Source: Candidatus Eiseniibacteriota bacterium
Lineage (GTDB): Bacteria > Eisenbacteria > RBG-16-71-46
Reading direction: 5' to 3'
DNA: 64,000 nt
Assembly (NCBI GenBank): GCA_038231135.1
Contig: JBBRLX010000023.1
Location: forward strand, 1-64,000
In this document: piece by piece, positions 1-64,000 of the stretch
Layout: every line of letters starts with the position of its first letter
How positions within the stretch are numbered: the first letter of the stretch is position 1
Notes under the pieces: generated by a model
Database searches by the model: none
Told to the model about the DNA's origin: nothing
What the model saw: only the letters and a program-made list of their open reading frames with translations
Translations under genes and position numbers: made by a program

Positions 1-528
1 CTCCGTGAGCTTGGCGAGGCCGAAGTCGAGCACCTTGGCGAAGCCGTCGCTCGTGACCATGATGTTGCCCGGCTTGAGATCGCGGTGGACGATGCCGGCC
101 GCGTGCGCCTTGGCGATACCGTCGGCCGCCTGGGCGAGCCAACGGATCAGGGTGCGCAGGTCGGTGTGATCCTCATGGATGAGCGTCGAGAGCGTCTTGC
201 CGCTCACCAGCTCCATCGAGATGAAGTGGACCGGGTTCGAGTCGGTCTCGCTCGTGGAGCGTACCGTGTCGCGCCCGATCTCGTGGATGGTCACGATGTT
301 GGGATGGCTGAGCGACGACGCCGACTTGGCTTCGAGCACGAAGCGCCGGACGCGCTCCTCGCTGCGCACCATGTCGGGCGGCAGGATCTTGAGCGCCACG
401 TTGCGGCCGAGTGACTGGTCCTGGGCGAGATACACCTCGCCCATGCCACCGACTCCCAGCGGTCCGACGATGCGATAGTGGGAAATCTCGTCTTCGGGTC
501 GCAGCGTGCGCGCGGACTTCACCGCCAT
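1..528 (-). CDS. Ser/Thr protein kinase, N-terminal part (runs off window)
   Basis: Manual translation from ATG 528 (SD-like GGGAG): LGVGGMGEVY, VALKIL, VHRDLKPGNIM, KVLDFGLAK. Confidence 0.95.
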   Translation of the reverse strand, partial: MAVKSARTLRPEDEISHYRIVGPLGVGGMGEVYLAQDQSLGRNVALKILPPDMVRSEERVRRFVLEAKSASSLSHPNIVTIHEIGRDTVRSTSETDSNPVHFISMELVSGKTLSTLIHEDHTDLRTLIRWLAQAADGIAKAHAAGIVHRDLKPGNIMVTSDGFAKVLDFGLAKLTE

Positions 529-586
529 GGTCTTCTCCCGGGTATTGGGCAGGATCCTCGCGGAAGGTCTGATCGCCCGGGGGAGA

Positions 587-1018
587 TCACGGCAGCGTAC
601 CTGTGAACCACCGCACGAGCCACAGCGCCGCGAGCGCAAGTGAATTGACCGCCAGCGCATGGGGCAGCCAGCGATCCGGCCGCAGGCGCAGCCACCCCGC
701 GTTCCACAGCCCCCATATCGCCCACCCGCCCACGATCTGGAGCGTGAGCGCCGCGCCCCAGGGATGTAGCGAGAACGAACCCGCCACGTCGCCGCGCGCC
801 AGCAGTGTGAGCGAACGTGTGAGCCCGCAGATCGGGCAACTCACATGCGCCACCTGGCGCAGCAGGCAGACGGGCTCCATCCAGGTGCCCGTGGTGCCGG
901 CGCGAAGTGCCGCGATCGATCCGGCGGCGGCTGCGCCCGCGAGCGCCCACGCGGTCCATGCGACGGGCGACGAACCTGCGCGCCCGGATCGGACCACCCG
1001 CTCGAGTGCGATCGTCAC
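587..1018 (-). CDS. DUF2752-like membrane protein
   Basis: C-x8-CPICGLTRS...GD...S..LHP motif plus hydrophobic helices; GTG start overlaps upstream stop (GTGA). Confidence 0.8.
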   Translation of the reverse strand: MTIALERVVRSGRAGSSPVAWTAWALAGAAAAGSIAALRAGTTGTWMEPVCLLRQVAHVSCPICGLTRSLTLLARGDVAGSFSLHPWGAALTLQIVGGWAIWGLWNAGWLRLRPDRWLPHALAVNSLALAALWLVRWFTGTLP

Positions 1019-1959
1019 GCGCCCGCTCCCGGGCCCGGGAGCGTGGGAGGCGCGGCCTGGGTCTTCTCGTAGATCGACCACTCGGCACCGAACTGGGCCA
1101 GAAAATCGGGTCCCAGGCCGCGAAACGTCACCTCGACCGGCAGCAGGACCACAGAGCCCACGTAGGGAATCGCGAGCAGGAGGAACCCGACGCAGCAGGT
1201 CAGCAGCCCCGCGGACAGGACGGCCACGCCCACGACGATCGTGACGAGCAGATACAAGAGCGCGTAGGCCAGGAAGCTCAGCTTGTGATGGCCGAACAGC
1301 GAGAAGAACCGCTTCCATGCCGCCAGCACACCGAGATCGTCACGGTACATGATCGGGATGACGAACTGATTGAGGAACAGCGCAGCGCACGCGGCCACCA
1401 GCACGAACGGCAGCATCGCGGCCAGCCACCACACCACGAGGATCGCGGTGAGCCACTGCCAGCCCTCACCGGATGCAATCGCGCGGAGGACCGCCGGGAG
1501 CAGCGGCAACGAGATCGCGATCGCGATCGACCCGGCCAGGAAGATAAACACGAGCCGGAACACGAACAGCGAGTTCCCATGACAGGCATAGCGCTTCCAC
1601 GGCTCGACGATCGCTGCGCGTTCGCGCGCGACGTTGTCGAGGAAGATGAACTTGCCGCGGCTGCTCAGCCACATGAAGATCAGGATCCCGATCGCGAGCG
1701 CCGTCACGATCGCGAGCGCCAGAATTCCCCACACGGGATGGAGCAGGAATGCGGCCGCGTGACGGGCTGCCGCCGGCAGATCGGGTCTCGATCCGTGGCG
1801 CACCACCGTGGACTTCCCGCCGGAAAAGCTTGGAATGTGCCCGGACAGGAACGCGGCGAATCCGACCACGAACCAGGTCTCGAAGCGAAACGGCCTGAAC
1901 AGCATGCGGACCATGCGCGACCACGCCCGCTCCGCGGGCAGCGAATACGAAACGGCCAT
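1015..1959 (-). CDS. Multi-pass membrane protein of unknown function
   Basis: Several hydrophobic helices; AGAGG upstream of ATG 1959. Confidence 0.75.
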   Translation of the reverse strand: MAVSYSLPAERAWSRMVRMLFRPFRFETWFVVGFAAFLSGHIPSFSGGKSTVVRHGSRPDLPAAARHAAAFLLHPVWGILALAIVTALAIGILIFMWLSSRGKFIFLDNVARERAAIVEPWKRYACHGNSLFVFRLVFIFLAGSIAIAISLPLLPAVLRAIASGEGWQWLTAILVVWWLAAMLPFVLVAACAALFLNQFVIPIMYRDDLGVLAAWKRFFSLFGHHKLSFLAYALLYLLVTIVVGVAVLSAGLLTCCVGFLLLAIPYVGSVVLLPVEVTFRGLGPDFLAQFGAEWSIYEKTQAAPPTLPGPGAGA

Positions 1960-2089
1960 GGGGAACCTCTCTATGGGCTTCGAGTGCATTCCGCCACCCA
2001 TCGCATGAACGCGACGAGCCGTGGCGCGACCGATTACCGCATACGCGAGGCTCGGACAATACCATTCGAGAGAGCCCGCGGCGCGGCGT

Positions 2090-2644
2090 TCAATCGTGCC
2101 CCCGACCCCGCCACAGCCGCCCGGCGAAAAACAGCAACGCCGTGACCGCTATGAGCACAATCCAGGCGATCGGCCGGTGCGCGAACGCCTCGAGACCGAT
2201 GAACCAGCGATACCGCTTGAGAAACACGCCGCCCGCCACCAGCATCGAGTTGTGCGTGCCCTGGCCGATGGCCTGGGCCAGCAGGAACAGCAGCACCGAG
2301 TAGCGTGTGATGCCGGCGAGGCCGCTCGACACGAGGTGGGGCGTGGGGGTCGACGTCAGCAGCACCTGCAGCAGGAACATGTGCGATCGCGCCCAGCGCC
2401 GGTAGCGCTCGAGCTTGGGATCGGTCTCGATGAACTGCCGCCACTTGGGAGGGGTGGCCCACCGCGCCACCGCGTAGCCCGGCAGCATGCCCAGCGTGCC
2501 CCCCGCTGTCGACACGATCAACACCGCCCACCACGGCTCGGTGATGACGGCGCCGGCGGTGAGCGCCATGCGCACCGCGAACAGCCAGGGAAACGACGGC
2601 GTCAGAATGTTGATCCAGAACAGTTGCCACAGCGGACCGGTCAG
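2090..2644 (-). CDS. DedA/VTT-like membrane protein (probable CTG start)
   Basis: GGTLG..PGY.VARW and P.P..VSSGLAGITRY..LLFLLAQAIG pattern; GGGGAGG then CTG overlapping pip stop. Confidence 0.65.
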   Translation of the reverse strand: MTGPLWQLFWINILTPSFPWLFAVRMALTAGAVITEPWWAVLIVSTAGGTLGMLPGYAVARWATPPKWRQFIETDPKLERYRRWARSHMFLLQVLLTSTPTPHLVSSGLAGITRYSVLLFLLAQAIGQGTHNSMLVAGGVFLKRYRWFIGLEAFAHRPIAWIVLIAVTALLFFAGRLWRGRGHD

Positions 2645-3603
2645 GACTTCCTCCCCAGGGTCGCGGACAGAGCTTCGACGACCGCGGCGAGGAACGTGTC
2701 GCCGCCGCCATGCCCGGCATCGTCGAGGATATGAAGCCGGCTCGTGGTCCAGCGACGGGACAGCCGCCAGGCGGTCTCCAGCGGGCCGCTGACGTCGTAG
2801 CGGCCGTGGATGAGGACGCCCGGAATGCCGTTCAGCGTGGGTGCGTCCCGAATCAATTGATCGTCCTCGAGGAACGCGGCGTGACGCCAGTAGTGCGTGA
2901 CGAGTCGCGCGAATCGCAACCGAAATTCCGGGTCGTCGAATCGCGGGTTTGGAGTGTGGCCGGGCGTGAGCGAGACGTGGGCATTCTCCCAGGCGCACCA
3001 TTCGCGCGCCGCATGCTCGCGCACCGCTGGATCGGCGTCGAGCAGCAGTGTGGCGTACGCATCGACCAGTGGCAGTGGCTTCAGCGCATCGGGTACGACC
3101 GCTGCGAACCGTTCCCACTCCTGCGGGAAGATGCGGCCGACGTCCCGGGTCAGCCACTCGACCTCGCGGCGCGACGTCGTAGTCACGAGCGCCAGCACCA
3201 GCGCCGTCACCCGCCGTGGGTGGGCCTGCGCGTAGGCGAGGCCCAGCGTCGTTCCCCAGGACAGGCCGAGGACGGTCCAGCGCTCGACGCCCAGGTGCCG
3301 GCGCAGCGCTTCGATGTCGGCGATCAGGTGGGCGGTCGTGTTGGTGCTCAAATCGGCGTCGGGCTCACTGGCCAGCGGCCGGCTGCGTCCGGACCCGCGC
3401 TGGTCGAACAACACCGCGCGGTACGCGCCGGGATCGAAGAACCGCCGCTGACCCGGCGTCGCGCCCGAGCCGGGCCCGCCATGGAGGTAGAGCGCCGGCT
3501 GGCCGTCGGGGTTGCCGCAGCATTCCCAATACACCCGATGACCGTCGCCCACCTCGAGCATGCCGCTGTCGTACGGGTCGATCGCCGGGAATCTGCCGGT
3601 CAT
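2641..3603 (-). CDS. pip: Proline iminopeptidase (S33)
   Basis: GNPDG, LHGGPGSG, FDQRGSGRSRP, GLSWG nucleophile, HGRYD, DAGH. Confidence 0.95.
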   Translation of the reverse strand: MTGRFPAIDPYDSGMLEVGDGHRVYWECCGNPDGQPALYLHGGPGSGATPGQRRFFDPGAYRAVLFDQRGSGRSRPLASEPDADLSTNTTAHLIADIEALRRHLGVERWTVLGLSWGTTLGLAYAQAHPRRVTALVLALVTTTSRREVEWLTRDVGRIFPQEWERFAAVVPDALKPLPLVDAYATLLLDADPAVREHAAREWCAWENAHVSLTPGHTPNPRFDDPEFRLRFARLVTHYWRHAAFLEDDQLIRDAPTLNGIPGVLIHGRYDVSGPLETAWRLSRRWTTSRLHILDDAGHGGGDTFLAAVVEALSATLGRKS

Positions 3604-3756
3604 CCGTCATCCTCTCTTCCAACCTGGTCCGGAGTCGCACGACCCGCGAGTGCACGACGACGCGTGGGGCGGCTGGAACGCGGCTATACTGCCGCGATTC
3701 CGGCAGCGGGTGCGAGAGACTACGCTATGCGGGTTGATGTTTCATTGGAGGTAGCC

Positions 3757-4269
3757 ATGACCGCGAGTCTCACCGACATCCTCTGCACCCAATGCGGCCT
3801 GTGCTGCGACGGGACGCTGCTCGCCGATGTCGAGCTCGCAGGCCGCGACGAAGTCGCGATGCTCGAGGTGCTGGGACTCGAGGTCGAGGATGCAGACGGC
3901 GATCACAACGGGCTGCTGCTGCTGCCCTGCGGGGCGTTGAAGGGAACGCGCTGCAGCATCTACGAACACCGTCCGGGCTGCTGCCGCACGTTCGAATGCC
4001 GGTTGCTGCAGGAGACGACGCGCGGTGTCGTGGAGGTGCACCGGGCCCAGGCGACGATCGCCGATGCCCGGCGCCGCATCGCGCACATCCAGTCGCTGCT
4101 CGTCACACTCGGGCAGGACGATCTGCGGCTGTCACTCAAAGAGCGCTGCGCCGACGCGCTGGCCATGGCCGAGGAGTCCGATGGCGGCTCGGAGGCGCAG
4201 CGGACGCGCGACGAGCTCGAGGCGAACATGGAGTCGCTGGACAGCGTGATTCGCCAGTCGTTCCTCTGA
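3757..4269 (+). CDS. YkgJ/CxxCxxCC cysteine-cluster protein
   Basis: CTQCGLCCDG...PC...CSIYEHRPGCCRTFEC; GGAGG SD. Confidence 0.85.
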   Translation: MTASLTDILCTQCGLCCDGTLLADVELAGRDEVAMLEVLGLEVEDADGDHNGLLLLPCGALKGTRCSIYEHRPGCCRTFECRLLQETTRGVVEVHRAQATIADARRRIAHIQSLLVTLGQDDLRLSLKERCADALAMAEESDGGSEAQRTRDELEANMESLDSVIRQSFL

Positions 4270-4456
4270 GCCCGAGCCCCTGGGATTCGATTCGAAAGCC
4301 CTTGATCCTCCGGCGGTCGCGCGAGCACACTGCGTCACGGGAGACCGCGCCGCCCCCGGCGCGTCGCCGCCATTCGATCGTCCAGGAATCGGCCGGCCCT
4401 CGAGCGAAATCCGCTTCCGGACACCGATCCCTCGCGGTACGAGCCCGAGGTGAGCC

Positions 4457-6895
4457 GTGACGTCATCCAGCCTCCGCATTCCGTTGATACTCATCGCTGC
4501 CGCCTGCGCACTCGTGTTCGCGGCCCTTCCCGTCCGGGCGGCATGGCCGCAGGATCCCAGCGCCAATCTGCCAATTTCGACAGCGCCCATGGACCAGCGC
4601 AATCCGATTTCGATCTCCGACGGGTCCGGCGGCACGATCGTGGCGTGGATCGATTCCAGCGGAGGCGTGACGAGCGGCCTGCGCGCCCAGCGTGTGAGCG
4701 CTTCGGGGGCGCCGCTGTGGGGCGCCAACGGGCTCGCGGTGTACGCGGGCGACGGTAATCTCGACACCCCGTCGATCGCTCCCGATGGCGGCGGCGGCGC
4801 GATCATCGCGTGGACGGATTTCCGCACGGGCACGACGGCCGGCGACCTGTACGCCCAGCGCATCAACGCCGCCGGCGTTCCGCAATGGACGGTTGACGGT
4901 GCGGTCGTGAGCAACGCCACGAACGGTCAGAGATTCAGCGTGATCGTGTCCGATGGAGTGGGTGGTGCGATTCTCGTCTGGCAGGATTCCCGCAACTTCA
5001 AGCCGCAGATCTTCGCCCAGCGCATCGACGCCGCCGGAACTTCGCAGTGGCCGGGTGATGTCCAGGTGTTCGCGGGATGCGCGGACTGTCAGGCGTTGCT
5101 TCCGGTCACGGTTTCCGATGGAGCCGGCGGGGTCATCGTCGCCTGGGGGTTGTATCACTCGGGGGATCCGTTCAACCTGGATATCAACGCGCAGCGACTG
5201 AACGCCGCGGGCGTGCCCCAATGGGCTGAGGATGGGATTTCCGTGTGCAACGCCCCCAGCATTCAGACGCAGGTCGGCATCACCACCGACGGTGCGGGTG
5301 GCGCGATCATGGCCTGGATCGATACGCGCAATGGCATCACCGAGAGTGGCATCTACGCCCAGCGCGTCAGCGACACGGGCCTGACACGCTGGACGCCGAA
5401 CGGCGTGGCGCTCCGATCGATCGGCGACACGCCGCAGTACCCCGCACTGGTTTCGGACGGCGCCGGGGGCGCGATCGTGGCCTGGGAGGACAATCGGAGC
5501 GGTCCGTACGACATCTACGGACAGCGTGTGAACGGCAGCGGCGTGCCGCAATGGACCCCCAACGGCGTCGCGGTGTGTGCCGCGGTCGGAGACCAGTTCG
5601 GCCCGCACGTCGTGCCCGACGGCACGGGAGGGGCGATCGTGTGCTGGCAGGACGTGCGCGGCATCGACTCCGACGTCTACGCGCAGCGCGTGACGTTCGT
5701 GGGCGCCGCGGCATGGACGCCCGATGGGATCCCGGTCAGCACCGCGATCGGCGACCAACTCGCGCCCACGATCGTGCCGGACGGCGCCGGCGGGGCCATC
5801 CTCGCCTGGATGGACGATCGCAGCGGGACGAACTTCGACATCTACGCCCAGCGCATCGAGCGCGGCGGCCAGCTCGGCCGGCCCGAACCGATCATCGCGA
5901 GCGTAAGGGACGTTCCGAACGACCAGGGCGGCAGGGTGAAGGTCGCGTGGCTCGCCAGCTATCTCGATGCCGCAGGCAGCCCGAAACCCATCGGCGACTA
6001 TCGCGTGTGGCGCTCGGCGCCGCCGAACTCGATTCCCGCGCAGGCGTTCTCGGGGACACATGGCGTGGCCCCGGGACGGGTCATGGCCGCCGGAGACCGC
6101 TTCCTCCGAATCGTATCCGCGGCGGGCGACGTCGGATTCTGGGAATACCTGGTCTCGTTGCCCGCGGCGCAACTGCCGAGCTACAGCTACGTGGCCCCGA
6201 CCACCGGCGACATGGTCGACGGGTCGAATCCGTACACGCTGTTCATGATCGAGGCACAGGCACTGGATGGCTCGCACTGGTTCTCGGCGCCCGACAGCGG
6301 GTACTCGATCGACAACCTGCCCCCGCTCGCCCCGGGCGCGTTCACGGCCAAGTACATACATGGCGACATCGTGCTGCTGTGGGCCCACAGTCCCGAAGCC
6401 GATTTCGCGAAGTACCGCATCTATCGCGGGCCGAACGCCGCGTTCGTTCCCGGCCCCGCCAACCGGGTCGCGGAGCAGAGCGACATCGGATACGTCGAAC
6501 ACCAGCTGCCCGATCACTGGTACAAGCTGTCGGCGACCGATTCCCACGGCAACGAGGGCCCGTTCGCGCAGCTCGGTCCCTCGGACATCCTCGGCGCGCC
6601 CGGCGAGGGCGAGCCGGGGACGCTGTGGCTCTCGTCGCCACGCCCGAATCCGATGAGCGATGACGCCACGTTCGCGTTTGGAGTTCCGACCAGCGCCCGG
6701 GTTGTGCTCGCGATCTACGATCTCGAAGGCCGCCGCGTGCGGATTCTGGTCGACGAGACGGTGCCGGCGGGGGAACATCCGGTGTTCTGGGACGGAACCA
6801 GCGACCGCGGCGTCCGTGTTCCGGGTGGCCTCTACCTCTATCGACTCGATGCGCTCGGCCGGCGGCTGACGGGGAGGCTCGTCACGGTCCGCTGA
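4457..6895 (+). CDS. Secreted repeat (beta-propeller-like) protein with FlgD-Ig/T9SS-like C-terminal domain
   Basis: Signal peptide; eight DGxGGxIxxW...xxxQR repeats; C-terminal PNP...IYDLEGRRVR...WDG...GLYLYRL. Confidence 0.88.
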   Translation: MTSSSLRIPLILIAAACALVFAALPVRAAWPQDPSANLPISTAPMDQRNPISISDGSGGTIVAWIDSSGGVTSGLRAQRVSASGAPLWGANGLAVYAGDGNLDTPSIAPDGGGGAIIAWTDFRTGTTAGDLYAQRINAAGVPQWTVDGAVVSNATNGQRFSVIVSDGVGGAILVWQDSRNFKPQIFAQRIDAAGTSQWPGDVQVFAGCADCQALLPVTVSDGAGGVIVAWGLYHSGDPFNLDINAQRLNAAGVPQWAEDGISVCNAPSIQTQVGITTDGAGGAIMAWIDTRNGITESGIYAQRVSDTGLTRWTPNGVALRSIGDTPQYPALVSDGAGGAIVAWEDNRSGPYDIYGQRVNGSGVPQWTPNGVAVCAAVGDQFGPHVVPDGTGGAIVCWQDVRGIDSDVYAQRVTFVGAAAWTPDGIPVSTAIGDQLAPTIVPDGAGGAILAWMDDRSGTNFDIYAQRIERGGQLGRPEPIIASVRDVPNDQGGRVKVAWLASYLDAAGSPKPIGDYRVWRSAPPNSIPAQAFSGTHGVAPGRVMAAGDRFLRIVSAAGDVGFWEYLVSLPAAQLPSYSYVAPTTGDMVDGSNPYTLFMIEAQALDGSHWFSAPDSGYSIDNLPPLAPGAFTAKYIHGDIVLLWAHSPEADFAKYRIYRGPNAAFVPGPANRVAEQSDIGYVEHQLPDHWYKLSATDSHGNEGPFAQLGPSDILGAPGEGEPGTLWLSSPRPNPMSDDATFAFGVPTSARVVLAIYDLEGRRVRILVDETVPAGEHPVFWDGTSDRGVRVPGGLYLYRLDALGRRLTGRLVTVR

Positions 6896-6909
6896 TTGAC
6901 CGCGTTCCG

Positions 6910-7782
6910 TCAATCGCTCACGAAGAACACCATCGGGTTGCGCGTGCCCGAATGGATCGGCCCGTCGAAGCCGAGCATCTGCCGGAGGCACGCCAGGCGA
7001 TGATGGGCCGCGGGCGCGGCCGCTCGCGATGCCGTGAAATACGCCAGGTCCTGTCGCTCCAGCCATTCGAGCAGCACCACGCCCTCGTTAACCCGGCGCG
7101 TCAGCCGGCCCGGCAGCCCGCCAAACCGCGTGCCGGGGCGATCGGCGTGGAACACGTCGTGGACGCTCACGGGAGTGCCCGGACGCAGTCGCGGCATCAG
7201 CGTGGCGAGATACCAGTCGGCGAACTCCGCCGAGTGATCGGAGTCGAGGAACAGATAGTCGATCGCCTCCGGCAGCCGGTCGAGATTGCGCCGCACGTCC
7301 CCGTGGACAAACGTCCAGCGATCGCGCGCGGCCGCGGATGCCAGGGTGTGCGTGGCGTCGTCGACGAGGTCGTACGAGTACAGGTGCCCGGCGCCGTTGG
7401 ACTCCAGCGCCTCGAGAATCCACGACGTCGACCACCCGCTGCCCGATGATATTTCGACCACGCTGGACGGGCGCGTCTCACGCACCAGCATATACGTGAT
7501 TTCGGCCTCGATGTCGTCGATCGCCGGCAGCATCAACGGGCGGCGGAACCGGCCCAGGCCTAGTCTTAGGATGGCCGCCTCGACCGCCCGGCTGGCCGGA
7601 CCGAGGCCGCGGATGAACACCGGCCGCAGTCCCCAAGGATCGACCATACGCTCGTAGCGGGCGCGTTGCGCCTCGCGCACGCGGATCAGATCCGCGTGAT
7701 ACTTCCGATAGAGCATCTCGATGGTCTCGACGTCGAGCTGCGGCGTCGCGTGGTCCGTCCCGGCCAGCCGGCTCTCGCTCAT
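6910..7782 (-). CDS. Class I SAM-dependent methyltransferase (Methyltransf_24-like)
   Basis: VVEISSGSGWST, FVHGD, IDYLFLDSDHS, LRPG..VSVHD. Confidence 0.85.
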   Translation of the reverse strand: MSESRLAGTDHATPQLDVETIEMLYRKYHADLIRVREAQRARYERMVDPWGLRPVFIRGLGPASRAVEAAILRLGLGRFRRPLMLPAIDDIEAEITYMLVRETRPSSVVEISSGSGWSTSWILEALESNGAGHLYSYDLVDDATHTLASAAARDRWTFVHGDVRRNLDRLPEAIDYLFLDSDHSAEFADWYLATLMPRLRPGTPVSVHDVFHADRPGTRFGGLPGRLTRRVNEGVVLLEWLERQDLAYFTASRAAAPAAHHRLACLRQMLGFDGPIHSGTRNPMVFFVSD

Positions 7783-8369
7783 TGGGACTCCTGCGTGCGG
7801 CGCGGGCGTCCTTCCGGCTCGGAATAGGTCGATAGCGGCCGCTCGCGGATCGCCCAACCGGTGATGATCGAGAACCGCGAGCCGTTGTGATCGGTCGCGA
7901 CCGCCAGGTTCACGGGAACGCTGATGCCTCCGAAGCGGAACGACCGGCCGGCGGCGACGACGAGCGAGCTGTTCAGGAATCGGGGACCGCCGAGCGAGGC
8001 GCTCGGACCGATGCCGAATTCGTAGCCGTTCGGCAGCCGCATGCCGAACACCAGCGTGCCGCTGGGCACGAACACGCGGTCTTCGACGCCGCCGGCGAGC
8101 AGAATGGTCTCGACGACGAACCACGGACCGGGAGTCGCGGGCGTGGCCTGATGCTCGAAGTGCCACCCGAACTGGCTGCGCGCCCTGCCGTCGCGAGACA
8201 TCGTGATTCCCGCGCGTGGCCCGCTGAGATCGTACTGCCGGACGTTCGCGGCCGGCTCGTTGGGATCTTCGGGCGGCGGGGGCGGATACGCGGACTGCGC
8301 CAGCGCCAGCGTGGGCGAGAACAGCAGCATCAGGACCAGCATGCAGCCACGACTTCGTGATGGTTTCAT
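7779..8369 (-). CDS. Secreted beta-strand-rich hypothetical protein
   Basis: Signal peptide ending ALA; alternating beta-strand pattern; stop overlaps methyltransferase start (ATGA). Confidence 0.7.
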   Translation of the reverse strand: MKPSRSRGCMLVLMLLFSPTLALAQSAYPPPPPEDPNEPAANVRQYDLSGPRAGITMSRDGRARSQFGWHFEHQATPATPGPWFVVETILLAGGVEDRVFVPSGTLVFGMRLPNGYEFGIGPSASLGGPRFLNSSLVVAAGRSFRFGGISVPVNLAVATDHNGSRFSIITGWAIRERPLSTYSEPEGRPRRTQESQ

Positions 8370-8467
8370 GGGGAGCCTGCCTTCGCGTGTGCGGAGCATC
8401 CCGGTGGTGAGGGTCCCCACGTTCCGGATTCTCCGCGTGATCACCTGTGTGCTCGCGGGACAGCTAC

Positions 8468-8483
8468 TGCAGGGGGCATGCCG
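8468..8483 (-). promoter_or_regulatory. Sigma-54 (-24/-12) promoter
   Basis: CGGCATGCCCCCTGCA = GG-N10-GC, about 100 bp upstream of 8369, divergent from a sigma-54 activator gene. Confidence 0.65.
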
Positions 8484-8751
8484 GAGCGATTGCGCTCACC
8501 GGGCGGCGTAACTGCCGAATTCTCGTGCGACGAGGCGACATTCGAGGCGGTCACACTGTCGAATCGTGGAGTCGGCTCCATGAATGTGGAGGACCCCGGG
8601 CCGCGGCGAGCCCTCGAGGGGGCCCACGGCGAGGCCGGGCGGCACGCAGCGGGCCGGCGGCGCCTCGCGTATACTGCCCGCCGACCTCCTGCAATGCGCC
8701 CCTCGAGCGGCACCGCGTTCACATCACGGACCCGGTTCCATGGAGTGATCG

Positions 8752-10305
8752 ATGGCCGACGTATTCCAGCCCGCGACGACCGAGCTGATCGAAGCGCTCC
8801 ACGGCGTGCTCCGCCAGGTGGCGGAGCCCACCCACGTTCTCAAGATCATCCTCGAACAGGCGGTGTCGCGAACCGGCGCCGAGCGCGGCCTGTTCGTGGA
8901 GGTGGCGGAGGCGGGCCAGCTCGAATATCGCGTGCTCCACGGCTTCAGCCCGCAACAGCTCGAAGGCGATGCCGGCCAGTTCAGTCGCAGCCTGTTCACG
9001 CGCGTGAGCGAGACCGGCGAGGACGTGCTGCTCGCCAGCGCCACCGACGATCCATATTTCGCGGGCATCCAGTCCGTCCGCGCGCTGCGCGTCGCCTCGA
9101 TGCTGTGCATGCCGATCCACGCCGCTGGGCGCGTGGCGGCGATCGTCCATCTCGAGCACCGCCGCGAGGGGCACTTCACCGCCGCCCATCGCGAGCAGTT
9201 GCGCTCGTTGCTCGACCTCGCGGGTCCGGTGCTCGAGACGCTCAAGGCCGGCCGCACGGTGATCGGCGAGCGCGACCGGCTGCACGCGTCCGAGACCCGG
9301 TTGCGCTCCGAGGCCGAGGAGAGCCGCAAGCTGCTGCGCTCGGACTGGTCGTTCGGACGGTTCGTCGGGCGCTCCCAGGTAGTGCGGGACCTCGAAGTCA
9401 CCGTACGGCGCGTCGCCGCGACGAATTTCCCGGTGCTGCTGCTCGGCGAGTCCGGCACCGGCAAGAGCGTGATCGCGCGGGTGATCCACTATGGCAGCGC
9501 GCGCGCGGCACATCCGCTCATAACCGTGTTCTGTCCGTCGCTCGAGCGGGGCATGGTCGAGGCCGAGCTGTTCGGCCACAAGAAGGGATCGTTCACGGGG
9601 GCGCAGGCGGACCGGATCGGCAAGGTCCAGGCCGCGGATCAGGGCACGCTGTTCCTCGACGAGATCGGCGAGCTGCCGCTCGAGATCCAGCCCAAGCTGC
9701 TGCGGCTGCTGCAGGAGAAGACGTTCGAGCAGATGGGCGACCCAAAGGAGCGGCACGCCGATCTGCGGGTGATCGCGGCCACGAATCGCGACCTGGAATA
9801 CGAGGTCGAACAGGGGCGGTTCCGGCGCGATCTCTATGAACGGCTCAACTACGTGCCCGTCCGCATCCCGCCGCTGCGCGAGCGCGTGGACGACATCGCG
9901 TTGCTGCTCCGCCACGCGCTGGATCAGAGCGAATCGGGCCGCTGGATCGAAGTCTCGGCCGCCGCCGAACAGTGCCTGCGCGATCTCGACTATGCGTGGC
10001 CTGGCAACGTCCGGCACCTCGAACAGCTCGCGGCGCGCCTGTCGCTGGGCGGCGTGACGTCGCCGGTGACGCCGGAGGCGATCCTCGAGCTGCTGAACTG
10101 GCGCCCGCCGGCCGGGGCGACGACCGCCACGGCGAACGATCTGTCGCAGGGCCTGCCGTCGCTGCTCGAGGACGCCGAACGCAGCTGGCTCGGCGAGGCG
10201 CTCCGGATCTATCCCGGCCTGACGCGGGCTGAGCTCGCGGCGCGGCTCAAGATCAGCGAGTCCGCGCTGTACAAGAAGCTGCGGCACTACGGGCTCGGCG
10301 CATGA
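8752..10305 (+). CDS. GAF-domain sigma-54-dependent transcriptional activator
   Basis: GAF region, GESGTGKS, ELFGHKKGSFTGA, LFLDEIGEL, WPGNVR, C-terminal HTH. Confidence 0.93.
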   Translation: MADVFQPATTELIEALHGVLRQVAEPTHVLKIILEQAVSRTGAERGLFVEVAEAGQLEYRVLHGFSPQQLEGDAGQFSRSLFTRVSETGEDVLLASATDDPYFAGIQSVRALRVASMLCMPIHAAGRVAAIVHLEHRREGHFTAAHREQLRSLLDLAGPVLETLKAGRTVIGERDRLHASETRLRSEAEESRKLLRSDWSFGRFVGRSQVVRDLEVTVRRVAATNFPVLLLGESGTGKSVIARVIHYGSARAAHPLITVFCPSLERGMVEAELFGHKKGSFTGAQADRIGKVQAADQGTLFLDEIGELPLEIQPKLLRLLQEKTFEQMGDPKERHADLRVIAATNRDLEYEVEQGRFRRDLYERLNYVPVRIPPLRERVDDIALLLRHALDQSESGRWIEVSAAAEQCLRDLDYAWPGNVRHLEQLAARLSLGGVTSPVTPEAILELLNWRPPAGATTATANDLSQGLPSLLEDAERSWLGEALRIYPGLTRAELAARLKISESALYKKLRHYGLGA

Positions 10306-12896
10306 CGGGGTCGCCGATTGGTCCGCGCGATTCCCCCAGCGACGCGAGATTCATCCCGGGCCGGATGCTCACCGGCCGCTACCGCATCGTCGAACGCGTC
10401 GGCCGGGGCGCGATGGGCGAGGTCTATCGTGCGGAGGACCTGAAGCTCGGGCAGGCTGTGGCGCTCAAGTTCCTGCCCGAGGAGTTCGGTCGCGACCCTG
10501 CGCGGCTCGAGGCGTTCCTCACGGAAGTCCGACTCGCGCGCCAGATCTCGCATCCGAACGTGTGCCGCGTCTACGACATCGAGGACGCGGGCGGGACGCC
10601 GTTCCTCACGATGGAGTTCGTCGACGGCGAGGATCTCGCATCACTGCTGCGCCGCATCGGACGCCTCCCCGCCGACAAGGCCGTCGAGATCGGGCGCGAG
10701 ATCTGTGCCGGGCTCGAGGCGATCCACGATCGCGGCGTGATCCACCGCGATCTCAAGCCCGCAAACGTGATGATCGACGGGCGCGGTCACGCGCGCATCT
10801 CCGACTTCGGGCTCTCGGCGCCGCAGGACGCGCCCGTCGATGGGGACACCATCACCGGCACGCCGGCGTATCTGGCGCCCGAATGTCTGTTCGACGGCCA
10901 GGCGCCCAGTGTGCGCAGCGATCTCTACAGCCTGGGGCTCGTGCTCTACGAGATGTTCACCGGCCGCAGAACGTTCGATGCTCCGACCGTTCCCGAACTG
11001 ATGCGTCAGCGCCGAGACTCGACACCCGTGAGTCCGTCGAAGCTGCGGAGCGACATCGATCCCGGCGTCGAGCGCATCATCCTGCGCTGCCTGGAACGGG
11101 ACCGGGAGCGGCGCCCGATGACCGCGCACGTGGTGGCGGCGGCGCTGCCGGGGGATCCGCTGGCGATCGCGATCGCGGCGGGAGAGACTCCCACGACGGC
11201 GATGGTTGCCGCCGCCACGAGCGGCGCCGAAGGCCTGCGGCCCGCCGTGGCGTGGTCGTGTCTCGCGGCACTCCTGATCGGGCTGTCGCTGGTCACGGCG
11301 CTGTCGCCGCGCACGCGGCTGGTTCCGGCGCTGCCGCTGCCCGAACCCCCGGACGCGATGGCCGGACGCGCGCGCGCTCTGCTGCATGACCTCGGTTACC
11401 CGGTGGGCGCGGCCGATCGCGCCTATGGATACCGCTTCGAGGGACGCACGGTCGATCACATCATCACCTGGGACCATTCGGCAACGCGGTGGAACGCGTT
11501 GTCGCGGGCGCGTCCCCCGGTCGCGACGTTCTGGTACCGCGAGAGTCCGGCGGACATGCTGCCGGCGGACCGCTGGCAACGGGTGAGCTACACCGACCCA
11601 CCGCTGCTGATCGAGGGCATGGTGGGCGTGCAACTCGACGGCCTCGGACGCCTGCGGCGGCTCGACAGCATCCTGTCCCCCGCGATGGCACGTTCCACCG
11701 GCGCGGCGCCCGGCATCGGCGCTCTGTTCCGGGCGGCGGGCCTCGACTCCGCGGAATTTCATGCGGTCGCGCCCGACTTCCAACCCATCGTCGGGGGAGA
11801 CTCGCGGCTCGGATACGCGGGGCACTATCCCGAGGCCCCGCAGGTGCCCGTGCGGGTCGATGCCGTGACGCTGCGCGGCCGGCCGGTGTCGTTCGTCGTC
11901 GAGGAGCCCTGGCTGCGACCCGAGGACGCCGCCGCGGATCCGCCCGATCCTTCCGAGCGCATCACGGCGGCCATGATCGGAACCGTGCGGCCGGCGCTGT
12001 TCCTCGTGGCGATGCTCCTCGCAGTCTGGCTCGCGCGGCGCAATCTAAGGGCCGGCCGTGGAGACACGAAGCGCGCGGCGCGGGTGGCCGGCGGGCTGAC
12101 GACGCTGCGCCTGCTGTTCTGGCTGCTGGGCGGCCATCACACGCTGGTCGACTTCATTCAGCAATTCAATGCCGCGTTCGCCTGGGGACTCTACGACTTC
12201 GCCTACGGGTGGATCTGCTACATGGCCGTCGAGCCGTACGTGCGCCGGTTGTGGCCGCGCACGCTCATTTCGTGGGTGCGCGCGCTGGACGGCCAGCACG
12301 CGAACTCGCGCGTCGGACGCGACGTGCTGATCGGCTGCCTGCTGGCGACGACGCTCGCGCTCGTGGTCGCCGGTCACACCGCGGCCCCGCTGCTGTTCGG
12401 TGCCCCGCCCGGCCGCCCGGACAACGTCGGCTACGTCGAGAACCAACTCGCCACGCTGATCGGCCTCCGGTACCAGATCGCCGAGCTGCTATGGCTCTTT
12501 CGATCGAACCTAGTGCTCATCATGGGGTTCCTCGTGACGCTCGTCGCGGCCCGCATCCTGCTGCGCAATGCCACGGCCGCGGTCGTCGTGGCGTTCCTGA
12601 TCTACCTGCCGCTGTCGCTGCCGCGCGGAGAGTTCGTGGCGCTGAACTTCGCGCTCGCATTCGTGTCGACGCTGGCCGTGCTGTTCGTATTCCTGCGCTT
12701 CGGTCTGCTGGCTTCGGCCGTGGGGGTGCTGATGCATGCGACGCTGCAATCGACGCCGCTCGGGATGGGCATGGGCTCGTGGCCGACCAGCCGCACCGTG
12801 CTGATCCTGGCGCTCGTGCTCGCCATCGGGATGTACGGGTTCGTGCGTTCGATGGGGGGGCGGCCGGTGTTTCGCGATGTGATCGGCGCGGACTAA
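10302..12896 (+). CDS. Membrane-bound Ser/Thr protein kinase with multi-TM C-terminus
   Basis: GRGAMGEVY, VALK, HRDLKPAN, DFG, GTPAYLAPE; TM helix, soluble loop, then many hydrophobic helices. Confidence 0.92.
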   Translation: MTGSPIGPRDSPSDARFIPGRMLTGRYRIVERVGRGAMGEVYRAEDLKLGQAVALKFLPEEFGRDPARLEAFLTEVRLARQISHPNVCRVYDIEDAGGTPFLTMEFVDGEDLASLLRRIGRLPADKAVEIGREICAGLEAIHDRGVIHRDLKPANVMIDGRGHARISDFGLSAPQDAPVDGDTITGTPAYLAPECLFDGQAPSVRSDLYSLGLVLYEMFTGRRTFDAPTVPELMRQRRDSTPVSPSKLRSDIDPGVERIILRCLERDRERRPMTAHVVAAALPGDPLAIAIAAGETPTTAMVAAATSGAEGLRPAVAWSCLAALLIGLSLVTALSPRTRLVPALPLPEPPDAMAGRARALLHDLGYPVGAADRAYGYRFEGRTVDHIITWDHSATRWNALSRARPPVATFWYRESPADMLPADRWQRVSYTDPPLLIEGMVGVQLDGLGRLRRLDSILSPAMARSTGAAPGIGALFRAAGLDSAEFHAVAPDFQPIVGGDSRLGYAGHYPEAPQVPVRVDAVTLRGRPVSFVVEEPWLRPEDAAADPPDPSERITAAMIGTVRPALFLVAMLLAVWLARRNLRAGRGDTKRAARVAGGLTTLRLLFWLLGGHHTLVDFIQQFNAAFAWGLYDFAYGWICYMAVEPYVRRLWPRTLISWVRALDGQHANSRVGRDVLIGCLLATTLALVVAGHTAAPLLFGAPPGRPDNVGYVENQLATLIGLRYQIAELLWLFRSNLVLIMGFLVTLVAARILLRNATAAVVVAFLIYLPLSLPRGEFVALNFALAFVSTLAVLFVFLRFGLLASAVGVLMHATLQSTPLGMGMGSWPTSRTVLILALVLAIGMYGFVRSMGGRPVFRDVIGAD

Positions 12897-14884
12897 CGCG
12901 CATCCACGCCGGCGGGCGCGACCGTCACGCCCGCCTTCGTGAACTCCGTGCCCTGCTCGGTACGCGTTCCCGCGATGCGGTCCCGCACGGAGATCGCGAG
13001 GTGATAGTGGCCCGGCGGCAGCGATGCCGCGGGGACCGACACGTACTGGCGGCGCAGCGACCCCGCGCCCTCCTGCTCGCTGCGCGCGGCGACCCGCGCC
13101 CCGTGTCCGCCGCCTGACCACAGCCGTCGATACCACGGACGCGGGTCCTTGTCCGTCGAGCGCACGGTGTATTCGTATTCGAACTGCGAACGGCCCGCGG
13201 CATCCGGGCGCAGATGATAGACCTCGAAGTAGGCCCGCAGCGGCTGGTCGCCGGTGATGCGCGCCGGGAGGTTCGGGTTGAGCCGCACCTCGTTCGCGCC
13301 AGCCGCCACGTCCAGCGCGCCGCAGACCAGGACCAGATCGCTCATCGTGAGCGCCGCCGGCGCCGGCGTGACGTCACGAACGGTGCGCAGCACACGCCGG
13401 CCGCCGCGTCCGTCGTCCACCGCGACCGTCAGGCGATAGCTGCCGGGCGGCAGGTCGAACCCGAACTCGCCGGCGCGGAGCGCGGCCGGATCGCACGCGG
13501 ACGGCGACAGCACCCGCGACGAACGCGCGACCACGTGCCCCGCAGCATTGAGCACCACACAGTCCGCGGCCAGGCTGTCGTCCGGCGTGCCGGGAGTCTC
13601 GAGTTGCGCCAGCAGCCGCGGCCCCTTGTCGCTTTCGAATCGCGAGACCCGGGCCAGCACGGGCAGCGCCCGCACGCCCGCGGGCTGGGTCGGGAACACC
13701 GCGCGGCCGCCGGCCGTCGCCAGCAGGCCGGGGTTCGCGATCGCTTCCGGACCCGGACTGGGGTCGGTATCCATTCCGTCCCGCCGCGGCAGCTCGTAGT
13801 GCTGCGAGATCGCGAGATCCTCGAGCAGCACGCGCAGCCCGAGCTCCGGGTAGTCCCACACCTGGGCGTGCAGCGGGTACCACATGGGATCGGCATCGCC
13901 GATACGGCGCGGGCCGTTTCCGGTCAAGAACAACCGGTCGAACTTGTTGGGTCGCTGTGCGAGCGAGACGCCGGGCGGTTGATACTCGATGCGCGCGGGT
14001 GCGCCGTAGCGGACATACAGCTCGCCGCGTGCGTCCCACACCGGATTCCAGGTATCCGTGAACAGCAGCGTGGCGTGCGCCACGCGCGACCAGTACTCGA
14101 GCCGTGCCTCGCTGCGGGGCGTGGTGGGATCGGGATCGTTCTCGGTCCAGAACCGGCGCGCGTACTCCGACCGTTCGCGCGCGGTCAGCTTCGCAATGGC
14201 TTCGCCGGCGTCCGGTGTCACGAGCGGCGTGAGGTCGGCGAACCGGGCGGCCAGTCCGGGAGGCAGCCGCGGAATCGCCTCCGTGAACATGCTGTCGGCG
14301 AATGCGGCGCGGCCGGACCGGTAGGCGAGGCAGGCGATCGCGAGCCGGGCCTCGGCGCGCTCCGGCTCCGCCGCGACGGCACGCGCGGCCGCTGTGGCGG
14401 CACCGTCGGCATCGCCCTCCTCGAGGCGCAGCACAGAGAGCCCGATCCAGGCGTCGCAGAACGCGGGTCGCAGGCGCACGGCGTCGGAGAGGTTCCCGAT
14501 CGCCCGGACCCGCGAGGTGCTGTCGAGCGTCGCGAGCCAGTCGCGCTTCCATAGCAGGCCCAGCCCAAACCAGCCGTCGGCGTCCTCCGGCGCCACGCGG
14601 GTCAGGCGCTCGAACGTGAGTTGGGCGGAGTGATTGAACCCGGCGTCGAGATACGCGCGGCCGAGGGACTGAAGGAGTTCGGGATCGGCGGGCGTGAGGC
14701 GCGAGGCCTCCTCGAGTTCGCCGATCGCGACCCGGCGCTGCTCGAGCGCGCCCGTGGCGTAACGCTGGCGGGCATCGCGCAGCAACTCACGCGCACGCGC
14801 GGCAGAGTCGATCGGAGCGGCAGTCGAGCGGCCGGCAACGACGGTGAGCGCAATCAGCAGGGTCAGGAATGGCAGGCGGCGCAG
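12893..14884 (-). CDS. Secreted TPR + GWxTD-like domain protein (probable CTG start)
   Basis: In-frame signal peptide LRRLPFLTLLIALTVVAGRSTAA after GGGAGG; TPR-like helices; FW..NDPDPTTP..EARLEYWSRV...WDARGELYVRYGAP. Confidence 0.8.
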   Translation of the reverse strand: MRRLPFLTLLIALTVVAGRSTAAPIDSAARARELLRDARQRYATGALEQRRVAIGELEEASRLTPADPELLQSLGRAYLDAGFNHSAQLTFERLTRVAPEDADGWFGLGLLWKRDWLATLDSTSRVRAIGNLSDAVRLRPAFCDAWIGLSVLRLEEGDADGAATAAARAVAAEPERAEARLAIACLAYRSGRAAFADSMFTEAIPRLPPGLAARFADLTPLVTPDAGEAIAKLTARERSEYARRFWTENDPDPTTPRSEARLEYWSRVAHATLLFTDTWNPVWDARGELYVRYGAPARIEYQPPGVSLAQRPNKFDRLFLTGNGPRRIGDADPMWYPLHAQVWDYPELGLRVLLEDLAISQHYELPRRDGMDTDPSPGPEAIANPGLLATAGGRAVFPTQPAGVRALPVLARVSRFESDKGPRLLAQLETPGTPDDSLAADCVVLNAAGHVVARSSRVLSPSACDPAALRAGEFGFDLPPGSYRLTVAVDDGRGGRRVLRTVRDVTPAPAALTMSDLVLVCGALDVAAGANEVRLNPNLPARITGDQPLRAYFEVYHLRPDAAGRSQFEYEYTVRSTDKDPRPWYRRLWSGGGHGARVAARSEQEGAGSLRRQYVSVPAASLPPGHYHLAISVRDRIAGTRTEQGTEFTKAGVTVAPAGVDAR

Positions 14885-15015
14885 CGTCTCGACCTCCCGG
14901 GGCGACAGGGTCCGACCACGATATGAACGGCGGAATCGGAACTCGGTTCCCGGTGTGGATCGAGCTTACACCATCGCGGACTGTCCCGGGTGGAAGCACG
15001 GTGGGGACAGGGGAT

Positions 15016-15309
15016 TCACACGTGGGCCTCGGAGCCCGGGTGGGTATAGCGCGCATCGAGTACATTGTAGATGCTCGCTACCACGTCCAGCGGACCGATT
15101 ACCCGGGGGGCCGTGAGCGTGCAGTCGCATCGACAGGGACATCCGCGTCCGTCGCTCCATCGGATGACCGGCTGGATGCCGTGATGAGTGTTGAATCGGG
15201 AGTCATAGACGCCAGCGCCGGGAGGGAGCGCGGGGACCAGCACGAGCAGGGCCAGCAACGCCAGTATAGGGTCACGAGATCTGCTGCTGGCGGCCGACGG
15301 TCCGTGCAT
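15016..15309 (-). pseudogene. Remnant resembling a TonB-dependent receptor (signal peptide joined to C-terminal barrel strands)
   Basis: ILALLALLVLVPALP then TLTAPRVIGPLDVVASIYNVLDARYTHPGSEAHV-stop; resemblance recognised by eye. Confidence 0.5.
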
Positions 15310-15705
15310 TGCCCCTCGCGATCGATCGCTGTAGCCCGAACGGATCCACGGCCGGCGATGCGTGCCGGAAGGTGGGGACTCGCTCCGGAGTTGCCCGGAT
15401 GCCAGGGTATCGGCCCGCAAACGACGACGGGTGACGACCCTCACATAAAACGTAGGGCAGATCGCGAGTACCAATCACGTCGTGCACGGTGCCCGCGTCG
15501 CCGTCGTTGGCATCGAGCGATAGTCAGGCTGCGGCCGGGCACAATCTGGTCGCACCCCAGGTGCGCGCAACCGCCGGATGACCCCGCGCTCGTCGTGATC
15601 GTGGGCGCGCACGTCCGACACCGCGTGCGGTTTGCCCCCCTGCCGGGTGACCCTGCAGGAGTAGACGGACGCCGACGCTTCGTACCCGCCCTGAGGAGCC
15701 CGAAC

Positions 15706-17808
15706 ATGATGACCCGATTTGCACGCTCGTCCGTTGCCCTGGCCGCAGCGGTAGTCGCCGTGGGAGTGTTCGCGTTCGCGGCCCCGCGGTTGGCGAACGG
15801 ACAGACGGCGGGCAAGCCCCAGTTCGGCGCCTACGGATTCGATTCGGACGGTGGCGACAAGGCCACACGCCCAGGCGACGATTTCTTCCGCTTCGCCAAC
15901 GGCGGCTGGGTCGACCGCGTCGAGATCCCCGGTGATCGCCCCTCCTACAGTCTGCGCGCCATGATGACCGACAGCACCGAGCGACGCCTGCACGACCTGC
16001 TGGAGCAGTACGCCGCAGCGTCCGGCCCGGCGCCGGCGACGATCGAGGCCAAGACCGGCGCGTTCTACAAGTCGTTCATGGACGAGAGCCAGGTCGACAA
16101 GCTCGGCGCCAGGCCGCTGGAGGCCACGCTCGCGGAGATCCGCTCCGCCCGGACGCGAGCCGCGATTGCGGGGCTCATGGGCCGCGACAACGACGACTTC
16201 GAAGGCACGCTGTTCGGCGTCGGCATCGACGTCGACATCAAGGCCCCCGGCAAGTATGCAGTCTACGTGGGCCAGGCAGGGCTCGGCATGCCGGACCGCG
16301 ACTACTATCTCGAGCCGACGTTCGAAGACAAGAAATCGGCCTATCGCACGTATGCGGCCACGCTGCTGCGTGCGGTCGACTGGCCCGCGCCCGAGGCCCA
16401 GGCCGACTCGATCCTGGCGTTCGAATCGGCGATCGCCGGGGCGAGCTGGACCAAGACCCAGCAGCGCGATCCGGTCGCGACCTACAACGCGGTCACGATC
16501 GCCCAGCTCGAGGCGCTGGCGCCGGGTTTCGCGTGGCGGCCGTTCCTCGAGTCCGCCGGGCTGGGCAAGACGGCGCGCGTGGTCGTTGCCGAGAAGACCG
16601 CGTTCCCGAAGCTCGCGGCGATCTTCGCGCACACGCCGGTCTCGACGCTGCAGGCGTGGCTCGCGTTCACCACGCTCGACAACGCCGCACCGTTTCTGTC
16701 GCAACCGTTCGCGAGCGCCTACTTCGAGTTCCGCAACAAGACACTGTCGGGCCAGGCGGAGCCGGCCTCGCGCTGGAAGCGCGGCGTGCGCACGGTCAGC
16801 GGCGGTGACTTCGGGGCCGGCGACCGGCAGGACCGCTTCGGCAACATGGGGTGGGCCGTCGGGCAGATCTACACCGCGCGCTACTTCCCTCCCGAGGCGA
16901 AGGCGCGCATCGAGGCGCTGGTGCTCAACCTCAAGGCCGCCTACCGCGTGCGCATCGAGCACCTCGACTGGATGAGCCCGGCGACGCGCGCCATGGCGCT
17001 CAAGAAACTCGACACCTATAACATCAAGGTCGGCTATCCCAGCCACCCGCGCGACTACTCGAAGCTCGAGATCCATGACGACGACCTGCTGGGCAACGTG
17101 CGGCGTTCGGCGAAGACGGAGTGGGCGTTCCAGGCCGGCCGTTTGCCGCAGCCCGTGGATCGTGACGATTGGGGAATGACGCCGCAGACCAACGACGCGT
17201 ACAACGGCTCGCTGCGCGACATCGTGTTCCCGGCCGGCATCCTGCAGCCGCCGATCTTCGATGCGAACGCGGATCCCGCCTTCAACTACGGCGCGGCGGG
17301 TGGCGTCATCGGGCACGAGTTGACGCACGGCTTCGACGACGAAGGCCGCAAGCTCGACGCCGAAGGCAAGCTCAGGGACTGGTGGGCGCCGGCGGACGCC
17401 AAGGCGTTCGAGGCCCGCGCCGCCAGGCTGGGCGCCCAGTATTCGCAATTCGAACCGCTGCCCGGCGTGAAGGTCAACGGCGACCTCACGATGGGCGAGA
17501 ACATCGCCGACCTCGGCGGCGTCACGTTGGCGCTCGAAGCGTATCGCGCCTCGCTCAAGGGCCAGCCCGCGCCGGTCATCGACGGCATGACCGGCGATCA
17601 GCGGGTGTTCCTCGGCTGGGCGCAGGCGTGGCGGGGCAAGGCGCGCGACGCGGCGATCAAGCGCCAGGTCACGAGCGATCCGCACTCGCCGCGCCCGTAT
17701 CGCGTGAATGGTGTCATGCGCAATGTCGACGCGTGGTACGAGGCGTTCGACGTCAAGCCCGGCGACAAGCTGTACGTGGCCCCGGAGGACCGCGTGCACA
17801 TCTGGTGA
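15706..17808 (+). CDS. M13 family (neprilysin/PepO-like) metallopeptidase
   Basis: PGDDFFRFANG, VFPAGILQPP, HELTH zinc motif, GENIAD, DPHSP; signal peptide; GAGGAG SD. Confidence 0.96.
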   Translation: MMTRFARSSVALAAAVVAVGVFAFAAPRLANGQTAGKPQFGAYGFDSDGGDKATRPGDDFFRFANGGWVDRVEIPGDRPSYSLRAMMTDSTERRLHDLLEQYAAASGPAPATIEAKTGAFYKSFMDESQVDKLGARPLEATLAEIRSARTRAAIAGLMGRDNDDFEGTLFGVGIDVDIKAPGKYAVYVGQAGLGMPDRDYYLEPTFEDKKSAYRTYAATLLRAVDWPAPEAQADSILAFESAIAGASWTKTQQRDPVATYNAVTIAQLEALAPGFAWRPFLESAGLGKTARVVVAEKTAFPKLAAIFAHTPVSTLQAWLAFTTLDNAAPFLSQPFASAYFEFRNKTLSGQAEPASRWKRGVRTVSGGDFGAGDRQDRFGNMGWAVGQIYTARYFPPEAKARIEALVLNLKAAYRVRIEHLDWMSPATRAMALKKLDTYNIKVGYPSHPRDYSKLEIHDDDLLGNVRRSAKTEWAFQAGRLPQPVDRDDWGMTPQTNDAYNGSLRDIVFPAGILQPPIFDANADPAFNYGAAGGVIGHELTHGFDDEGRKLDAEGKLRDWWAPADAKAFEARAARLGAQYSQFEPLPGVKVNGDLTMGENIADLGGVTLALEAYRASLKGQPAPVIDGMTGDQRVFLGWAQAWRGKARDAAIKRQVTSDPHSPRPYRVNGVMRNVDAWYEAFDVKPGDKLYVAPEDRVHIW

Positions 17809-17858
17809 GCTGATCCGCTATGCTGCGAGCGTCCACGATCTGACTACCTGCTACGGAG

Positions 17859-20498
17859 GTGCGCGTGCCGCTCGAAGCCGGTACCCGGCTCGGTCCCTAT
17901 GAAATTACCGCCCCCCTCGGGGCCGGCGGCATGGGCGAGGTGTATCGCGCCCGCGACACGCGGCTGCAGCGCGACGTCGCGATCAAGGTGCTGCCGGGCC
18001 ATCTCGCCGATACGCCCGACGCGCGGGCGCGGTTCGAGCGCGAGGCGAAGGCGATCTCGAGCCTCAACCACCCCAACATCTGCACGCTGTTCGACATCGG
18101 CCGCGAAGGTGATCGCGACTATCTCGTCATGGAGTTGCTCGAAGGCGAGACGCTGGCGCAGCGGCTCACGAGCGGCCCGCTGACGCCGGACGAGGCGATG
18201 CGGCTCGGCATCCAGATCGCCGACGGCCTCGACAAGGCGCACCGCCAGGGCCTCGTCCACCGCGACCTCAAGCCCGGCAACATCATGCTTACCCGCTCCG
18301 GCGCCAAGCTGCTCGACTTCGGGCTCGCGCGCTCGACGGTCCTCGGTCCGGTGTCGGGCCTCACCAGCACGCCCACCGTCACGCGCGGCCTCACGGCCGA
18401 GGGCGCGATCGTCGGCACGTTCCAGTACATGTCACCCGAGCAACTCGAGGGCCGCGAGGCCGACGCGCGCAGCGACGTATGGGCGCTCGGCCTCGTGCTC
18501 TACGAATCGCTCACCGGTCGCAAGGCGTTCGACGGCACGAGCCAGGCGCGGCTGATCGGCGCGATCATGAACACCGAGCCTGCGCCGCTGTCGAGCGTCT
18601 CGGCGCTGGTGCCTCCGGCGCTCGAACGGCTGCTGCGCAACTGCCTGGCCAAGGATGCGGACGAGCGGGTCCAGACCGCGCACGACGTGAAGCTCCAGCT
18701 CCAGTGGATCCTCGAGGGCGGCTCTGCGGTCGGAGTGCCGGCGCCCGTTGCGATTCGCCGGCGCCAGCGCGACCGCGCGTTGCTGGGGATCGCGGTCGCC
18801 TCCACAGCGGCGCTGGTGATCCTCGGCGGCTGGGTCGTGACGCGGCCCAAACCCGAGCCCCAACTGATGCGCTTCGAGGTGACGCCGCCGACGGCGCTCC
18901 AGTTCCAGGACGCGCCGCGCATCTCGCCCGACGGGCGCACCATTGCGTACAACGCCACCGACTCGCTGGGCATCTCGAAGGTCTGGGTGCGGCCGCTGAA
19001 CGCGCTGCAGGCCCAGCCGCTGGGAGGGACCGAAGGCGCCCACCGTCCGTTCTGGTCGCCCGACAGCCGCTTGCTGGGGTTCATGGCGAACGGCAAGCTC
19101 AAGAAGGTCGAGCTGGGGAATCCATCTCCCGTCGTGGTCTGCGATGCCCCCACGGGATCCGACGGCACTTGGGGTCGCTCCGGAGTCATCCTGTTCGACG
19201 GCAGTGTCAACGATCCCATTCGCAGGGTGTCCGCTTCGGGAGGCGTCGCCACCGATCTGGTGGCCGGGGATACGGCGAAGGGGTCGCAGGTCGGGTGGCC
19301 CGAATTCCTGCCCGATGGCCATCACTTTCTGTATCTCACGATCGGCGCGCAATCCCACCTGTGGGTGGGCGATCTCGATTCCAAAGTCCGGCGCGACCTC
19401 GGCCCGTGTGAGTCGCAGATCAAGTATGTGAAGCCGGGGTACCTGTTGATCTCACGCGGCGGCACGCTCGTGGCGCAGCGGTTCGACACGCACGGGCTCA
19501 AGTTCGTCGGCGATCCGGTGCCGATCGCGGAGCAGGTGACGGCCGGCATCAACGGCGCGTCGGACTTTCACGCGTCGGAGAACGGCATCCTCGTGTTCTC
19601 CGCCGCGGCGGCCCAGGCAGCGCGCCTCGTCGAGATGGACCGTACGGGCAGGGTGACGCGTACGTTCACGCTGTCCGGCGCGATCATGCACCCCGCGCTG
19701 TCGCCCGATGGCCACCGCATCGCGCTGCGCGCGCTGGATCCGCAGACGCGCACGCGCGACATCTGGCTCGTCGAGCCCGACCGTGACATCGCGACGCGGT
19801 TCACGTACGAGCCCACGAACGAGAACTATCCCCTGTGGTCGCCGGACGGCCACCAGATCATGTATTGGAGCGACGTTCCCAGTGCCCCCGGTCTCTACCG
19901 CAAGCAGATCACCGGGGCGGGGCAGACTGAGCAGGTGCTGCCACTGAAGGAGGGCGAGGTCGAGTTGACCGACTGGTCGCGTGACGGCCGATTCGTGCTG
20001 TTCACCGCGAGTGGAGCGTCCCACAGCAGGATCATGCTGCTGACGCTCGCCGATCACTCCGCCAAGTCGTTTCTCGAGGGTCCGTTCGACGCGGGTTACG
20101 CCACCCTGTCGCCCGATGGTCGTTACATCGCGTACGCCTCGAACGAGTCCGGACGCTTCGAGATCTACGTGCAGACGTTCCCGGACCGCAGCGACAAGTG
20201 GCAGATCTCGACCAAGGGCGGCCTCGATCCGGCGTGGAGCGCCGACGGGAGTCAGATCTACTACCTGTCCGCCGACCAGCACCTGTCCTCTGTGCCGATC
20301 CACACCACGCCGACGTTCCAACCCGGCGCGCCCGTTTCCCTGTTCCCATTGCTGGTCGCCAATCCCGATGCCGGCAGGAACCACTATCTCGTGAGCGCCG
20401 ACGGCCAGCACGTCACCGCGATCGTGCCCGCGGGCATGCACACGCTGCCGAACACCTACGTCGTGGTGAACTGGACCGCGGGCCTGGAGAAGAAGTAG
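17859..20498 (+). CDS. Ser/Thr protein kinase with TM helix and TolB/PD40 beta-propeller
   Basis: GAGGMGEVY, HRDLKPGN, DFG, GTFQYMSPE; repeated SPDG motifs. Confidence 0.95.
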   Translation: MRVPLEAGTRLGPYEITAPLGAGGMGEVYRARDTRLQRDVAIKVLPGHLADTPDARARFEREAKAISSLNHPNICTLFDIGREGDRDYLVMELLEGETLAQRLTSGPLTPDEAMRLGIQIADGLDKAHRQGLVHRDLKPGNIMLTRSGAKLLDFGLARSTVLGPVSGLTSTPTVTRGLTAEGAIVGTFQYMSPEQLEGREADARSDVWALGLVLYESLTGRKAFDGTSQARLIGAIMNTEPAPLSSVSALVPPALERLLRNCLAKDADERVQTAHDVKLQLQWILEGGSAVGVPAPVAIRRRQRDRALLGIAVASTAALVILGGWVVTRPKPEPQLMRFEVTPPTALQFQDAPRISPDGRTIAYNATDSLGISKVWVRPLNALQAQPLGGTEGAHRPFWSPDSRLLGFMANGKLKKVELGNPSPVVVCDAPTGSDGTWGRSGVILFDGSVNDPIRRVSASGGVATDLVAGDTAKGSQVGWPEFLPDGHHFLYLTIGAQSHLWVGDLDSKVRRDLGPCESQIKYVKPGYLLISRGGTLVAQRFDTHGLKFVGDPVPIAEQVTAGINGASDFHASENGILVFSAAAAQAARLVEMDRTGRVTRTFTLSGAIMHPALSPDGHRIALRALDPQTRTRDIWLVEPDRDIATRFTYEPTNENYPLWSPDGHQIMYWSDVPSAPGLYRKQITGAGQTEQVLPLKEGEVELTDWSRDGRFVLFTASGASHSRIMLLTLADHSAKSFLEGPFDAGYATLSPDGRYIAYASNESGRFEIYVQTFPDRSDKWQISTKGGLDPAWSADGSQIYYLSADQHLSSVPIHTTPTFQPGAPVSLFPLLVANPDAGRNHYLVSADGQHVTAIVPAGMHTLPNTYVVVNWTAGLEKK

Positions 20499-20500
20499 CC

Positions 20501-21931
20501 ATGGAGGACCTGACCACCGGCCCCGTCTCGCGCCATCTGCTCAAGACCAGCAGCTTCATGCTGGTCACGATGGTGTTCCAGACCCTGTACTTCCTCGTCG
20601 ATCTCTACTGGGTCGGGCGGCTCGGCAAGGAGGCGGTGGCCGCCGTGGGCATCGCCGGCAACCTGATGTTCCTGGTGCTCGCGATGACCCAGATGCTCGG
20701 CGTCGGCACCACGACGCTGGTGTCCCACGCCGCCGGCAGCCGCGACCGCGACCGGGCGCTGTTGATATTCAACCAGTCGCTGCTGGTGTCGGTGCTGGCG
20801 GGGCTCGTGTACTTCGCGGTCTCGATGGCGACGCGACTCGGCTACGCGCACCTGCAGGCCGCCGATTCCATGACCGAGAAGCTCGCCGGCGACTACCTGC
20901 AGTGGTTCATCCCGGCGATGGCGCTGCAGTTCGTGATGGTGGCGATGGCCGCCGCGCTGCGCGGCACCGGCAACTTCAAGCCGGGCATGGTGGTGCAGAC
21001 CGCGACGATCATCATCAACATCGTGCTCGCTCCCATCCTGATCTTCGGCTGGCTCACGCACCACCCGATGGGCGTCGCCGGCGCCGCCGTCGCGACGTTC
21101 GTCGCCGTGGCGATCGGGTCGGTGTGGATGGCGCTGTATTTCCTGCCCAAGGATTCATTCCTCAAGTTCACGCCCGCCGACTGGAAGCCCATGCCGTCGT
21201 TGTGGGCGAAGATCCTCACCATCGGGCTGCCCGCCGGCGCCGAGTTCGGGCTGATGGGCGTCTACGTGTTCGCGATCTACACGATCACCCGGCCGTTCGG
21301 CTCGGCGGCGCAGGCCGGATTCGGCATCGGCATGCGCATCGTGCAGTCGGGGTTCATGCCGGTGGTGGCGCTTGGCTTCGCGGTGGCGCCGGTGGCCGGC
21401 CAGAACTTCGGCGCCCGGCGCGGCGATCGCGTGCGGGAGACATTCCGCACCGCGCTGATCTGGGGAGGCGCGATCATGGCGGTGTTCGCCGTGCTGTGCC
21501 ACGTCGCGACCCGCGCGATGATCCAGGTGTTCTCGTCGGACCCACAGGTGATCGCGGTGGGCGAGGAGTATCTCAAGATCGTGTCGTGGAACTACATCGC
21601 CTCGGGCATGGTGTTCGTGTGCGCGAGCACGTTCCAGGCGATGGGGAACACGGTTCCCTCGCTGATGGCGTCGTTCCTGCGCGTGGTGCTGATCGTCGTC
21701 CCGGCGTTCATCCTGGCGCGGCTGCCGGGATTCCAGTTGAGCTGGATCTGGCTGGTGTCGGTGGTCGCGGTGCTCGTGCAGCTCGCGGTGTGTCTATTGC
21801 TGCTCAGGCGGGAGTTCGCGACGCGGTTGAAGTTCGCGGACGACGGGCCGCAGCCGGCCGATGCGCTGGAGATTCTCGAGACCGAGGCCATCACGCCTGC
21901 GGCGGGTGCGCTGGCGGGAACCGAAGGCTAG
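20501..21931 (+). CDS. MATE family efflux transporter
   Basis: VDLYWVGRLGKEAVAAVG, LRGTGN, GVAGAAVAT, VAGQNFGA; about 12 hydrophobic segments. Confidence 0.93.
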   Translation: MEDLTTGPVSRHLLKTSSFMLVTMVFQTLYFLVDLYWVGRLGKEAVAAVGIAGNLMFLVLAMTQMLGVGTTTLVSHAAGSRDRDRALLIFNQSLLVSVLAGLVYFAVSMATRLGYAHLQAADSMTEKLAGDYLQWFIPAMALQFVMVAMAAALRGTGNFKPGMVVQTATIIINIVLAPILIFGWLTHHPMGVAGAAVATFVAVAIGSVWMALYFLPKDSFLKFTPADWKPMPSLWAKILTIGLPAGAEFGLMGVYVFAIYTITRPFGSAAQAGFGIGMRIVQSGFMPVVALGFAVAPVAGQNFGARRGDRVRETFRTALIWGGAIMAVFAVLCHVATRAMIQVFSSDPQVIAVGEEYLKIVSWNYIASGMVFVCASTFQAMGNTVPSLMASFLRVVLIVVPAFILARLPGFQLSWIWLVSVVAVLVQLAVCLLLLRREFATRLKFADDGPQPADALEILETEAITPAAGALAGTEG

Positions 21932-22002
21932 CCGACCGCGGCGGGCGAATCCCGGCCATGATTCAATCCATGGCCACCGGGGCGGATCACGCGCAACTAC
22001 AA

Positions 22003-22911
22003 CTATCGAATCCTGACCACCGGCTGACTCATGCCTCCCGACGGCCCGATCGCCAGCACGCGATACGAGCCCGGTGGCACGCGCACCCCGTGGTCGTTGC
22101 GGCCGTCCCAGATCCACCGCCGCGAGCCTGGCGCCGGCGGCAGCAGAACGCGGCGCATGGAGCGGCCGCCGGCATCGATGACTTCGAGACGCACGGGTAT
22201 CACCGCGGCCGTGGCCACGATGAACGTCACGGTAGTTCGCGACGGGTTGGGAAACGCGGGTGAGAGCTGTACCGGGCGAGTGATACCGCGCGGCGCGTCT
22301 GGCACACCGGCGACACCGTTCGTGAGCAGGATGTGATCGACGCCGAAGTCGCCCTGCAGCGGATCCGGGCTCTGGATGTACGGCGCCTTGTCGTGGCGGA
22401 TCAAGATACGGTCGGCCGTCTGGAGCGCCTGGGCAAACGTGCCCGCGCCGATGATGCGAGTGAACAGCGCGGGGCTGGTGAGATCCACAACGAATTCTCC
22501 CCACGTGCCGTTCGGCGGCGCGAAGCCGGCGGTGTATTGCCATAGGTTCCCCGAGTTGCCGATGCTGACGTGGATCTCGAGCGCCGCGTCCGCATGGGGG
22601 TTGGTGAGCCACAGGCGGATCTGCGTGATTCCCGAGGTCGTCCAGTCGCCGGCATATGCGGCGGACGTGGAGTTCGCGCCGAGCGCGCCAGGAGCATCGC
22701 GGGCGATGAGCAGATAGCCGTCGCTGGCTCCGCCGAAGCCGCCGGTTCCCGGGTTCGACAGGGTCGCCCCGCCACCCCAGGTGCCGATGCCTGAAACCCC
22801 CGGGAAATCCTCACGGAACCCGAGCGTGGGTATGGCGGTGCTCGGCGTGTTGAGGACCACGAGCAGGCCCGCGGCAGCGAGCAACACGCCGCAAATGCGG
22901 TTCGATTTCAA
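22003..22911 (-). CDS. Secreted protein with FlgD-Ig/T9SS-like C-terminal domain
   Basis: Signal peptide; beta-rich domain; FPNP...VIDAGGRSMR...WDGRNDHGVRVPPGSY. Confidence 0.8.
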   Translation of the reverse strand: MKSNRICGVLLAAAGLLVVLNTPSTAIPTLGFREDFPGVSGIGTWGGGATLSNPGTGGFGGASDGYLLIARDAPGALGANSTSAAYAGDWTTSGITQIRLWLTNPHADAALEIHVSIGNSGNLWQYTAGFAPPNGTWGEFVVDLTSPALFTRIIGAGTFAQALQTADRILIRHDKAPYIQSPDPLQGDFGVDHILLTNGVAGVPDAPRGITRPVQLSPAFPNPSRTTVTFIVATAAVIPVRLEVIDAGGRSMRRVLLPPAPGSRRWIWDGRNDHGVRVPPGSYRVLAIGPSGGMSQPVVRIR

Positions 22912-23201
22912 CGCTACCTCCCCATACGCTTCCGCGACCGCCCGGTCAGGCTGATATGAGTGTGGAAGAATCGAGAGTGGATGGCAACGTAAACGTCGCC
23001 GGTGACCCTGAAATCCCGACGAGAGGTGGCCAGGGCCGGATCATCGCCGTTTCAACGAGTCCGATTGCGGTCCAGCGTAAAGTTGCGTGATCACTCGCAC
23101 CGTCGGTTTGGACAACAGTATTTCTCCTGCTCAACTTCGGCGGCGCAAAGCCACCGGACCTCAGCGTTGTCCCGCTGCGGGTTGGCGGCACTGCCTGATC
23201 A

Positions 23202-23217
23202 TGGCGCGCCCGTTGCG
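23202..23217 (+). promoter_or_regulatory. Sigma-54 (-24/-12) promoter
   Basis: TGGCGCGCCCGTTGCG = TGGC-N7-TTGC, about 65 bp upstream of 23283. Confidence 0.7.
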
Positions 23218-23282
23218 AAGGCCCTACACTTCACCTCCAGCAATCCCGGGTCATTCCCCTCGCACGGTGTTGGAGGTACTCG

Positions 23283-26108
23283 TTGAATCCACGCAATCGG
23301 GTCGCCGTCGTCCAATATGTCGCCGTGCTCGCTGCATGGCTCCTGACCTTCGCCGCGCATCCGAACGCGGCGTTCGGTCAGAACATCAACGGCGTCTGGG
23401 AGCCGATCCAGACACCGCTCAATCGGTATGGCGCGACGATCGTCGTCGATCCCGTGCAGCACCGGATGGTGATGTTCGGCGGCTTCGAGCATGCCCGGCT
23501 GAACGACGTTTGGACCATGCCGCTCACCGGCGCCCCGGGGTGGACGCGCCTGTTTGCGACCGGCGACATCGCCGAGCGCTTCGCGCACAGCGCGTTCTAC
23601 GACGCGCCGCGCCAGCGGATGATCGTGTTCGGCGGCGACGACAACGACTCGTGGAACTCGGTGTATGCGCTGTCGCTCGCCGGCACCCCCGCGTGGACTC
23701 AGATCACGCCCGCGGGCGACGCGCCGCACGTGCGCGCGGAACAGACCGCGATTTATGATTCGCTCAACGATCGCATGGTGATGTTCGGCGGCTTCGATGA
23801 CACCACCACCTACTACAACGACGTCTGGGCGCTGTCGCTTGCGGGCACTCCGACCTGGACGAACCTCACCCCGGCGGGTGCGGGGCCGTCGCCGCGGTTC
23901 CGTGGCACGGCGGTCTACGACGCGGTCAGCCAGCGCATGATCGTGTTCGGCGGCCAGCGCGCGGATTCGATATTCGGCGATACGTGGGCGCTGAGTCTCA
24001 CGGGCCCCCCGACGTGGTCCCAGGTCGTCACGCCCGGCGTCGCGCCGGCGCCACGCTACCGGCACACCGCCATCGTCGACCCGATCCGCAATCAGATGGT
24101 CGTGTTTGGCGGCTCCAACGATCCGGTGGACGGCGACAACTCGATCTTCGACGATGCCTGGACGTTGTCGCTGGGGAACACGCCGGCGTGGAGCCAGCTC
24201 ACGCCCACGGGTTCAGCCATCACGGCGCGCTATCGCCACGCGGCGCTCTACGACCCATTCGGCGATCGCATGCTGGTGTTTGCCGGTTCCGACCCCAATC
24301 TCCAGAACGACGTGAAGGCGCTGCGCCTGGGCAACACCCCCGAGTGGTCCGAGGTGATCGGCAACAACGCCCCGATCGATTCGGACAACGCGCCGGGGGT
24401 GTACTACGACTCCGCCCGCGATCGCATGCTGATCTACATCGGGACCACGGATTTCGTGGGCGCGCTCACGCCGGGCGATCCTCCACAGTGGTCAGCGCTC
24501 GCCGTCGTGGGTGCGCCGCCTGGCACCGCTGCCATTCGACCCACCGCGATCGTGGACGCACGGCGTGACCGGCTGCTGGTGTTCGGTGGCGTGACTCACC
24601 ACGAAGTCTGGCAATTGACGCTGTCGGACCCGCCCACCTGGACCCAGTTGTCGCCCGTGGGGACGCCGCCGTCGTCGCGGCTGTGGTCGACTCCGATCTA
24701 CGATCCGGTCCGCGATCGGATGCTGATCTATGGTGGCGTCGATCTCAATCCCTACCAGGACTTCAACGGCGAGGTGTGGGCGCTGTCGCTATCGGGGGCA
24801 CTGCAGTGGGAGCAGTTGCCCACCCAGGGCACGCCGCCCGAGGTGGCCGATCTCTCGACCGCCATCTACGACCCGATTCGGGACCGCATGGTGGTGTACG
24901 GGGGCCGCGATCCGGCGACCAATCCACACAACGAGACGTGGGTGCTGCCGCTTTCGGGCGATCCCGCGTGGTCTCAACTCGTCGTCGTCGATTCGCTGCC
25001 GCCGGCGACTTACGATCACGCGATGGTGTACGACCCCATTCGCGACCGGCTCGTGACGTTCGGCGGGTACACCGGCAGCCATGACGTGTGGGCTCTCGCG
25101 CTGTCCGAGCCTCCCGCCTGGACGAAGCTGTCGCCAGTGGGAGATTTCACCGGCGCCCGGCTGGGGCCATCGGCGATCTACGATCCGATGCGGGACCGCA
25201 TGGAGATATTCGGCGGCAACGACGGATCGCTCACCGAGCCCGCATGGACGCTGACCTGGGGCAGCCCCATCAAACCGGTCCTGGCGCCTGTGGGTGCGGT
25301 GGCGTGGACCGACCTGCCGTTCGCGACCGCGCGGTACCTCGTTACGAATCCGCTCGGCGGCGCCCGGTCCTTCGAGTGGACGCTGGCGAGCCAGCGCGAC
25401 TGGCCGGGATTCCCGCTGCATGGGCAGATCATTGTGGGCGCGTCGTCGTCGGAGACACTCACCGTCTCCGTGCCGGTGCCGGATTCGGCGACCGCGGGGC
25501 ATAACGCGATCTCGCTGCGGCTGTCGTTGGCGGGCGCTGCTGGCAACGACGTGTCGAATACCCGCGACATGGCGCATACCACCACGGCGACGCTGGCGTC
25601 GCTGGTCACGGCAGAGGCGCAGCCCGGGCGCGCATATGTGACGTGGCGGGTGAGCACGGCTGGTGAAGTGCGGATCGAACGTAGCGCGGCGTCCGGCGTA
25701 TGGCAGGAAATGGCGATGTCGCTGCCCGACGGGCTTGGCAATGTGAGCTACGACGATGCGGCGGTGGTTGCGGGCGAGCGCTATGGCTACAGGGTCGCGT
25801 GGGGCGTAGTCGTGGCGGGCGAGGTGTGGCTCGATATTCCGAATGCGTTCGAGTTGGCGCTGCGTGGCGTGAGCCCGAATCCCTCGACGGGCGCGATGAC
25901 GGTGAGCTTCTCGCTACCCGTGCAGGGCCGCGCGAGCGTGGATCTGTGCGACGTGCTCGGGCGGATCGTGGAGCATCGCGCGGAGGAGTTTGCGGCGGGG
26001 GTGCACGTGGTGGCGCTGGCGCCGCAGGCGATTGCGCCGGGGGTTTACTGGGTGCGGATGGGGTTTGAGGGACGGCGGATGCAGAAGCGGGTGGTGGTCG
26101 TGAGGTAA
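23283..26108 (+). CDS. Secreted Kelch-repeat protein (12 repeats) with T9SS/FlgD-like C-terminal domain
   Basis: Signal peptide; twelve xYDxxxxRMxxFGG...VWxLxL...W repeats; SPNP...DVLGR...PGVYWVR tail; GGAGG SD, TTG start. Confidence 0.9.
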   Translation: MNPRNRVAVVQYVAVLAAWLLTFAAHPNAAFGQNINGVWEPIQTPLNRYGATIVVDPVQHRMVMFGGFEHARLNDVWTMPLTGAPGWTRLFATGDIAERFAHSAFYDAPRQRMIVFGGDDNDSWNSVYALSLAGTPAWTQITPAGDAPHVRAEQTAIYDSLNDRMVMFGGFDDTTTYYNDVWALSLAGTPTWTNLTPAGAGPSPRFRGTAVYDAVSQRMIVFGGQRADSIFGDTWALSLTGPPTWSQVVTPGVAPAPRYRHTAIVDPIRNQMVVFGGSNDPVDGDNSIFDDAWTLSLGNTPAWSQLTPTGSAITARYRHAALYDPFGDRMLVFAGSDPNLQNDVKALRLGNTPEWSEVIGNNAPIDSDNAPGVYYDSARDRMLIYIGTTDFVGALTPGDPPQWSALAVVGAPPGTAAIRPTAIVDARRDRLLVFGGVTHHEVWQLTLSDPPTWTQLSPVGTPPSSRLWSTPIYDPVRDRMLIYGGVDLNPYQDFNGEVWALSLSGALQWEQLPTQGTPPEVADLSTAIYDPIRDRMVVYGGRDPATNPHNETWVLPLSGDPAWSQLVVVDSLPPATYDHAMVYDPIRDRLVTFGGYTGSHDVWALALSEPPAWTKLSPVGDFTGARLGPSAIYDPMRDRMEIFGGNDGSLTEPAWTLTWGSPIKPVLAPVGAVAWTDLPFATARYLVTNPLGGARSFEWTLASQRDWPGFPLHGQIIVGASSSETLTVSVPVPDSATAGHNAISLRLSLAGAAGNDVSNTRDMAHTTTATLASLVTAEAQPGRAYVTWRVSTAGEVRIERSAASGVWQEMAMSLPDGLGNVSYDDAAVVAGERYGYRVAWGVVVAGEVWLDIPNAFELALRGVSPNPSTGAMTVSFSLPVQGRASVDLCDVLGRIVEHRAEEFAAGVHVVALAPQAIAPGVYWVRMGFEGRRMQKRVVVVR

Positions 26109-26191
26109 CGCAGGGACATCCACGTATGGAACATGCTGTTGATAAGTTGATGCGCGACCGACTTCCAGAGCGGATGACGGCGGCGCGGCCG

Positions 26192-28642
26192 TCAGAGGAT
26201 GCGGTACCGGCGGATCTTATTGATGAGCGTGGTCCGCGGAATCCCGAGGGCCTTGGCCGCCTCTGTGCGCGAGCCGCGGGCGTGTTTCAGCGCTTCGGCG
26301 ATGCGCGCTCGTTCGTTGACCTCGAGTTCTTCAAGCAACGTCGTCGGACCCACGGATGGCGTGAGGCCTAGGTCGGATGTCGTCACGACGTGGTCGGCGG
26401 CTCCCAGGATCACGACACGCTTGAGGACCGATCGCAGCTCTCGAATATTGCCGGGCCAGGAGTGTTCGCGCAGGGCGGTCATCGCTTGAACGCTAAGGGC
26501 AACGCGCTTGCCGTATTCGAGGTTCGCTTCGGCGAGGAAGTGGTGGGCCAGCAGTTCGACGTCCGCTCCGCGGTGCCGCAACGGCGGCAGCGTGACGACT
26601 GCATGGGCGAGGCGATAGTAGAGGTCGTGGCGGAAGTGCTCGCCGGTTTCGAGCGCCACCCGGCTACGATTGGTAGCCGCGACGACCCGCGTATCGACGC
26701 GAACGTTCTTCGTGGCCCCCACGCGCCGCAGTTCGCCCGTCTCCAGGAACCTCAGCAGGCGTGACTGGAGATCGATCGGCATTTCGCCCAACTCGTCCAG
26801 GAACACCGTGCCGCCATCGCATACTTCGAGCAGGCCGGCCTTGTCGCGGTGCGCTCCCGTGAACGAACCCACCGAATGGCCGAATAATTCGCTCTCGATC
26901 ACTTCGCGCGGCAATGAACTGCAATTGATTGGGAGGTAGTTGCCGGTGCGCCCGGACAATTTGTGCACTCCCAGGGCAATCAGTTCCTTGCCGGTCCCTG
27001 ATTCACCCAGAATCAACAGTGGTGACCGGCTCTTCGCGAGCTTGTCGACATCGTCCAGCATATGCAGCAGCGGCAGGTTGGCCGTCACGAGTCCGAATGT
27101 GTCGAACGCCCATTTCGTACGCCGCTCCAGTTCCGATGCACCGCGTGGGCGGCGAAGCGGGACGGAAGACTCGCGCACTGCAATGGGATGCACAACGGCC
27201 GGCGGACGCACCTCGCCCGCTAGGTCGGCCAGACGGAGTTTCGCTTCCGTGAGCTTGGCCTGCGCGCCCATGCGATCGAAGTGATCAACGGCGGCGCCGT
27301 AGGCCTCTTTCGCGTGGGCCAGGCTCGTATGATCCGCCGCATGCGGTCCCCGCAGCCAATCACCGTACGCCATCCACAACTTGCCCCACTCGTAGGGGGT
27401 CTCGATGTCGTCGAAGTAGGCAAAGCCCTGATCGAACCATTGCTTCGCTTCGGTCACCTTGCCCAGTGCCGCAGCGCTGAGCGCGAGCGATCGGTAGGTT
27501 GCCGCTTCTTCGTAGCGATCACCCAATTCCCGACAGTGGTCGAGCCCGATGCGAGCCTCGTCGTAGGCTTCGTCGAAGCGACCCAGAAGGTAGTAACACT
27601 CGGCGCGCCTGCGACGGAGCTCGGCAACGATGTCACCCTTCGGAACGAGCGCCAACGCCTTCGGAAAGACCTCGTCGTATAGCGCAAGAGCCTCGGAAGC
27701 TTGACCCTGTTCGAGATGGACGTCGCCGAGGAACTCGGTGGCGAGGAGGGCGGGACGAGAAGTGCCTTTGGTAACTCCCGCGAAATCTCTTGTCAGGCTG
27801 TCTGTTGCCGCTTGGGACAACCCACCGTGCAGCAAGAGAATGCCCTTCAGTAGCGATCCATACCATGCCTGCGAACCTCTTCCAATTACCAGCTGCTGAT
27901 CGCAATAGTCTGTGGCCTTGCGAAGATCTCCGCGCTTCCAGTGAACTATTGACGCATTACGAAGAGAACTACAGAGTAAAGGGGCAAATTCATTCCGTCG
28001 GCAAATCTCAGCGGCTGCAATTGAAGTTTCCAGAGAAGAAAGCCAGTGTGCTTTGCTTCGCTCGATCCAAGAAAGTGCTAGGAGAGAAGATGCCTCTTGA
28101 TAGGCATCGCAGCACCTACGCGCAGAAACCACGGCTTCCATTGCGCATGGCTTGGCTGTAGCCAAATCGCCGAAGAAGATGAATGTCCACGCTAGTCGCG
28201 TAACGCAGTAGGCCAGCGTGGGAGAGTCTGGACGGCTGAGGAGAGAATTCCGAATGCCAGTCAATATCGCAATAGCTTCGTCATGCCGTTGAAGCTGAGA
28301 GAGATTTGTAGCGTGTAGTATCGAAAGTTGCATCTCGACGTCCGTGCCATGATCGGAAGGAGGTCCAGGCAATGACGTTAAATCAAGCGATTCCTGTAGC
28401 CTGCCGGAAACATTGAGGGCTCTGGCTTTGGCGAATCGAAGCCTTAGAGCAAGAGAATGAGGTACGTCCACGGAGTCGCTCGGCAACGATGCCAATGTAA
28501 TCGCAAGGTCCGTCTCTCCAGCATTGATAAGATCCAAGCAGCAATTGACCACGGATTCCACGATGTCGGATTGGAATTCCCGTTGGGTCCCTAACGTGCA
28601 TACTGCGCGGATGGCTTGGGCGCGGGAGAGTAGATCGTTCAT
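26192..28642 (-). CDS. TPR-type helical-repeat sigma-54-dependent transcriptional activator
   Basis: About 470 aa of TPR-like helices, then GESGTGKE, ESELFGH..GSFTGA, FLDELGEM, WPGNIREL, Fis-type HTH. Confidence 0.92.
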   Translation of the reverse strand: MNDLLSRAQAIRAVCTLGTQREFQSDIVESVVNCCLDLINAGETDLAITLASLPSDSVDVPHSLALRLRFAKARALNVSGRLQESLDLTSLPGPPSDHGTDVEMQLSILHATNLSQLQRHDEAIAILTGIRNSLLSRPDSPTLAYCVTRLAWTFIFFGDLATAKPCAMEAVVSARRCCDAYQEASSLLALSWIERSKAHWLSSLETSIAAAEICRRNEFAPLLCSSLRNASIVHWKRGDLRKATDYCDQQLVIGRGSQAWYGSLLKGILLLHGGLSQAATDSLTRDFAGVTKGTSRPALLATEFLGDVHLEQGQASEALALYDEVFPKALALVPKGDIVAELRRRRAECYYLLGRFDEAYDEARIGLDHCRELGDRYEEAATYRSLALSAAALGKVTEAKQWFDQGFAYFDDIETPYEWGKLWMAYGDWLRGPHAADHTSLAHAKEAYGAAVDHFDRMGAQAKLTEAKLRLADLAGEVRPPAVVHPIAVRESSVPLRRPRGASELERRTKWAFDTFGLVTANLPLLHMLDDVDKLAKSRSPLLILGESGTGKELIALGVHKLSGRTGNYLPINCSSLPREVIESELFGHSVGSFTGAHRDKAGLLEVCDGGTVFLDELGEMPIDLQSRLLRFLETGELRRVGATKNVRVDTRVVAATNRSRVALETGEHFRHDLYYRLAHAVVTLPPLRHRGADVELLAHHFLAEANLEYGKRVALSVQAMTALREHSWPGNIRELRSVLKRVVILGAADHVVTTSDLGLTPSVGPTTLLEELEVNERARIAEALKHARGSRTEAAKALGIPRTTLINKIRRYRIL

Positions 28643-28926
28643 TTCGCTCTAACTCCCACATGCGCCAGGTGATTGCCAAATCGGGTTAGGTCAATCAAGA
28701 CCACTTGACCGGTCCAAAGCCGAATTGGAAGTATGTAGTTTGCGAAAAACCCGAAGCGTTGCGGGGTCCCTCCAGGATCTCCATCCGGATCCCCAAACTG
28801 CGGCGTATGCGGGTCAAACCACTTCGTCGGCCCGAGCCCACCCGCCCCACTCCATCGCGGCGTGAACATGACTCCCACCAGGATCACGACAGCCAGCCAC
28901 GAGTACGGCCGGCGCAGCGTGTTCAT
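28639..28926 (-). CDS. Small secreted pre-peptide (95 aa, GDPDGDP motif), candidate signalling peptide
   Basis: GAAGGAG SD; signal peptide MNTLRRPYSWLAVVILVGVMFTPRWSGA; TGA overlaps ATG of the activator. Confidence 0.72.
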   Translation of the reverse strand: MNTLRRPYSWLAVVILVGVMFTPRWSGAGGLGPTKWFDPHTPQFGDPDGDPGGTPQRFGFFANYILPIRLWTGQVVLIDLTRFGNHLAHVGVRAK

Positions 28927-29241
28927 CTCGGCGCTCCTTCGGAGATCCTTCTCCGCGAGACAGCAGCTCGGATTCGGGGGCGAGCCACCAAGAAACAAGT
29001 GAGCCCCGCGAGGGCGCGCGTACGCGGACCTATCGCGGGGCAGCGAGCAATGTTCCGAACGGAGGGGTAGGGGACCACAAAGCTCCCGGAACTGTGGTGA
29101 AACGTCAACGGAACGTCAGGCTACAGTATGGCTTGGACTTAGCGCGTTCAACTGATTTCTTCCGGTGACGGTAGATTAATCCGCCGCGCTCATTCGGAAT
29201 GATCAGAAATCCGATCGGCGAAAACTTTCGACCGATTTCCC

Positions 29242-29257
29242 CGGCATACCCATTGCA
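29242..29257 (+). promoter_or_regulatory. Sigma-54 (-24/-12) promoter
   Basis: CGGCATACCCATTGCA = GG-N10-GC with TTGCA; divergent from the peptide/activator operon. Confidence 0.7.
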
Positions 29258-29563
29258 GTTGACCGCGGCGACCTGTTCACGTCCACCTCATGCCCGCCCG
29301 GTACCCATCATGCCCCGCAACACCTTGAAGCACTTCCCCACGGCGATGATTCGCCGCGGGTTGGCCCAGTTTCATCCGGGCAGCCGTGTGCCCGTCCAAT
29401 CTCCGATCGATCCCTCCGGCAACGATCCGCGACAACTCCATCATCCCTTGCCGGATGCAACGCCGTCCGTGGATCCTGCATGGCCGCTTCCGACGGACGC
29501 ACCGTCCAGCACTCGCCGACCTGATCCCGGGACCGTAGCCACAGCGCCGCCCGCGCTCGTCGG

Positions 29564-31093
29564 ATGAGCGAGGCCCCCGGCAACGACTCCACCACCCACC
29601 AGGTCGCACGCGGCACGGTGAACCTCCTGTGCGGCATGGCGGGGGGCAAGGCGCTCGACTTCGGGCTCTACGTCATCCTCGCCCGCGGGCTCCAGGTCGA
29701 GCAGTACGGCCGCCATATGTACGCGCTGTCGTTCACGCTGCTGTTCAGCATCGTCGCAGACCTGGGCGTGGGCACGGTGTTCGCCCGCGATTCCTCGCAG
29801 GACCCCGAATCCTCCCGTGCGCTGCTGCGCACCACGCTGGGGCTCAAGGTGCTGCTGGCGATCGCCACCGGGGTCGCCGCGGTGGGTGTGGCGTTCGCGA
29901 CCGGCGCCTCGCCCGCCACCATCGCGCTCGTCGCGCTGTTCACGCTGGGCATGCTCATCAATCAGGTGGCCGGGCTATTCGAGACGCTGCTCCGCAACGA
30001 GAACCGCGCCGGCGTGGCCGGGCTCAGCATGGTGGCGCAGAGCCTGATCGCGCTCACGCTGGGCGGGTTCCTGCTGGCGCTCGGCGCCGGCGTGTTCTCG
30101 GGCGCCCTGGCCTACCTGTGCGGCGCGGTCGTCCACCTGCTCACCGCGGCCAACTGGTCGCGCCAGCACTGGCGCTACGAGCACGCCGACACGGCACCCG
30201 AGCGCTTCCCCATGCCGCGGTTCCCGAGCCTGACCGCGTCCACCACGCTCATTCGCAACGCGGCGCCGCTCGCGCTGACGGGCGTGTTCCTCACGCTGTT
30301 CTTCCGCGCCGACACGGTCATTCTCAACGCGGTCCGCGGGCCCGAGGCGGTCGGGCTCTATGGCAGCGTGTTCCGGTTCTTCGAAGCGCTGGTGCTGGTG
30401 TCGGTCGCGTATCGCTCGGTGCTGTTCCCGTTCATGGCGCGGCAGGCCGACCGGCCGGTCGAGGCGCTGCGCGTGCTGTGCCGCAAGTCGTTCCGCGTGC
30501 ACCTGATCTTCACGGTGGGCGTGGCGGTGATCGTGTCGAGCCAGGCGCAGGTCATCGTGAATCTGGTGCTGGGCGCGCGCTACGCGTCGGCGGCGCCGGT
30601 GCTCGCGATCCTCGTGTGGGCGCTGCCGGCGGTGTTCATGACCGATACGCTGCTCCACCTGCTGCTCGCCCAGCATCGTCAGGCGGCCAGCGCCCGGTCG
30701 ATCGCGCTGGCGGCGGCAGCGAACGTGGCGCTCAACCTGGTGCTGATCCCGCGCTGGGGCATCGCCGGCGCCGGCATGGCGCTGGTGGGCAGCCAGGTGC
30801 TGTGCTTTGGACTGATGTTCTCCGAGTTCCGCCGCACGGTGCCGGGCGTGGGGCTGGCCTATGCCATCCGCGCGCCGCTGCTCGCCGGGGGCACGGCGGC
30901 GCTCGCCATGTCGGCGCTGGGGCCGGTGTCGCCCGACGGCATGACGGGCATGGTGATCAGCGGCTGCATCGGCGGCGTCGTGTACCTGGCGGCGCTCGCG
31001 TTGCTGGGGGCGCTCGGCCGGGAGGACGCCGAACTGATGCAGGATCTGCTGCCGTCCGCCCTGCGGCCCGAACGCCAGCAGGAACCCGCGTAA
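29564..31093 (+). CDS. Polysaccharide flippase (Wzx/PST family)
   Basis: ILARGLQVEQYG, ADLGVG, RADTVIL...EAVGLYG, NVALNLVLIPRWGIAGA; many TM helices. Confidence 0.9.
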   Translation: MSEAPGNDSTTHQVARGTVNLLCGMAGGKALDFGLYVILARGLQVEQYGRHMYALSFTLLFSIVADLGVGTVFARDSSQDPESSRALLRTTLGLKVLLAIATGVAAVGVAFATGASPATIALVALFTLGMLINQVAGLFETLLRNENRAGVAGLSMVAQSLIALTLGGFLLALGAGVFSGALAYLCGAVVHLLTAANWSRQHWRYEHADTAPERFPMPRFPSLTASTTLIRNAAPLALTGVFLTLFFRADTVILNAVRGPEAVGLYGSVFRFFEALVLVSVAYRSVLFPFMARQADRPVEALRVLCRKSFRVHLIFTVGVAVIVSSQAQVIVNLVLGARYASAAPVLAILVWALPAVFMTDTLLHLLLAQHRQAASARSIALAAAANVALNLVLIPRWGIAGAGMALVGSQVLCFGLMFSEFRRTVPGVGLAYAIRAPLLAGGTAALAMSALGPVSPDGMTGMVISGCIGGVVYLAALALLGALGREDAELMQDLLPSALRPERQQEPA

Positions 31094-31204
31094 GCCTCGT
31101 TCCCGCCGCAAACTCCCGCTCAAGCCGGGGGGGTGGGTGGCCGATTCATCCCCGGTACGAGCACGCTCTCGACCCGCGGCATTGGCAACTCGCAGAGGAT
31201 TTCC

Positions 31205-34200
31205 ATGGCGGACTCCCGGAAGGCCAAGTCTCAGCCCAAGTCCAAAGGTACCAAGAGCTTTGCTTCGGCGCCCATTGGGCTGCGGGAGCTGCTGGACGCG
31301 TCGCCGGATGCCATCTTCTGCTGCGACGTGGACGGCCACTGGAACTGGATCAGCCCCGCGTTCGAGGCGCTGACGGGCCTCAAGCCGAACGACCTGCTCG
31401 GCAACTACTGCACCGAGGTGGTCGCCCCTCAGGACCGCACCCGATTCCTGCGCGCGGTCCTCGCGATGCGTCACGACAAGGCGACGGAGCCGTTCGAAGG
31501 CGTCGTCACGCTGATGCACGCCGAAGGCTCGGCGGTGCGGGTGGCGGCGCGGGTGCGGCTCATCGAGCGTGCCGACGGTGATCCGGCATTCGTGGGAGTG
31601 GTGCGCGAAGCGCATGGCGCGTCTGGTTCGTCACCGGGCCTAGTCCGTCCGGCATACGACATGGGCCTCCCCTCCGCGCCTGGCGCGGGAGGGATGGGAA
31701 TGGCAGGCGCGCCAGTCGCATCGGGCACCGACACGTATACTGACGACGGCATGCTCGAGGGGATCGAGCGGCACATCGACGCTGGTCACGCCAGCGAGAT
31801 CCGCGACCAGGTCGAAACCAACTCGAACGAACGACTGGCCGAGCTGGAAGCCCAGGTGGCTGCGCTCACGAGCGAGTTGGAGCAGGCGCGCGAGGCCGCG
31901 CCCAACGGCACCGCCACGATGGCTACGGGCGCCGCGGATACGGCCGGGACCGATGCGCTGCGCCAGGAACTGGCGACACTGCGCGCCGATCTCGACCACG
32001 CGAACGACGCCGCCACGAGCGCCGTCACCCGAGCGCTCGAGGCGCAGACGAAATTGGAGCTGGCCGCGAACGCGACCGCGAATGCCGAAGCACGGGCTCG
32101 CGAGGCCGCCGCCGAGGTGGAACGGCTGCGTACCGCCGCGGAGACTCCGGTGTTGCCGGCGCTCGCCGCCGGCGCCACGGCGCCCGAGATCGAGCAGGCG
32201 CATCGCGAGCTCGAAGACAACCGCGCGGAGCTGCAGCGCACCTACGACACGACCAAGATCGAGATCGCCAGGTTGCGCGCCGAGGCCGACGAGGCTCACG
32301 AGGACGCGCGGCGGATGCACGAGGAGGCCGATCGTGCACGCGCCGACGCGCGCGACCTGCTCGATCAGGCCGAGAAGGCGCGTATCCAGGAGGGCAAGTC
32401 GCGTGCGGAAGCCGTGCGGGCCCGCGACTCGGCGGTCAAGGCGCGCACCGCGGCCGAACTGCGCACCGAGACCAGCCTCAAGAACGAAGCCGCGGCCACG
32501 GCGCGGGTCGCCGAGCTCAACAAGCGCGTCGACACGCTGACCACGCAGCTCGCGGCGCTGAAGGGCGCGTCCAAGGACACGACGAACCACGACAAGCTGC
32601 AGGGCCGTAACCGGGAGCTCGAAGACCGCGTGAAGGCGCTGGAAGACGAGCTGACCGAGACGCGAACCGAGACGGTGGCGCTCGCGAAGCACAGCGATGA
32701 ACTCGAGCAGCAGCTTCAGACCCAGGTCCCCGAGGCGGAGAGCCTGCACGACGAGCTGATCGCGACGCGCGCCGAGATCGTGCGCATGCGCGAGCGCACG
32801 TCGACCGGCAACGGCGAACTGCAGCGCGTGCAGGGCGAGCTCGAGACGGCGCTCACCCAGCTCGCGGCCATCGAAGCCGAGGTCACGCGGCTGCACGATG
32901 CGACGGGCGCGGTAGCGGAGGCGCAGAGCGTCGTCACCGGTGATGACGAGGGCAGCCAGCATGTGGCGGAGCTGCTACAGCGCGTGGCGTCGCTCGAGAA
33001 GCTGCTCGAGACGTCGCAGGCGCGCGGCGCCGAGTGGAGCGAGTTCATCTCCACGCTGAGCCACGAGATCCGCACTCCGATGAACGGCGTGATCGGCATG
33101 GCGCACCTGCTGCTCGACACCGCACTCGACGCCCAGCAGCGCAGCTGGGTCGAGATCGTGCGGCATTCGGCGCACGCGCTGCTCGCGCTCATCAACAACT
33201 CGCTCGATTTCTCGCGGCTCGAAACCGGCAAGCTCGAGATGGAGTCGGTCGACTTCGACTTGCGCGTCACGATCAACGAAGTGCAGGCCGTCGTGGGCCC
33301 GCTGGCCCGCGAGAAGGGCCTGACGCTCATCTGCCAGGTGCACCACGAGGTGCCGTCGCGGCTGTTCGGCGACGCGGGACGGCTGCGCCAGATCATCCTC
33401 AACGTGCTCGGCAGTGCGATGCGGTGCACCGACGGTGGCGAGGTGAAGCTTGTCGTGGAGCGCGTGGACGAGGGCGAGGAGAGCGTTCAGCTCCGGTTCC
33501 GCGTGATCGGCTCCGGGGTCGGCGCGTCGGAAGAGCACATGCTCAACCTGTTCCAGGCGTTCGTGAAGTCCGATGCCGCGATCGCGCGCCGGTTCGGCGC
33601 CGATGGCCTGGGGCTCGCGGTCGCCCGCCAGCTCGTCACCCGCATGCGCGGCACCGTGGGCATGGAGAACGACGCCTCGGGCACCACGCCGTGGTTCAGC
33701 ATGAAGATCATGAAGCAGCCCGAGGTCACGGCGACCTCCGAGGCGCCGACCGTGCGGCTGCGCGGCCTGCGCGTGCTGGTCGTCGACAACTCGCGCGCGG
33801 TGCGCAACTCGCTGGTCGAGATGCTCGCCGCCTGGGGCAGCCGCGCCGACGAGGCGGGCAACAGCGAAGAGGCGTTCGACCGGCTGAAGCGCGCGCTCGA
33901 CGAGAACGATCCCTACAAGGTCGCGATCATCGACATGGAGCTGCCGGGCGTGAATGGCGAACAGGTCGGCGGCCGCATCCGCTCGATGACGGAATACCAG
34001 TCGACGCGCATGGTGCTGCTCACCAGCGTGGGGCGCCGCGGCGACGCGGCGCGGGTGCGCAACCTGGGATTCTCGGCCTACCTGATCAAGCCGATCCAGT
34101 GGTCGGAGCTGTACGACGCGCTGACCGAGGTGGTGCAGCAGGGCCATCCGGCGGTCGACACAACGCCGCTCGTCACCCGCCATTCGATCGCCGAGTCGCG

Positions 34201-35482
34201 CCGCACGCGCGTGCGCATCCTGTGCGTGGACGACGATCCGGTGAACCAGCTCGTCTCGGACTGGACGCTGCGCCGCCACGGCTACACGCCGGAGCGCGCG
34301 GGCACCGCGGGTAAGGCGCTCGAGATGTTCGATCACTCGCCGCCCGACGTCATCCTGCTCGACGTGGCGCTGCCCGACATGGACGGTTACCGCGTGGCAC
34401 AGTCGATTCGCGCGCGCGAGCAGCAGAGCGGCCGCCACACGCCGATCATCGCCGTCACCGGCAAGATGATGCCCGGCGACCGCGAGCGCTGTCTCGCCGC
34501 GGGCATGGACGACTACCTGACGAAGCCGGTCGACCTGGGCGAGTTGTGTGCCCGCGTCGAGCGCTGGACCGGCAAGATGCGCAACCAGTCGCAGGCGGAG
34601 CCGGGGCCGCTCGTGGGCGGGTCCACGGCCCCGATCGAGCGCGACGACGCCACCGAGTCGCGGTCCGACATCCAGGCCGGGCTGGGGGCGATCATCATGC
34701 CGCCGCCCGCGCCCAGCCATGTGCCCGCGCCCACCGGACTCCGCGTGGTGCCGACGCTGGCGCCGGCGGTGACGAGCAGCGAAGCCGACGACACGCCGCT
34801 CACGCTCGCGAACGAGGACGAATTCGCGGTGCCCAATCACCCGAGAACTCCGCCGCGGCTGTCGCTGGTCCCGCCCGAGGCTGCGGCGAAGGTCGAGCGT
34901 CGCCGCCACGACGATCCCACGGGTCTCGGCGACGAGATCGACTTCGAGTCCGACTCCGACGACATCCCCGGCGCCGCGGCGCCTCCGACGTCGTTGAGGG
35001 TGGACGAACACGAACAGGCAGACGAACAGGAACACGCAGACGATACCGACCAGGAACCCGTCGAAAGCGACGGCTTCTTCCTCGAAAAGGCCCCCGACCG
35101 TGGTGCCAGCACCGGGTTCACCAGCGACCCGTCGATCCTCGACATGAAGCGGCTGGACGACGCCAGCATGGGTATTCCCGCGCTGCGCGAGGCGCTGATC
35201 ACCACGTTCATCGGCGACCTCAAAGCGCGGCTCGATCGCATGGACATCGCGATCCTCAACCGCTCGTCGCAGACGCTCGAGCACGAGGCGCACGGCCTGA
35301 AGGGCATGGCCGGGACGATCGGCGCGGTGGGCTGCTCCGGCGTGTTCGAGCAGATCGAGCGGCTGTCGAACGAGGAGCGCTTCGAGGGCCTCGAAGAGTT
35401 GATGGAGAAGGCCCGCCAGGAAGCCCGCAAGGTCGAGGATCATATCCTGACCCTGGGATTCCGCCCCCGCCGCGCTGCCTGA
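31205..35482 (+). CDS. Soluble hybrid histidine kinase-like protein (PAS, long coiled coil, HisKA, degenerate HATPase, 2 REC, Hpt)
   Basis: LLDASPDAIF PAS; SHEIRTPMNG; REC motifs IIDMELP and LLDVALP; AHGLKG Hpt. Confidence 0.9.
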   Translation: MADSRKAKSQPKSKGTKSFASAPIGLRELLDASPDAIFCCDVDGHWNWISPAFEALTGLKPNDLLGNYCTEVVAPQDRTRFLRAVLAMRHDKATEPFEGVVTLMHAEGSAVRVAARVRLIERADGDPAFVGVVREAHGASGSSPGLVRPAYDMGLPSAPGAGGMGMAGAPVASGTDTYTDDGMLEGIERHIDAGHASEIRDQVETNSNERLAELEAQVAALTSELEQAREAAPNGTATMATGAADTAGTDALRQELATLRADLDHANDAATSAVTRALEAQTKLELAANATANAEARAREAAAEVERLRTAAETPVLPALAAGATAPEIEQAHRELEDNRAELQRTYDTTKIEIARLRAEADEAHEDARRMHEEADRARADARDLLDQAEKARIQEGKSRAEAVRARDSAVKARTAAELRTETSLKNEAAATARVAELNKRVDTLTTQLAALKGASKDTTNHDKLQGRNRELEDRVKALEDELTETRTETVALAKHSDELEQQLQTQVPEAESLHDELIATRAEIVRMRERTSTGNGELQRVQGELETALTQLAAIEAEVTRLHDATGAVAEAQSVVTGDDEGSQHVAELLQRVASLEKLLETSQARGAEWSEFISTLSHEIRTPMNGVIGMAHLLLDTALDAQQRSWVEIVRHSAHALLALINNSLDFSRLETGKLEMESVDFDLRVTINEVQAVVGPLAREKGLTLICQVHHEVPSRLFGDAGRLRQIILNVLGSAMRCTDGGEVKLVVERVDEGEESVQLRFRVIGSGVGASEEHMLNLFQAFVKSDAAIARRFGADGLGLAVARQLVTRMRGTVGMENDASGTTPWFSMKIMKQPEVTATSEAPTVRLRGLRVLVVDNSRAVRNSLVEMLAAWGSRADEAGNSEEAFDRLKRALDENDPYKVAIIDMELPGVNGEQVGGRIRSMTEYQSTRMVLLTSVGRRGDAARVRNLGFSAYLIKPIQWSELYDALTEVVQQGHPAVDTTPLVTRHSIAESRRTRVRILCVDDDPVNQLVSDWTLRRHGYTPERAGTAGKALEMFDHSPPDVILLDVALPDMDGYRVAQSIRAREQQSGRHTPIIAVTGKMMPGDRERCLAAGMDDYLTKPVDLGELCARVERWTGKMRNQSQAEPGPLVGGSTAPIERDDATESRSDIQAGLGAIIMPPPAPSHVPAPTGLRVVPTLAPAVTSSEADDTPLTLANEDEFAVPNHPRTPPRLSLVPPEAAAKVERRRHDDPTGLGDEIDFESDSDDIPGAAAPPTSLRVDEHEQADEQEHADDTDQEPVESDGFFLEKAPDRGASTGFTSDPSILDMKRLDDASMGIPALREALITTFIGDLKARLDRMDIAILNRSSQTLEHEAHGLKGMAGTIGAVGCSGVFEQIERLSNEERFEGLEELMEKARQEARKVEDHILTLGFRPRRAA

Positions 35483-35616
35483 CGCAGGTCCGCACCCCGC
35501 CCGCGTCGTAGCCGCATCGCCTTCCGCATGGCCGCGCATGTCGCGGCGGCGGCGTTCCCGACGCGGCGGGTAGCTACCGGGCGCCGGACCGATGCTGTGC
35601 TAGTTTTCGGGGCTCG

Positions 35617-36804
35617 ATGCGTCCGTTCCTCACGCCCCGGCTCAAGCTGCTGTCGATCGCGCATTTCTCGATCGACGCCTATGCCAGCTTCATCTCGCCG
35701 CTGCTGCCGCTGCTGATCCCACGGCTGCACCTGAGCCTCACGCAGGTCGGCGGTCTCGTCGCGCTGGCGTCGCTGTCGTCCTCGCTGACCCAGCCGGTGT
35801 TCGGATGGTTTGCGGACCGCCTGCGCCGCCCGTGGTTCGTGGCGTTCGGCCCGCTGTGCACGGCGGTGTTCATGAGCGCCGCCGGCGCCGCGCCCTCGTA
35901 CGGCGCGCTGGTGGCGTTGCTGATGGTGGGCGGGCTGGGGGCCGCATCGTTCCATCCGCAGGCGGCGATGCTCGCCGGCGGACTCGGCGAGCGCCGCGCC
36001 GTGGCGATGTCGTTCTTCGTGTCCGGCGGCACGCTCGGCTACTCGCTCGGCCCGCTGTTCGCGGTCGGCACCGTGGCGATGTTCGGGCTGACGCGCACGT
36101 GGATCGCCGCGATTCCCGGCGTGATCGTGGCGGCGCTGCTGATCGCGTGGTTCCGCCGCGTACCGCCGGTCACCCATGACGCGCGCACCCGGCCCGCGTT
36201 CCGGGAGCTGCGGCCGCACGCCCGGTCGCTCACCCTGCTGTATTTCGCGGTGGTGTTCCGGTCCGCGGTCAGCCTCGGATTCATGACGTTCCTCGCCGTC
36301 CTGCTGCATCAGCAGGGCATCTCGGTCGCGAGCGCCGGAGCGATCCTGACGGTGTATCTCGTGTGCGGTGCGGTGGGCGGCTTCGCGGGTGGCATGATGT
36401 CCGGACGCTGGGGCGGCCGGGCCGTCGTGCTGGCATCGTACGCGGGCTCGCTGCCGCTCTACGTGGCGTTCCTGGTCCTGCCGATCGGGATCGGGCTGCC
36501 GTGCCTGTTCCTTGGCAGCTTCACCGCGCAGGCGGCGCTGCCGGTGAACGTGGTGATGGGGCAGGAGCTGTCGCCGCGGCACGCCTCGACGATCTCGAGC
36601 CTGCTGATGGGCGCCGCGTGGGGCGTGGGCGCCATGCTGGTGAGCCTGACCGGGGTGCTCGCCGACCGGGTCGGGCTCCACACCGCTTTGGTGGCGCTCA
36701 CGAGCCTGCTCGGACTGGGAGTCGTGGTGGCGTGGATGCTGCCGCGGATCGGCGACCCGGCGCGGCCGGCGCGCCTCGTTGGCGTTTCCGGAGGGATCAC
36801 CTAA
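35617..36804 (+). CDS. MFS transporter (Fsr-like)
   Basis: AHFSIDAY, QPVFGWFADR, GLGAASFHPQA, GVLADRVG. Confidence 0.9.
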   Translation: MRPFLTPRLKLLSIAHFSIDAYASFISPLLPLLIPRLHLSLTQVGGLVALASLSSSLTQPVFGWFADRLRRPWFVAFGPLCTAVFMSAAGAAPSYGALVALLMVGGLGAASFHPQAAMLAGGLGERRAVAMSFFVSGGTLGYSLGPLFAVGTVAMFGLTRTWIAAIPGVIVAALLIAWFRRVPPVTHDARTRPAFRELRPHARSLTLLYFAVVFRSAVSLGFMTFLAVLLHQQGISVASAGAILTVYLVCGAVGGFAGGMMSGRWGGRAVVLASYAGSLPLYVAFLVLPIGIGLPCLFLGSFTAQAALPVNVVMGQELSPRHASTISSLLMGAAWGVGAMLVSLTGVLADRVGLHTALVALTSLLGLGVVVAWMLPRIGDPARPARLVGVSGGIT

Positions 36805-36860
36805 ATTCTTGCCGGATTCACGGGTGCGTCGCGATTGTCACCTTTTCGACAGGACTCACG

Positions 36861-37757
<897 letters not shown>

Positions 37758-37770
37758 CCGGGGGCGGTCG

Positions 37771-39272
<1,502 letters not shown>

Positions 39273-39288
<16 letters not shown>

Positions 39289-39995
39289 CCGTCGAACGGT
39301 TCGCGGACATGGCGGCGCTCGCCGAGGCCGCGGCCCGCCATGTGGCCGCGGCGGCCCACCTGGCCGTCGCCGAGCGCGGCACGTTCCGCCTGGCGCTGTC
39401 GGGCGGCGGCACTCCCGAGAGGCTCTACCGGCTGCTGGCGTCCGACGCGTGGCGCGACCGCGTGCCGTGGCAACAGACCATCGTTCTGTTTGCCGACGAG
39501 CGCGCCGTACCTCCCGACGATCCCGACAGCAACTATCGCCTGGTGCGGATGCTGCTGCTCGATCCGCTCGGCATCGACGCCGGCAGAGTGCGCCGGATGA
39601 CGGGAGAGGATCCCGACCTCGATGCCGCGGCGCGGCGCTACGAATCGGAACTCGTCATGCCGCTCGATCTGCTGGTGATGGGCATGGGACCCGACGGGCA
39701 CACGGCGTCGCTGTTCCCGGGTCACGAGGCGCTGCTCGAAGGTGTGCTGCGCTGCGTGGCCGTGACGGACAGCCCCAAGCCGCCGCCGCGCCGGCTCACG
39801 CTCGCGCGGCGCGCGCTCGCGGAAGCGCGCGCCGCGATCGTGCTCGTCACCGGCGACGACAAGGCCGCGGCGCTCGCCGCGGCCCTCGATCCCGCCACGC
39901 CGGTCGCCGCGTGTCCCGCGGCGCTGCTGCGCGGGCGCACGTGGCTCGTGGACTCCGCCGCGGCCCGCCGGCTGCCGCCGGCTACAGCGTGCTGA
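39273..39995 (+). CDS. pgl: 6-phosphogluconolactonase
   Basis: LALSGGGTP, ADERAVP..DPDSN, GMGPDGHTASLFP, SPKPPPRRLTL. Confidence 0.94.
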
Positions 39996-40851
39996 GGTAG
40001 GCGTAGATCGCCTGCACCTCGACGTCGTCCATGCGCGCGAAGATCGCCCACGGCATCTCGGCCTTGAGCGCGTGCGCGTCCTTCGTGCTCACGCCGTGGC
40101 GCACGGCGCGTTCGAACGCGTCGTACGGATGCTGGTGCGCGACCATCACCAGGTCGGGCCCCGCGGGCGGGCCGTTCTGCGTGGGGTGCAAGCCGTGCAG
40201 ATCCCGGCCGTGGCATTCCCGGCAGCCGTAGAGCGCCGACAGGTAATGGCCATAGTCGGCGGTGGCGCCGACCGGCACCTGCGCGACCGGTGCCGTGATC
40301 GCGGGCTGGACGCTGGTGGGAAACCTGCCCGTGGCGATCAGCGCCGCGAGCACCAGGCCGATCCGGCGCGGCCGGGTCTCGCGGGTGACCGCGGGCTGGG
40401 AGCGCAGGTAGCCGATCAGGCACGCGAGATCGGCGTCGGACATGCCGTGGAACGCCTGCGACGGCATCAGCAACAGCGGCCGGCCGTGCAGGTCGATGCC
40501 TTCGCGAATCGCGCGCGCGAGCTGGCCGTCCGAGTAGTCGCGCAGCCTGCCGCCGGGCGTGAGGTTCGCCGGCTGCAGCGTGCCGAACGGCGGGGCGTCG
40601 AAGAACGCCGTGTCGCGGGCGGACAGCGGCAGGTCCTCGTTGGGACTGTGACACGCGACGCACGAGATGCCGGCGAGGTGGGCGCCGCGCTCGATCGACG
40701 GCAGGTCGGTTTGCGCCGCGATCGCCGGCACCGGCCGGTTCACCGAGGTGTCGGCCTTGCGATGGCCCATCGTGTAGAGATACGTGACCAACGCGACCAC
40801 GATCACGACGAGCACCAGAATGATCCGAATCAGATTGCGAATGAGCGTCAT
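39982..40851 (-). CDS. Membrane-anchored diheme cytochrome c
   Basis: N-terminal TM; CVACH and CRECH; NLTP, LMPS, EMPW. Confidence 0.9.
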   Translation of the reverse strand: MTLIRNLIRIILVLVVIVVALVTYLYTMGHRKADTSVNRPVPAIAAQTDLPSIERGAHLAGISCVACHSPNEDLPLSARDTAFFDAPPFGTLQPANLTPGGRLRDYSDGQLARAIREGIDLHGRPLLLMPSQAFHGMSDADLACLIGYLRSQPAVTRETRPRRIGLVLAALIATGRFPTSVQPAITAPVAQVPVGATADYGHYLSALYGCRECHGRDLHGLHPTQNGPPAGPDLVMVAHQHPYDAFERAVRHGVSTKDAHALKAEMPWAIFARMDDVEVQAIYAYLSTL

Positions 40852-40970
40852 GGCGGCCTCCGACACCGTGCGGGGGAACATGCACGAACCCGCGGGCGAT
40901 CTGCATTCGCTCCGCGGGTTCGTTCAATGATGAATCAGACGCATGCGAGGGGTCTCTCGAACCGCGGAGC

Positions 40971-41315
40971 TCAGGCCTTGGGGCGACCTCGCCGGGAGCC
41001 GAACAGCGAATCCATGTAGCTGCCCACTTCGGTGCGGACGATCTCCGGCAGGATCTGCTGGATCTTCGAGCGGACCTCCGAGCGAACCTGCGACGGCAGA
41101 TCGCCCTTGGCGGATAGATTGCCACCCGAGCCAGCCGGACGGCCGCGGCGCGCCGACACGCCGGTCTTCTTGCGCCACGAATAGTACGTCACCGGCGTGA
41201 CGCCGAACTTCTTCTTCACGTCGAGCGCGGTGAGGCCGTCGCGCGACGCAGTGTCGAGAATCTGCTGGCGCAGTTGCGGCGAATAACTCTTGCGCTGACG
41301 CGTGCCCTTTGCCAT
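40971..41315 (-). CDS. Small basic HTH protein with two AT-hook (RRGRP) motifs
   Basis: RKSYSPQLRQQIL...VKKKFGVTPVTYYSWRKK HTH; ARRGRPA and SRRGRPKA; GAGGAGG SD. Confidence 0.8.
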   Translation of the reverse strand: MAKGTRQRKSYSPQLRQQILDTASRDGLTALDVKKKFGVTPVTYYSWRKKTGVSARRGRPAGSGGNLSAKGDLPSQVRSEVRSKIQQILPEIVRTEVGSYMDSLFGSRRGRPKA

Positions 41316-41393
41316 TTCCATTCCTCCTCGGTATTGACGCGTTCCGAGGGGATCGCGTCCTGCACTCATGGTTCCAAAGAACCGGGGAGCGCG

Positions 41394-41422
41394 TTTATAT
41401 CGCATTCATTGGTATCATGCAA
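41394..41422 (-). promoter_or_regulatory. Sigma-70-type promoter of the HTH/AT-hook gene
   Basis: TTGCAT-17 bp-TATAAA on minus strand, overlapped by inverted repeat CATTCATTG-N8-CAATGAATG (41403-41428). Confidence 0.65.
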
Positions 41423-42371
41423 TGAATGTGAAGTCGTTTTGCTCTACCAATCCACGTTCGAGCATCGCGGTTCTCCACACGTCACGCCTTTGATAAGCGA
41501 CGAGTACCAGCAGGATGGGCGGGGACAGCGCCGCGAGGACACTCGCGGACGGGGACCGGACCTCGACACGGCGCGCATCCGGCCAGCGCCGGCGCAGCAG
41601 GTCGTGCCAGCGCCCCAGGCTCGCGCCGACTCCCAGCACGGTCGGCGGCGCGTCGCCGAACCGGCGCGCCAGGGTGTCGAGCTTGAGCTCCTGGAACGAT
41701 TCGAGCCGGTAGCGTGGATCCATGCGCGTGGCGCTCCGCGCGTGCTGGCGCCAGGCGTACAGCGTCTCGGGGCGCTTCGCGAGCCGGGCGCCCGAGTCGA
41801 TCATGCGGATCCACAGATCGAGATCCTCGGGCCAGGCCTGAGACGTCCAGCCGCCGACGCGCTCGAGCCAGTCGCGGCGGAGCATCGCGGTCCCGTGCAC
41901 GAGCGGGCTGTCGATGAGCAGTTCGCGCGCCATGTGCTCGTGGGTGAGCAGCGCGTTGTGCCACGTCACCCACCGCGCCATGCCCTGGCCCACGGCCGCA
42001 TGCGGGAACAACCGCACCCGGCTGCCCACCACCGCCACGTCGCGATGCGCCACGAGGTGGGCGTGCTGGATCGCGAACCGGGTGCGGGCGATCAGGTCGT
42101 CGGCGTCCATGCGCGCAATCACCGGGGCGCGCGCCTCGCGCAGGGCGAGGTTCAGCGCGGCCGGCAACCCCAGGGGACCCGTGTGCAGGGCCCGCAGTCG
42201 CGGCTCGGCGGCGGCGGCCGCGTCGAGCCAGGCACCCGAGCCGTCGGTCGAGCCGTCGTCGACCGCGATCACCTCGAAGTCGCGAAACGTCTGGCGCCAC
42301 AGGCTGGCGAGCGAGCGGTGCAGCCAGGGCAGCGCATTGCGGACGGGCAGCAGCACCGAGATCGCGGGCAC
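41415..42371 (-). CDS. Glycosyltransferase family 2
   Basis: ISVLLPVRN, VDDGSTDGS, ARMDADD, EDLDLW. Confidence 0.93.
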   Translation of the reverse strand: MPAISVLLPVRNALPWLHRSLASLWRQTFRDFEVIAVDDGSTDGSGAWLDAAAAAEPRLRALHTGPLGLPAALNLALREARAPVIARMDADDLIARTRFAIQHAHLVAHRDVAVVGSRVRLFPHAAVGQGMARWVTWHNALLTHEHMARELLIDSPLVHGTAMLRRDWLERVGGWTSQAWPEDLDLWIRMIDSGARLAKRPETLYAWRQHARSATRMDPRYRLESFQELKLDTLARRFGDAPPTVLGVGASLGRWHDLLRRRWPDARRVEVRSPSASVLAALSPPILLVLVAYQRRDVWRTAMLERGLVEQNDFTFIA

Positions 42372-42510
42372 GATCGCACGCTAACAGACGCTCCGGCCGT
42401 TTCGCCATGCTGAGCTTCCGACCCCCGCCGGATTCCGCGGCAGTTGTCGGTGCCGCGCCTTCCGCCTAAGCTTCGGGGTCCCATCCTCGATTCGTGGAGA
42501 TTCGGAGCCC

Positions 42511-43401
42511 ATGGCCAACACCGCACTGCTGCATCTGGTTTCCGTGGCCGGCAACGCGCTGCGGTTCGACGTCACCGCCGGCTCGGGCCGCACCACCACC
42601 GTCGACAGCGGGCCGGGCATGATCGCGCCGAGCCCGATCGAGCTGCTGCTGATCGCGCTCGCGACGTGCGAGGGCATGGACGTGATCAGCCTGCTGCGCA
42701 AGAAGCGCCAGCAGGTGACCGGCTACGACATCGCGGTCACCGGCGACCGCGCGCTCGAGCATCCGAAGCGCTACATACACATCGAGCTGGTGCACCGGTT
42801 CCGCGGCCACGAGTTGAGCGAGTCCGCGATCGCCGACGCCATCCGGCTCAGCGCCGGGAAGTACTGTTCCGTGCACCATTCGCTCGACCCCGCGATCGGT
42901 ATCGTGGACCGTGTCGAGATCATTGAGGAGACGGCGCCCGCCGCCCTGGAACCGCCGTTGGTGCCGTCGCGGCGCCACGGCCTGTCGGAGTTGATCCTCC
43001 GCGTCGCCGACGTCGCGAAGTCGACCGCGTTCTACACCGACGTGGTCGGCCTCACGCGCGAGGTCGAGGACTCGCCGACCTGGGGCTGGCTGTGGTCCGG
43101 CCCGCCGGGCACGCTGCCGCGCCTCGGGCTCACCAGCCGGCCGCTGTCGTTCGGCGCTACGCATTGCGGCGGTCCCGCGCACTTCGCGATCGGCGTGGCG
43201 CGCTCGGCGATCCCGGCCGAAAAGGTGCGTCTCGAGGCGCTGGGCGTCGAGGTGGAAGGGCCGGTCACGTTCGAGTTCTGGAAGGCCGATTCGATCTACT
43301 TCAGCGATCCCGACGGACACCGGGTGGAGCTGTGCGGATTCGAGAGTTTCGATCCGCCGGGCACGCCTGCGGCGTCCGGCCAACGACAGGAGCGGACATG
43401 A
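42511..43401 (+). CDS. OsmC-like domain fused to VOC/glyoxalase domain
   Basis: SPIELLLIALATC...KYCSV (OsmC) then LRVADVAKSTAFYTDVVGL...HFAI...SIYFSDPDGHRVEL. Confidence 0.85.
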   Translation: MANTALLHLVSVAGNALRFDVTAGSGRTTTVDSGPGMIAPSPIELLLIALATCEGMDVISLLRKKRQQVTGYDIAVTGDRALEHPKRYIHIELVHRFRGHELSESAIADAIRLSAGKYCSVHHSLDPAIGIVDRVEIIEETAPAALEPPLVPSRRHGLSELILRVADVAKSTAFYTDVVGLTREVEDSPTWGWLWSGPPGTLPRLGLTSRPLSFGATHCGGPAHFAIGVARSAIPAEKVRLEALGVEVEGPVTFEFWKADSIYFSDPDGHRVELCGFESFDPPGTPAASGQRQERT

Positions 43402-44798
43402 CGCAGTTCCGCGTCGAGAAGGACAGTCTCGGTGACATGCAGGTTCCGGCGGACGCCCTGTACGGGGCACAGACGCAGCGCGCGGTCGACAACTTCCCGA
43501 TCTCCGGCCGGCCGATGCCTCCGCGATTCGTGCACGCGATCGGACTCGTCAAGCAGGTGGCGGCGCGCGTGAACGCGGCGCTCGGACTGCTGGAGGCGCC
43601 GGTCGCCGCCGCGATCGAGGCCGCGGCCGCCGAGGTGGCCGCGGGCCGCTGGGACGCCGAATTTCCGATCGACGTGTACCAGACCGGCAGCGGCACCAGT
43701 ACCAACATGAATGCGAACGAGGTGATCGCCCACCGGGCCGCGGCGCAATCCGGATTGCGCATTCATCCGAACGACCATGTGAACCTGGGCCAGAGCAGCA
43801 ACGACGTGATTCCGACCGTGCTGCACGTGTCGGCCGCCATCGAGATCGAGGGGGCGCTGATCCCGGCGCTCGAGCACCTGCGGCAGGTGCTCGCGGACAA
43901 GGCGGCCGAGTTCGACGACGTGCTCAAGACCGGACGCACGCACCTGATGGACGCGACGCCGATCCGGCTCGGCCAGGAGTTCTCGGGCTATGCGTCGCAG
44001 GTCGAGCACTGCATCGACCGGTTGCGCGCGGTGATGCCCGAGCTGTGCGAGCTGGCGATCGGGGGCACCGCGGTCGGCACCGGACTCAACACCCATCCCG
44101 AATTCGGCGAGCGCGTCGCGGCGGAGCTGGCGCGCGAGACCGGCCTGCCGTTCCTCGAGGCCGACAACCACTTCGAGGCGCAGGGCGCGCAGGACGGCGC
44201 GGCGTGGGCGTCCGCTGCGCTCAGCAGCACCGCGGCCAGCCTGATCAAGATCGCGAACGACATCCGGCTGATGAACAGCGGTCCGCGCTGCGGCCTCGGC
44301 GAGATCACGCTGCCGGCGATCCAGCCGGGCTCGAGCATCATGCCGGGCAAGGTGAACCCGGTGATCTGCGAGGCGGTGATCATGGTGGGCGCGCAGGTGA
44401 CGGGCAATCATCTCGCGATCACCATGGGCGCGCAGTGGGGACAGCTCGATCTCAACACGATGCTGCCGATGATGGCGAAGAACCTGCTCGAGAGCATTCA
44501 GCTGCTCGCGAACGTGAGCCGGGTGTTCGCCGACAAGGCGCTCGCCGGCACGGTCGCGAACGTCGAGACCTGTCTCGGCTACATCGAGATCTCGCCCAGC
44601 ATGGCGACCGCGCTCAATCCGCTGATCGGCTACGACAAGGCCGCCGAGATCGCGAAGCGCGCGTTCAAGGAACGCCGCACGGTGCGCGAACTGGCGCGGG
44701 AGATGACGTCGCTGACGCCCGAGCAGATCGACCACGCGCTCGATGCGCGCCGCCAGACGTCGCCGGGACTCGAGTTCGGGGGCGGCGCGGGCGGATGA
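43398..44798 (+). CDS. fumC: Class II fumarate hydratase
   Basis: YGAQTQRA, QTGSGTSTNMNANE, GRTHLMDATP, GSSIMPGKVNP. Confidence 0.95.
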   Translation: MTQFRVEKDSLGDMQVPADALYGAQTQRAVDNFPISGRPMPPRFVHAIGLVKQVAARVNAALGLLEAPVAAAIEAAAAEVAAGRWDAEFPIDVYQTGSGTSTNMNANEVIAHRAAAQSGLRIHPNDHVNLGQSSNDVIPTVLHVSAAIEIEGALIPALEHLRQVLADKAAEFDDVLKTGRTHLMDATPIRLGQEFSGYASQVEHCIDRLRAVMPELCELAIGGTAVGTGLNTHPEFGERVAAELARETGLPFLEADNHFEAQGAQDGAAWASAALSSTAASLIKIANDIRLMNSGPRCGLGEITLPAIQPGSSIMPGKVNPVICEAVIMVGAQVTGNHLAITMGAQWGQLDLNTMLPMMAKNLLESIQLLANVSRVFADKALAGTVANVETCLGYIEISPSMATALNPLIGYDKAAEIAKRAFKERRTVRELAREMTSLTPEQIDHALDARRQTSPGLEFGGGAGG

Positions 44799-45778
44799 CC
44801 GCGGACGTCTCGCACGGCGCGATGGTCGCACGGCTGCTCGCCGCACGCGGGCGGCTGCACGGTGTCGCGCATCACACCCCGGTCGCGACGTCGTCGACGC
44901 TCGACGCGCTGACCGGCGCGCGCGTCGTTCTCAAGTGCGAGAACCTGCAGCGCATGGGCGCATTCAAGTTCCGCGGCGCGTACAACACGATTTCGCAGCT
45001 CGACGCCGGCGCCCGGTCCCACGGCGTCATCGCGTGGTCGTCCGGCAATCACGCGCAGGCGGTGGCGCTGGTGGCGAAACTGCTGGGCATCCCGGCCACG
45101 ATCGTGATGCCGAGCACGGCGCCCGCGGCCAAGCTGGCGGCGACCCGCGGCTACGGTGCCACGATCGTGCACCACGATCTCGCGGGCGAGGATCGCGAGG
45201 CGATGGCGGACCGGCTCGCCCGGGAGCGCGGCCTCACGCCGGTGCCGCCGTTCGATCATCCCGAGATCGTCGCGGGCGCGGGCACCGCCGCCGCCGAGCT
45301 GATCGAGGACGCGGGGCCGCTCGATCTGCTGCTGGTGCCGGTCGGCGGGGGCGGCCTGCTGTCGGGTTCGTCGCTCGCCGCGCGTCACCTGGCGCCCGAC
45401 TGCAAGGTGATCGGCGTCGAGCCCGAGGCCGGCGACGACGGCAACCGCTCGTTCCGCAGCGGCCGGCTGGAAGCGCTCGAGGGTCCGCCCGATACGATCG
45501 CCGACGGCGCCCGCACTCCGTCGCTGTCGCCGCTCACGTTCGAGCTGATCCGGCGCTACGTCTCGGACATGACGACCGTGCCCGACACAGCGCTGATCGA
45601 GGCGATGCGGTTCACGTGGGAGCACATGAAGCTGGTCACCGAGCCGACGGGCGTGCTCGCGCTCGCGGCGCTCCAGTCGGGCCGCGTCCCGGCGACGGGC
45701 CTGCGCGTGGGCGTGATCCTGTCGGGCGGCAATGTGGACCTGGCCCAGGCCGGGAACTGGTTCCGCGGCGACCGCTAG
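44795..45778 (+). CDS. PLP-dependent Ser/Thr dehydratase family (possibly threo-3-hydroxyaspartate ammonia-lyase)
   Basis: KCENLQRMGAFKFRGA, SSGNHAQ, PVGGGGL, TIADG, SGGN. Confidence 0.9.
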   Translation: MTADVSHGAMVARLLAARGRLHGVAHHTPVATSSTLDALTGARVVLKCENLQRMGAFKFRGAYNTISQLDAGARSHGVIAWSSGNHAQAVALVAKLLGIPATIVMPSTAPAAKLAATRGYGATIVHHDLAGEDREAMADRLARERGLTPVPPFDHPEIVAGAGTAAAELIEDAGPLDLLLVPVGGGGLLSGSSLAARHLAPDCKVIGVEPEAGDDGNRSFRSGRLEALEGPPDTIADGARTPSLSPLTFELIRRYVSDMTTVPDTALIEAMRFTWEHMKLVTEPTGVLALAALQSGRVPATGLRVGVILSGGNVDLAQAGNWFRGDR

Positions 45779-45806
45779 ACCTGCCGGCGCGGCCGGCCGG
45801 GCCGCG

Positions 45807-46322
45807 TCACACCCACACGGTGCCGATGGCCGCGACGATCCGGTCGGGCACCGCTGCCACATTCGATCCCAGATGGACGTGCACGACGCGGCGGCCGCGG
45901 CGCTCGAGGACTTCGTAGTCGCCCTCGGCCTGGGCGCGGATCAGCCGGCCGAACGTGAACGGCTGGCCGGGAATCGCCACATCGGGCGGTTCATCGGCCG
46001 TGAACTGCAGGAAGATGCCGGTCGCCGGGCCGCCCTTGTGCAGCTGCCCCGTCGAATGCAGGAATCGCGGGCCGTAGCCGAGCGTCGTCGCCACCCGCGC
46101 GGCATTGCGCGCGGCGTTGCGCACGCGCTGCAGCCGCTCGTGCCGCTCCGGCGTGCGATGCAGGTAGGCGAGCACCGCGAAGTAGTCGCCCGGCTAGCGT
46201 GTCGTCGCACGCCGCCAGGCGTTCGGCGAATTTCGAGGCTTCGAGCTGGCGGAGCCGCGCGAGCACCGTTCTTCGGCGTCTCCGAGCGCGAACCCGGCGG
46301 GCAACGATGGCGATGAGGTCAT
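45807..46322 (-). pseudogene. pgi: Glucose-6-phosphate isomerase remnant (tal-pgi type) with frameshift and large internal deletion
   Basis: N-terminus MTSS..ALGDAEE / TVLARLRQLEASKFAERLAACDDTL in two frames, abutting C-terminal PGDYFAVLAYL...TTLGYGPRFLHSTGQLHKGGP...AQAEGD. Confidence 0.8.
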
Positions 46323-46328
46323 GGGCGG

Positions 46329-47468
46329 TCAGCTCCGGTTCGCGAGGGTGCGGTGCTTGGCTTCGAGCGACGCGATCAGGCCTTCGTAGGACTTGAGAAA
46401 CGACGCGACACCCTCGGCTTCGAGCTCCGCGATCTTCGCGTCGATCGGGATGCCGAGCGCGGGCAGGCGCTGGAACAGCGCGTGGGCCCCGGCGACGTCG
46501 TTGCGCACCGTCACGGCCACCGTGCCGTGATCGTTGAACGCCGTGAGCGTCTGCGGCGGCATGGTGTTCACCGTGTCGGGCCCGATCAGCTCGTCGACGT
46601 ACATGGTGTCGGGATACGCCGGATTCTTGGTGCTCGTCGACGCCCACAGCGGGCGCTGCACGCGAGCGCCGCGGGCCGCGAGCGCCGCGAACCGCGCGCC
46701 GCGGAATACGTTCTCGAACCGTTCGTACGCGAGCCGCGCATTGGCGATCGCCGCCTTGCCGCGGTACGACTCGAGTTCCACCCGCCGCGGATCACCGGCC
46801 GCCAGCGGCTTCACCGCGGCATCGATCGCCGCGTCGATCTTGTTGTCGACGCGCGACACGAAGAACGACGCCACCGACACGATCGAATCGACCGGCTGGT
46901 TGCGCGCCGCACGCTGCTCGAGCCCGGCGAGGAACGCGTCGATCACCTGCTGGTAGCGGTCGAGCGAGAAGATCAGCGTCACGTTCACGCAGATGCCGTC
47001 CGCGGTGAGCGCCGAGATCGCGGGCAGTCCGGCCGCGGTCGCGGGCACCTTCACCATCACGTTCGGGCGGTCGACCGCGCGGTGCAGCTTGCGGCCCTCC
47101 TCGATCGAGCCGTCGGTGTCGTTCGCCAGCGCCGGGCTCACCTCGATGCTCACGCGGCCGTCGAGTCCGCCGGTGTCGTCGAACACGCGCCGGAGCCGGT
47201 CACACGCCATCTGGATGTCCTCGACCGCGATCGTGTCGAACAGCGCCACCGACGCCAGCCCCTTCGCGATGCCGCGCTCGATCGGCGCGTCGTAGTCGGT
47301 GCTGTTGGCGATCGCCTGCTGGAAGATCGTGGGATTCGAAGTCACGCCGACCACGCCCTGCTCCCGCACCAGCCGGTCGAATTCACCGGACTCGAGCACC
47401 CCGCGGCGGATGAAGTCGAGCCACACACTCTGCCCCAGCAATCGGATCTGATCGGCGCGACTGGCCAT
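46329..47468 (-). CDS. tal: Transaldolase
   Basis: GQSVWLD, GVTSNPTIF, VSIEVSP, VKVPAT, NVTLIFS, SVASFFVSRVD, LWASTSTK. Confidence 0.96.
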   Translation of the reverse strand: MASRADQIRLLGQSVWLDFIRRGVLESGEFDRLVREQGVVGVTSNPTIFQQAIANSTDYDAPIERGIAKGLASVALFDTIAVEDIQMACDRLRRVFDDTGGLDGRVSIEVSPALANDTDGSIEEGRKLHRAVDRPNVMVKVPATAAGLPAISALTADGICVNVTLIFSLDRYQQVIDAFLAGLEQRAARNQPVDSIVSVASFFVSRVDNKIDAAIDAAVKPLAAGDPRRVELESYRGKAAIANARLAYERFENVFRGARFAALAARGARVQRPLWASTSTKNPAYPDTMYVDELIGPDTVNTMPPQTLTAFNDHGTVAVTVRNDVAGAHALFQRLPALGIPIDAKIAELEAEGVASFLKSYEGLIASLEAKHRTLANRS

Positions 47469-47619
47469 CGGCGCATCGCCTTTCCCGCGGACGACCGCAA
47501 CGGCTGCCGGCGCTCCGCCATGAAGGTGGTTTCGTGACTCGTAGAGGGACCCCGAAGATGCCCCTTCCGCCCCATGGATGCCAGTGGCGCGCCGCGGGAG
47601 CGGGGTCTAAGGTTGAAGC

Positions 47620-49971
47620 GTGAACTCCGGAGCCGGACACGTGCGGACCGCGCCTGCCGTGCTCGCAACGCTGGCGTTGCGGGTCGGGGTGGGTCTGTGC
47701 CTCGGGGGTCTGCCGGCATTCGCCGCGACCACCGGCACGCAGCCCGCGCGCCACGAATATGAAACGTTTCACGATGAATTCACAAGCCTGGCCCCCGATT
47801 CCAGTCATGTCGCGCACGTCGATCGGCTGGTGCTGCGCCGCGACGTGGGCACGTTGACGCTCGGCCCGGGAACCCTGGCGTGGTGCCGGAAGGTCCATGG
47901 CCGGACCCGCGCCGCGGTATACGTAGGCGCGGGAACGTTCACCTACGCTCCGCCCGACACCGTCGAGCGCGCCCAGCTCGAGCGCTACTTCGGCGCGCCC
48001 GTCGTGACCCGCGCGATCGAGAGCGCGGTGCTGGTGTTCTCGGATTCGACGCTCGCGGAGTTGCAGCGGTCGCTGGTGTTCGCGTCGGGGCCGGTGCGCG
48101 ACAAGTCGCGGCACGCGGCAAACCAGGCGATGCACTACCTGAGCGACCGCCGCCGCAAGCTGCACTGGGTGCGGCCCGAGATCGCCGAGGCGATGCTGCA
48201 GGAGCAGGACACCGGCCTGTTCTACGCACAGCTCGATCCCGTCGAGGGACCGGCGCTCGGGTTCGAGATCGACCCGACGGCGGTGGAGTCCGTGCAGCTG
48301 TGGCGGCGGCGCGACGATTCCCGCGCCGGACTGTACGACCGCTACCAGCCCGAGGTGCTGAGCCAGGTGCGGCCGGGCATAGCACCCGCCGACTCCGGGG
48401 CGTCGGTGATGCAGTTCGAGCCGCGCGATTCCAGCGACTCCCGGCCGGGAGTCCTGGTGCGGCACTACGACCTCGATCTCGACATCTCGACCGCGATGCG
48501 GCTCGCGGCCCGCGCGGCGCTCGACATCGAGGCGGTGACGCCGCAGCGCTGGGTGTGGCTGTCGCTCGACGACCAGGCCGACGTGGACTCGGTCGCGTGG
48601 CAGGGCGGCGGGCGCAGCGTATCGTTCGTCAAGTTCGACGATTCGCCGCTGCTGTGGGTGCGCTGCGACCCGCCGCTCGCACCCGGCGAGCGGGGCACGC
48701 TGCGCGTGAAGTATCACAGCGACCGGCTGCTGGTGCGGACGGACGACCTGGTGCTGTCGCCGAGCCAGCGGGCGTGGTACCCGTTCCAGGATCCGTATCA
48801 GAGCGCGACGTTCACCGCGACGTACCACGTGCCGGCCGACGCGCAGTTCGCGAGCTCCGGCCGCCGGGTGAGCCGCGAGGCGCGCGGCCTGGTGACGACC
48901 TCCACCTACGTGCTCGACCAGGCATCGCGGCACTTCGGCTTCACGGTCGGCTACTTCAAGGAGGCGAGCTCCGCGCCGCCCGGGGTGCCGCCGGTGCGCG
49001 TGATGGTCGAGCGCGACGAGCAGGACTTCGCGGCCGAGATCGCCGGCATGGTGAGGTTCATGCAGGAGGCGTTCGGTCCCGCCCCGTTCGACGCGCTCGC
49101 CGCCGCGCGCAATCCGTCCACGTTCGGCGTGTCGTTCCCGAACCTGGTGCTCGTGGGCGTCGACCCGGACCCGGACCAGAAGACCGCCGACAACCGTCGC
49201 GAGCTGCACCGCGCGCACGAGGTCGCCCACCAGTGGTGGGGGGTGAGCCTCGATTTCGCGAACTACCACGATCAATGGCTGAGCGAGGCGTTCGCCGAGT
49301 TCTCGGCACTGTGGTACCTGCAGGTGGCGCTGCGGTCGAACCAGTCGTACCTCGCGGCGCTGGACCGCATGCGCGAGAACATCGTCGACAATCGCCGCTA
49401 CGTGCTCGGTGGCGGCAAGCAGGCCGGGCCGATCTGGCTCGGCTACCGCACCAGCACCAGCGTCACGCCCGGCGACTACGACCTGATCATCTACGAGAAG
49501 GGCGCGTGGGTGCTGCACATGCTGCGCACCATGCTGCTCGACCTCGACACCATGAAGGAGGACCGGTTCCGCGGGCTGATGCGCGACTTCTACGAGCGCT
49601 ACCGCAACCGCAAGGCGACCACGGCCGACTTCCGCGACGTGGCCGAGGCGCACGCCGGCCAGGACCTGTCGTGGTTCTTCGACCAGTGGGTGATGGGCAC
49701 GCGCATCCCGGTCTACCGGTTCTCGTACAAGATCCAGCCGGCGCCCGGGGGCCAGTGGCAGGTGACGGGCCGCATCGAGCAGAACGACGTGCCGGAGTCA
49801 TTCCGCATGCCGGTCGTGCTGCGGGTGGATTTCGCCCACGACAAGTTCGCGTGGGTGCGGCAGTGGGCCCGGGGTCGCGTCACGGAGTTCACGCTGCCCC
49901 CGAGCCTGGAGAAGCCGCGGCGCGTGGTGTTCAACGACATGCAATCGGTGCTGTGCGAGGTCAGGAAGTAG
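47620..49971 (+). CDS. Secreted M1 family zinc aminopeptidase
   Basis: HEVAHQWWG, WLSEAFAEF, IYEKGAWVLHMLR, WFFDQW; signal peptide (start may be 47641). Confidence 0.9.
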   Translation: MNSGAGHVRTAPAVLATLALRVGVGLCLGGLPAFAATTGTQPARHEYETFHDEFTSLAPDSSHVAHVDRLVLRRDVGTLTLGPGTLAWCRKVHGRTRAAVYVGAGTFTYAPPDTVERAQLERYFGAPVVTRAIESAVLVFSDSTLAELQRSLVFASGPVRDKSRHAANQAMHYLSDRRRKLHWVRPEIAEAMLQEQDTGLFYAQLDPVEGPALGFEIDPTAVESVQLWRRRDDSRAGLYDRYQPEVLSQVRPGIAPADSGASVMQFEPRDSSDSRPGVLVRHYDLDLDISTAMRLAARAALDIEAVTPQRWVWLSLDDQADVDSVAWQGGGRSVSFVKFDDSPLLWVRCDPPLAPGERGTLRVKYHSDRLLVRTDDLVLSPSQRAWYPFQDPYQSATFTATYHVPADAQFASSGRRVSREARGLVTTSTYVLDQASRHFGFTVGYFKEASSAPPGVPPVRVMVERDEQDFAAEIAGMVRFMQEAFGPAPFDALAAARNPSTFGVSFPNLVLVGVDPDPDQKTADNRRELHRAHEVAHQWWGVSLDFANYHDQWLSEAFAEFSALWYLQVALRSNQSYLAALDRMRENIVDNRRYVLGGGKQAGPIWLGYRTSTSVTPGDYDLIIYEKGAWVLHMLRTMLLDLDTMKEDRFRGLMRDFYERYRNRKATTADFRDVAEAHAGQDLSWFFDQWVMGTRIPVYRFSYKIQPAPGGQWQVTGRIEQNDVPESFRMPVVLRVDFAHDKFAWVRQWARGRVTEFTLPPSLEKPRRVVFNDMQSVLCEVRK

Positions 49972-50002
49972 CCGACCCGGCCCGTGGGACCGGCTCGCCC
50001 CG

Positions 50003-52051
50003 TCAGCGGAGCGGTGGCCCGGTCGACTCCCCGCCCGGGCCGACATTGTCCAGCCACTGCAGCACGCGGGTGGCGATCGCGTCCGGCGTGAACCCGAAGA
50101 ACTCCTGCACCGCGACGAGCGGCGCGGATTCGCCGAACCGGTCGATGCCGATCGTGAGCCCGCCGACGCCGACGATGCGGTCCCAGCCCACGGTCGAGCC
50201 GGCCTCGATCGACACGCGGCGAATGCCGGGCGGCAGCACGCGGTCGCGCCACGCCGCGTCCTGGGCGCTGAACAACTGCGGCGCCGGCATGCTCACGACC
50301 CGCACGTGGTGTCCCGCCTGCTCGAGGCGCGCCGCGGCGTCGACGGCGAGCCCCAGTTCGGAGCCGGTGGCGATCAGCGTGACCGCGGCGCCCGCGGCCT
50401 CGCGCACCACATAGCCGCCGCGGCGCAGCTCCGCCACGTCGAAGCCGTCGCGCCGCACGATCACGGGCAGCGTCTGCCGCGACAGCGCGATCAGCGTCGG
50501 GCCGTCGCGGCGCTCGAGCGCCAGGCCCCAGGCCGCCGCCGTCTCGACGCCGTCCGCCGGCCGGATCACCAGCAGGTTCGGGATCGCGCGCAGCGTCGCG
50601 AGCTGCTCGATCGGCTCGTGGGTGGGGCCGTCCTCGCCGAGGAACACGCTGTCGTGCGTGAACACCCACACCACCTGGCGGCGCATCAGCGCCGACAGCC
50701 GGATCGCCGGCCGGCAGTAGTCCGTGAAGATCAGGAACGACGCGGCGTAGGGAATGAAGCCGGTGAACGACATGCCGTTCACGATCGCGGCCATGGCGTG
50801 CTCGCGCACGCCGAAGTGGAAATTGCGGCCCGCGAACGCGCCCGCCTCGATCGCGGGCGAGCCCTTGATGAACGTCTTCGTCGACGGCTCGAGGTCCGCG
50901 CTGCCGCCGACGAGCGCCGGGACCAGCGCCGCGGCCTGCTGCAGCACCGCGTTGCCGTGCGCGCGCGTGGCCGCCGCGTCGCGCGGCGCGCCCGCGACCA
51001 GCCGCTCGAACGTGTCCGCCGGCACGCGCCGTTCCACCAGCGCGTCGAACTGCTGCGCCCGCTCCGGGTCCGTGCGGCGCAGCTCGCGCAGCGCGCCCTG
51101 CCACGCCTCGTACTTGGGCCGCAGTGCCGCGGCGCGATCGGCGAACAGCGCGCGCACGTCGTCGGGCACGAGGAACTTCGGCGTCTCGGGCCAGCCCAGC
51201 GCGCGCTTGGCGCCCGCGGTCTCCTCGGGTCCGAGCGGTTCGCCGTGCGCGGCCGCGGTGCCGGCCTTGTGGGGGGCGCCGTAGCCGATCGTGCTGCGCG
51301 CGATCACGAGGCTCGGGCGGGCGGTCTCGGCGACGGCGGCATCGAGCGCGCGCACGAGGTCGGGCCGGTTCTGGGCATCCGCGTGCTCGACGTGCCAGCC
51401 ATAGGCCTCGAACCGCCGGCCGACGTCCTCGGTGAACGCGAGCTGGGTGTCGCCTTCGATCGAGATGTGATTGCTGTCGTAGACGAACTTGAGGTTGCCG
51501 AGCCGCCAGTGGCCCGCGAGCGACGCCGCCTCCGAGGCCACACCCTCCATGAGATCGCCGTCGCCGCAGATGCCGAACACCCGGTAGTCCGCGGGATCGA
51601 ACCCCGGCGTCGCGATCCGCGCCGACAGCATGCGGCCCGCAACCGCCATGCCGACCGCGTTGCCGATCCCCTGGCCCAGCGGGCCCGTCGTGGTCTCGAC
51701 GCCCACGGTGTGCCCCGCCTCGGGATGCCCGGGCGTGCGGCTGCCGAGCTGGCGGAACCGCTCGAGCTCGGCCAGCGGCAGGTCGTAGCCGGCGAGATGC
51801 AGCATCGCGTACAGCAGCATCGATCCGTGCCCGGCAGACAGCACGAACCGGTCGCGGCCGAACCACGCCGGATCCTGCGGCTGATACCGGAGGTAGCGGG
51901 TCCACAGCAGATACGCCACGTCGGCCATGCCCATCGGCATGCCGGGGTGGCCCGATTTCGCCTGTTCGACCGCATCCACGGCGAGGAAGCGGATGGTGTT
52001 CACCGCGCGCTGCTCGAGTGTCGGGTCGATGGCGGATGCAACGGTCGTCAT
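50003..52051 (-). CDS. tkt: Transketolase
   Basis: SGHPGMPMG, DRFVLSAGH, TTGPLGQG, GDGDLMEG, FGVREH, THDS..GEDGPTH. Confidence 0.97.
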   Translation of the reverse strand: MTTVASAIDPTLEQRAVNTIRFLAVDAVEQAKSGHPGMPMGMADVAYLLWTRYLRYQPQDPAWFGRDRFVLSAGHGSMLLYAMLHLAGYDLPLAELERFRQLGSRTPGHPEAGHTVGVETTTGPLGQGIGNAVGMAVAGRMLSARIATPGFDPADYRVFGICGDGDLMEGVASEAASLAGHWRLGNLKFVYDSNHISIEGDTQLAFTEDVGRRFEAYGWHVEHADAQNRPDLVRALDAAVAETARPSLVIARSTIGYGAPHKAGTAAAHGEPLGPEETAGAKRALGWPETPKFLVPDDVRALFADRAAALRPKYEAWQGALRELRRTDPERAQQFDALVERRVPADTFERLVAGAPRDAAATRAHGNAVLQQAAALVPALVGGSADLEPSTKTFIKGSPAIEAGAFAGRNFHFGVREHAMAAIVNGMSFTGFIPYAASFLIFTDYCRPAIRLSALMRRQVVWVFTHDSVFLGEDGPTHEPIEQLATLRAIPNLLVIRPADGVETAAAWGLALERRDGPTLIALSRQTLPVIVRRDGFDVAELRRGGYVVREAAGAAVTLIATGSELGLAVDAAARLEQAGHHVRVVSMPAPQLFSAQDAAWRDRVLPPGIRRVSIEAGSTVGWDRIVGVGGLTIGIDRFGESAPLVAVQEFFGFTPDAIATRVLQWLDNVGPGGESTGPPLR

Positions 52052-52136
52052 GGCGTCTCCTGAACGAAGGTCGGCGGCGTGAAGCGCCAGCGTGCGACGA
52101 ATGCGGGCGCGGCGGCGGCGCCGACACCAGGCGGAT

Positions 52137-53111
52137 TCATGGATGCGTCAACGCGTAGGATGCGGCCCCCCACAGCGCGGTGCGCGGATCGAGGATCACC
52201 GACACCGGCAGCGGCTCGAGCACCGGCGACAGCCGTCCCTTGTCGCGGAACGCGCGCATGAACCGGCCGTCGAGGAGCAGGTTGCCGAGCCGGGGCGCGA
52301 TGCCGCCACCCAGGTACACGCCGCCGAGCGCGAGCGACTTGAGCGCCAGGTTGCCGGCTTCGGCGCCGTACACGTCGATGAACATCCCGATCGCGAGCCC
52401 CGAACGCTCGCAACTGCCGTCGAGCGCCGTTTCGGTGACGACCGCCGCCGGATCGTCGGTCGTCGCGAACCGCCGCGCGACCGCCGGCGGCTCGGCGCCG
52501 CGGCGCGTGTCGGTCAGAAATCGGTAGAGGTCGGCGATGCCGGGGCCCGACAGGATGCGCTCGTAGCTCACCCGCCCGTAGCGGGCGCGCAGCCACTGCA
52601 GCAGCTCGTCCTCGAGCGCGTTGCGCGGGCCGAAGTCGGTGTGGCCGCCCTCGGTGGGAATCGGCAGCCACCCCGGGGCGTGCGGGGCGACGATCGCCTC
52701 GCCCAGTCCGGTGCCGGCCGCGATCAGCGCGCGCGGCCCGTCGCCGGGCACACCCGCGTGCACCACCATCAGGTCGTCGGGTCCGAGTTGCGGCAACCCC
52801 ATCGCGGTGGTGGCGAGATCGTTGAGCAGCGTGCACTGGACGCCGAGCCGGGCGCCGAGCGCGTCGCCGTCGATCCTCCACGGCAGGTTCGTCGCCTCAC
52901 AGCGGTTGTCGCGCACCGGGCCCGCGATGCCGAACACGGCGCGCTCCGGCCGCCCCGGCTGCTGCGCCATGAACTCGGCGAGCAGGGCGTCGAACGTGGC
53001 GTGACCGCGGGTCGCGAGCCGCGAGTCCCGGCGCGGCGCGCGCGGGCCCAGGTCACGGTCGAACCAGCCGAGCTCCGCCTTGGTGCCGCCGATGTCACCG
53101 GCTAGGATCAT
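52137..53111 (-). CDS. glk: Glucokinase
   Basis: AGDIGGT, GIAGPV, TNLPW, LLND, AGTGLG, EGGH, GGVYLGGGI. Confidence 0.95.
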   Translation of the reverse strand: MILAGDIGGTKAELGWFDRDLGPRAPRRDSRLATRGHATFDALLAEFMAQQPGRPERAVFGIAGPVRDNRCEATNLPWRIDGDALGARLGVQCTLLNDLATTAMGLPQLGPDDLMVVHAGVPGDGPRALIAAGTGLGEAIVAPHAPGWLPIPTEGGHTDFGPRNALEDELLQWLRARYGRVSYERILSGPGIADLYRFLTDTRRGAEPPAVARRFATTDDPAAVVTETALDGSCERSGLAIGMFIDVYGAEAGNLALKSLALGGVYLGGGIAPRLGNLLLDGRFMRAFRDKGRLSPVLEPLPVSVILDPRTALWGAASYALTHP

Positions 53112-53289
53112 GCGTTCAGGTGTCCTCAGGGAGGGGATTTACCGTCAGGCGGCATCGCTCGCGAGCCCAGGCCCGCCGGCGCTGCCGCACCGCCGCGGCG
53201 CGTGCGACCGGAGCATGCGGCATTTGGGCGCCCGCGCCAAAGACGTGAGGAAAGCCCGTGTCAGCCCCGTTTGTGTCCGGATTCCCGAG

Positions 53290-54453
53290 ATGACGTCATC
53301 TGTGCGGCTGCCCGCGCTCACGCCCGCCGAGCTGCGCCGCTACGGGCGTCACCTGCTGCTGCCCGAAATTGGCCTCGACGGCCAGCGCCGGCTCAAGGCC
53401 GCGAGCGTGCTGATCGTGGGCGCGGGCGGCCTGGGCTCGCCGCTCGCGCTGTATCTGGCCGCCGCCGGCATCGGCCGCATCGGGCTCGTCGACTTCGACG
53501 TCGTGGACGCGAGCAACCTGCAGCGCCAGATCCTGTACGGCACCGCCGACGTGGGCGGCCCCAAGCTCGAGGCGGCGCGCCGGCGGCTCGCTGATCTCAA
53601 TCCCCTGGTCCAGGTCGAGACGCACGGCGTCCGGCTCACGCGCGACAACGCGCTCGACATCCTCGGCGCCTACGACATTATTGCCGACGGGACGGACAAT
53701 TTTGCCACCCGCTACCTGGTGAACGACGCCTGTGTGCTGCTCGGCAAGCCGAATGTATACGGCAGCATCTATCGATTCGAAGGCCAGGCGAGCGTGTTCC
53801 ATTCCGGGCACGGGCCGTGCTACCGCTGCCTGTACCCGGATCCTCCGCCGCCGGGGCTCGTGCCGTCGTGTGCGGAGGGCGGAGTGCTCGGAGTACTGCC
53901 GGGCGTGATCGGAGTGATCCAGGGCATCGAGGCGATCAAGCTCGTGCTCGGCGTCGGGGAATCGCTGATCGGGAGGCTCTTGGTGTTCGACGCGCTCGGC
54001 ATGCGGTTCCGCGAACTCAAGCTGCGGCGCGACCCCGCCTGCCCGTTGTGCGGCGACTCGCCGACCCTCCACGAGTTGATCGACTACGAGCAGTTCTGTG
54101 GCGTGGGTGCGGACGGCGCCACGGACGGGAGCGCTGCGGACGCGGTCACGGCGCGCGGGCTGGCCGCGGCCCGCGCGGCAGGCGAGCAGCCGCTGCTCGT
54201 CGACGTGCGGGAGCCGCATGAATGGGAGATTGCCCGCATCGAGGGCTCGCGGCTGGTGCCGCTCGCCACGCTGCCGGACGGGCTCGCGGACGTGGATCGC
54301 GAGCGCGACATCGTGCTGGTTTGCCATCAGGGAGTGCGGAGCCGGACGGCGCTCGACATCCTGCGCGCGGCCGGGTTCCACAGGCTCCGGAACCTCGAAG
54401 GCGGCATCGACGCCTGGTCCACCGAGGTCGACCCCACGGTCGACCGTTACTGA
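53290..54453 (+). CDS. moeB: ThiF/MoeB adenylyltransferase with C-terminal rhodanese (MoeZ-type)
   Basis: RYGRH, GAGGLG, SNLQRQ, DGTDN, CYRC, SCAEGGVLG, CPLC, rhodanese DVRE..E..CHQGVRS. Confidence 0.93.
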   Translation: MTSSVRLPALTPAELRRYGRHLLLPEIGLDGQRRLKAASVLIVGAGGLGSPLALYLAAAGIGRIGLVDFDVVDASNLQRQILYGTADVGGPKLEAARRRLADLNPLVQVETHGVRLTRDNALDILGAYDIIADGTDNFATRYLVNDACVLLGKPNVYGSIYRFEGQASVFHSGHGPCYRCLYPDPPPPGLVPSCAEGGVLGVLPGVIGVIQGIEAIKLVLGVGESLIGRLLVFDALGMRFRELKLRRDPACPLCGDSPTLHELIDYEQFCGVGADGATDGSAADAVTARGLAAARAAGEQPLLVDVREPHEWEIARIEGSRLVPLATLPDGLADVDRERDIVLVCHQGVRSRTALDILRAAGFHRLRNLEGGIDAWSTEVDPTVDRY

Positions 54454-54467
54454 CAGGGAGGCATGAC

Positions 54468-55955
54468 GTGTACCGACCCCTCCGTACCCCGCTCGTCCTG
54501 GGTCTCGCAATGTCGTTCGCCGGAGCGCTGGTGTTCATGGCGCTCCCGGGCTGCGCCACGAATCCGGTGTCCGGCAAGCGCCAGTTCTCGCTCGTCAGCC
54601 CGCAGCAGGAGCTGTCGATGGGCGCGGAAGGCAACACTGCGGTGATCGCCGAATATGGGGCGTACGACGACCCGCGGCTCGCTGCCTATGTCGACAGCGT
54701 CGGCCAGGCGCTCGCGAAGGTATCGCACGAGCCCGGCCTGACGTGGCATTTCACCGTGGTCGACGACCCCACGGTGAACGCGTTCGCGCTGCCCGGCGGG
54801 TACATCTACATCACGCGCGGCATCCTCGCGCACTTGAATTCCGAGGCGCAGCTCGCGGGGGTGATGGGTCACGAGATCGGCCACGTCACGGCACGGCATT
54901 CGGCGCAGCAGGTGACCCAGCAGCAGCTCGCGGGACTCGGCCTGGGGCTCGCGTCGGCGCTGTCGCCGACGTTCCAGCGCTACGGTGCGCTCGCGCAGCA
55001 GGGGCTGAGCCTGATGTTCCTCAAGTACAGCCGCGCGGACGAGACGCAGGCGGACGAGCTGGGTGTGGAGTATTCGACCAAGGCCGGCTGGGACTCGCGC
55101 CAGATGCCGCTCACCTACCAGATGCTGGCGCGGGTGAGCGACGTGGCCGGCGGCCAGCAGCTGCCGACGTTCCTCTCGACGCACCCGGACCCGGGCGACC
55201 GGCAGGCTCGGACCACCGCGCTGTCGGCCGCGGCCACGCAGGGCAAGACGAACCTCGCCATCCGTCCGGGCAACTACCTGTCGCACGTGAACAACATCGT
55301 CTTCGGCACGGACCCGCGGGGCGGCTACTTCGAGAACGGTCACTTCTACCATCCAACGCTCGGGTTCGAGCTGGCGATGCCGGCCGGCTGGCAGACGCAG
55401 AACCAGAAATCCGCCGTGGTCGCGGCCGAGCCCCAGCAGCACGGCATGATGCAGCTCACCATCGTGAACACCGGGGGCGTGTCGCCGGCGGCGTACGTGC
55501 AGCAACTGGTGTCGGGCGGCAAGATCACCGACGCGCGTGGCGCTTCCGAAACGATCGGTGGGTTCGCGGCGTGGACGGGACGGCTCGCCACGCAGAACCA
55601 GGACGGCACCCCGGGCTCGCTGATCGCCGTGTTCATCCAGCGCTCGGCGAATGAGACGTTCCAGGTCCTCGGGCAGAGCGCCGCGGCCGGCGACTCCTAC
55701 GAGGCCGCGATCCTCGCCAGTGCCCGGTCGTTCCGCTCCCTGAGCGAGGCGTCACGCCGCAACCCGGCTCCCGACCGCGTGGTCGTGGTCGGCGCTCCGC
55801 AATCCGGCACGTTTCAGGAGGTGCTGGCGCGGCTCGGCCCCATCGCGATCACGCCCCAGCAGGAAACGGTGCTCAACAACCTCGACCTGGACGCCACGGT
55901 ACGGCAGGGGCAATCGATCAAAGTCGTCCGATCGGGATCGCGCGCCGGCCGCTGA
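54468..55955 (+). CDS. M48 family metalloprotease lipoprotein
   Basis: LPGC lipobox then ATNPVSG; NAFALPGG, HEIGH, YSRADETQAD, LSTHP. Confidence 0.92.
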   Translation: MYRPLRTPLVLGLAMSFAGALVFMALPGCATNPVSGKRQFSLVSPQQELSMGAEGNTAVIAEYGAYDDPRLAAYVDSVGQALAKVSHEPGLTWHFTVVDDPTVNAFALPGGYIYITRGILAHLNSEAQLAGVMGHEIGHVTARHSAQQVTQQQLAGLGLGLASALSPTFQRYGALAQQGLSLMFLKYSRADETQADELGVEYSTKAGWDSRQMPLTYQMLARVSDVAGGQQLPTFLSTHPDPGDRQARTTALSAAATQGKTNLAIRPGNYLSHVNNIVFGTDPRGGYFENGHFYHPTLGFELAMPAGWQTQNQKSAVVAAEPQQHGMMQLTIVNTGGVSPAAYVQQLVSGGKITDARGASETIGGFAAWTGRLATQNQDGTPGSLIAVFIQRSANETFQVLGQSAAAGDSYEAAILASARSFRSLSEASRRNPAPDRVVVVGAPQSGTFQEVLARLGPIAITPQQETVLNNLDLDATVRQGQSIKVVRSGSRAGR

Positions 55956-56022
55956 ACTACCGCTGCACGCCGCGTCTGCCCGGACGGGCTAGCGCCATGA
56001 GCGCTCGCGAGATCGGATAAGT

Positions 56023-56040
56023 TTGTGCCGATTTTCACAA
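56023..56040. promoter_or_regulatory. Rex-type operator
   Basis: TTGTGCCGATTTTCACAA, 18 bp, matches TTGTGAA-N4-TTCACAA at 12 of 14 specified positions. Confidence 0.7.
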
Positions 56041-56045
56041 ACGGG

Positions 56046-56075
56046 TTGACAGGATTGGAACGTGCGCCTTAGTTT
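56046..56075 (+). promoter_or_regulatory. Sigma-70-type promoter of act operon
   Basis: TTGACA-18 bp-TAGTTT upstream of actA. Confidence 0.6.
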
Positions 56076-56093
56076 CCGCCCCGGCCCGAACTT

Positions 56094-56624
56094 ATGAAAC
56101 GATACCTCGTTCCAGTTCTCATCGTCAGCACACTTGCACTGGGCACGGCTGCCTTCACGCAGTCGTTCTCGGTATCGCTCGGTTTGAAGCAGGGTCCGGA
56201 ACAACCGATCCACTTCAGCCACAAGCTGCACGCGGGCAAGCTGCAGATGAACTGTCTCTACTGCCACTACTCGGCCGAGAAGTCCACGGTCGCGAACATT
56301 CCGACGCCCTACACCTGCATGGGGTGCCATCGCGTGGCGGCCACCGACCGGCCCGAGATCCAGAAGCTGACGAAGTACTACGACAGCGGCCAGAGTCCGC
56401 CGTGGGTCGAGGTCCACCGGCTGCCGGATCACGTGAAGTTCAATCACAAGCGCCACGTGAAGGCCGACATCGCCTGCCAGACCTGCCACGGGCCAGTCCA
56501 GGAGATGGACGTCGTGTACCAGTACTCGTCGCTCAAGATGGGCTGGTGCCTCAAGTGCCACCGCGAAAATCTCGACAACCCGAAGCACCCGGCCACGATG
56601 GACTGTCTGGCCTGCCACCACTAG
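56094..56624 (+). CDS. actA: Alternative complex III pentaheme cytochrome c
   Basis: N-terminal TM; QPIHFSHKLH; five CxxCH (CLYCH, CMGCH, CQTCH, CLKCH, CLACH). Confidence 0.92.
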   Translation: MKRYLVPVLIVSTLALGTAAFTQSFSVSLGLKQGPEQPIHFSHKLHAGKLQMNCLYCHYSAEKSTVANIPTPYTCMGCHRVAATDRPEIQKLTKYYDSGQSPPWVEVHRLPDHVKFNHKRHVKADIACQTCHGPVQEMDVVYQYSSLKMGWCLKCHRENLDNPKHPATMDCLACHH

Positions 56625-56632
56625 GAAACGCG

Positions 56633-59600
56633 ATGTCCGACTCCGTGGTGTTCAATCGCAGAGACTTCCTCAAGCTCGTCGGCCTGGGCGCGGTCGGCGT
56701 CGCTGGCTGCTCCCAGCCGGCGGAGAAGCTGATTCCCTACCTGGTGCCGCCCGAGGACATCCTGCCGGGTGTCGCCTACTGGTACGCGAGCACCTGCCGC
56801 GAGTGCTCCGCGGGCTGCGGCATCCTCGTCAAGACCCGCGAGGGCCGCGCGATCAAGATCGAAGGCAACCCCGCGCATCCGGTGAACCGCGGCGGGGTGT
56901 GCGCGCGCGGCCACGCGGGGCTCCAGGGGCTCTACAACCCCGATCGCCTGCGCACGCCGATGATGAAGAACGGCTCCGCGTGGCAGGCGGTGACGTGGGA
57001 CGAGGCGCTCAAGACCGCGGCTGCGAAGCTGGCCGGCGCGCGCGCCGCCGGCAAGTCGATCGCGCTCGTGACGGACAACGTGACGGGTTCGTTCCAGCGC
57101 CTGGCGGATACGTGGGCGGCCGCGGCGGGCGGCACGCACCTGGTGTACGAGCCGATCACCTACCACGCGCTGCGCGAGGCGAACAAGCGCACGTTCGGCG
57201 TGGACGCGGTGCCGGACTTCGACTTCGCGCGCGCGAACGGCGTGATTTCGTTCGGCGCCGACTTCCTCGAGACGTGGATCAATCCGACCGGGTTCGCGCG
57301 CGGGTTCAGCGCGATGCGCGCCCGTCCCGAGGCGTTCTTCGTCTCGGTCGAGCCGCGACTGTCGAACACCGGCGCCAACGCCGACGAGTGGGTCGCCGTG
57401 CGCCCCGGCGGCGAGATGGCGGTCGCGCTCGGCATGGTGCACGAGATCGTCGCCCAGGGCCTGGGTGTCACCGGCAACCACGCCGGCGTCGCGGACGCCG
57501 TCAAGGACTGGAGCCCCGAGGCCGTCGAGCAGCAGACCGACGTTCCGGCCGCGGTGATCCGGCGGCTGGCGGTGATGTTTGCAAAGGCCCGGCCCTCGCT
57601 GGCGGTGGCCGGCGGAGTCGCGTCGCAGAGCGAGCTGGCGGTGGCGATGGTCGCCGCGGTGAACCTGCTGAACCACGTGGCCGGCAACGTCGGCGAGACG
57701 GTGCGCTTCGACCGCACGTGGAACTTCGACGCGGTGGCGCCGCTGTCCGAGCTGCAGCAGCTCGCGGGCCGCATGTCGGACGGCAGCGTGGGCGCGCTCG
57801 TGGTCTACAACGCGAACCCGGTGTACGCGGCCCCGGCGTGGTCCGGCATCGCCGCGGCGATTGACAAGGTGCCGTTCAAGATCTCGCTGTCGTCGATGCT
57901 GGACGAGACCAGCGAGCGCTGCGACCTGATCCTGCCGAGCCTGCATCCGCTCGAGATGCAGGGCGATGCCGAGACCCAGCACGGCGTCCATTCGATGCTC
58001 CAGCCGACGATGAAGCCGGTGCCGACGTTCGACGCGCGCACGCCGGGCGACACGCTGATCGCGCTCGCGCACGGCGCGGGCTTCGGCACGTTCCCCGCGA
58101 GCTGGCACGAGTATCTGACCGGCGAATGGCGGTCGCTGAGCGGCCGGTTCGGCGCGGGCGAGGAGTTCGACGCGTTCTGGGACCGCATGACGAAGACCGG
58201 TGGGGCGTGGGGCGAGCCCACGGGTTCCACGCCGGGCTGGGGCGCGATGCCGGCGTTCGCCGCTCCCGAGCTGCGCGGCGCCGGGGATCTGGCGCTGATC
58301 GTCTATCCGTCCTCACTGCTCTATGACGGCCGCGGCGCGAACAAGGGCTGGCTGCAGGAGCTGCCCGATCCCACGACGAAGGCGGTCTGGGGTTCGTGGG
58401 CCGAGCTCCACCCGGACACGGCGAAACGACTGGGAGTCGCCCACGGCGACGCGATCCAGGTCGAGACCGAATCCGGCAGCGTGGTCGTGCCGGCGTTCGT
58501 GTGGGCCGGGATCCGCAAGGACGCCGTCGCGATTCCGCTGGGCCAGGGCCACACGTCGTACGGCCGCTACGCGAAGGATCGCGGCGTGAACGCGTTCCGG
58601 CTGCTGACGCCGGTGCAGGACGCGGCGTCGGGTTCGGTCGCGTACCTCGGCGCGAAGGCGAAGGTGTCGAAGTCGGCCGCCGCGGTCGAGCTCGTCCAGA
58701 CCCAGCACCAGCGGACCCAGCACGATCGCGAGATCGGCCAGGTCATCCCGGTGAGCGCGCTGCTCGGCGGCGCGCGGGCCGCGGCGGCCGGCGGCGGCGG
58801 GACCGCGGGTGTGGCGGCAGCGGGCGGCGACACGGCCGCGGCCGTGGGTGCGCTGAGCCAGATGCTGAGCCCGATGCAGTCGCGGCCCGGGCTCCACACC
58901 GAGCCGCGCGTCCATCCGCCGGGGGAGAAGATCCCGGCGCACTCGGTGAGCGCTGCCGAGCCCGAGCTGGTGGTGCGGAGTCCGCGCCGCGAGCCCGTCG
59001 ACGTCGGTAGCTACAAGCACGCGACGCATCGCTGGGCGATGGCGGTCGACCTCAACTCGTGCACCGGCTGCACGGCGTGCGTTGCCGCGTGCTACGCCGA
59101 GAACAACATTCCGATCATCGGTCCCGAGCACATGAAGCGCGGCCGCGAAATGGCCTGGATCCGGATCGAGCGCTACGACGAGCAGGTCGGCGGCGGCAGG
59201 AACGACGTGCGGTTCGTGCCGATGATGTGCCAGCACTGCAGCGACGCGCCGTGCGAGATCGTGTGCCCGGTGTATGCGACCTACCACAATCCCGAGGGGC
59301 TCAACGCCCAGGTCTACAACCGCTGCGTGGGCACGCGCTACTGCTCGAACAACTGCCCGTACAAGGTCCGCGCGTTCAACTTCTTCGACTACTCGGCGCC
59401 GGACAAGCCGACGTTCGCGTTCGCCGAGCCGCTCAACTGGCAGCTCAACCCGGACGTGACGGTGCGGTCGAAGGGCGTGATGGAGAAGTGCACGATGTGC
59501 ATCCAGCGCATCCTCGAGGGCAAGGGCAACGCGAAGGACGAGAATCGCGAGCTGCGCGACGGCGAGTTCACGACCGCGTGCGCCCAGTCGTGCCCGACCG

Positions 59601-59752
59601 AGGCGATCGTGTTCGGCGATCTGCTGGACCCGCAGAGCCGCGTGGCGAAGCTGTCGCACGGCGAGCGCCGGTACTGGGTGCTGAACGAGCTCAATACCAA
59701 GCCCGGCGTGACGTATCTCAAGAAGATCCAGCGCGACACCGCGACCACCTGA
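56633..59752 (+). CDS. actB: Alternative complex III subunit B (molybdopterin-oxidoreductase-like domain + Fe-S domain)
   Basis: Tat motif RRDFLK, VAGC lipobox, KIEGNP.HP, CTGCTACVAAC, CQHC..APCEIVCP, RCVGTRYCSNNCPY, EKCTMC. Confidence 0.93.
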   Translation: MSDSVVFNRRDFLKLVGLGAVGVAGCSQPAEKLIPYLVPPEDILPGVAYWYASTCRECSAGCGILVKTREGRAIKIEGNPAHPVNRGGVCARGHAGLQGLYNPDRLRTPMMKNGSAWQAVTWDEALKTAAAKLAGARAAGKSIALVTDNVTGSFQRLADTWAAAAGGTHLVYEPITYHALREANKRTFGVDAVPDFDFARANGVISFGADFLETWINPTGFARGFSAMRARPEAFFVSVEPRLSNTGANADEWVAVRPGGEMAVALGMVHEIVAQGLGVTGNHAGVADAVKDWSPEAVEQQTDVPAAVIRRLAVMFAKARPSLAVAGGVASQSELAVAMVAAVNLLNHVAGNVGETVRFDRTWNFDAVAPLSELQQLAGRMSDGSVGALVVYNANPVYAAPAWSGIAAAIDKVPFKISLSSMLDETSERCDLILPSLHPLEMQGDAETQHGVHSMLQPTMKPVPTFDARTPGDTLIALAHGAGFGTFPASWHEYLTGEWRSLSGRFGAGEEFDAFWDRMTKTGGAWGEPTGSTPGWGAMPAFAAPELRGAGDLALIVYPSSLLYDGRGANKGWLQELPDPTTKAVWGSWAELHPDTAKRLGVAHGDAIQVETESGSVVVPAFVWAGIRKDAVAIPLGQGHTSYGRYAKDRGVNAFRLLTPVQDAASGSVAYLGAKAKVSKSAAAVELVQTQHQRTQHDREIGQVIPVSALLGGARAAAAGGGGTAGVAAAGGDTAAAVGALSQMLSPMQSRPGLHTEPRVHPPGEKIPAHSVSAAEPELVVRSPRREPVDVGSYKHATHRWAMAVDLNSCTGCTACVAACYAENNIPIIGPEHMKRGREMAWIRIERYDEQVGGGRNDVRFVPMMCQHCSDAPCEIVCPVYATYHNPEGLNAQVYNRCVGTRYCSNNCPYKVRAFNFFDYSAPDKPTFAFAEPLNWQLNPDVTVRSKGVMEKCTMCIQRILEGKGNAKDENRELRDGEFTTACAQSCPTEAIVFGDLLDPQSRVAKLSHGERRYWVLNELNTKPGVTYLKKIQRDTATT

Positions 59753-59763
59753 GGCCCGATTCC

Positions 59764-61140
59764 GTGAGCTCGAACGACGCCAGGAAATTGTCACCCGCGG
59801 CCGTCCTGTCGGCGCCCGTCGAGATGACGCAGAAGTCGATCAACGACGACGTGCTGCGGCTGATCGGCGCACCGGGGCGCGTGTGGTGGACGATCTTCAT
59901 CATCGACCTGCTGATCCTCGGCACCGGCGTGATCGCGGAGCGGAACCAGATCATCAACGGCATCGGCGTGGCCGGCCACACCCGGCCGGTGATGTGGGCG
60001 TCGTACGTCGCGAACTTCGTGTTCTGGGTCGGCATCGCGCACTGCGGCACGCTGGTGTCCGCGATCCTGTTCCTGTTCCGCTCGCACTTCCGCCGCGCCG
60101 TGTACCGGGTCGCCGAGGCGATGACGGTGTTCGGCGTGCTCACGGCCGGGCTGTTCCCGCTGCTGCATCTCGGCCGCCCGTGGTTCGCCTACTGGCTGTT
60201 CCCGTTCCCCACCCAGCGCCAGTTGTGGCCGAACTTCCGCTCGCCGCTGGAATGGGACGTGTTCGCGGTCACCACCTACCTCACGGTGTCGAGCATCTTC
60301 TTCCTCGTCGGCATCATCCCCGACGCCGCCGCGGCCCGCGATCGCACGCAGAACCGCTGGCTCAAGCTGGTATACACGGTGTTCGCGGCGGGCTGGACCG
60401 GCTCGAACAACCAGTGGAAGCACTTCTACGGCGCCTACCTGTACTTCGCGGCGATCGCGACGCCGCTCGTGCTGTCGGTGCACTCGGTGGTGTCGTGGGA
60501 CTTCGCGATGGCGCAGGTGCCGGGCTGGCACAGCACGATCTTCGCCCCGTACTTCGTCGCCGGCGCGATCTTCTCGGGCGTCGCGATGGTGATCAACCTG
60601 CTGATCCCGATCCGCAAGGCGTTCAAGCTCGAGCACATCGTCACGATCGACCACATCGAGAAACTGTCGAAGCTGGTGCTGCTGACGTCGACGATCGTGG
60701 CCTACTCCTACCTGTCCGAGTTCTTCTCGGCGTGGTACGGGCCGAGCAAGTTCGAGCGTGACATGTTCTGGTGGCGCGCCACCGGCCACTTCGCCTGGGC
60801 GTTCTGGATCATGTTCACGTGCAACGTGATCCTGCCGCTGACGCTGTGGTTCAAGCCGATGCGGCGGAACATGCCGTACCTGTTCGTGCTGTGCCTGTTC
60901 GTCAACGTCGGCATGTACTTCGAGCGGTTCGTGATCATCGTCACCTCGCTCGCGCATCCGTTCGATCCCAGCACCTGGGACGTGAACTACCGCATGTCGT
61001 GGACGGAGGGGGCGATCCTGGCCGGTTCGTTCGCGTGGTTCTTCATGTTCTTCCTGATCTTCGTGCGGCTGCTGCCGGCGTTCTCGATCGCGGAGCTCAA
61101 GGAGACGCTGCCGCCGCCGTTCCGGAGGAAGCACGCATGA
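59764..61140 (+). CDS. actC: Alternative complex III NrfD-type membrane subunit
   Basis: NFVFWVGIAH.GT, HLGRPW, PNFRSPL.WD, SVHSVVSWDFA, WHSTIFAPYFVAGA, GMYFERFVI. Confidence 0.95.
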   Translation: MSSNDARKLSPAAVLSAPVEMTQKSINDDVLRLIGAPGRVWWTIFIIDLLILGTGVIAERNQIINGIGVAGHTRPVMWASYVANFVFWVGIAHCGTLVSAILFLFRSHFRRAVYRVAEAMTVFGVLTAGLFPLLHLGRPWFAYWLFPFPTQRQLWPNFRSPLEWDVFAVTTYLTVSSIFFLVGIIPDAAAARDRTQNRWLKLVYTVFAAGWTGSNNQWKHFYGAYLYFAAIATPLVLSVHSVVSWDFAMAQVPGWHSTIFAPYFVAGAIFSGVAMVINLLIPIRKAFKLEHIVTIDHIEKLSKLVLLTSTIVAYSYLSEFFSAWYGPSKFERDMFWWRATGHFAWAFWIMFTCNVILPLTLWFKPMRRNMPYLFVLCLFVNVGMYFERFVIIVTSLAHPFDPSTWDVNYRMSWTEGAILAGSFAWFFMFFLIFVRLLPAFSIAELKETLPPPFRRKHA

Positions 61141-61685
61141 TCGGACCGCTCGTCGACAAGCTGCTTGCCGGCCCCGCCGTGAAGTACCGGGGCGTGATGG
61201 GCGTCTACTACTACGTGGACGACGCCACCGACACGGTGCGCGCGCTGCGCGGGCTGGGGCATGCCGGGCTGTCGGTGTTCTCGCCGGTGCCGTATCACGA
61301 CATCGAGCGGGCGCTCGAGCAGAAGTCGTCACTGGTTCGATGGGTGACGTTCGCCGGCGGCCTGCTCGGCATCACCGGCGGTTTCACGCTGTGCATCTAT
61401 GCGAGCCTGTCATATCCGCTGGTGGTGGGGGGCAAGGAACTGATCTCGCTGCCGCCGTTCGTGGTGATCGGCTACGAGTCGATGATCCTGCTCGCCGGGC
61501 TGTCGAACCTGGTCGGCATGCTGGCACTCGGCCGGCTGCCGCAGGTGCGGTCGAGCGCGCCGTACGATCCGCGTTTCACCGAGGACCGCATCGGCATCTG
61601 GGTGCCGTGCGAGGGCGACGAGGCGCGCAAGGTCGAGCAGCTCATGCGCGGCCACGGCGCCGAAGAGGTGAAGACCCATGGTTAA
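61137..61685 (+). CDS. actD: Alternative complex III subunit D (DUF3341)
   Basis: FSPVP, YPLVVGGK..SLPPFVVIGYE, YDPRFTED. Confidence 0.9.
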   Translation: MIGPLVDKLLAGPAVKYRGVMGVYYYVDDATDTVRALRGLGHAGLSVFSPVPYHDIERALEQKSSLVRWVTFAGGLLGITGGFTLCIYASLSYPLVVGGKELISLPPFVVIGYESMILLAGLSNLVGMLALGRLPQVRSSAPYDPRFTEDRIGIWVPCEGDEARKVEQLMRGHGAEEVKTHG

Positions 61686-62232
61686 AGGGACGCTGGGCGT
61701 GATCGGACTGTCGATCCTGACGATGTTCGGGCCCACGAGCCCCAAGACCGGCTGCCAGGGCGCGTTCAAGGCGGCGACGCACGTCGTCTACCCCCAGCAG
61801 CGCGACATGCGCCGCAGCATCGCGCTGCTGCCGCAGCGCGGCTTCTACCGGGCGCCGGACTCCTCGAGCGTCCCCGTCGGGGGCCGCGACGTGGTGCGCG
61901 ATCAGGCGAAGTTCGAAGCCGCGTTCACGGTGCCGACGCCGCCGACGCCCGAGTCGATCGAGCGCGGACACATCAAGTACGGCAAGACCTGCATGCCGTG
62001 CCACGGCGCGAACCTCGACGGCCAGGGCCCGGTGTGGCTGTCGAAGAAGTTCATGATCCCCCCGGCGAACATGATGATGCCTACGACCCGGGCGCGCACC
62101 GACGGCTACATCTACCGCTACATCCGCTTCGGGGGCGCGGTCATGCCGAGCTACGGCGCCCAGGTGACGGCGGAGGAGGCGTACGACCTGATCCACTACA
62201 TCCGCGACATGCAGAGGAAGAACCCCAAATGA
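61678..62232 (+). CDS. actE: Alternative complex III monoheme cytochrome c
   Basis: Single CMPCH, DGYIY..I..GGAVMPSY; operon position. Confidence 0.88.
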   Translation: MVKGTLGVIGLSILTMFGPTSPKTGCQGAFKAATHVVYPQQRDMRRSIALLPQRGFYRAPDSSSVPVGGRDVVRDQAKFEAAFTVPTPPTPESIERGHIKYGKTCMPCHGANLDGQGPVWLSKKFMIPPANMMMPTTRARTDGYIYRYIRFGGAVMPSYGAQVTAEEAYDLIHYIRDMQRKNPK

Positions 62233-63506
62233 GTGAAGCCGGCGTCGCCGTTCACCACGAGGCCGTGCTGCGCGACATCGCGTCACGGCTGCCGGTCAAG
62301 CCGAACCCGCAGCGTCGCATGCTGTGGATCGTTCTCATGGCGATCGGTGTGCTGACGTTCGCGTACCTGATGTTGCACGAGCCCAGGCGGGCGTGGGGCT
62401 CGTACGCGATCAACATGCTGTACTGGCTCGGGATCTCGCACGGGGCGCTCGTGCTCGCGTCCGCGATCCGGCTGTCGAACGGTCGCTGGGGCGGCCCGGT
62501 GATGCGCATCGCCGAGTCGCTGTCGGCGTATCTGCCCTATGGCTACGCCACCGTCGTCGTGATGCTGGTGGCCGGGATCTGGACGTACCTGCCGTGGACC
62601 CAGCACGTGCTGCCGCGCCAGACGCCGTACCTGAACGTGCCGTTCCTCTACATCCGCACACTCGGCGGCCTCGGCCTGCTGCTGTGGCTGTGCCGTGACC
62701 TGGTGAGCACGTCGCTGCGCCCCGACCTGTATCACCTCAAGAACTTCGTGGCGCCGGAGCTGCGGGCCGACTACGAGAAACGCTCCGCCAACTGGCGCGG
62801 GGACGAGGCGGAGGCGAAGTGGTCGCGGGACCGCCTCGCCATGCGCGCGCCACAGGTGGTGGTGTGCTTCGCCGTGGTGTTCACGTTCATGGGCTGGGAC
62901 TGGATCATGTCGCTCACCCCGGACTGGGTGAGCCAGATCTTCGGCTGGTGGTTCTTCATGGGCGCGTTCCTCACCGGCATCGCGATGACGGCGTTCCTGG
63001 CGACGCGGCTGCGCGCGAACTACAAGCTCGACGAGTACATCACCCCGGAGCACTTCTGGGACCTGGGCAAGATCGCGTTCGGCTTCAGCATCTTCTGGGT
63101 GTACCTGTTCTGGTCCCAGTACCTCGTGATCTGGTACGCGAACCTGCCGGACGAGACCTGGTGGGTGTTCCTGCGCTTCGAAGAACCGTGGCGGCCGCTC
63201 GCGTTCGCGGTGTTCGGGTTCGTGTTCCTGATCCCGTTCCTCGGGCTCATGAACATCTACACCAAGAAGAACCCGTTCTGGCTCGCGGTGTTCTCGATCA
63301 TCATCCTGGCCGGCATGTGGATGGAACGTCACATCCTGGTCATGCCATCGTTGCACCCCGAGGCGCGCTGGGTGGGGCTCCCCGAGATCGGCGTCACGCT
63401 GGGGTTCCTCGGACTGTTCGGCTGGGCCGTGCAGGGCTTCGTGACCCGCTACCCCGTCGTGAAGGTCACCGACGTGTTAGAAGGGTTGGGAGCGCACGGG
63501 CACTAG
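62229..63506 (+). CDS. actF: Alternative complex III membrane subunit F
   Basis: YLNVPF, DWIMSL.P.W.S, DLGK...FW.YL..SQYLVIWYANLPDET. Confidence 0.92.
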   Translation: MSEAGVAVHHEAVLRDIASRLPVKPNPQRRMLWIVLMAIGVLTFAYLMLHEPRRAWGSYAINMLYWLGISHGALVLASAIRLSNGRWGGPVMRIAESLSAYLPYGYATVVVMLVAGIWTYLPWTQHVLPRQTPYLNVPFLYIRTLGGLGLLLWLCRDLVSTSLRPDLYHLKNFVAPELRADYEKRSANWRGDEAEAKWSRDRLAMRAPQVVVCFAVVFTFMGWDWIMSLTPDWVSQIFGWWFFMGAFLTGIAMTAFLATRLRANYKLDEYITPEHFWDLGKIAFGFSIFWVYLFWSQYLVIWYANLPDETWWVFLRFEEPWRPLAFAVFGFVFLIPFLGLMNIYTKKNPFWLAVFSIIILAGMWMERHILVMPSLHPEARWVGLPEIGVTLGFLGLFGWAVQGFVTRYPVVKVTDVLEGLGAHGH

Positions 63507-63527
63507 TCCGGCGGCGGTCGCCGGTCA

Positions 63528-63569
63528 CGCGCCCGGGTTCTTCTCCGAGAGCCCGGGCGCGTTCGTTGT
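63528..63569 (+). terminator. Hairpin after actF (possible terminator or processing site)
   Basis: CGCGCCCGGGTTCT-loop-AGAGCCCGGGCGCG followed by TTCGTTGT (weak U-tract). Confidence 0.45.
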
Positions 63570-63653
63570 GGGCCAGTGGCGAAACCGGCAGACGCTCGAC
63601 GCTTAAAACGTCGTGTCCGCAAGGACGTGTGGGTTCGACTCCCACCTGGCCCA
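63570..63653 (+). tRNA. tRNA-Leu (anticodon UAA), CCA not encoded
   Basis: Acceptor GGGCCAG/CTGGCCC+A; anticodon arm CGACG-CTTAAAA-CGTCG; long variable arm GTCC-GCAA-GGAC; T arm GTGGG-TTCGACT-CCCAC. Confidence 0.96.
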
Positions 63654-63806
63654 GTTCCTTGGCTCCAAGGCGGCCCCGCGGGAGCGACCCGGTGGTTTGT
63701 ACCTCTTACCACCGGATTCAGCCGTTCGGTCCATCCGTCACGGTCATCAAGCCGTTGCGAACAGCGTAACTCGCGTGCTGCCACCGATGAATTGCGGTGG
63801 TCCCCG

Positions 63807-63822
63807 TGGCATCGCCATTGCT
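63807..63822 (+). promoter_or_regulatory. Sigma-54 (-24/-12) promoter
   Basis: TGGCATCGCCATTGCT, near-consensus. Confidence 0.75.
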
Positions 63823-63932
63823 CAAGGAGTGTTCGGCAGTCGTTCGACTGGCGCGCGAGCGCGAAGCAACCCCCAACCGCAGCCTGTGTCCTCTCCTGGT
63901 GGAGCGGGCTCCTGGCAGCAAGGAGCAGTCCC

Positions 63933-64000
63933 ATGAAGATGCACGTGACAGGCATGATCGCGTTGGCGGCCGTCATGATGATGGGTTCCCATGTCGCGGG
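63933..64000 (+). CDS. Start of a probable secreted protein (runs off window)
   Basis: AAGGAG SD; MKMHVTGMIALAAVMMMGSHVA signal-peptide-like. Confidence 0.6.
   Translation, partial: MKMHVTGMIALAAVMMMGSHVA

Follow-up and report, generated by a model that had tools for sequence, protein, structure and literature searches.

Small export-signal ORFs paired with TPR-type sigma-54 activators: a conserved module of Candidatus Eisenbacteria

The pairing of a small ORF bearing an export-signal-like N-terminus with a TPR-type sigma-54 activator encoded just behind it is a real and undescribed module of Eisenbacteria, because the two genes stand together in 25 of 30 orthologous and 37 of 38 paralogous loci. 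The small protein is likely the cognate input of its activator. The best reading of the mechanism, offered tentatively, is RRNPP-like sensing of the exported small protein by the TPR/sigma-54 activator. The first-pass annotation of the window (the entire 64,000-nucleotide stretch of DNA under analysis) had proposed that this may be a quorum- or kin-sensing family in which a processed peptide, or the membrane-tethered protein itself, gates the activator through its TPR region; the conserved, undescribed small-ORF/TPR-sigma54 module survives scrutiny, the membrane-tethered variant finds no support, and gating by a processed peptide, like the role in quorum or kin sensing, is putative. A literature search found no paper on a TPR/sigma-54 activator accompanied by a small secreted ORF, or on such a module in Eisenbacteria.

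The gene pair and the small-protein family

The two genes and their parts are as follows.
28639-28926, minus strand: small ORF of 95 aa plus stop, with its ATG at 28926 and its TGA at 28641-28639
28939-28934, minus strand: Shine-Dalgarno site AAGGAG, 7 nt 5' of the small-ORF ATG
28840..28926, minus strand: predicted signal peptide, about residues 1-29 (hydropathy heuristic)
28783..28794, minus strand: G-D-P-D motif, residues 45-48 (Pro-rich stretch, then G-D-P-G-G)
28639..28642, minus strand: ATGA overlap of small-ORF stop and activator start (from the sequence)
26192-28642, minus strand: TPR/sigma-54 AAA+/HTH_8 activator of 816 aa (Pfam)
27203..28642, minus strand: TPR superhelix, about aa 1-480, 25 helices (AlphaFold2 model)
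26600..27070, minus strand: sigma-54 interaction AAA+ domain, aa 525-681 (PF00158, 5.3e-54)
26204..26323, minus strand: Fis-type HTH_8, aa 774-813 (PF02954, 1.8e-11)

The small ORF was originally described as having a strong Shine-Dalgarno site, a Sec-type signal peptide, a Gly/Pro/Asp-rich core and a hydrophobic tail, and of these features the Shine-Dalgarno site, an export-signal-like N-terminal segment and the core are present. The predicted signal peptide consists of a basic n-region (LRR), the core LAVVILVGVM at residues 10-19 with a mean Kyte-Doolittle value of 3.2, and WSGA before GG; its cleavage site was placed by eye, and signal-peptide calls throughout this work are hydropathy and charge heuristics, with export being a prediction. 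The quoted core is found as FGDPDGDPGG. The tail is of moderate hydrophobicity only, with a best 19-residue window of 1.28 that falls short of the transmembrane grade of 1.6, and it ends in a basic stretch. The overall layout thus runs from the export-signal-like N-terminus through an acidic Pro/Gly-rich segment holding GDPD to a basic, fast-evolving C-terminal half, and the predicted structure has a helix at either end, the first being the signal helix, with a disordered region containing the motif between them. GC content by codon position (0.62/0.50/0.64) matches that of the activator (0.66/0.47/0.66). Tat export of the small protein is not favoured; an RR pair occurs in the n-region of roughly half of this class (alignment judged by eye) and in 56 of the 150 best profile matches, and TatC is present in the genome.

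The small protein matched no family in Pfam or NCBIfam. The ESM Atlas gave no usable match for the window's copy, and a paralogue of the 811-aa class matched nothing but unnamed ("hypothetical protein") Eiseniibacteriota clusters. A search of 1.84 billion proteins with a small-protein profile retrieved at least 364 clusters (50% identity); of the 150 top matches, 141 contain G[DE]PD, 140 measure 85-115 aa and 148 have an export signal. G45 and P47 are invariant in alignment A1, and D48 is at least 90% conserved. Across three classes, the exact G[DE]PD motif is found in 52 of 63 small proteins, and every one of the 63 analysed has a hydrophobic core with a mean Kyte-Doolittle value of at least 2.05. 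Fused or longer forms were sought and none was found, which is weak evidence; the long profile matches P0129, P0137 and P0231 were set aside as upstream extensions or out-of-frame read-through. The proposal that the small protein itself acts while membrane-tethered is unsupported, because a segment of transmembrane grade follows the motif in few members (8 of 25, 0 of 27 and 2 of 11, class by class), and Type-I membrane anchoring was rejected since a consistent segment of that grade is missing.

The first-pass annotation asked whether homologs of the activator are preceded by a signal-peptide ORF that has a GDPD-like motif, and the answer is yes. A full-length ORF of this kind precedes the activator in 25 of 30 orthologous loci from the phylum Candidatus Eisenbacteria, and 23 of these ORFs contain the exact G[DE]PD. 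Of the other five loci, one loses part of the ORF to a contig end, two come without upstream DNA and two have only short motif-less ORFs. Two paralogous activator classes have an upstream small ORF in 37 of 38 loci, a count that leaves out the locus from genome G073. These further classes are of TPR-sigma54 and TPR-GAF-sigma54 type, each with homologous small ORFs, which implies about three module pairs per genome; hhalign shows homology between the small proteins of two of the classes (95.7%, E 9e-9). Matches occur in 176 of 206 genomes of the window's phylum, and nearly all related loci are titled Candidatus Eisenbacteria. In the window's own genome, G[DE]PD is found in 8 of 1407 signal-peptide-like small ORFs, and three of those eight lie directly upstream of TPR activators, accounting for all three activators with upstream DNA; the placement of motif-bearing small ORFs upstream of TPR activators is more than chance. 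The genes further upstream differ between loci (SAM synthetase, NFACT, hybrid kinase, M16 peptidase, beta-helix protein), and therefore only the pair is conserved.

The activator and its TPR region

The activator was described at the outset as a TPR, sigma-54 AAA+ and HTH protein free of REC, GAF and PAS domains, and its 16 Pfam matches agree: they include none of these three input domains, an AAA_lid_14 (4.5e-20), and in the TPR region only generic families (TPR_12 at 3.1e-16, TPR_MalT). The Walker A sequence GESGTGKE lies at 546-553 and a GSFTGA loop at 592-597 of the translation, both conserved in alignment A2. With PF00158 carrying these two elements, a C-terminal HTH and a genomic rpoN (Sigma54_DBD, 214 bits at C1:247898), the protein has an intact sigma-54 ATPase core and the make-up of a sigma-54 enhancer-binding protein. 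It reached no NCBIfam equivalog cut-off, the best being PrdR at 283 bits vs 795. The public gene call, P0001, is 547 aa long and thus shorter than the 816-aa frame, and orthologues of 820-835 aa favour the long form. Inspection by eye of the N-terminus revealed no signal peptide or membrane segment.

Sigma-54 activators usually receive their input through REC, GAF, PAS or V4R domains, or have no input domain at all, and some enhancer-binding proteins are controlled in trans by a partner, as in PspF/PspA, HrpS/HrpV and NifA/NifL. The Eisenbacteria protein resembles the group in its PF00158 domain, its GSFTGA variant of the GAFTGA loop, its AAA lid and its C-terminal HTH_8, but differs from the usual members in that its input region is a 480-aa TPR superhelix, and from the known partner-controlled systems in that the presumed partner carries an export signal.

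The AlphaFold2 model of the TPR region has a pLDDT of 92.8 and a pTM of 0.90. Its best Foldseek matches are TPR domains solved with extended peptides, headed by LGN/Pins TPR-peptide complexes (E about 4e-8), with RapJ-CSF (4gyo) at rank 22 (E 1.9e-7). On this model, the region is a high-confidence superhelix of the peptide-binding kind that takes the place of a REC, GAF or PAS input. The last repeats, aa 340-460, are its most conserved stretch in alignment A2. A complex prediction that combined TPR aa 1-500 (A2) with the mature small protein, aa 30-95 (A1), gave a score of 0.02 (mark 0.32) and carries no weight either way.

Gene junction and structured leader

The small-ORF TGA overlaps the activator ATG (ATGA at 28642-28639), as had been noted. 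Within this class, the nearest in-frame activator start overlaps the small ORF by 4 nt in 14 of 25 loci and by 8 nt in 4 of 25, the rest lying within 20 nt; the two other classes have gaps of 6-123 nt and no overlap. Upstream of the small ORF, the following leader features were found.
28927..29072, minus strand: conserved structured leader (alignment A4)
29052-29072, minus strand: conserved block of the leader (alignment A4)
29003-29041, minus strand: long hairpin P1, then a T-rich tract at 28990-29002
28966-28986, minus strand: hairpin P2 (by eye)
28940-28955, minus strand: hairpin P3, CGGAG..CTCCG (by eye), abutting the Shine-Dalgarno site at 28934-28939

The leader is class-specific and contains a terminator-like hairpin. 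The outer stem of P1 has five pairs, four of them with compensatory changes, and a hairpin with a T-tract is present in 22 of 25 loci vs 4 of 25 on the control strand; a terminator scan returned a match at 29015-29003. The leader is single-copy in the genome, and Rfam gave no match on 28600-29600. A leader "uORF" starting from a conserved ATG/GTG was considered and rejected: lineages differ in its frame with respect to the conserved block, and what they keep is the DNA block and the hairpin (by eye). Sigma-54-like sites occur in the window at 23202 and 29242, with two mismatches each. A sigma-54 promoter near the module showed no positional conservation in 50 orthologous loci (36 matches in 495 kb), and autoregulation of the module from a leader sigma-54 promoter was rejected because no conserved site was found there.

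The 4- or 8-nt overlaps (18 of 25 loci) and the leader, with its widespread hairpin and with P3 beside the Shine-Dalgarno site, are consistent with a cis-acting coupling ORF whose main role would be to control translation of the activator, possibly cued by export of the nascent chain; it is improbable that the small ORF acts in this way, and just as improbable that the structured leader adds transcriptional or translational control to such coupling. Loci L025 and L039 speak for coupling, as the upstream ORF of their intact activator is motif-less and only 41-48 aa long, yet still ends on the activator start. The arrangement loosely resembles SecM, MifM and VemP, in which an export-signal small ORF likewise lies directly upstream of, and coupled to, the regulated gene with structured RNA around the start. 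Unlike these arrest peptides, however, the module has no conserved C-terminal arrest motif, its C-terminal half being the least conserved part and its motif lying about 45 codons before the stop; its downstream gene encodes a transcription factor rather than an export component; and in the other two classes the genes are truly spaced apart instead of overlapping. The invariant motif, the 364 clusters and the conserved C-terminus of the 811-aa class also point to a functional polypeptide.

Overlapping or abutting genes would equally provide stoichiometric, co-localised synthesis of the two proteins. This would suit an export-released anti-activator, in which the unexported pre-protein would bind the TPR region in the cytoplasm, fixing the activator in a single state, and Sec export would free it, and we regard such a mechanism as unlikely. 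FlgM with sigma-28 is the model for this logic, and TPR chaperones such as IpgC are freed once their secreted partners have left the cell. The near-universal export signal fits, as does an invariant motif facing a conserved TPR surface such as aa 340-460. Three or four paralogous pairs per genome are nevertheless hard to justify for one housekeeping export route, Sec export is constitutive, and the gaps in the other two classes weaken the argument from overlap. Under the same mechanism the module would report export capacity or the state of the envelope, a role that is unlikely to a similar degree.

Possible fates of the small protein

The PEP-CTERM/exosortase system with PrsK-PrsR-PrsT resembles the module in combining sigma-54-dependent regulation with a TPR protein and with small proteins that have a signal peptide and a short, acidic motif containing Pro. 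Its TPR protein is a separate lipoprotein, and its regulator has a REC domain. The likeness suggests that the small protein could be the substrate of a sorting system, with motif, hydrophobic stretch and basic tail serving as a PEP-CTERM/LPXTG-like signal and the activator regulating the sorting or exopolysaccharide system; this explanation is largely refuted and now very improbable. It is favoured by the superficial three-part look of the small protein in this class, by a Wzx-type flippase gene divergently upstream in the window, and by the use of a sigma-54 regulator and a TPR protein in the known system (excerpt of PMC1569441). Against it, the flippase neighbour is not conserved, the motif lies mid-protein rather than at the C-terminus with almost no cargo in front, and a transmembrane-grade helix follows it only in the minority of members counted above. 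In the Eisenbacteria genome, exosortase (PF09721) reaches 24.7 bits, below the cut-off of 25.7, and PrsR (TIGR02915) 276.4 bits vs a cut-off of 502.6, matching only the AAA+ and HTH part.

The small protein might also be a secreted product that is co-expressed with the activator and has no direct contact with it, an extracellular or periplasmic effector sharing the operon while the TPR region senses something else. We assign this a low probability, as we do its specific form in which a cationic peptide is released from an acidic pro-piece. The charge asymmetry of the two largest classes, with means of -2.2 and -3.3 before the motif and +4.9 and +4.7 after it, is in keeping with such a product, as is the C-terminus of the 811-aa class, which is conserved as W.WR...L.FYLRF and predicted to be helical. 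An amphipathic C-terminal helix was nonetheless rejected, because the hydrophobic moment of the C-terminal parts does not exceed what shuffled sequence gives (mean z -0.3, 0.2, 1.4). The pairing has moreover persisted in all three classes since their ancient divergence and throughout the phylum, while no other neighbouring gene is conserved, and no conserved sigma-54 promoter stands in front of the operon, both of which argue against a mere shared operon.

In the tentatively preferred reading, that of RRNPP-like sensing, Sec would carry the small protein into the periplasm for cleavage, and a protease-resistant fragment would return to the cytoplasm. Candidates for this fragment are the GDPD core, rich in Pro, together with its variable flanks, and the C-terminal part that is specific to each class. 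Bound in the TPR groove, it would switch AAA+ oligomerisation and ATPase activity and thereby alter sigma-54-dependent transcription of targets that do not adjoin the module. The genome has five SBP_bac_5 genes for Opp/Dpp-type peptide-binding proteins, and the motif segment is acidic, Pro-rich and predicted to be disordered. Identity between small proteins is 25-44% in the C-terminal half vs 40-66% in the N-terminal half; synonymous sites were saturated in close-pair dN/dS, and these identities alone were used. By analogy, several divergent pairs per genome together with a fast-evolving half of the small protein suggest the pattern of multi-paralogue peptide-receptor families, of which Rap-Phr is the basis of comparison.

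The motif itself cannot alone give pair specificity, because G[DE]PD is the same in all three classes. Such identity across paralogous classes is unlike a specificity-determining pheromone core, and a shared motif would suit a common site of processing or transport no less well than it would a ligand core. The TPR region need not be the sole input, because the third class also has a GAF domain, and in a diderm host such as this one a peptide passing between cells would face two crossings of the outer membrane. L025 and L039, which keep the activator with only a motif-less upstream ORF, also stand against RRNPP-like sensing, as do the gene order, with the small gene first, and the lack of positional conservation of sigma-54 promoters near the module.

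Among known systems, the small gene of the module lies upstream of its receptor and usually overlaps it, whereas RRNPP systems are known with the peptide gene downstream of the receptor. RRNPP systems are described for Bacillota in the excerpted text of PMC10075063. In common with the RRNPP(A) group (Rap/Phr, NprR/NprX, PlcR/PapR, PrgX, AimR/AimP), the module has an export-signal small ORF (export here being predicted) adjoining a cytoplasmic TPR-type receptor, several divergent pairs per genome, and a TPR region whose model resembles peptide-bound RapJ. It departs from the group in its host, a diderm of the FCB group rather than Firmicutes and mobile elements; in its output, a sigma-54 AAA+ ATPase with a C-terminal Fis-type HTH instead of a direct-acting N-terminal HTH or a Rap-type domain; and in its 816-aa receptor and a motif that is invariant across paralogues. 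A bolder version, that this is the first peptide-pheromone/cytoplasmic TPR-receptor family outside Firmicutes, sigma-54-wired in three or four orthogonal pairs per genome throughout an uncultured diderm phylum, with G-D/E-P-D serving all pairs as a handle for processing or uptake and the rapidly evolving flanks determining the pherotype, is rather doubtful.

Eisenbacteria are an uncultured phylum of soil and groundwater, and gene-encoded peptide signals that are sensed by TPR receptors in the cytoplasm count as a speciality of Firmicutes. Since the small-protein family, with its at least 364 clusters, has neither a family model nor a literature, its definition would improve the annotation of Eisenbacteria. 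The 95-aa protein and the 480-aa TPR domain are testable parts for a heterologous host. Whichever mechanism is true, the module would add a new type of input to sigma-54 regulation, and RRNPP-like sensing, if true, would be a peptide-sensing circuit of a type that has until now been described from Firmicutes alone.

Architecture of the activator and its upstream ORF

The module comprises two genes on the minus strand, a small ORF and a gene for a sigma-54 activator, or bacterial enhancer-binding protein (bEBP).

26192-28642, minus strand: activator gene, 816 aa
28926 (ATG) to 28641-28639 (TGA), minus strand: small ORF, 95 aa
28939-28934, minus strand: Shine-Dalgarno site AAGGAG, 5' of the small-ORF ATG

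The activator belongs to the bEBP family; its TPR input is unusual. Its N-terminal 410 residues match Pfam TPR_12 (3.1e-16) and TPR_MalT, followed by Sigma54_activat (5.3e-54, aa 525-681), AAA_lid_14 and HTH_8 (aa 774-813). REC, GAF and PAS are absent from its Pfam matches, which confirms the domain composition read in the first-pass annotation, and every NCBIfam equivalog scores below its own cut-off. The GESGTGKE (546-553) and GSFTGA (592-597) motifs are intact and kept across 57 aligned relatives, and rpoN is present in the genome. The sigma-54 activator is therefore intact, with the TPR superhelix placed where its input domain would lie. In the public collection, the product of this gene is entered from an internal start codon as a protein of 547 aa (P0001). 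Orthologues measure 820-835 aa, which shows that the true gene is the 816-aa frame, complete TPR region included; the deposited annotation therefore probably truncates the activator.

The high-confidence structural model of the TPR region contains 25 helices (pLDDT 92.8, pTM 0.90) and forms a superhelix of the peptide-binding type. Its top Foldseek matches in the PDB are LGN/Pins TPR superhelices with extended peptides in the groove (E ~4e-8), and RapJ with a pentapeptide ranks 22nd (E 1.9e-7) amid APC subunits and other generic TPR proteins; these modelled similarities fit peptide binding but do not discriminate. Conservation within the region is highest at aa 340-460, adjoining the AAA+ domain.

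The small protein begins with a basic n-region (LRR) and a strongly hydrophobic core, LAVVILVGVM (mean Kyte-Doolittle 3.2), after which comes WSGA before GG. Its centre is rich in Pro, Gly and Asp and includes FGDPDGDPGG, and its C-terminal half is moderately hydrophobic and basic at the end. The ribosome-binding site, signal-peptide-like N-terminus and Gly/Pro/Asp core reported earlier are accordingly present, as is the overlap of the small-ORF TGA with the activator ATG (ATGA). The hydrophobic tail described at the same time is no convincing membrane anchor, since its best 19-residue hydropathy window of 1.28 lies below transmembrane grade. Pfam and NCBIfam return no family match for the protein.

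Conservation and duplication of the pair

A six-frame search with the TPR region (aa 1-500, E <= 1e-10) found matches in 176 of 206 genomes of the phylum, including 87 of the 88 from the window's family; the related loci belong to Candidatus Eisenbacteria, a few differently named contigs being placed in the same phylum. Among the best 30 loci of the window's class, the window included, 25 carry a complete ORF of 86-110 aa upstream on the same strand, its N-terminus resembling an export signal, and the short motif G[DE]PD is exact in 23 of these (the remaining two read GDPN and GDPS). Activator homologues therefore keep an upstream signal-peptide ORF with a GDPD-like motif, the check that the first-pass annotation had proposed. 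One further small ORF is cut by a contig end with its motif still visible (L049), two loci have no upstream DNA (L034, L038), and the upstream ORFs of L025 and L039 are just 41-48 aa long and lack the motif, yet end on the activator start.

With the nearest in-frame start codon taken as the activator start, the two genes share 4 nt at 14 of the 25 loci and 8 nt at four, the other seven lying within 20 nt; in the two paralogous classes, gaps are mostly 6 to 123 nt, with no overlap as a rule. It is quite improbable that the small ORF acts mainly in cis, as a coupling ORF. The upstream neighbours vary at 22 orthologous loci (SAM synthetase, NFACT, hybrid histidine kinase, M16 peptidase, beta-helix proteins), and the conserved unit is the pair of small ORF and activator only.

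A family profile of 25 orthologues, searched against 1.84 billion representative proteins, recovered 364 clusters with E <= 1e-3, of which 32 reach <= 1e-10, none with a name or family attached. The best 150 of the 364 are uniform in motif (141 with G[DE]PD), hydrophobic N-terminal core (148) and length (140 of 85-115 aa), so independent gene callers predict the same protein. The motif consensus is a Pro-rich run at -8 to -3 followed by G-[DE]-P-D-x-P-x-G-G. In the two largest classes, the stretch leading from the signal peptide to the motif is acidic, with mean net charges of -2.2 and -3.3, and the post-motif segment is basic (+4.9 and +4.7). Identity in close pairs is 40-66% in the N-terminal half and 25-44% in the C-terminal half; no dN/dS is claimed because synonymous sites are saturated.

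Two further TPR activators with upstream DNA occur in the window's genome, one of 811 aa (TPR / sigma54 / HTH) and one of 1035 aa (TPR / GAF / sigma54 / HTH by Pfam); a fourth sits at a contig end, its upstream region lying beyond the contig. Both are preceded by signal-peptide ORFs, bearing GMGDPDVPDG or SGEPDSGDAG. In a crude whole-genome scan, eight of 1407 signal-peptide-like small ORFs contain G[DE]PD; three of the eight are those directly upstream of TPR activators, and none of the other five, by position, adjoins one. A sample of 40 loci of these two classes from many families of the phylum, less L080 (mis-targeted) and L081 (unpublished genome G073), gave an upstream signal-peptide small ORF in 37 of 38; at L058, the ORF is split across two frames. 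The exact motif occurs in 20 of 27 and 9 of 11 analysed small proteins of the two classes; non-exact forms (GDPT, GSPD, GTPD etc.) come chiefly from one family of the phylum. In family f18 (L073, L074, L077-L079, L082, L083), GSPDETL(S/N)PPP, GTPDETLSPPP or GDPT(A/G)DD.PSP replaces the motif, so the invariant core shrinks to G-x-P-[DT] in that lineage. Compared profile to profile, the small proteins from the 811-aa class match those of the window's class over signal peptide and motif (95.7% probability, E 9e-9), from which it follows that small ORF and activator were duplicated together in the distant past.

The 811-aa-class small protein has a conserved C-terminus, W.WR...L.FYLRF, and AlphaFold2 gives it just two helices (the signal peptide and residues 93-111; mean pLDDT 60), its low-confidence middle, which contains the motif, being probably disordered. 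Past the motif, transmembrane-grade stretches occur in 8 of 25, 0 of 27 and 2 of 11 small proteins of the three classes, and the hydrophobic moment of the C-terminal parts does not exceed that of shuffled sequence. That the small protein is a sorting-signal substrate is largely refuted and very improbable: NCBIfam equivalogs fall below cut-off, transmembrane-grade segments are few, and the genome yields only a sub-threshold exosortase-like match.

Leader and genomic surroundings

In the window's class, a conserved structured leader precedes the small ORF.

28927-29072, minus strand: conserved structured leader, 145 nt before the small-ORF ATG
about 29052-29072, minus strand: leader sequence block
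29003-29041, minus strand: long GC-rich hairpin, T-rich tract next; compensatory changes in 4 of 5 outer pairs
minus strand, after the T-rich tract: second hairpin, read by eye
minus strand, abutting the Shine-Dalgarno site: CGGAG..CTCCG hairpin, read by eye

A stable hairpin with a T-rich tract behind it occurs at 22 of 25 loci of this class against 4 of 25 on the control strand, and in 18 of the 22 it lies 72-79 nt before the ATG. The other classes are without such a fixed element (hairpin and tract at 14 of 27 loci, scattered in position, and at 2 of 11; controls 5 of 27 and 2 of 11). The leader is single-copy in the window's genome, has no Rfam match, and may serve as an insulating terminator, attenuator or translational switch. 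G+C dips to 0.55 at 27500-29000, spanning the TPR-coding half, small ORF and leader, against 0.67-0.72 in the flanks.

The surroundings of the module include the following.

22003-22911, minus strand: gene for a 302-aa protein with a C-terminal FlgD_ig-like domain
23202-23217, plus strand: sigma-54-promoter-like site, 2 mismatches, 80 nt upstream of the Kelch / T9SS-tail gene
23283-26108, plus strand: Kelch beta-propeller gene, 941 aa, Por_Secre_tail (T9SS sorting domain)
29242-29257, plus strand: sigma-54-promoter-like site, 2 mismatches, in the 637-nt intergenic region, facing the flippase gene
29564-31093: Wzx-type flippase gene
31133-35482, plus strand: hybrid histidine kinase, 1449 aa (PAS, long coiled coil, HisKA, HATPase, two REC, Hpt)

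The Kelch and FlgD_ig-like proteins, both secreted, are convergent with the activator. The kinase gene lies downstream of the flippase gene, and comparable hybrid kinases stand divergently upstream of the module at two related loci (L100, L102). Across 50 related loci, sigma-54-like promoter sites show no positional conservation. Elsewhere, the genome encodes five Opp/Dpp-type binding proteins and TatC.

Candidate modes of action

The small protein would be exported and then cut, a fragment of it would be sensed by the TPR domain, and the TPR domain would in turn control ATPase assembly in the activator. Such sensing would resemble that of the Firmicute RRNPP systems (Rap/Phr, NprR/NprX, PlcR/PapR, AimR/AimP), in which an exported propeptide is paired with a cytoplasmic TPR receptor. 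This reading, by analogy, is put forward tentatively, at somewhat less than probable. It accounts best for an export signal that is nearly universal combined with the several divergent pairs in each genome. The chief weakness of the RRNPP-like reading lies in the motif, which does not differ between classes and in this looks more like a common handle for processing or uptake than a specificity element. That the small protein is an anti-activator released by export is unlikely, and it is similarly doubtful that it is a co-expressed secreted product making no contact with the activator.

At best, the pair works in a manner like RRNPP systems and is a candidate analogue, not a member, because neither output domain nor taxon fits and Pfam matches the repeat region only to generic TPR families. 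In a sub-group of the 1035-aa class from one family of the phylum (L057, L059, L060, L063), small proteins carry a tandem double motif, GDPDQYAN...GDPDQYA or GDPDAFAN...GDPDAF, which calls to mind the pheromone propeptides with tandem repeats that are reported for some RRNPP systems (PMC11343458). In the literature covered, including PMC10075063, no description of such a small-ORF / TPR-sigma-54 module was found, and there is a real chance that the module exceeds a variant of known systems.
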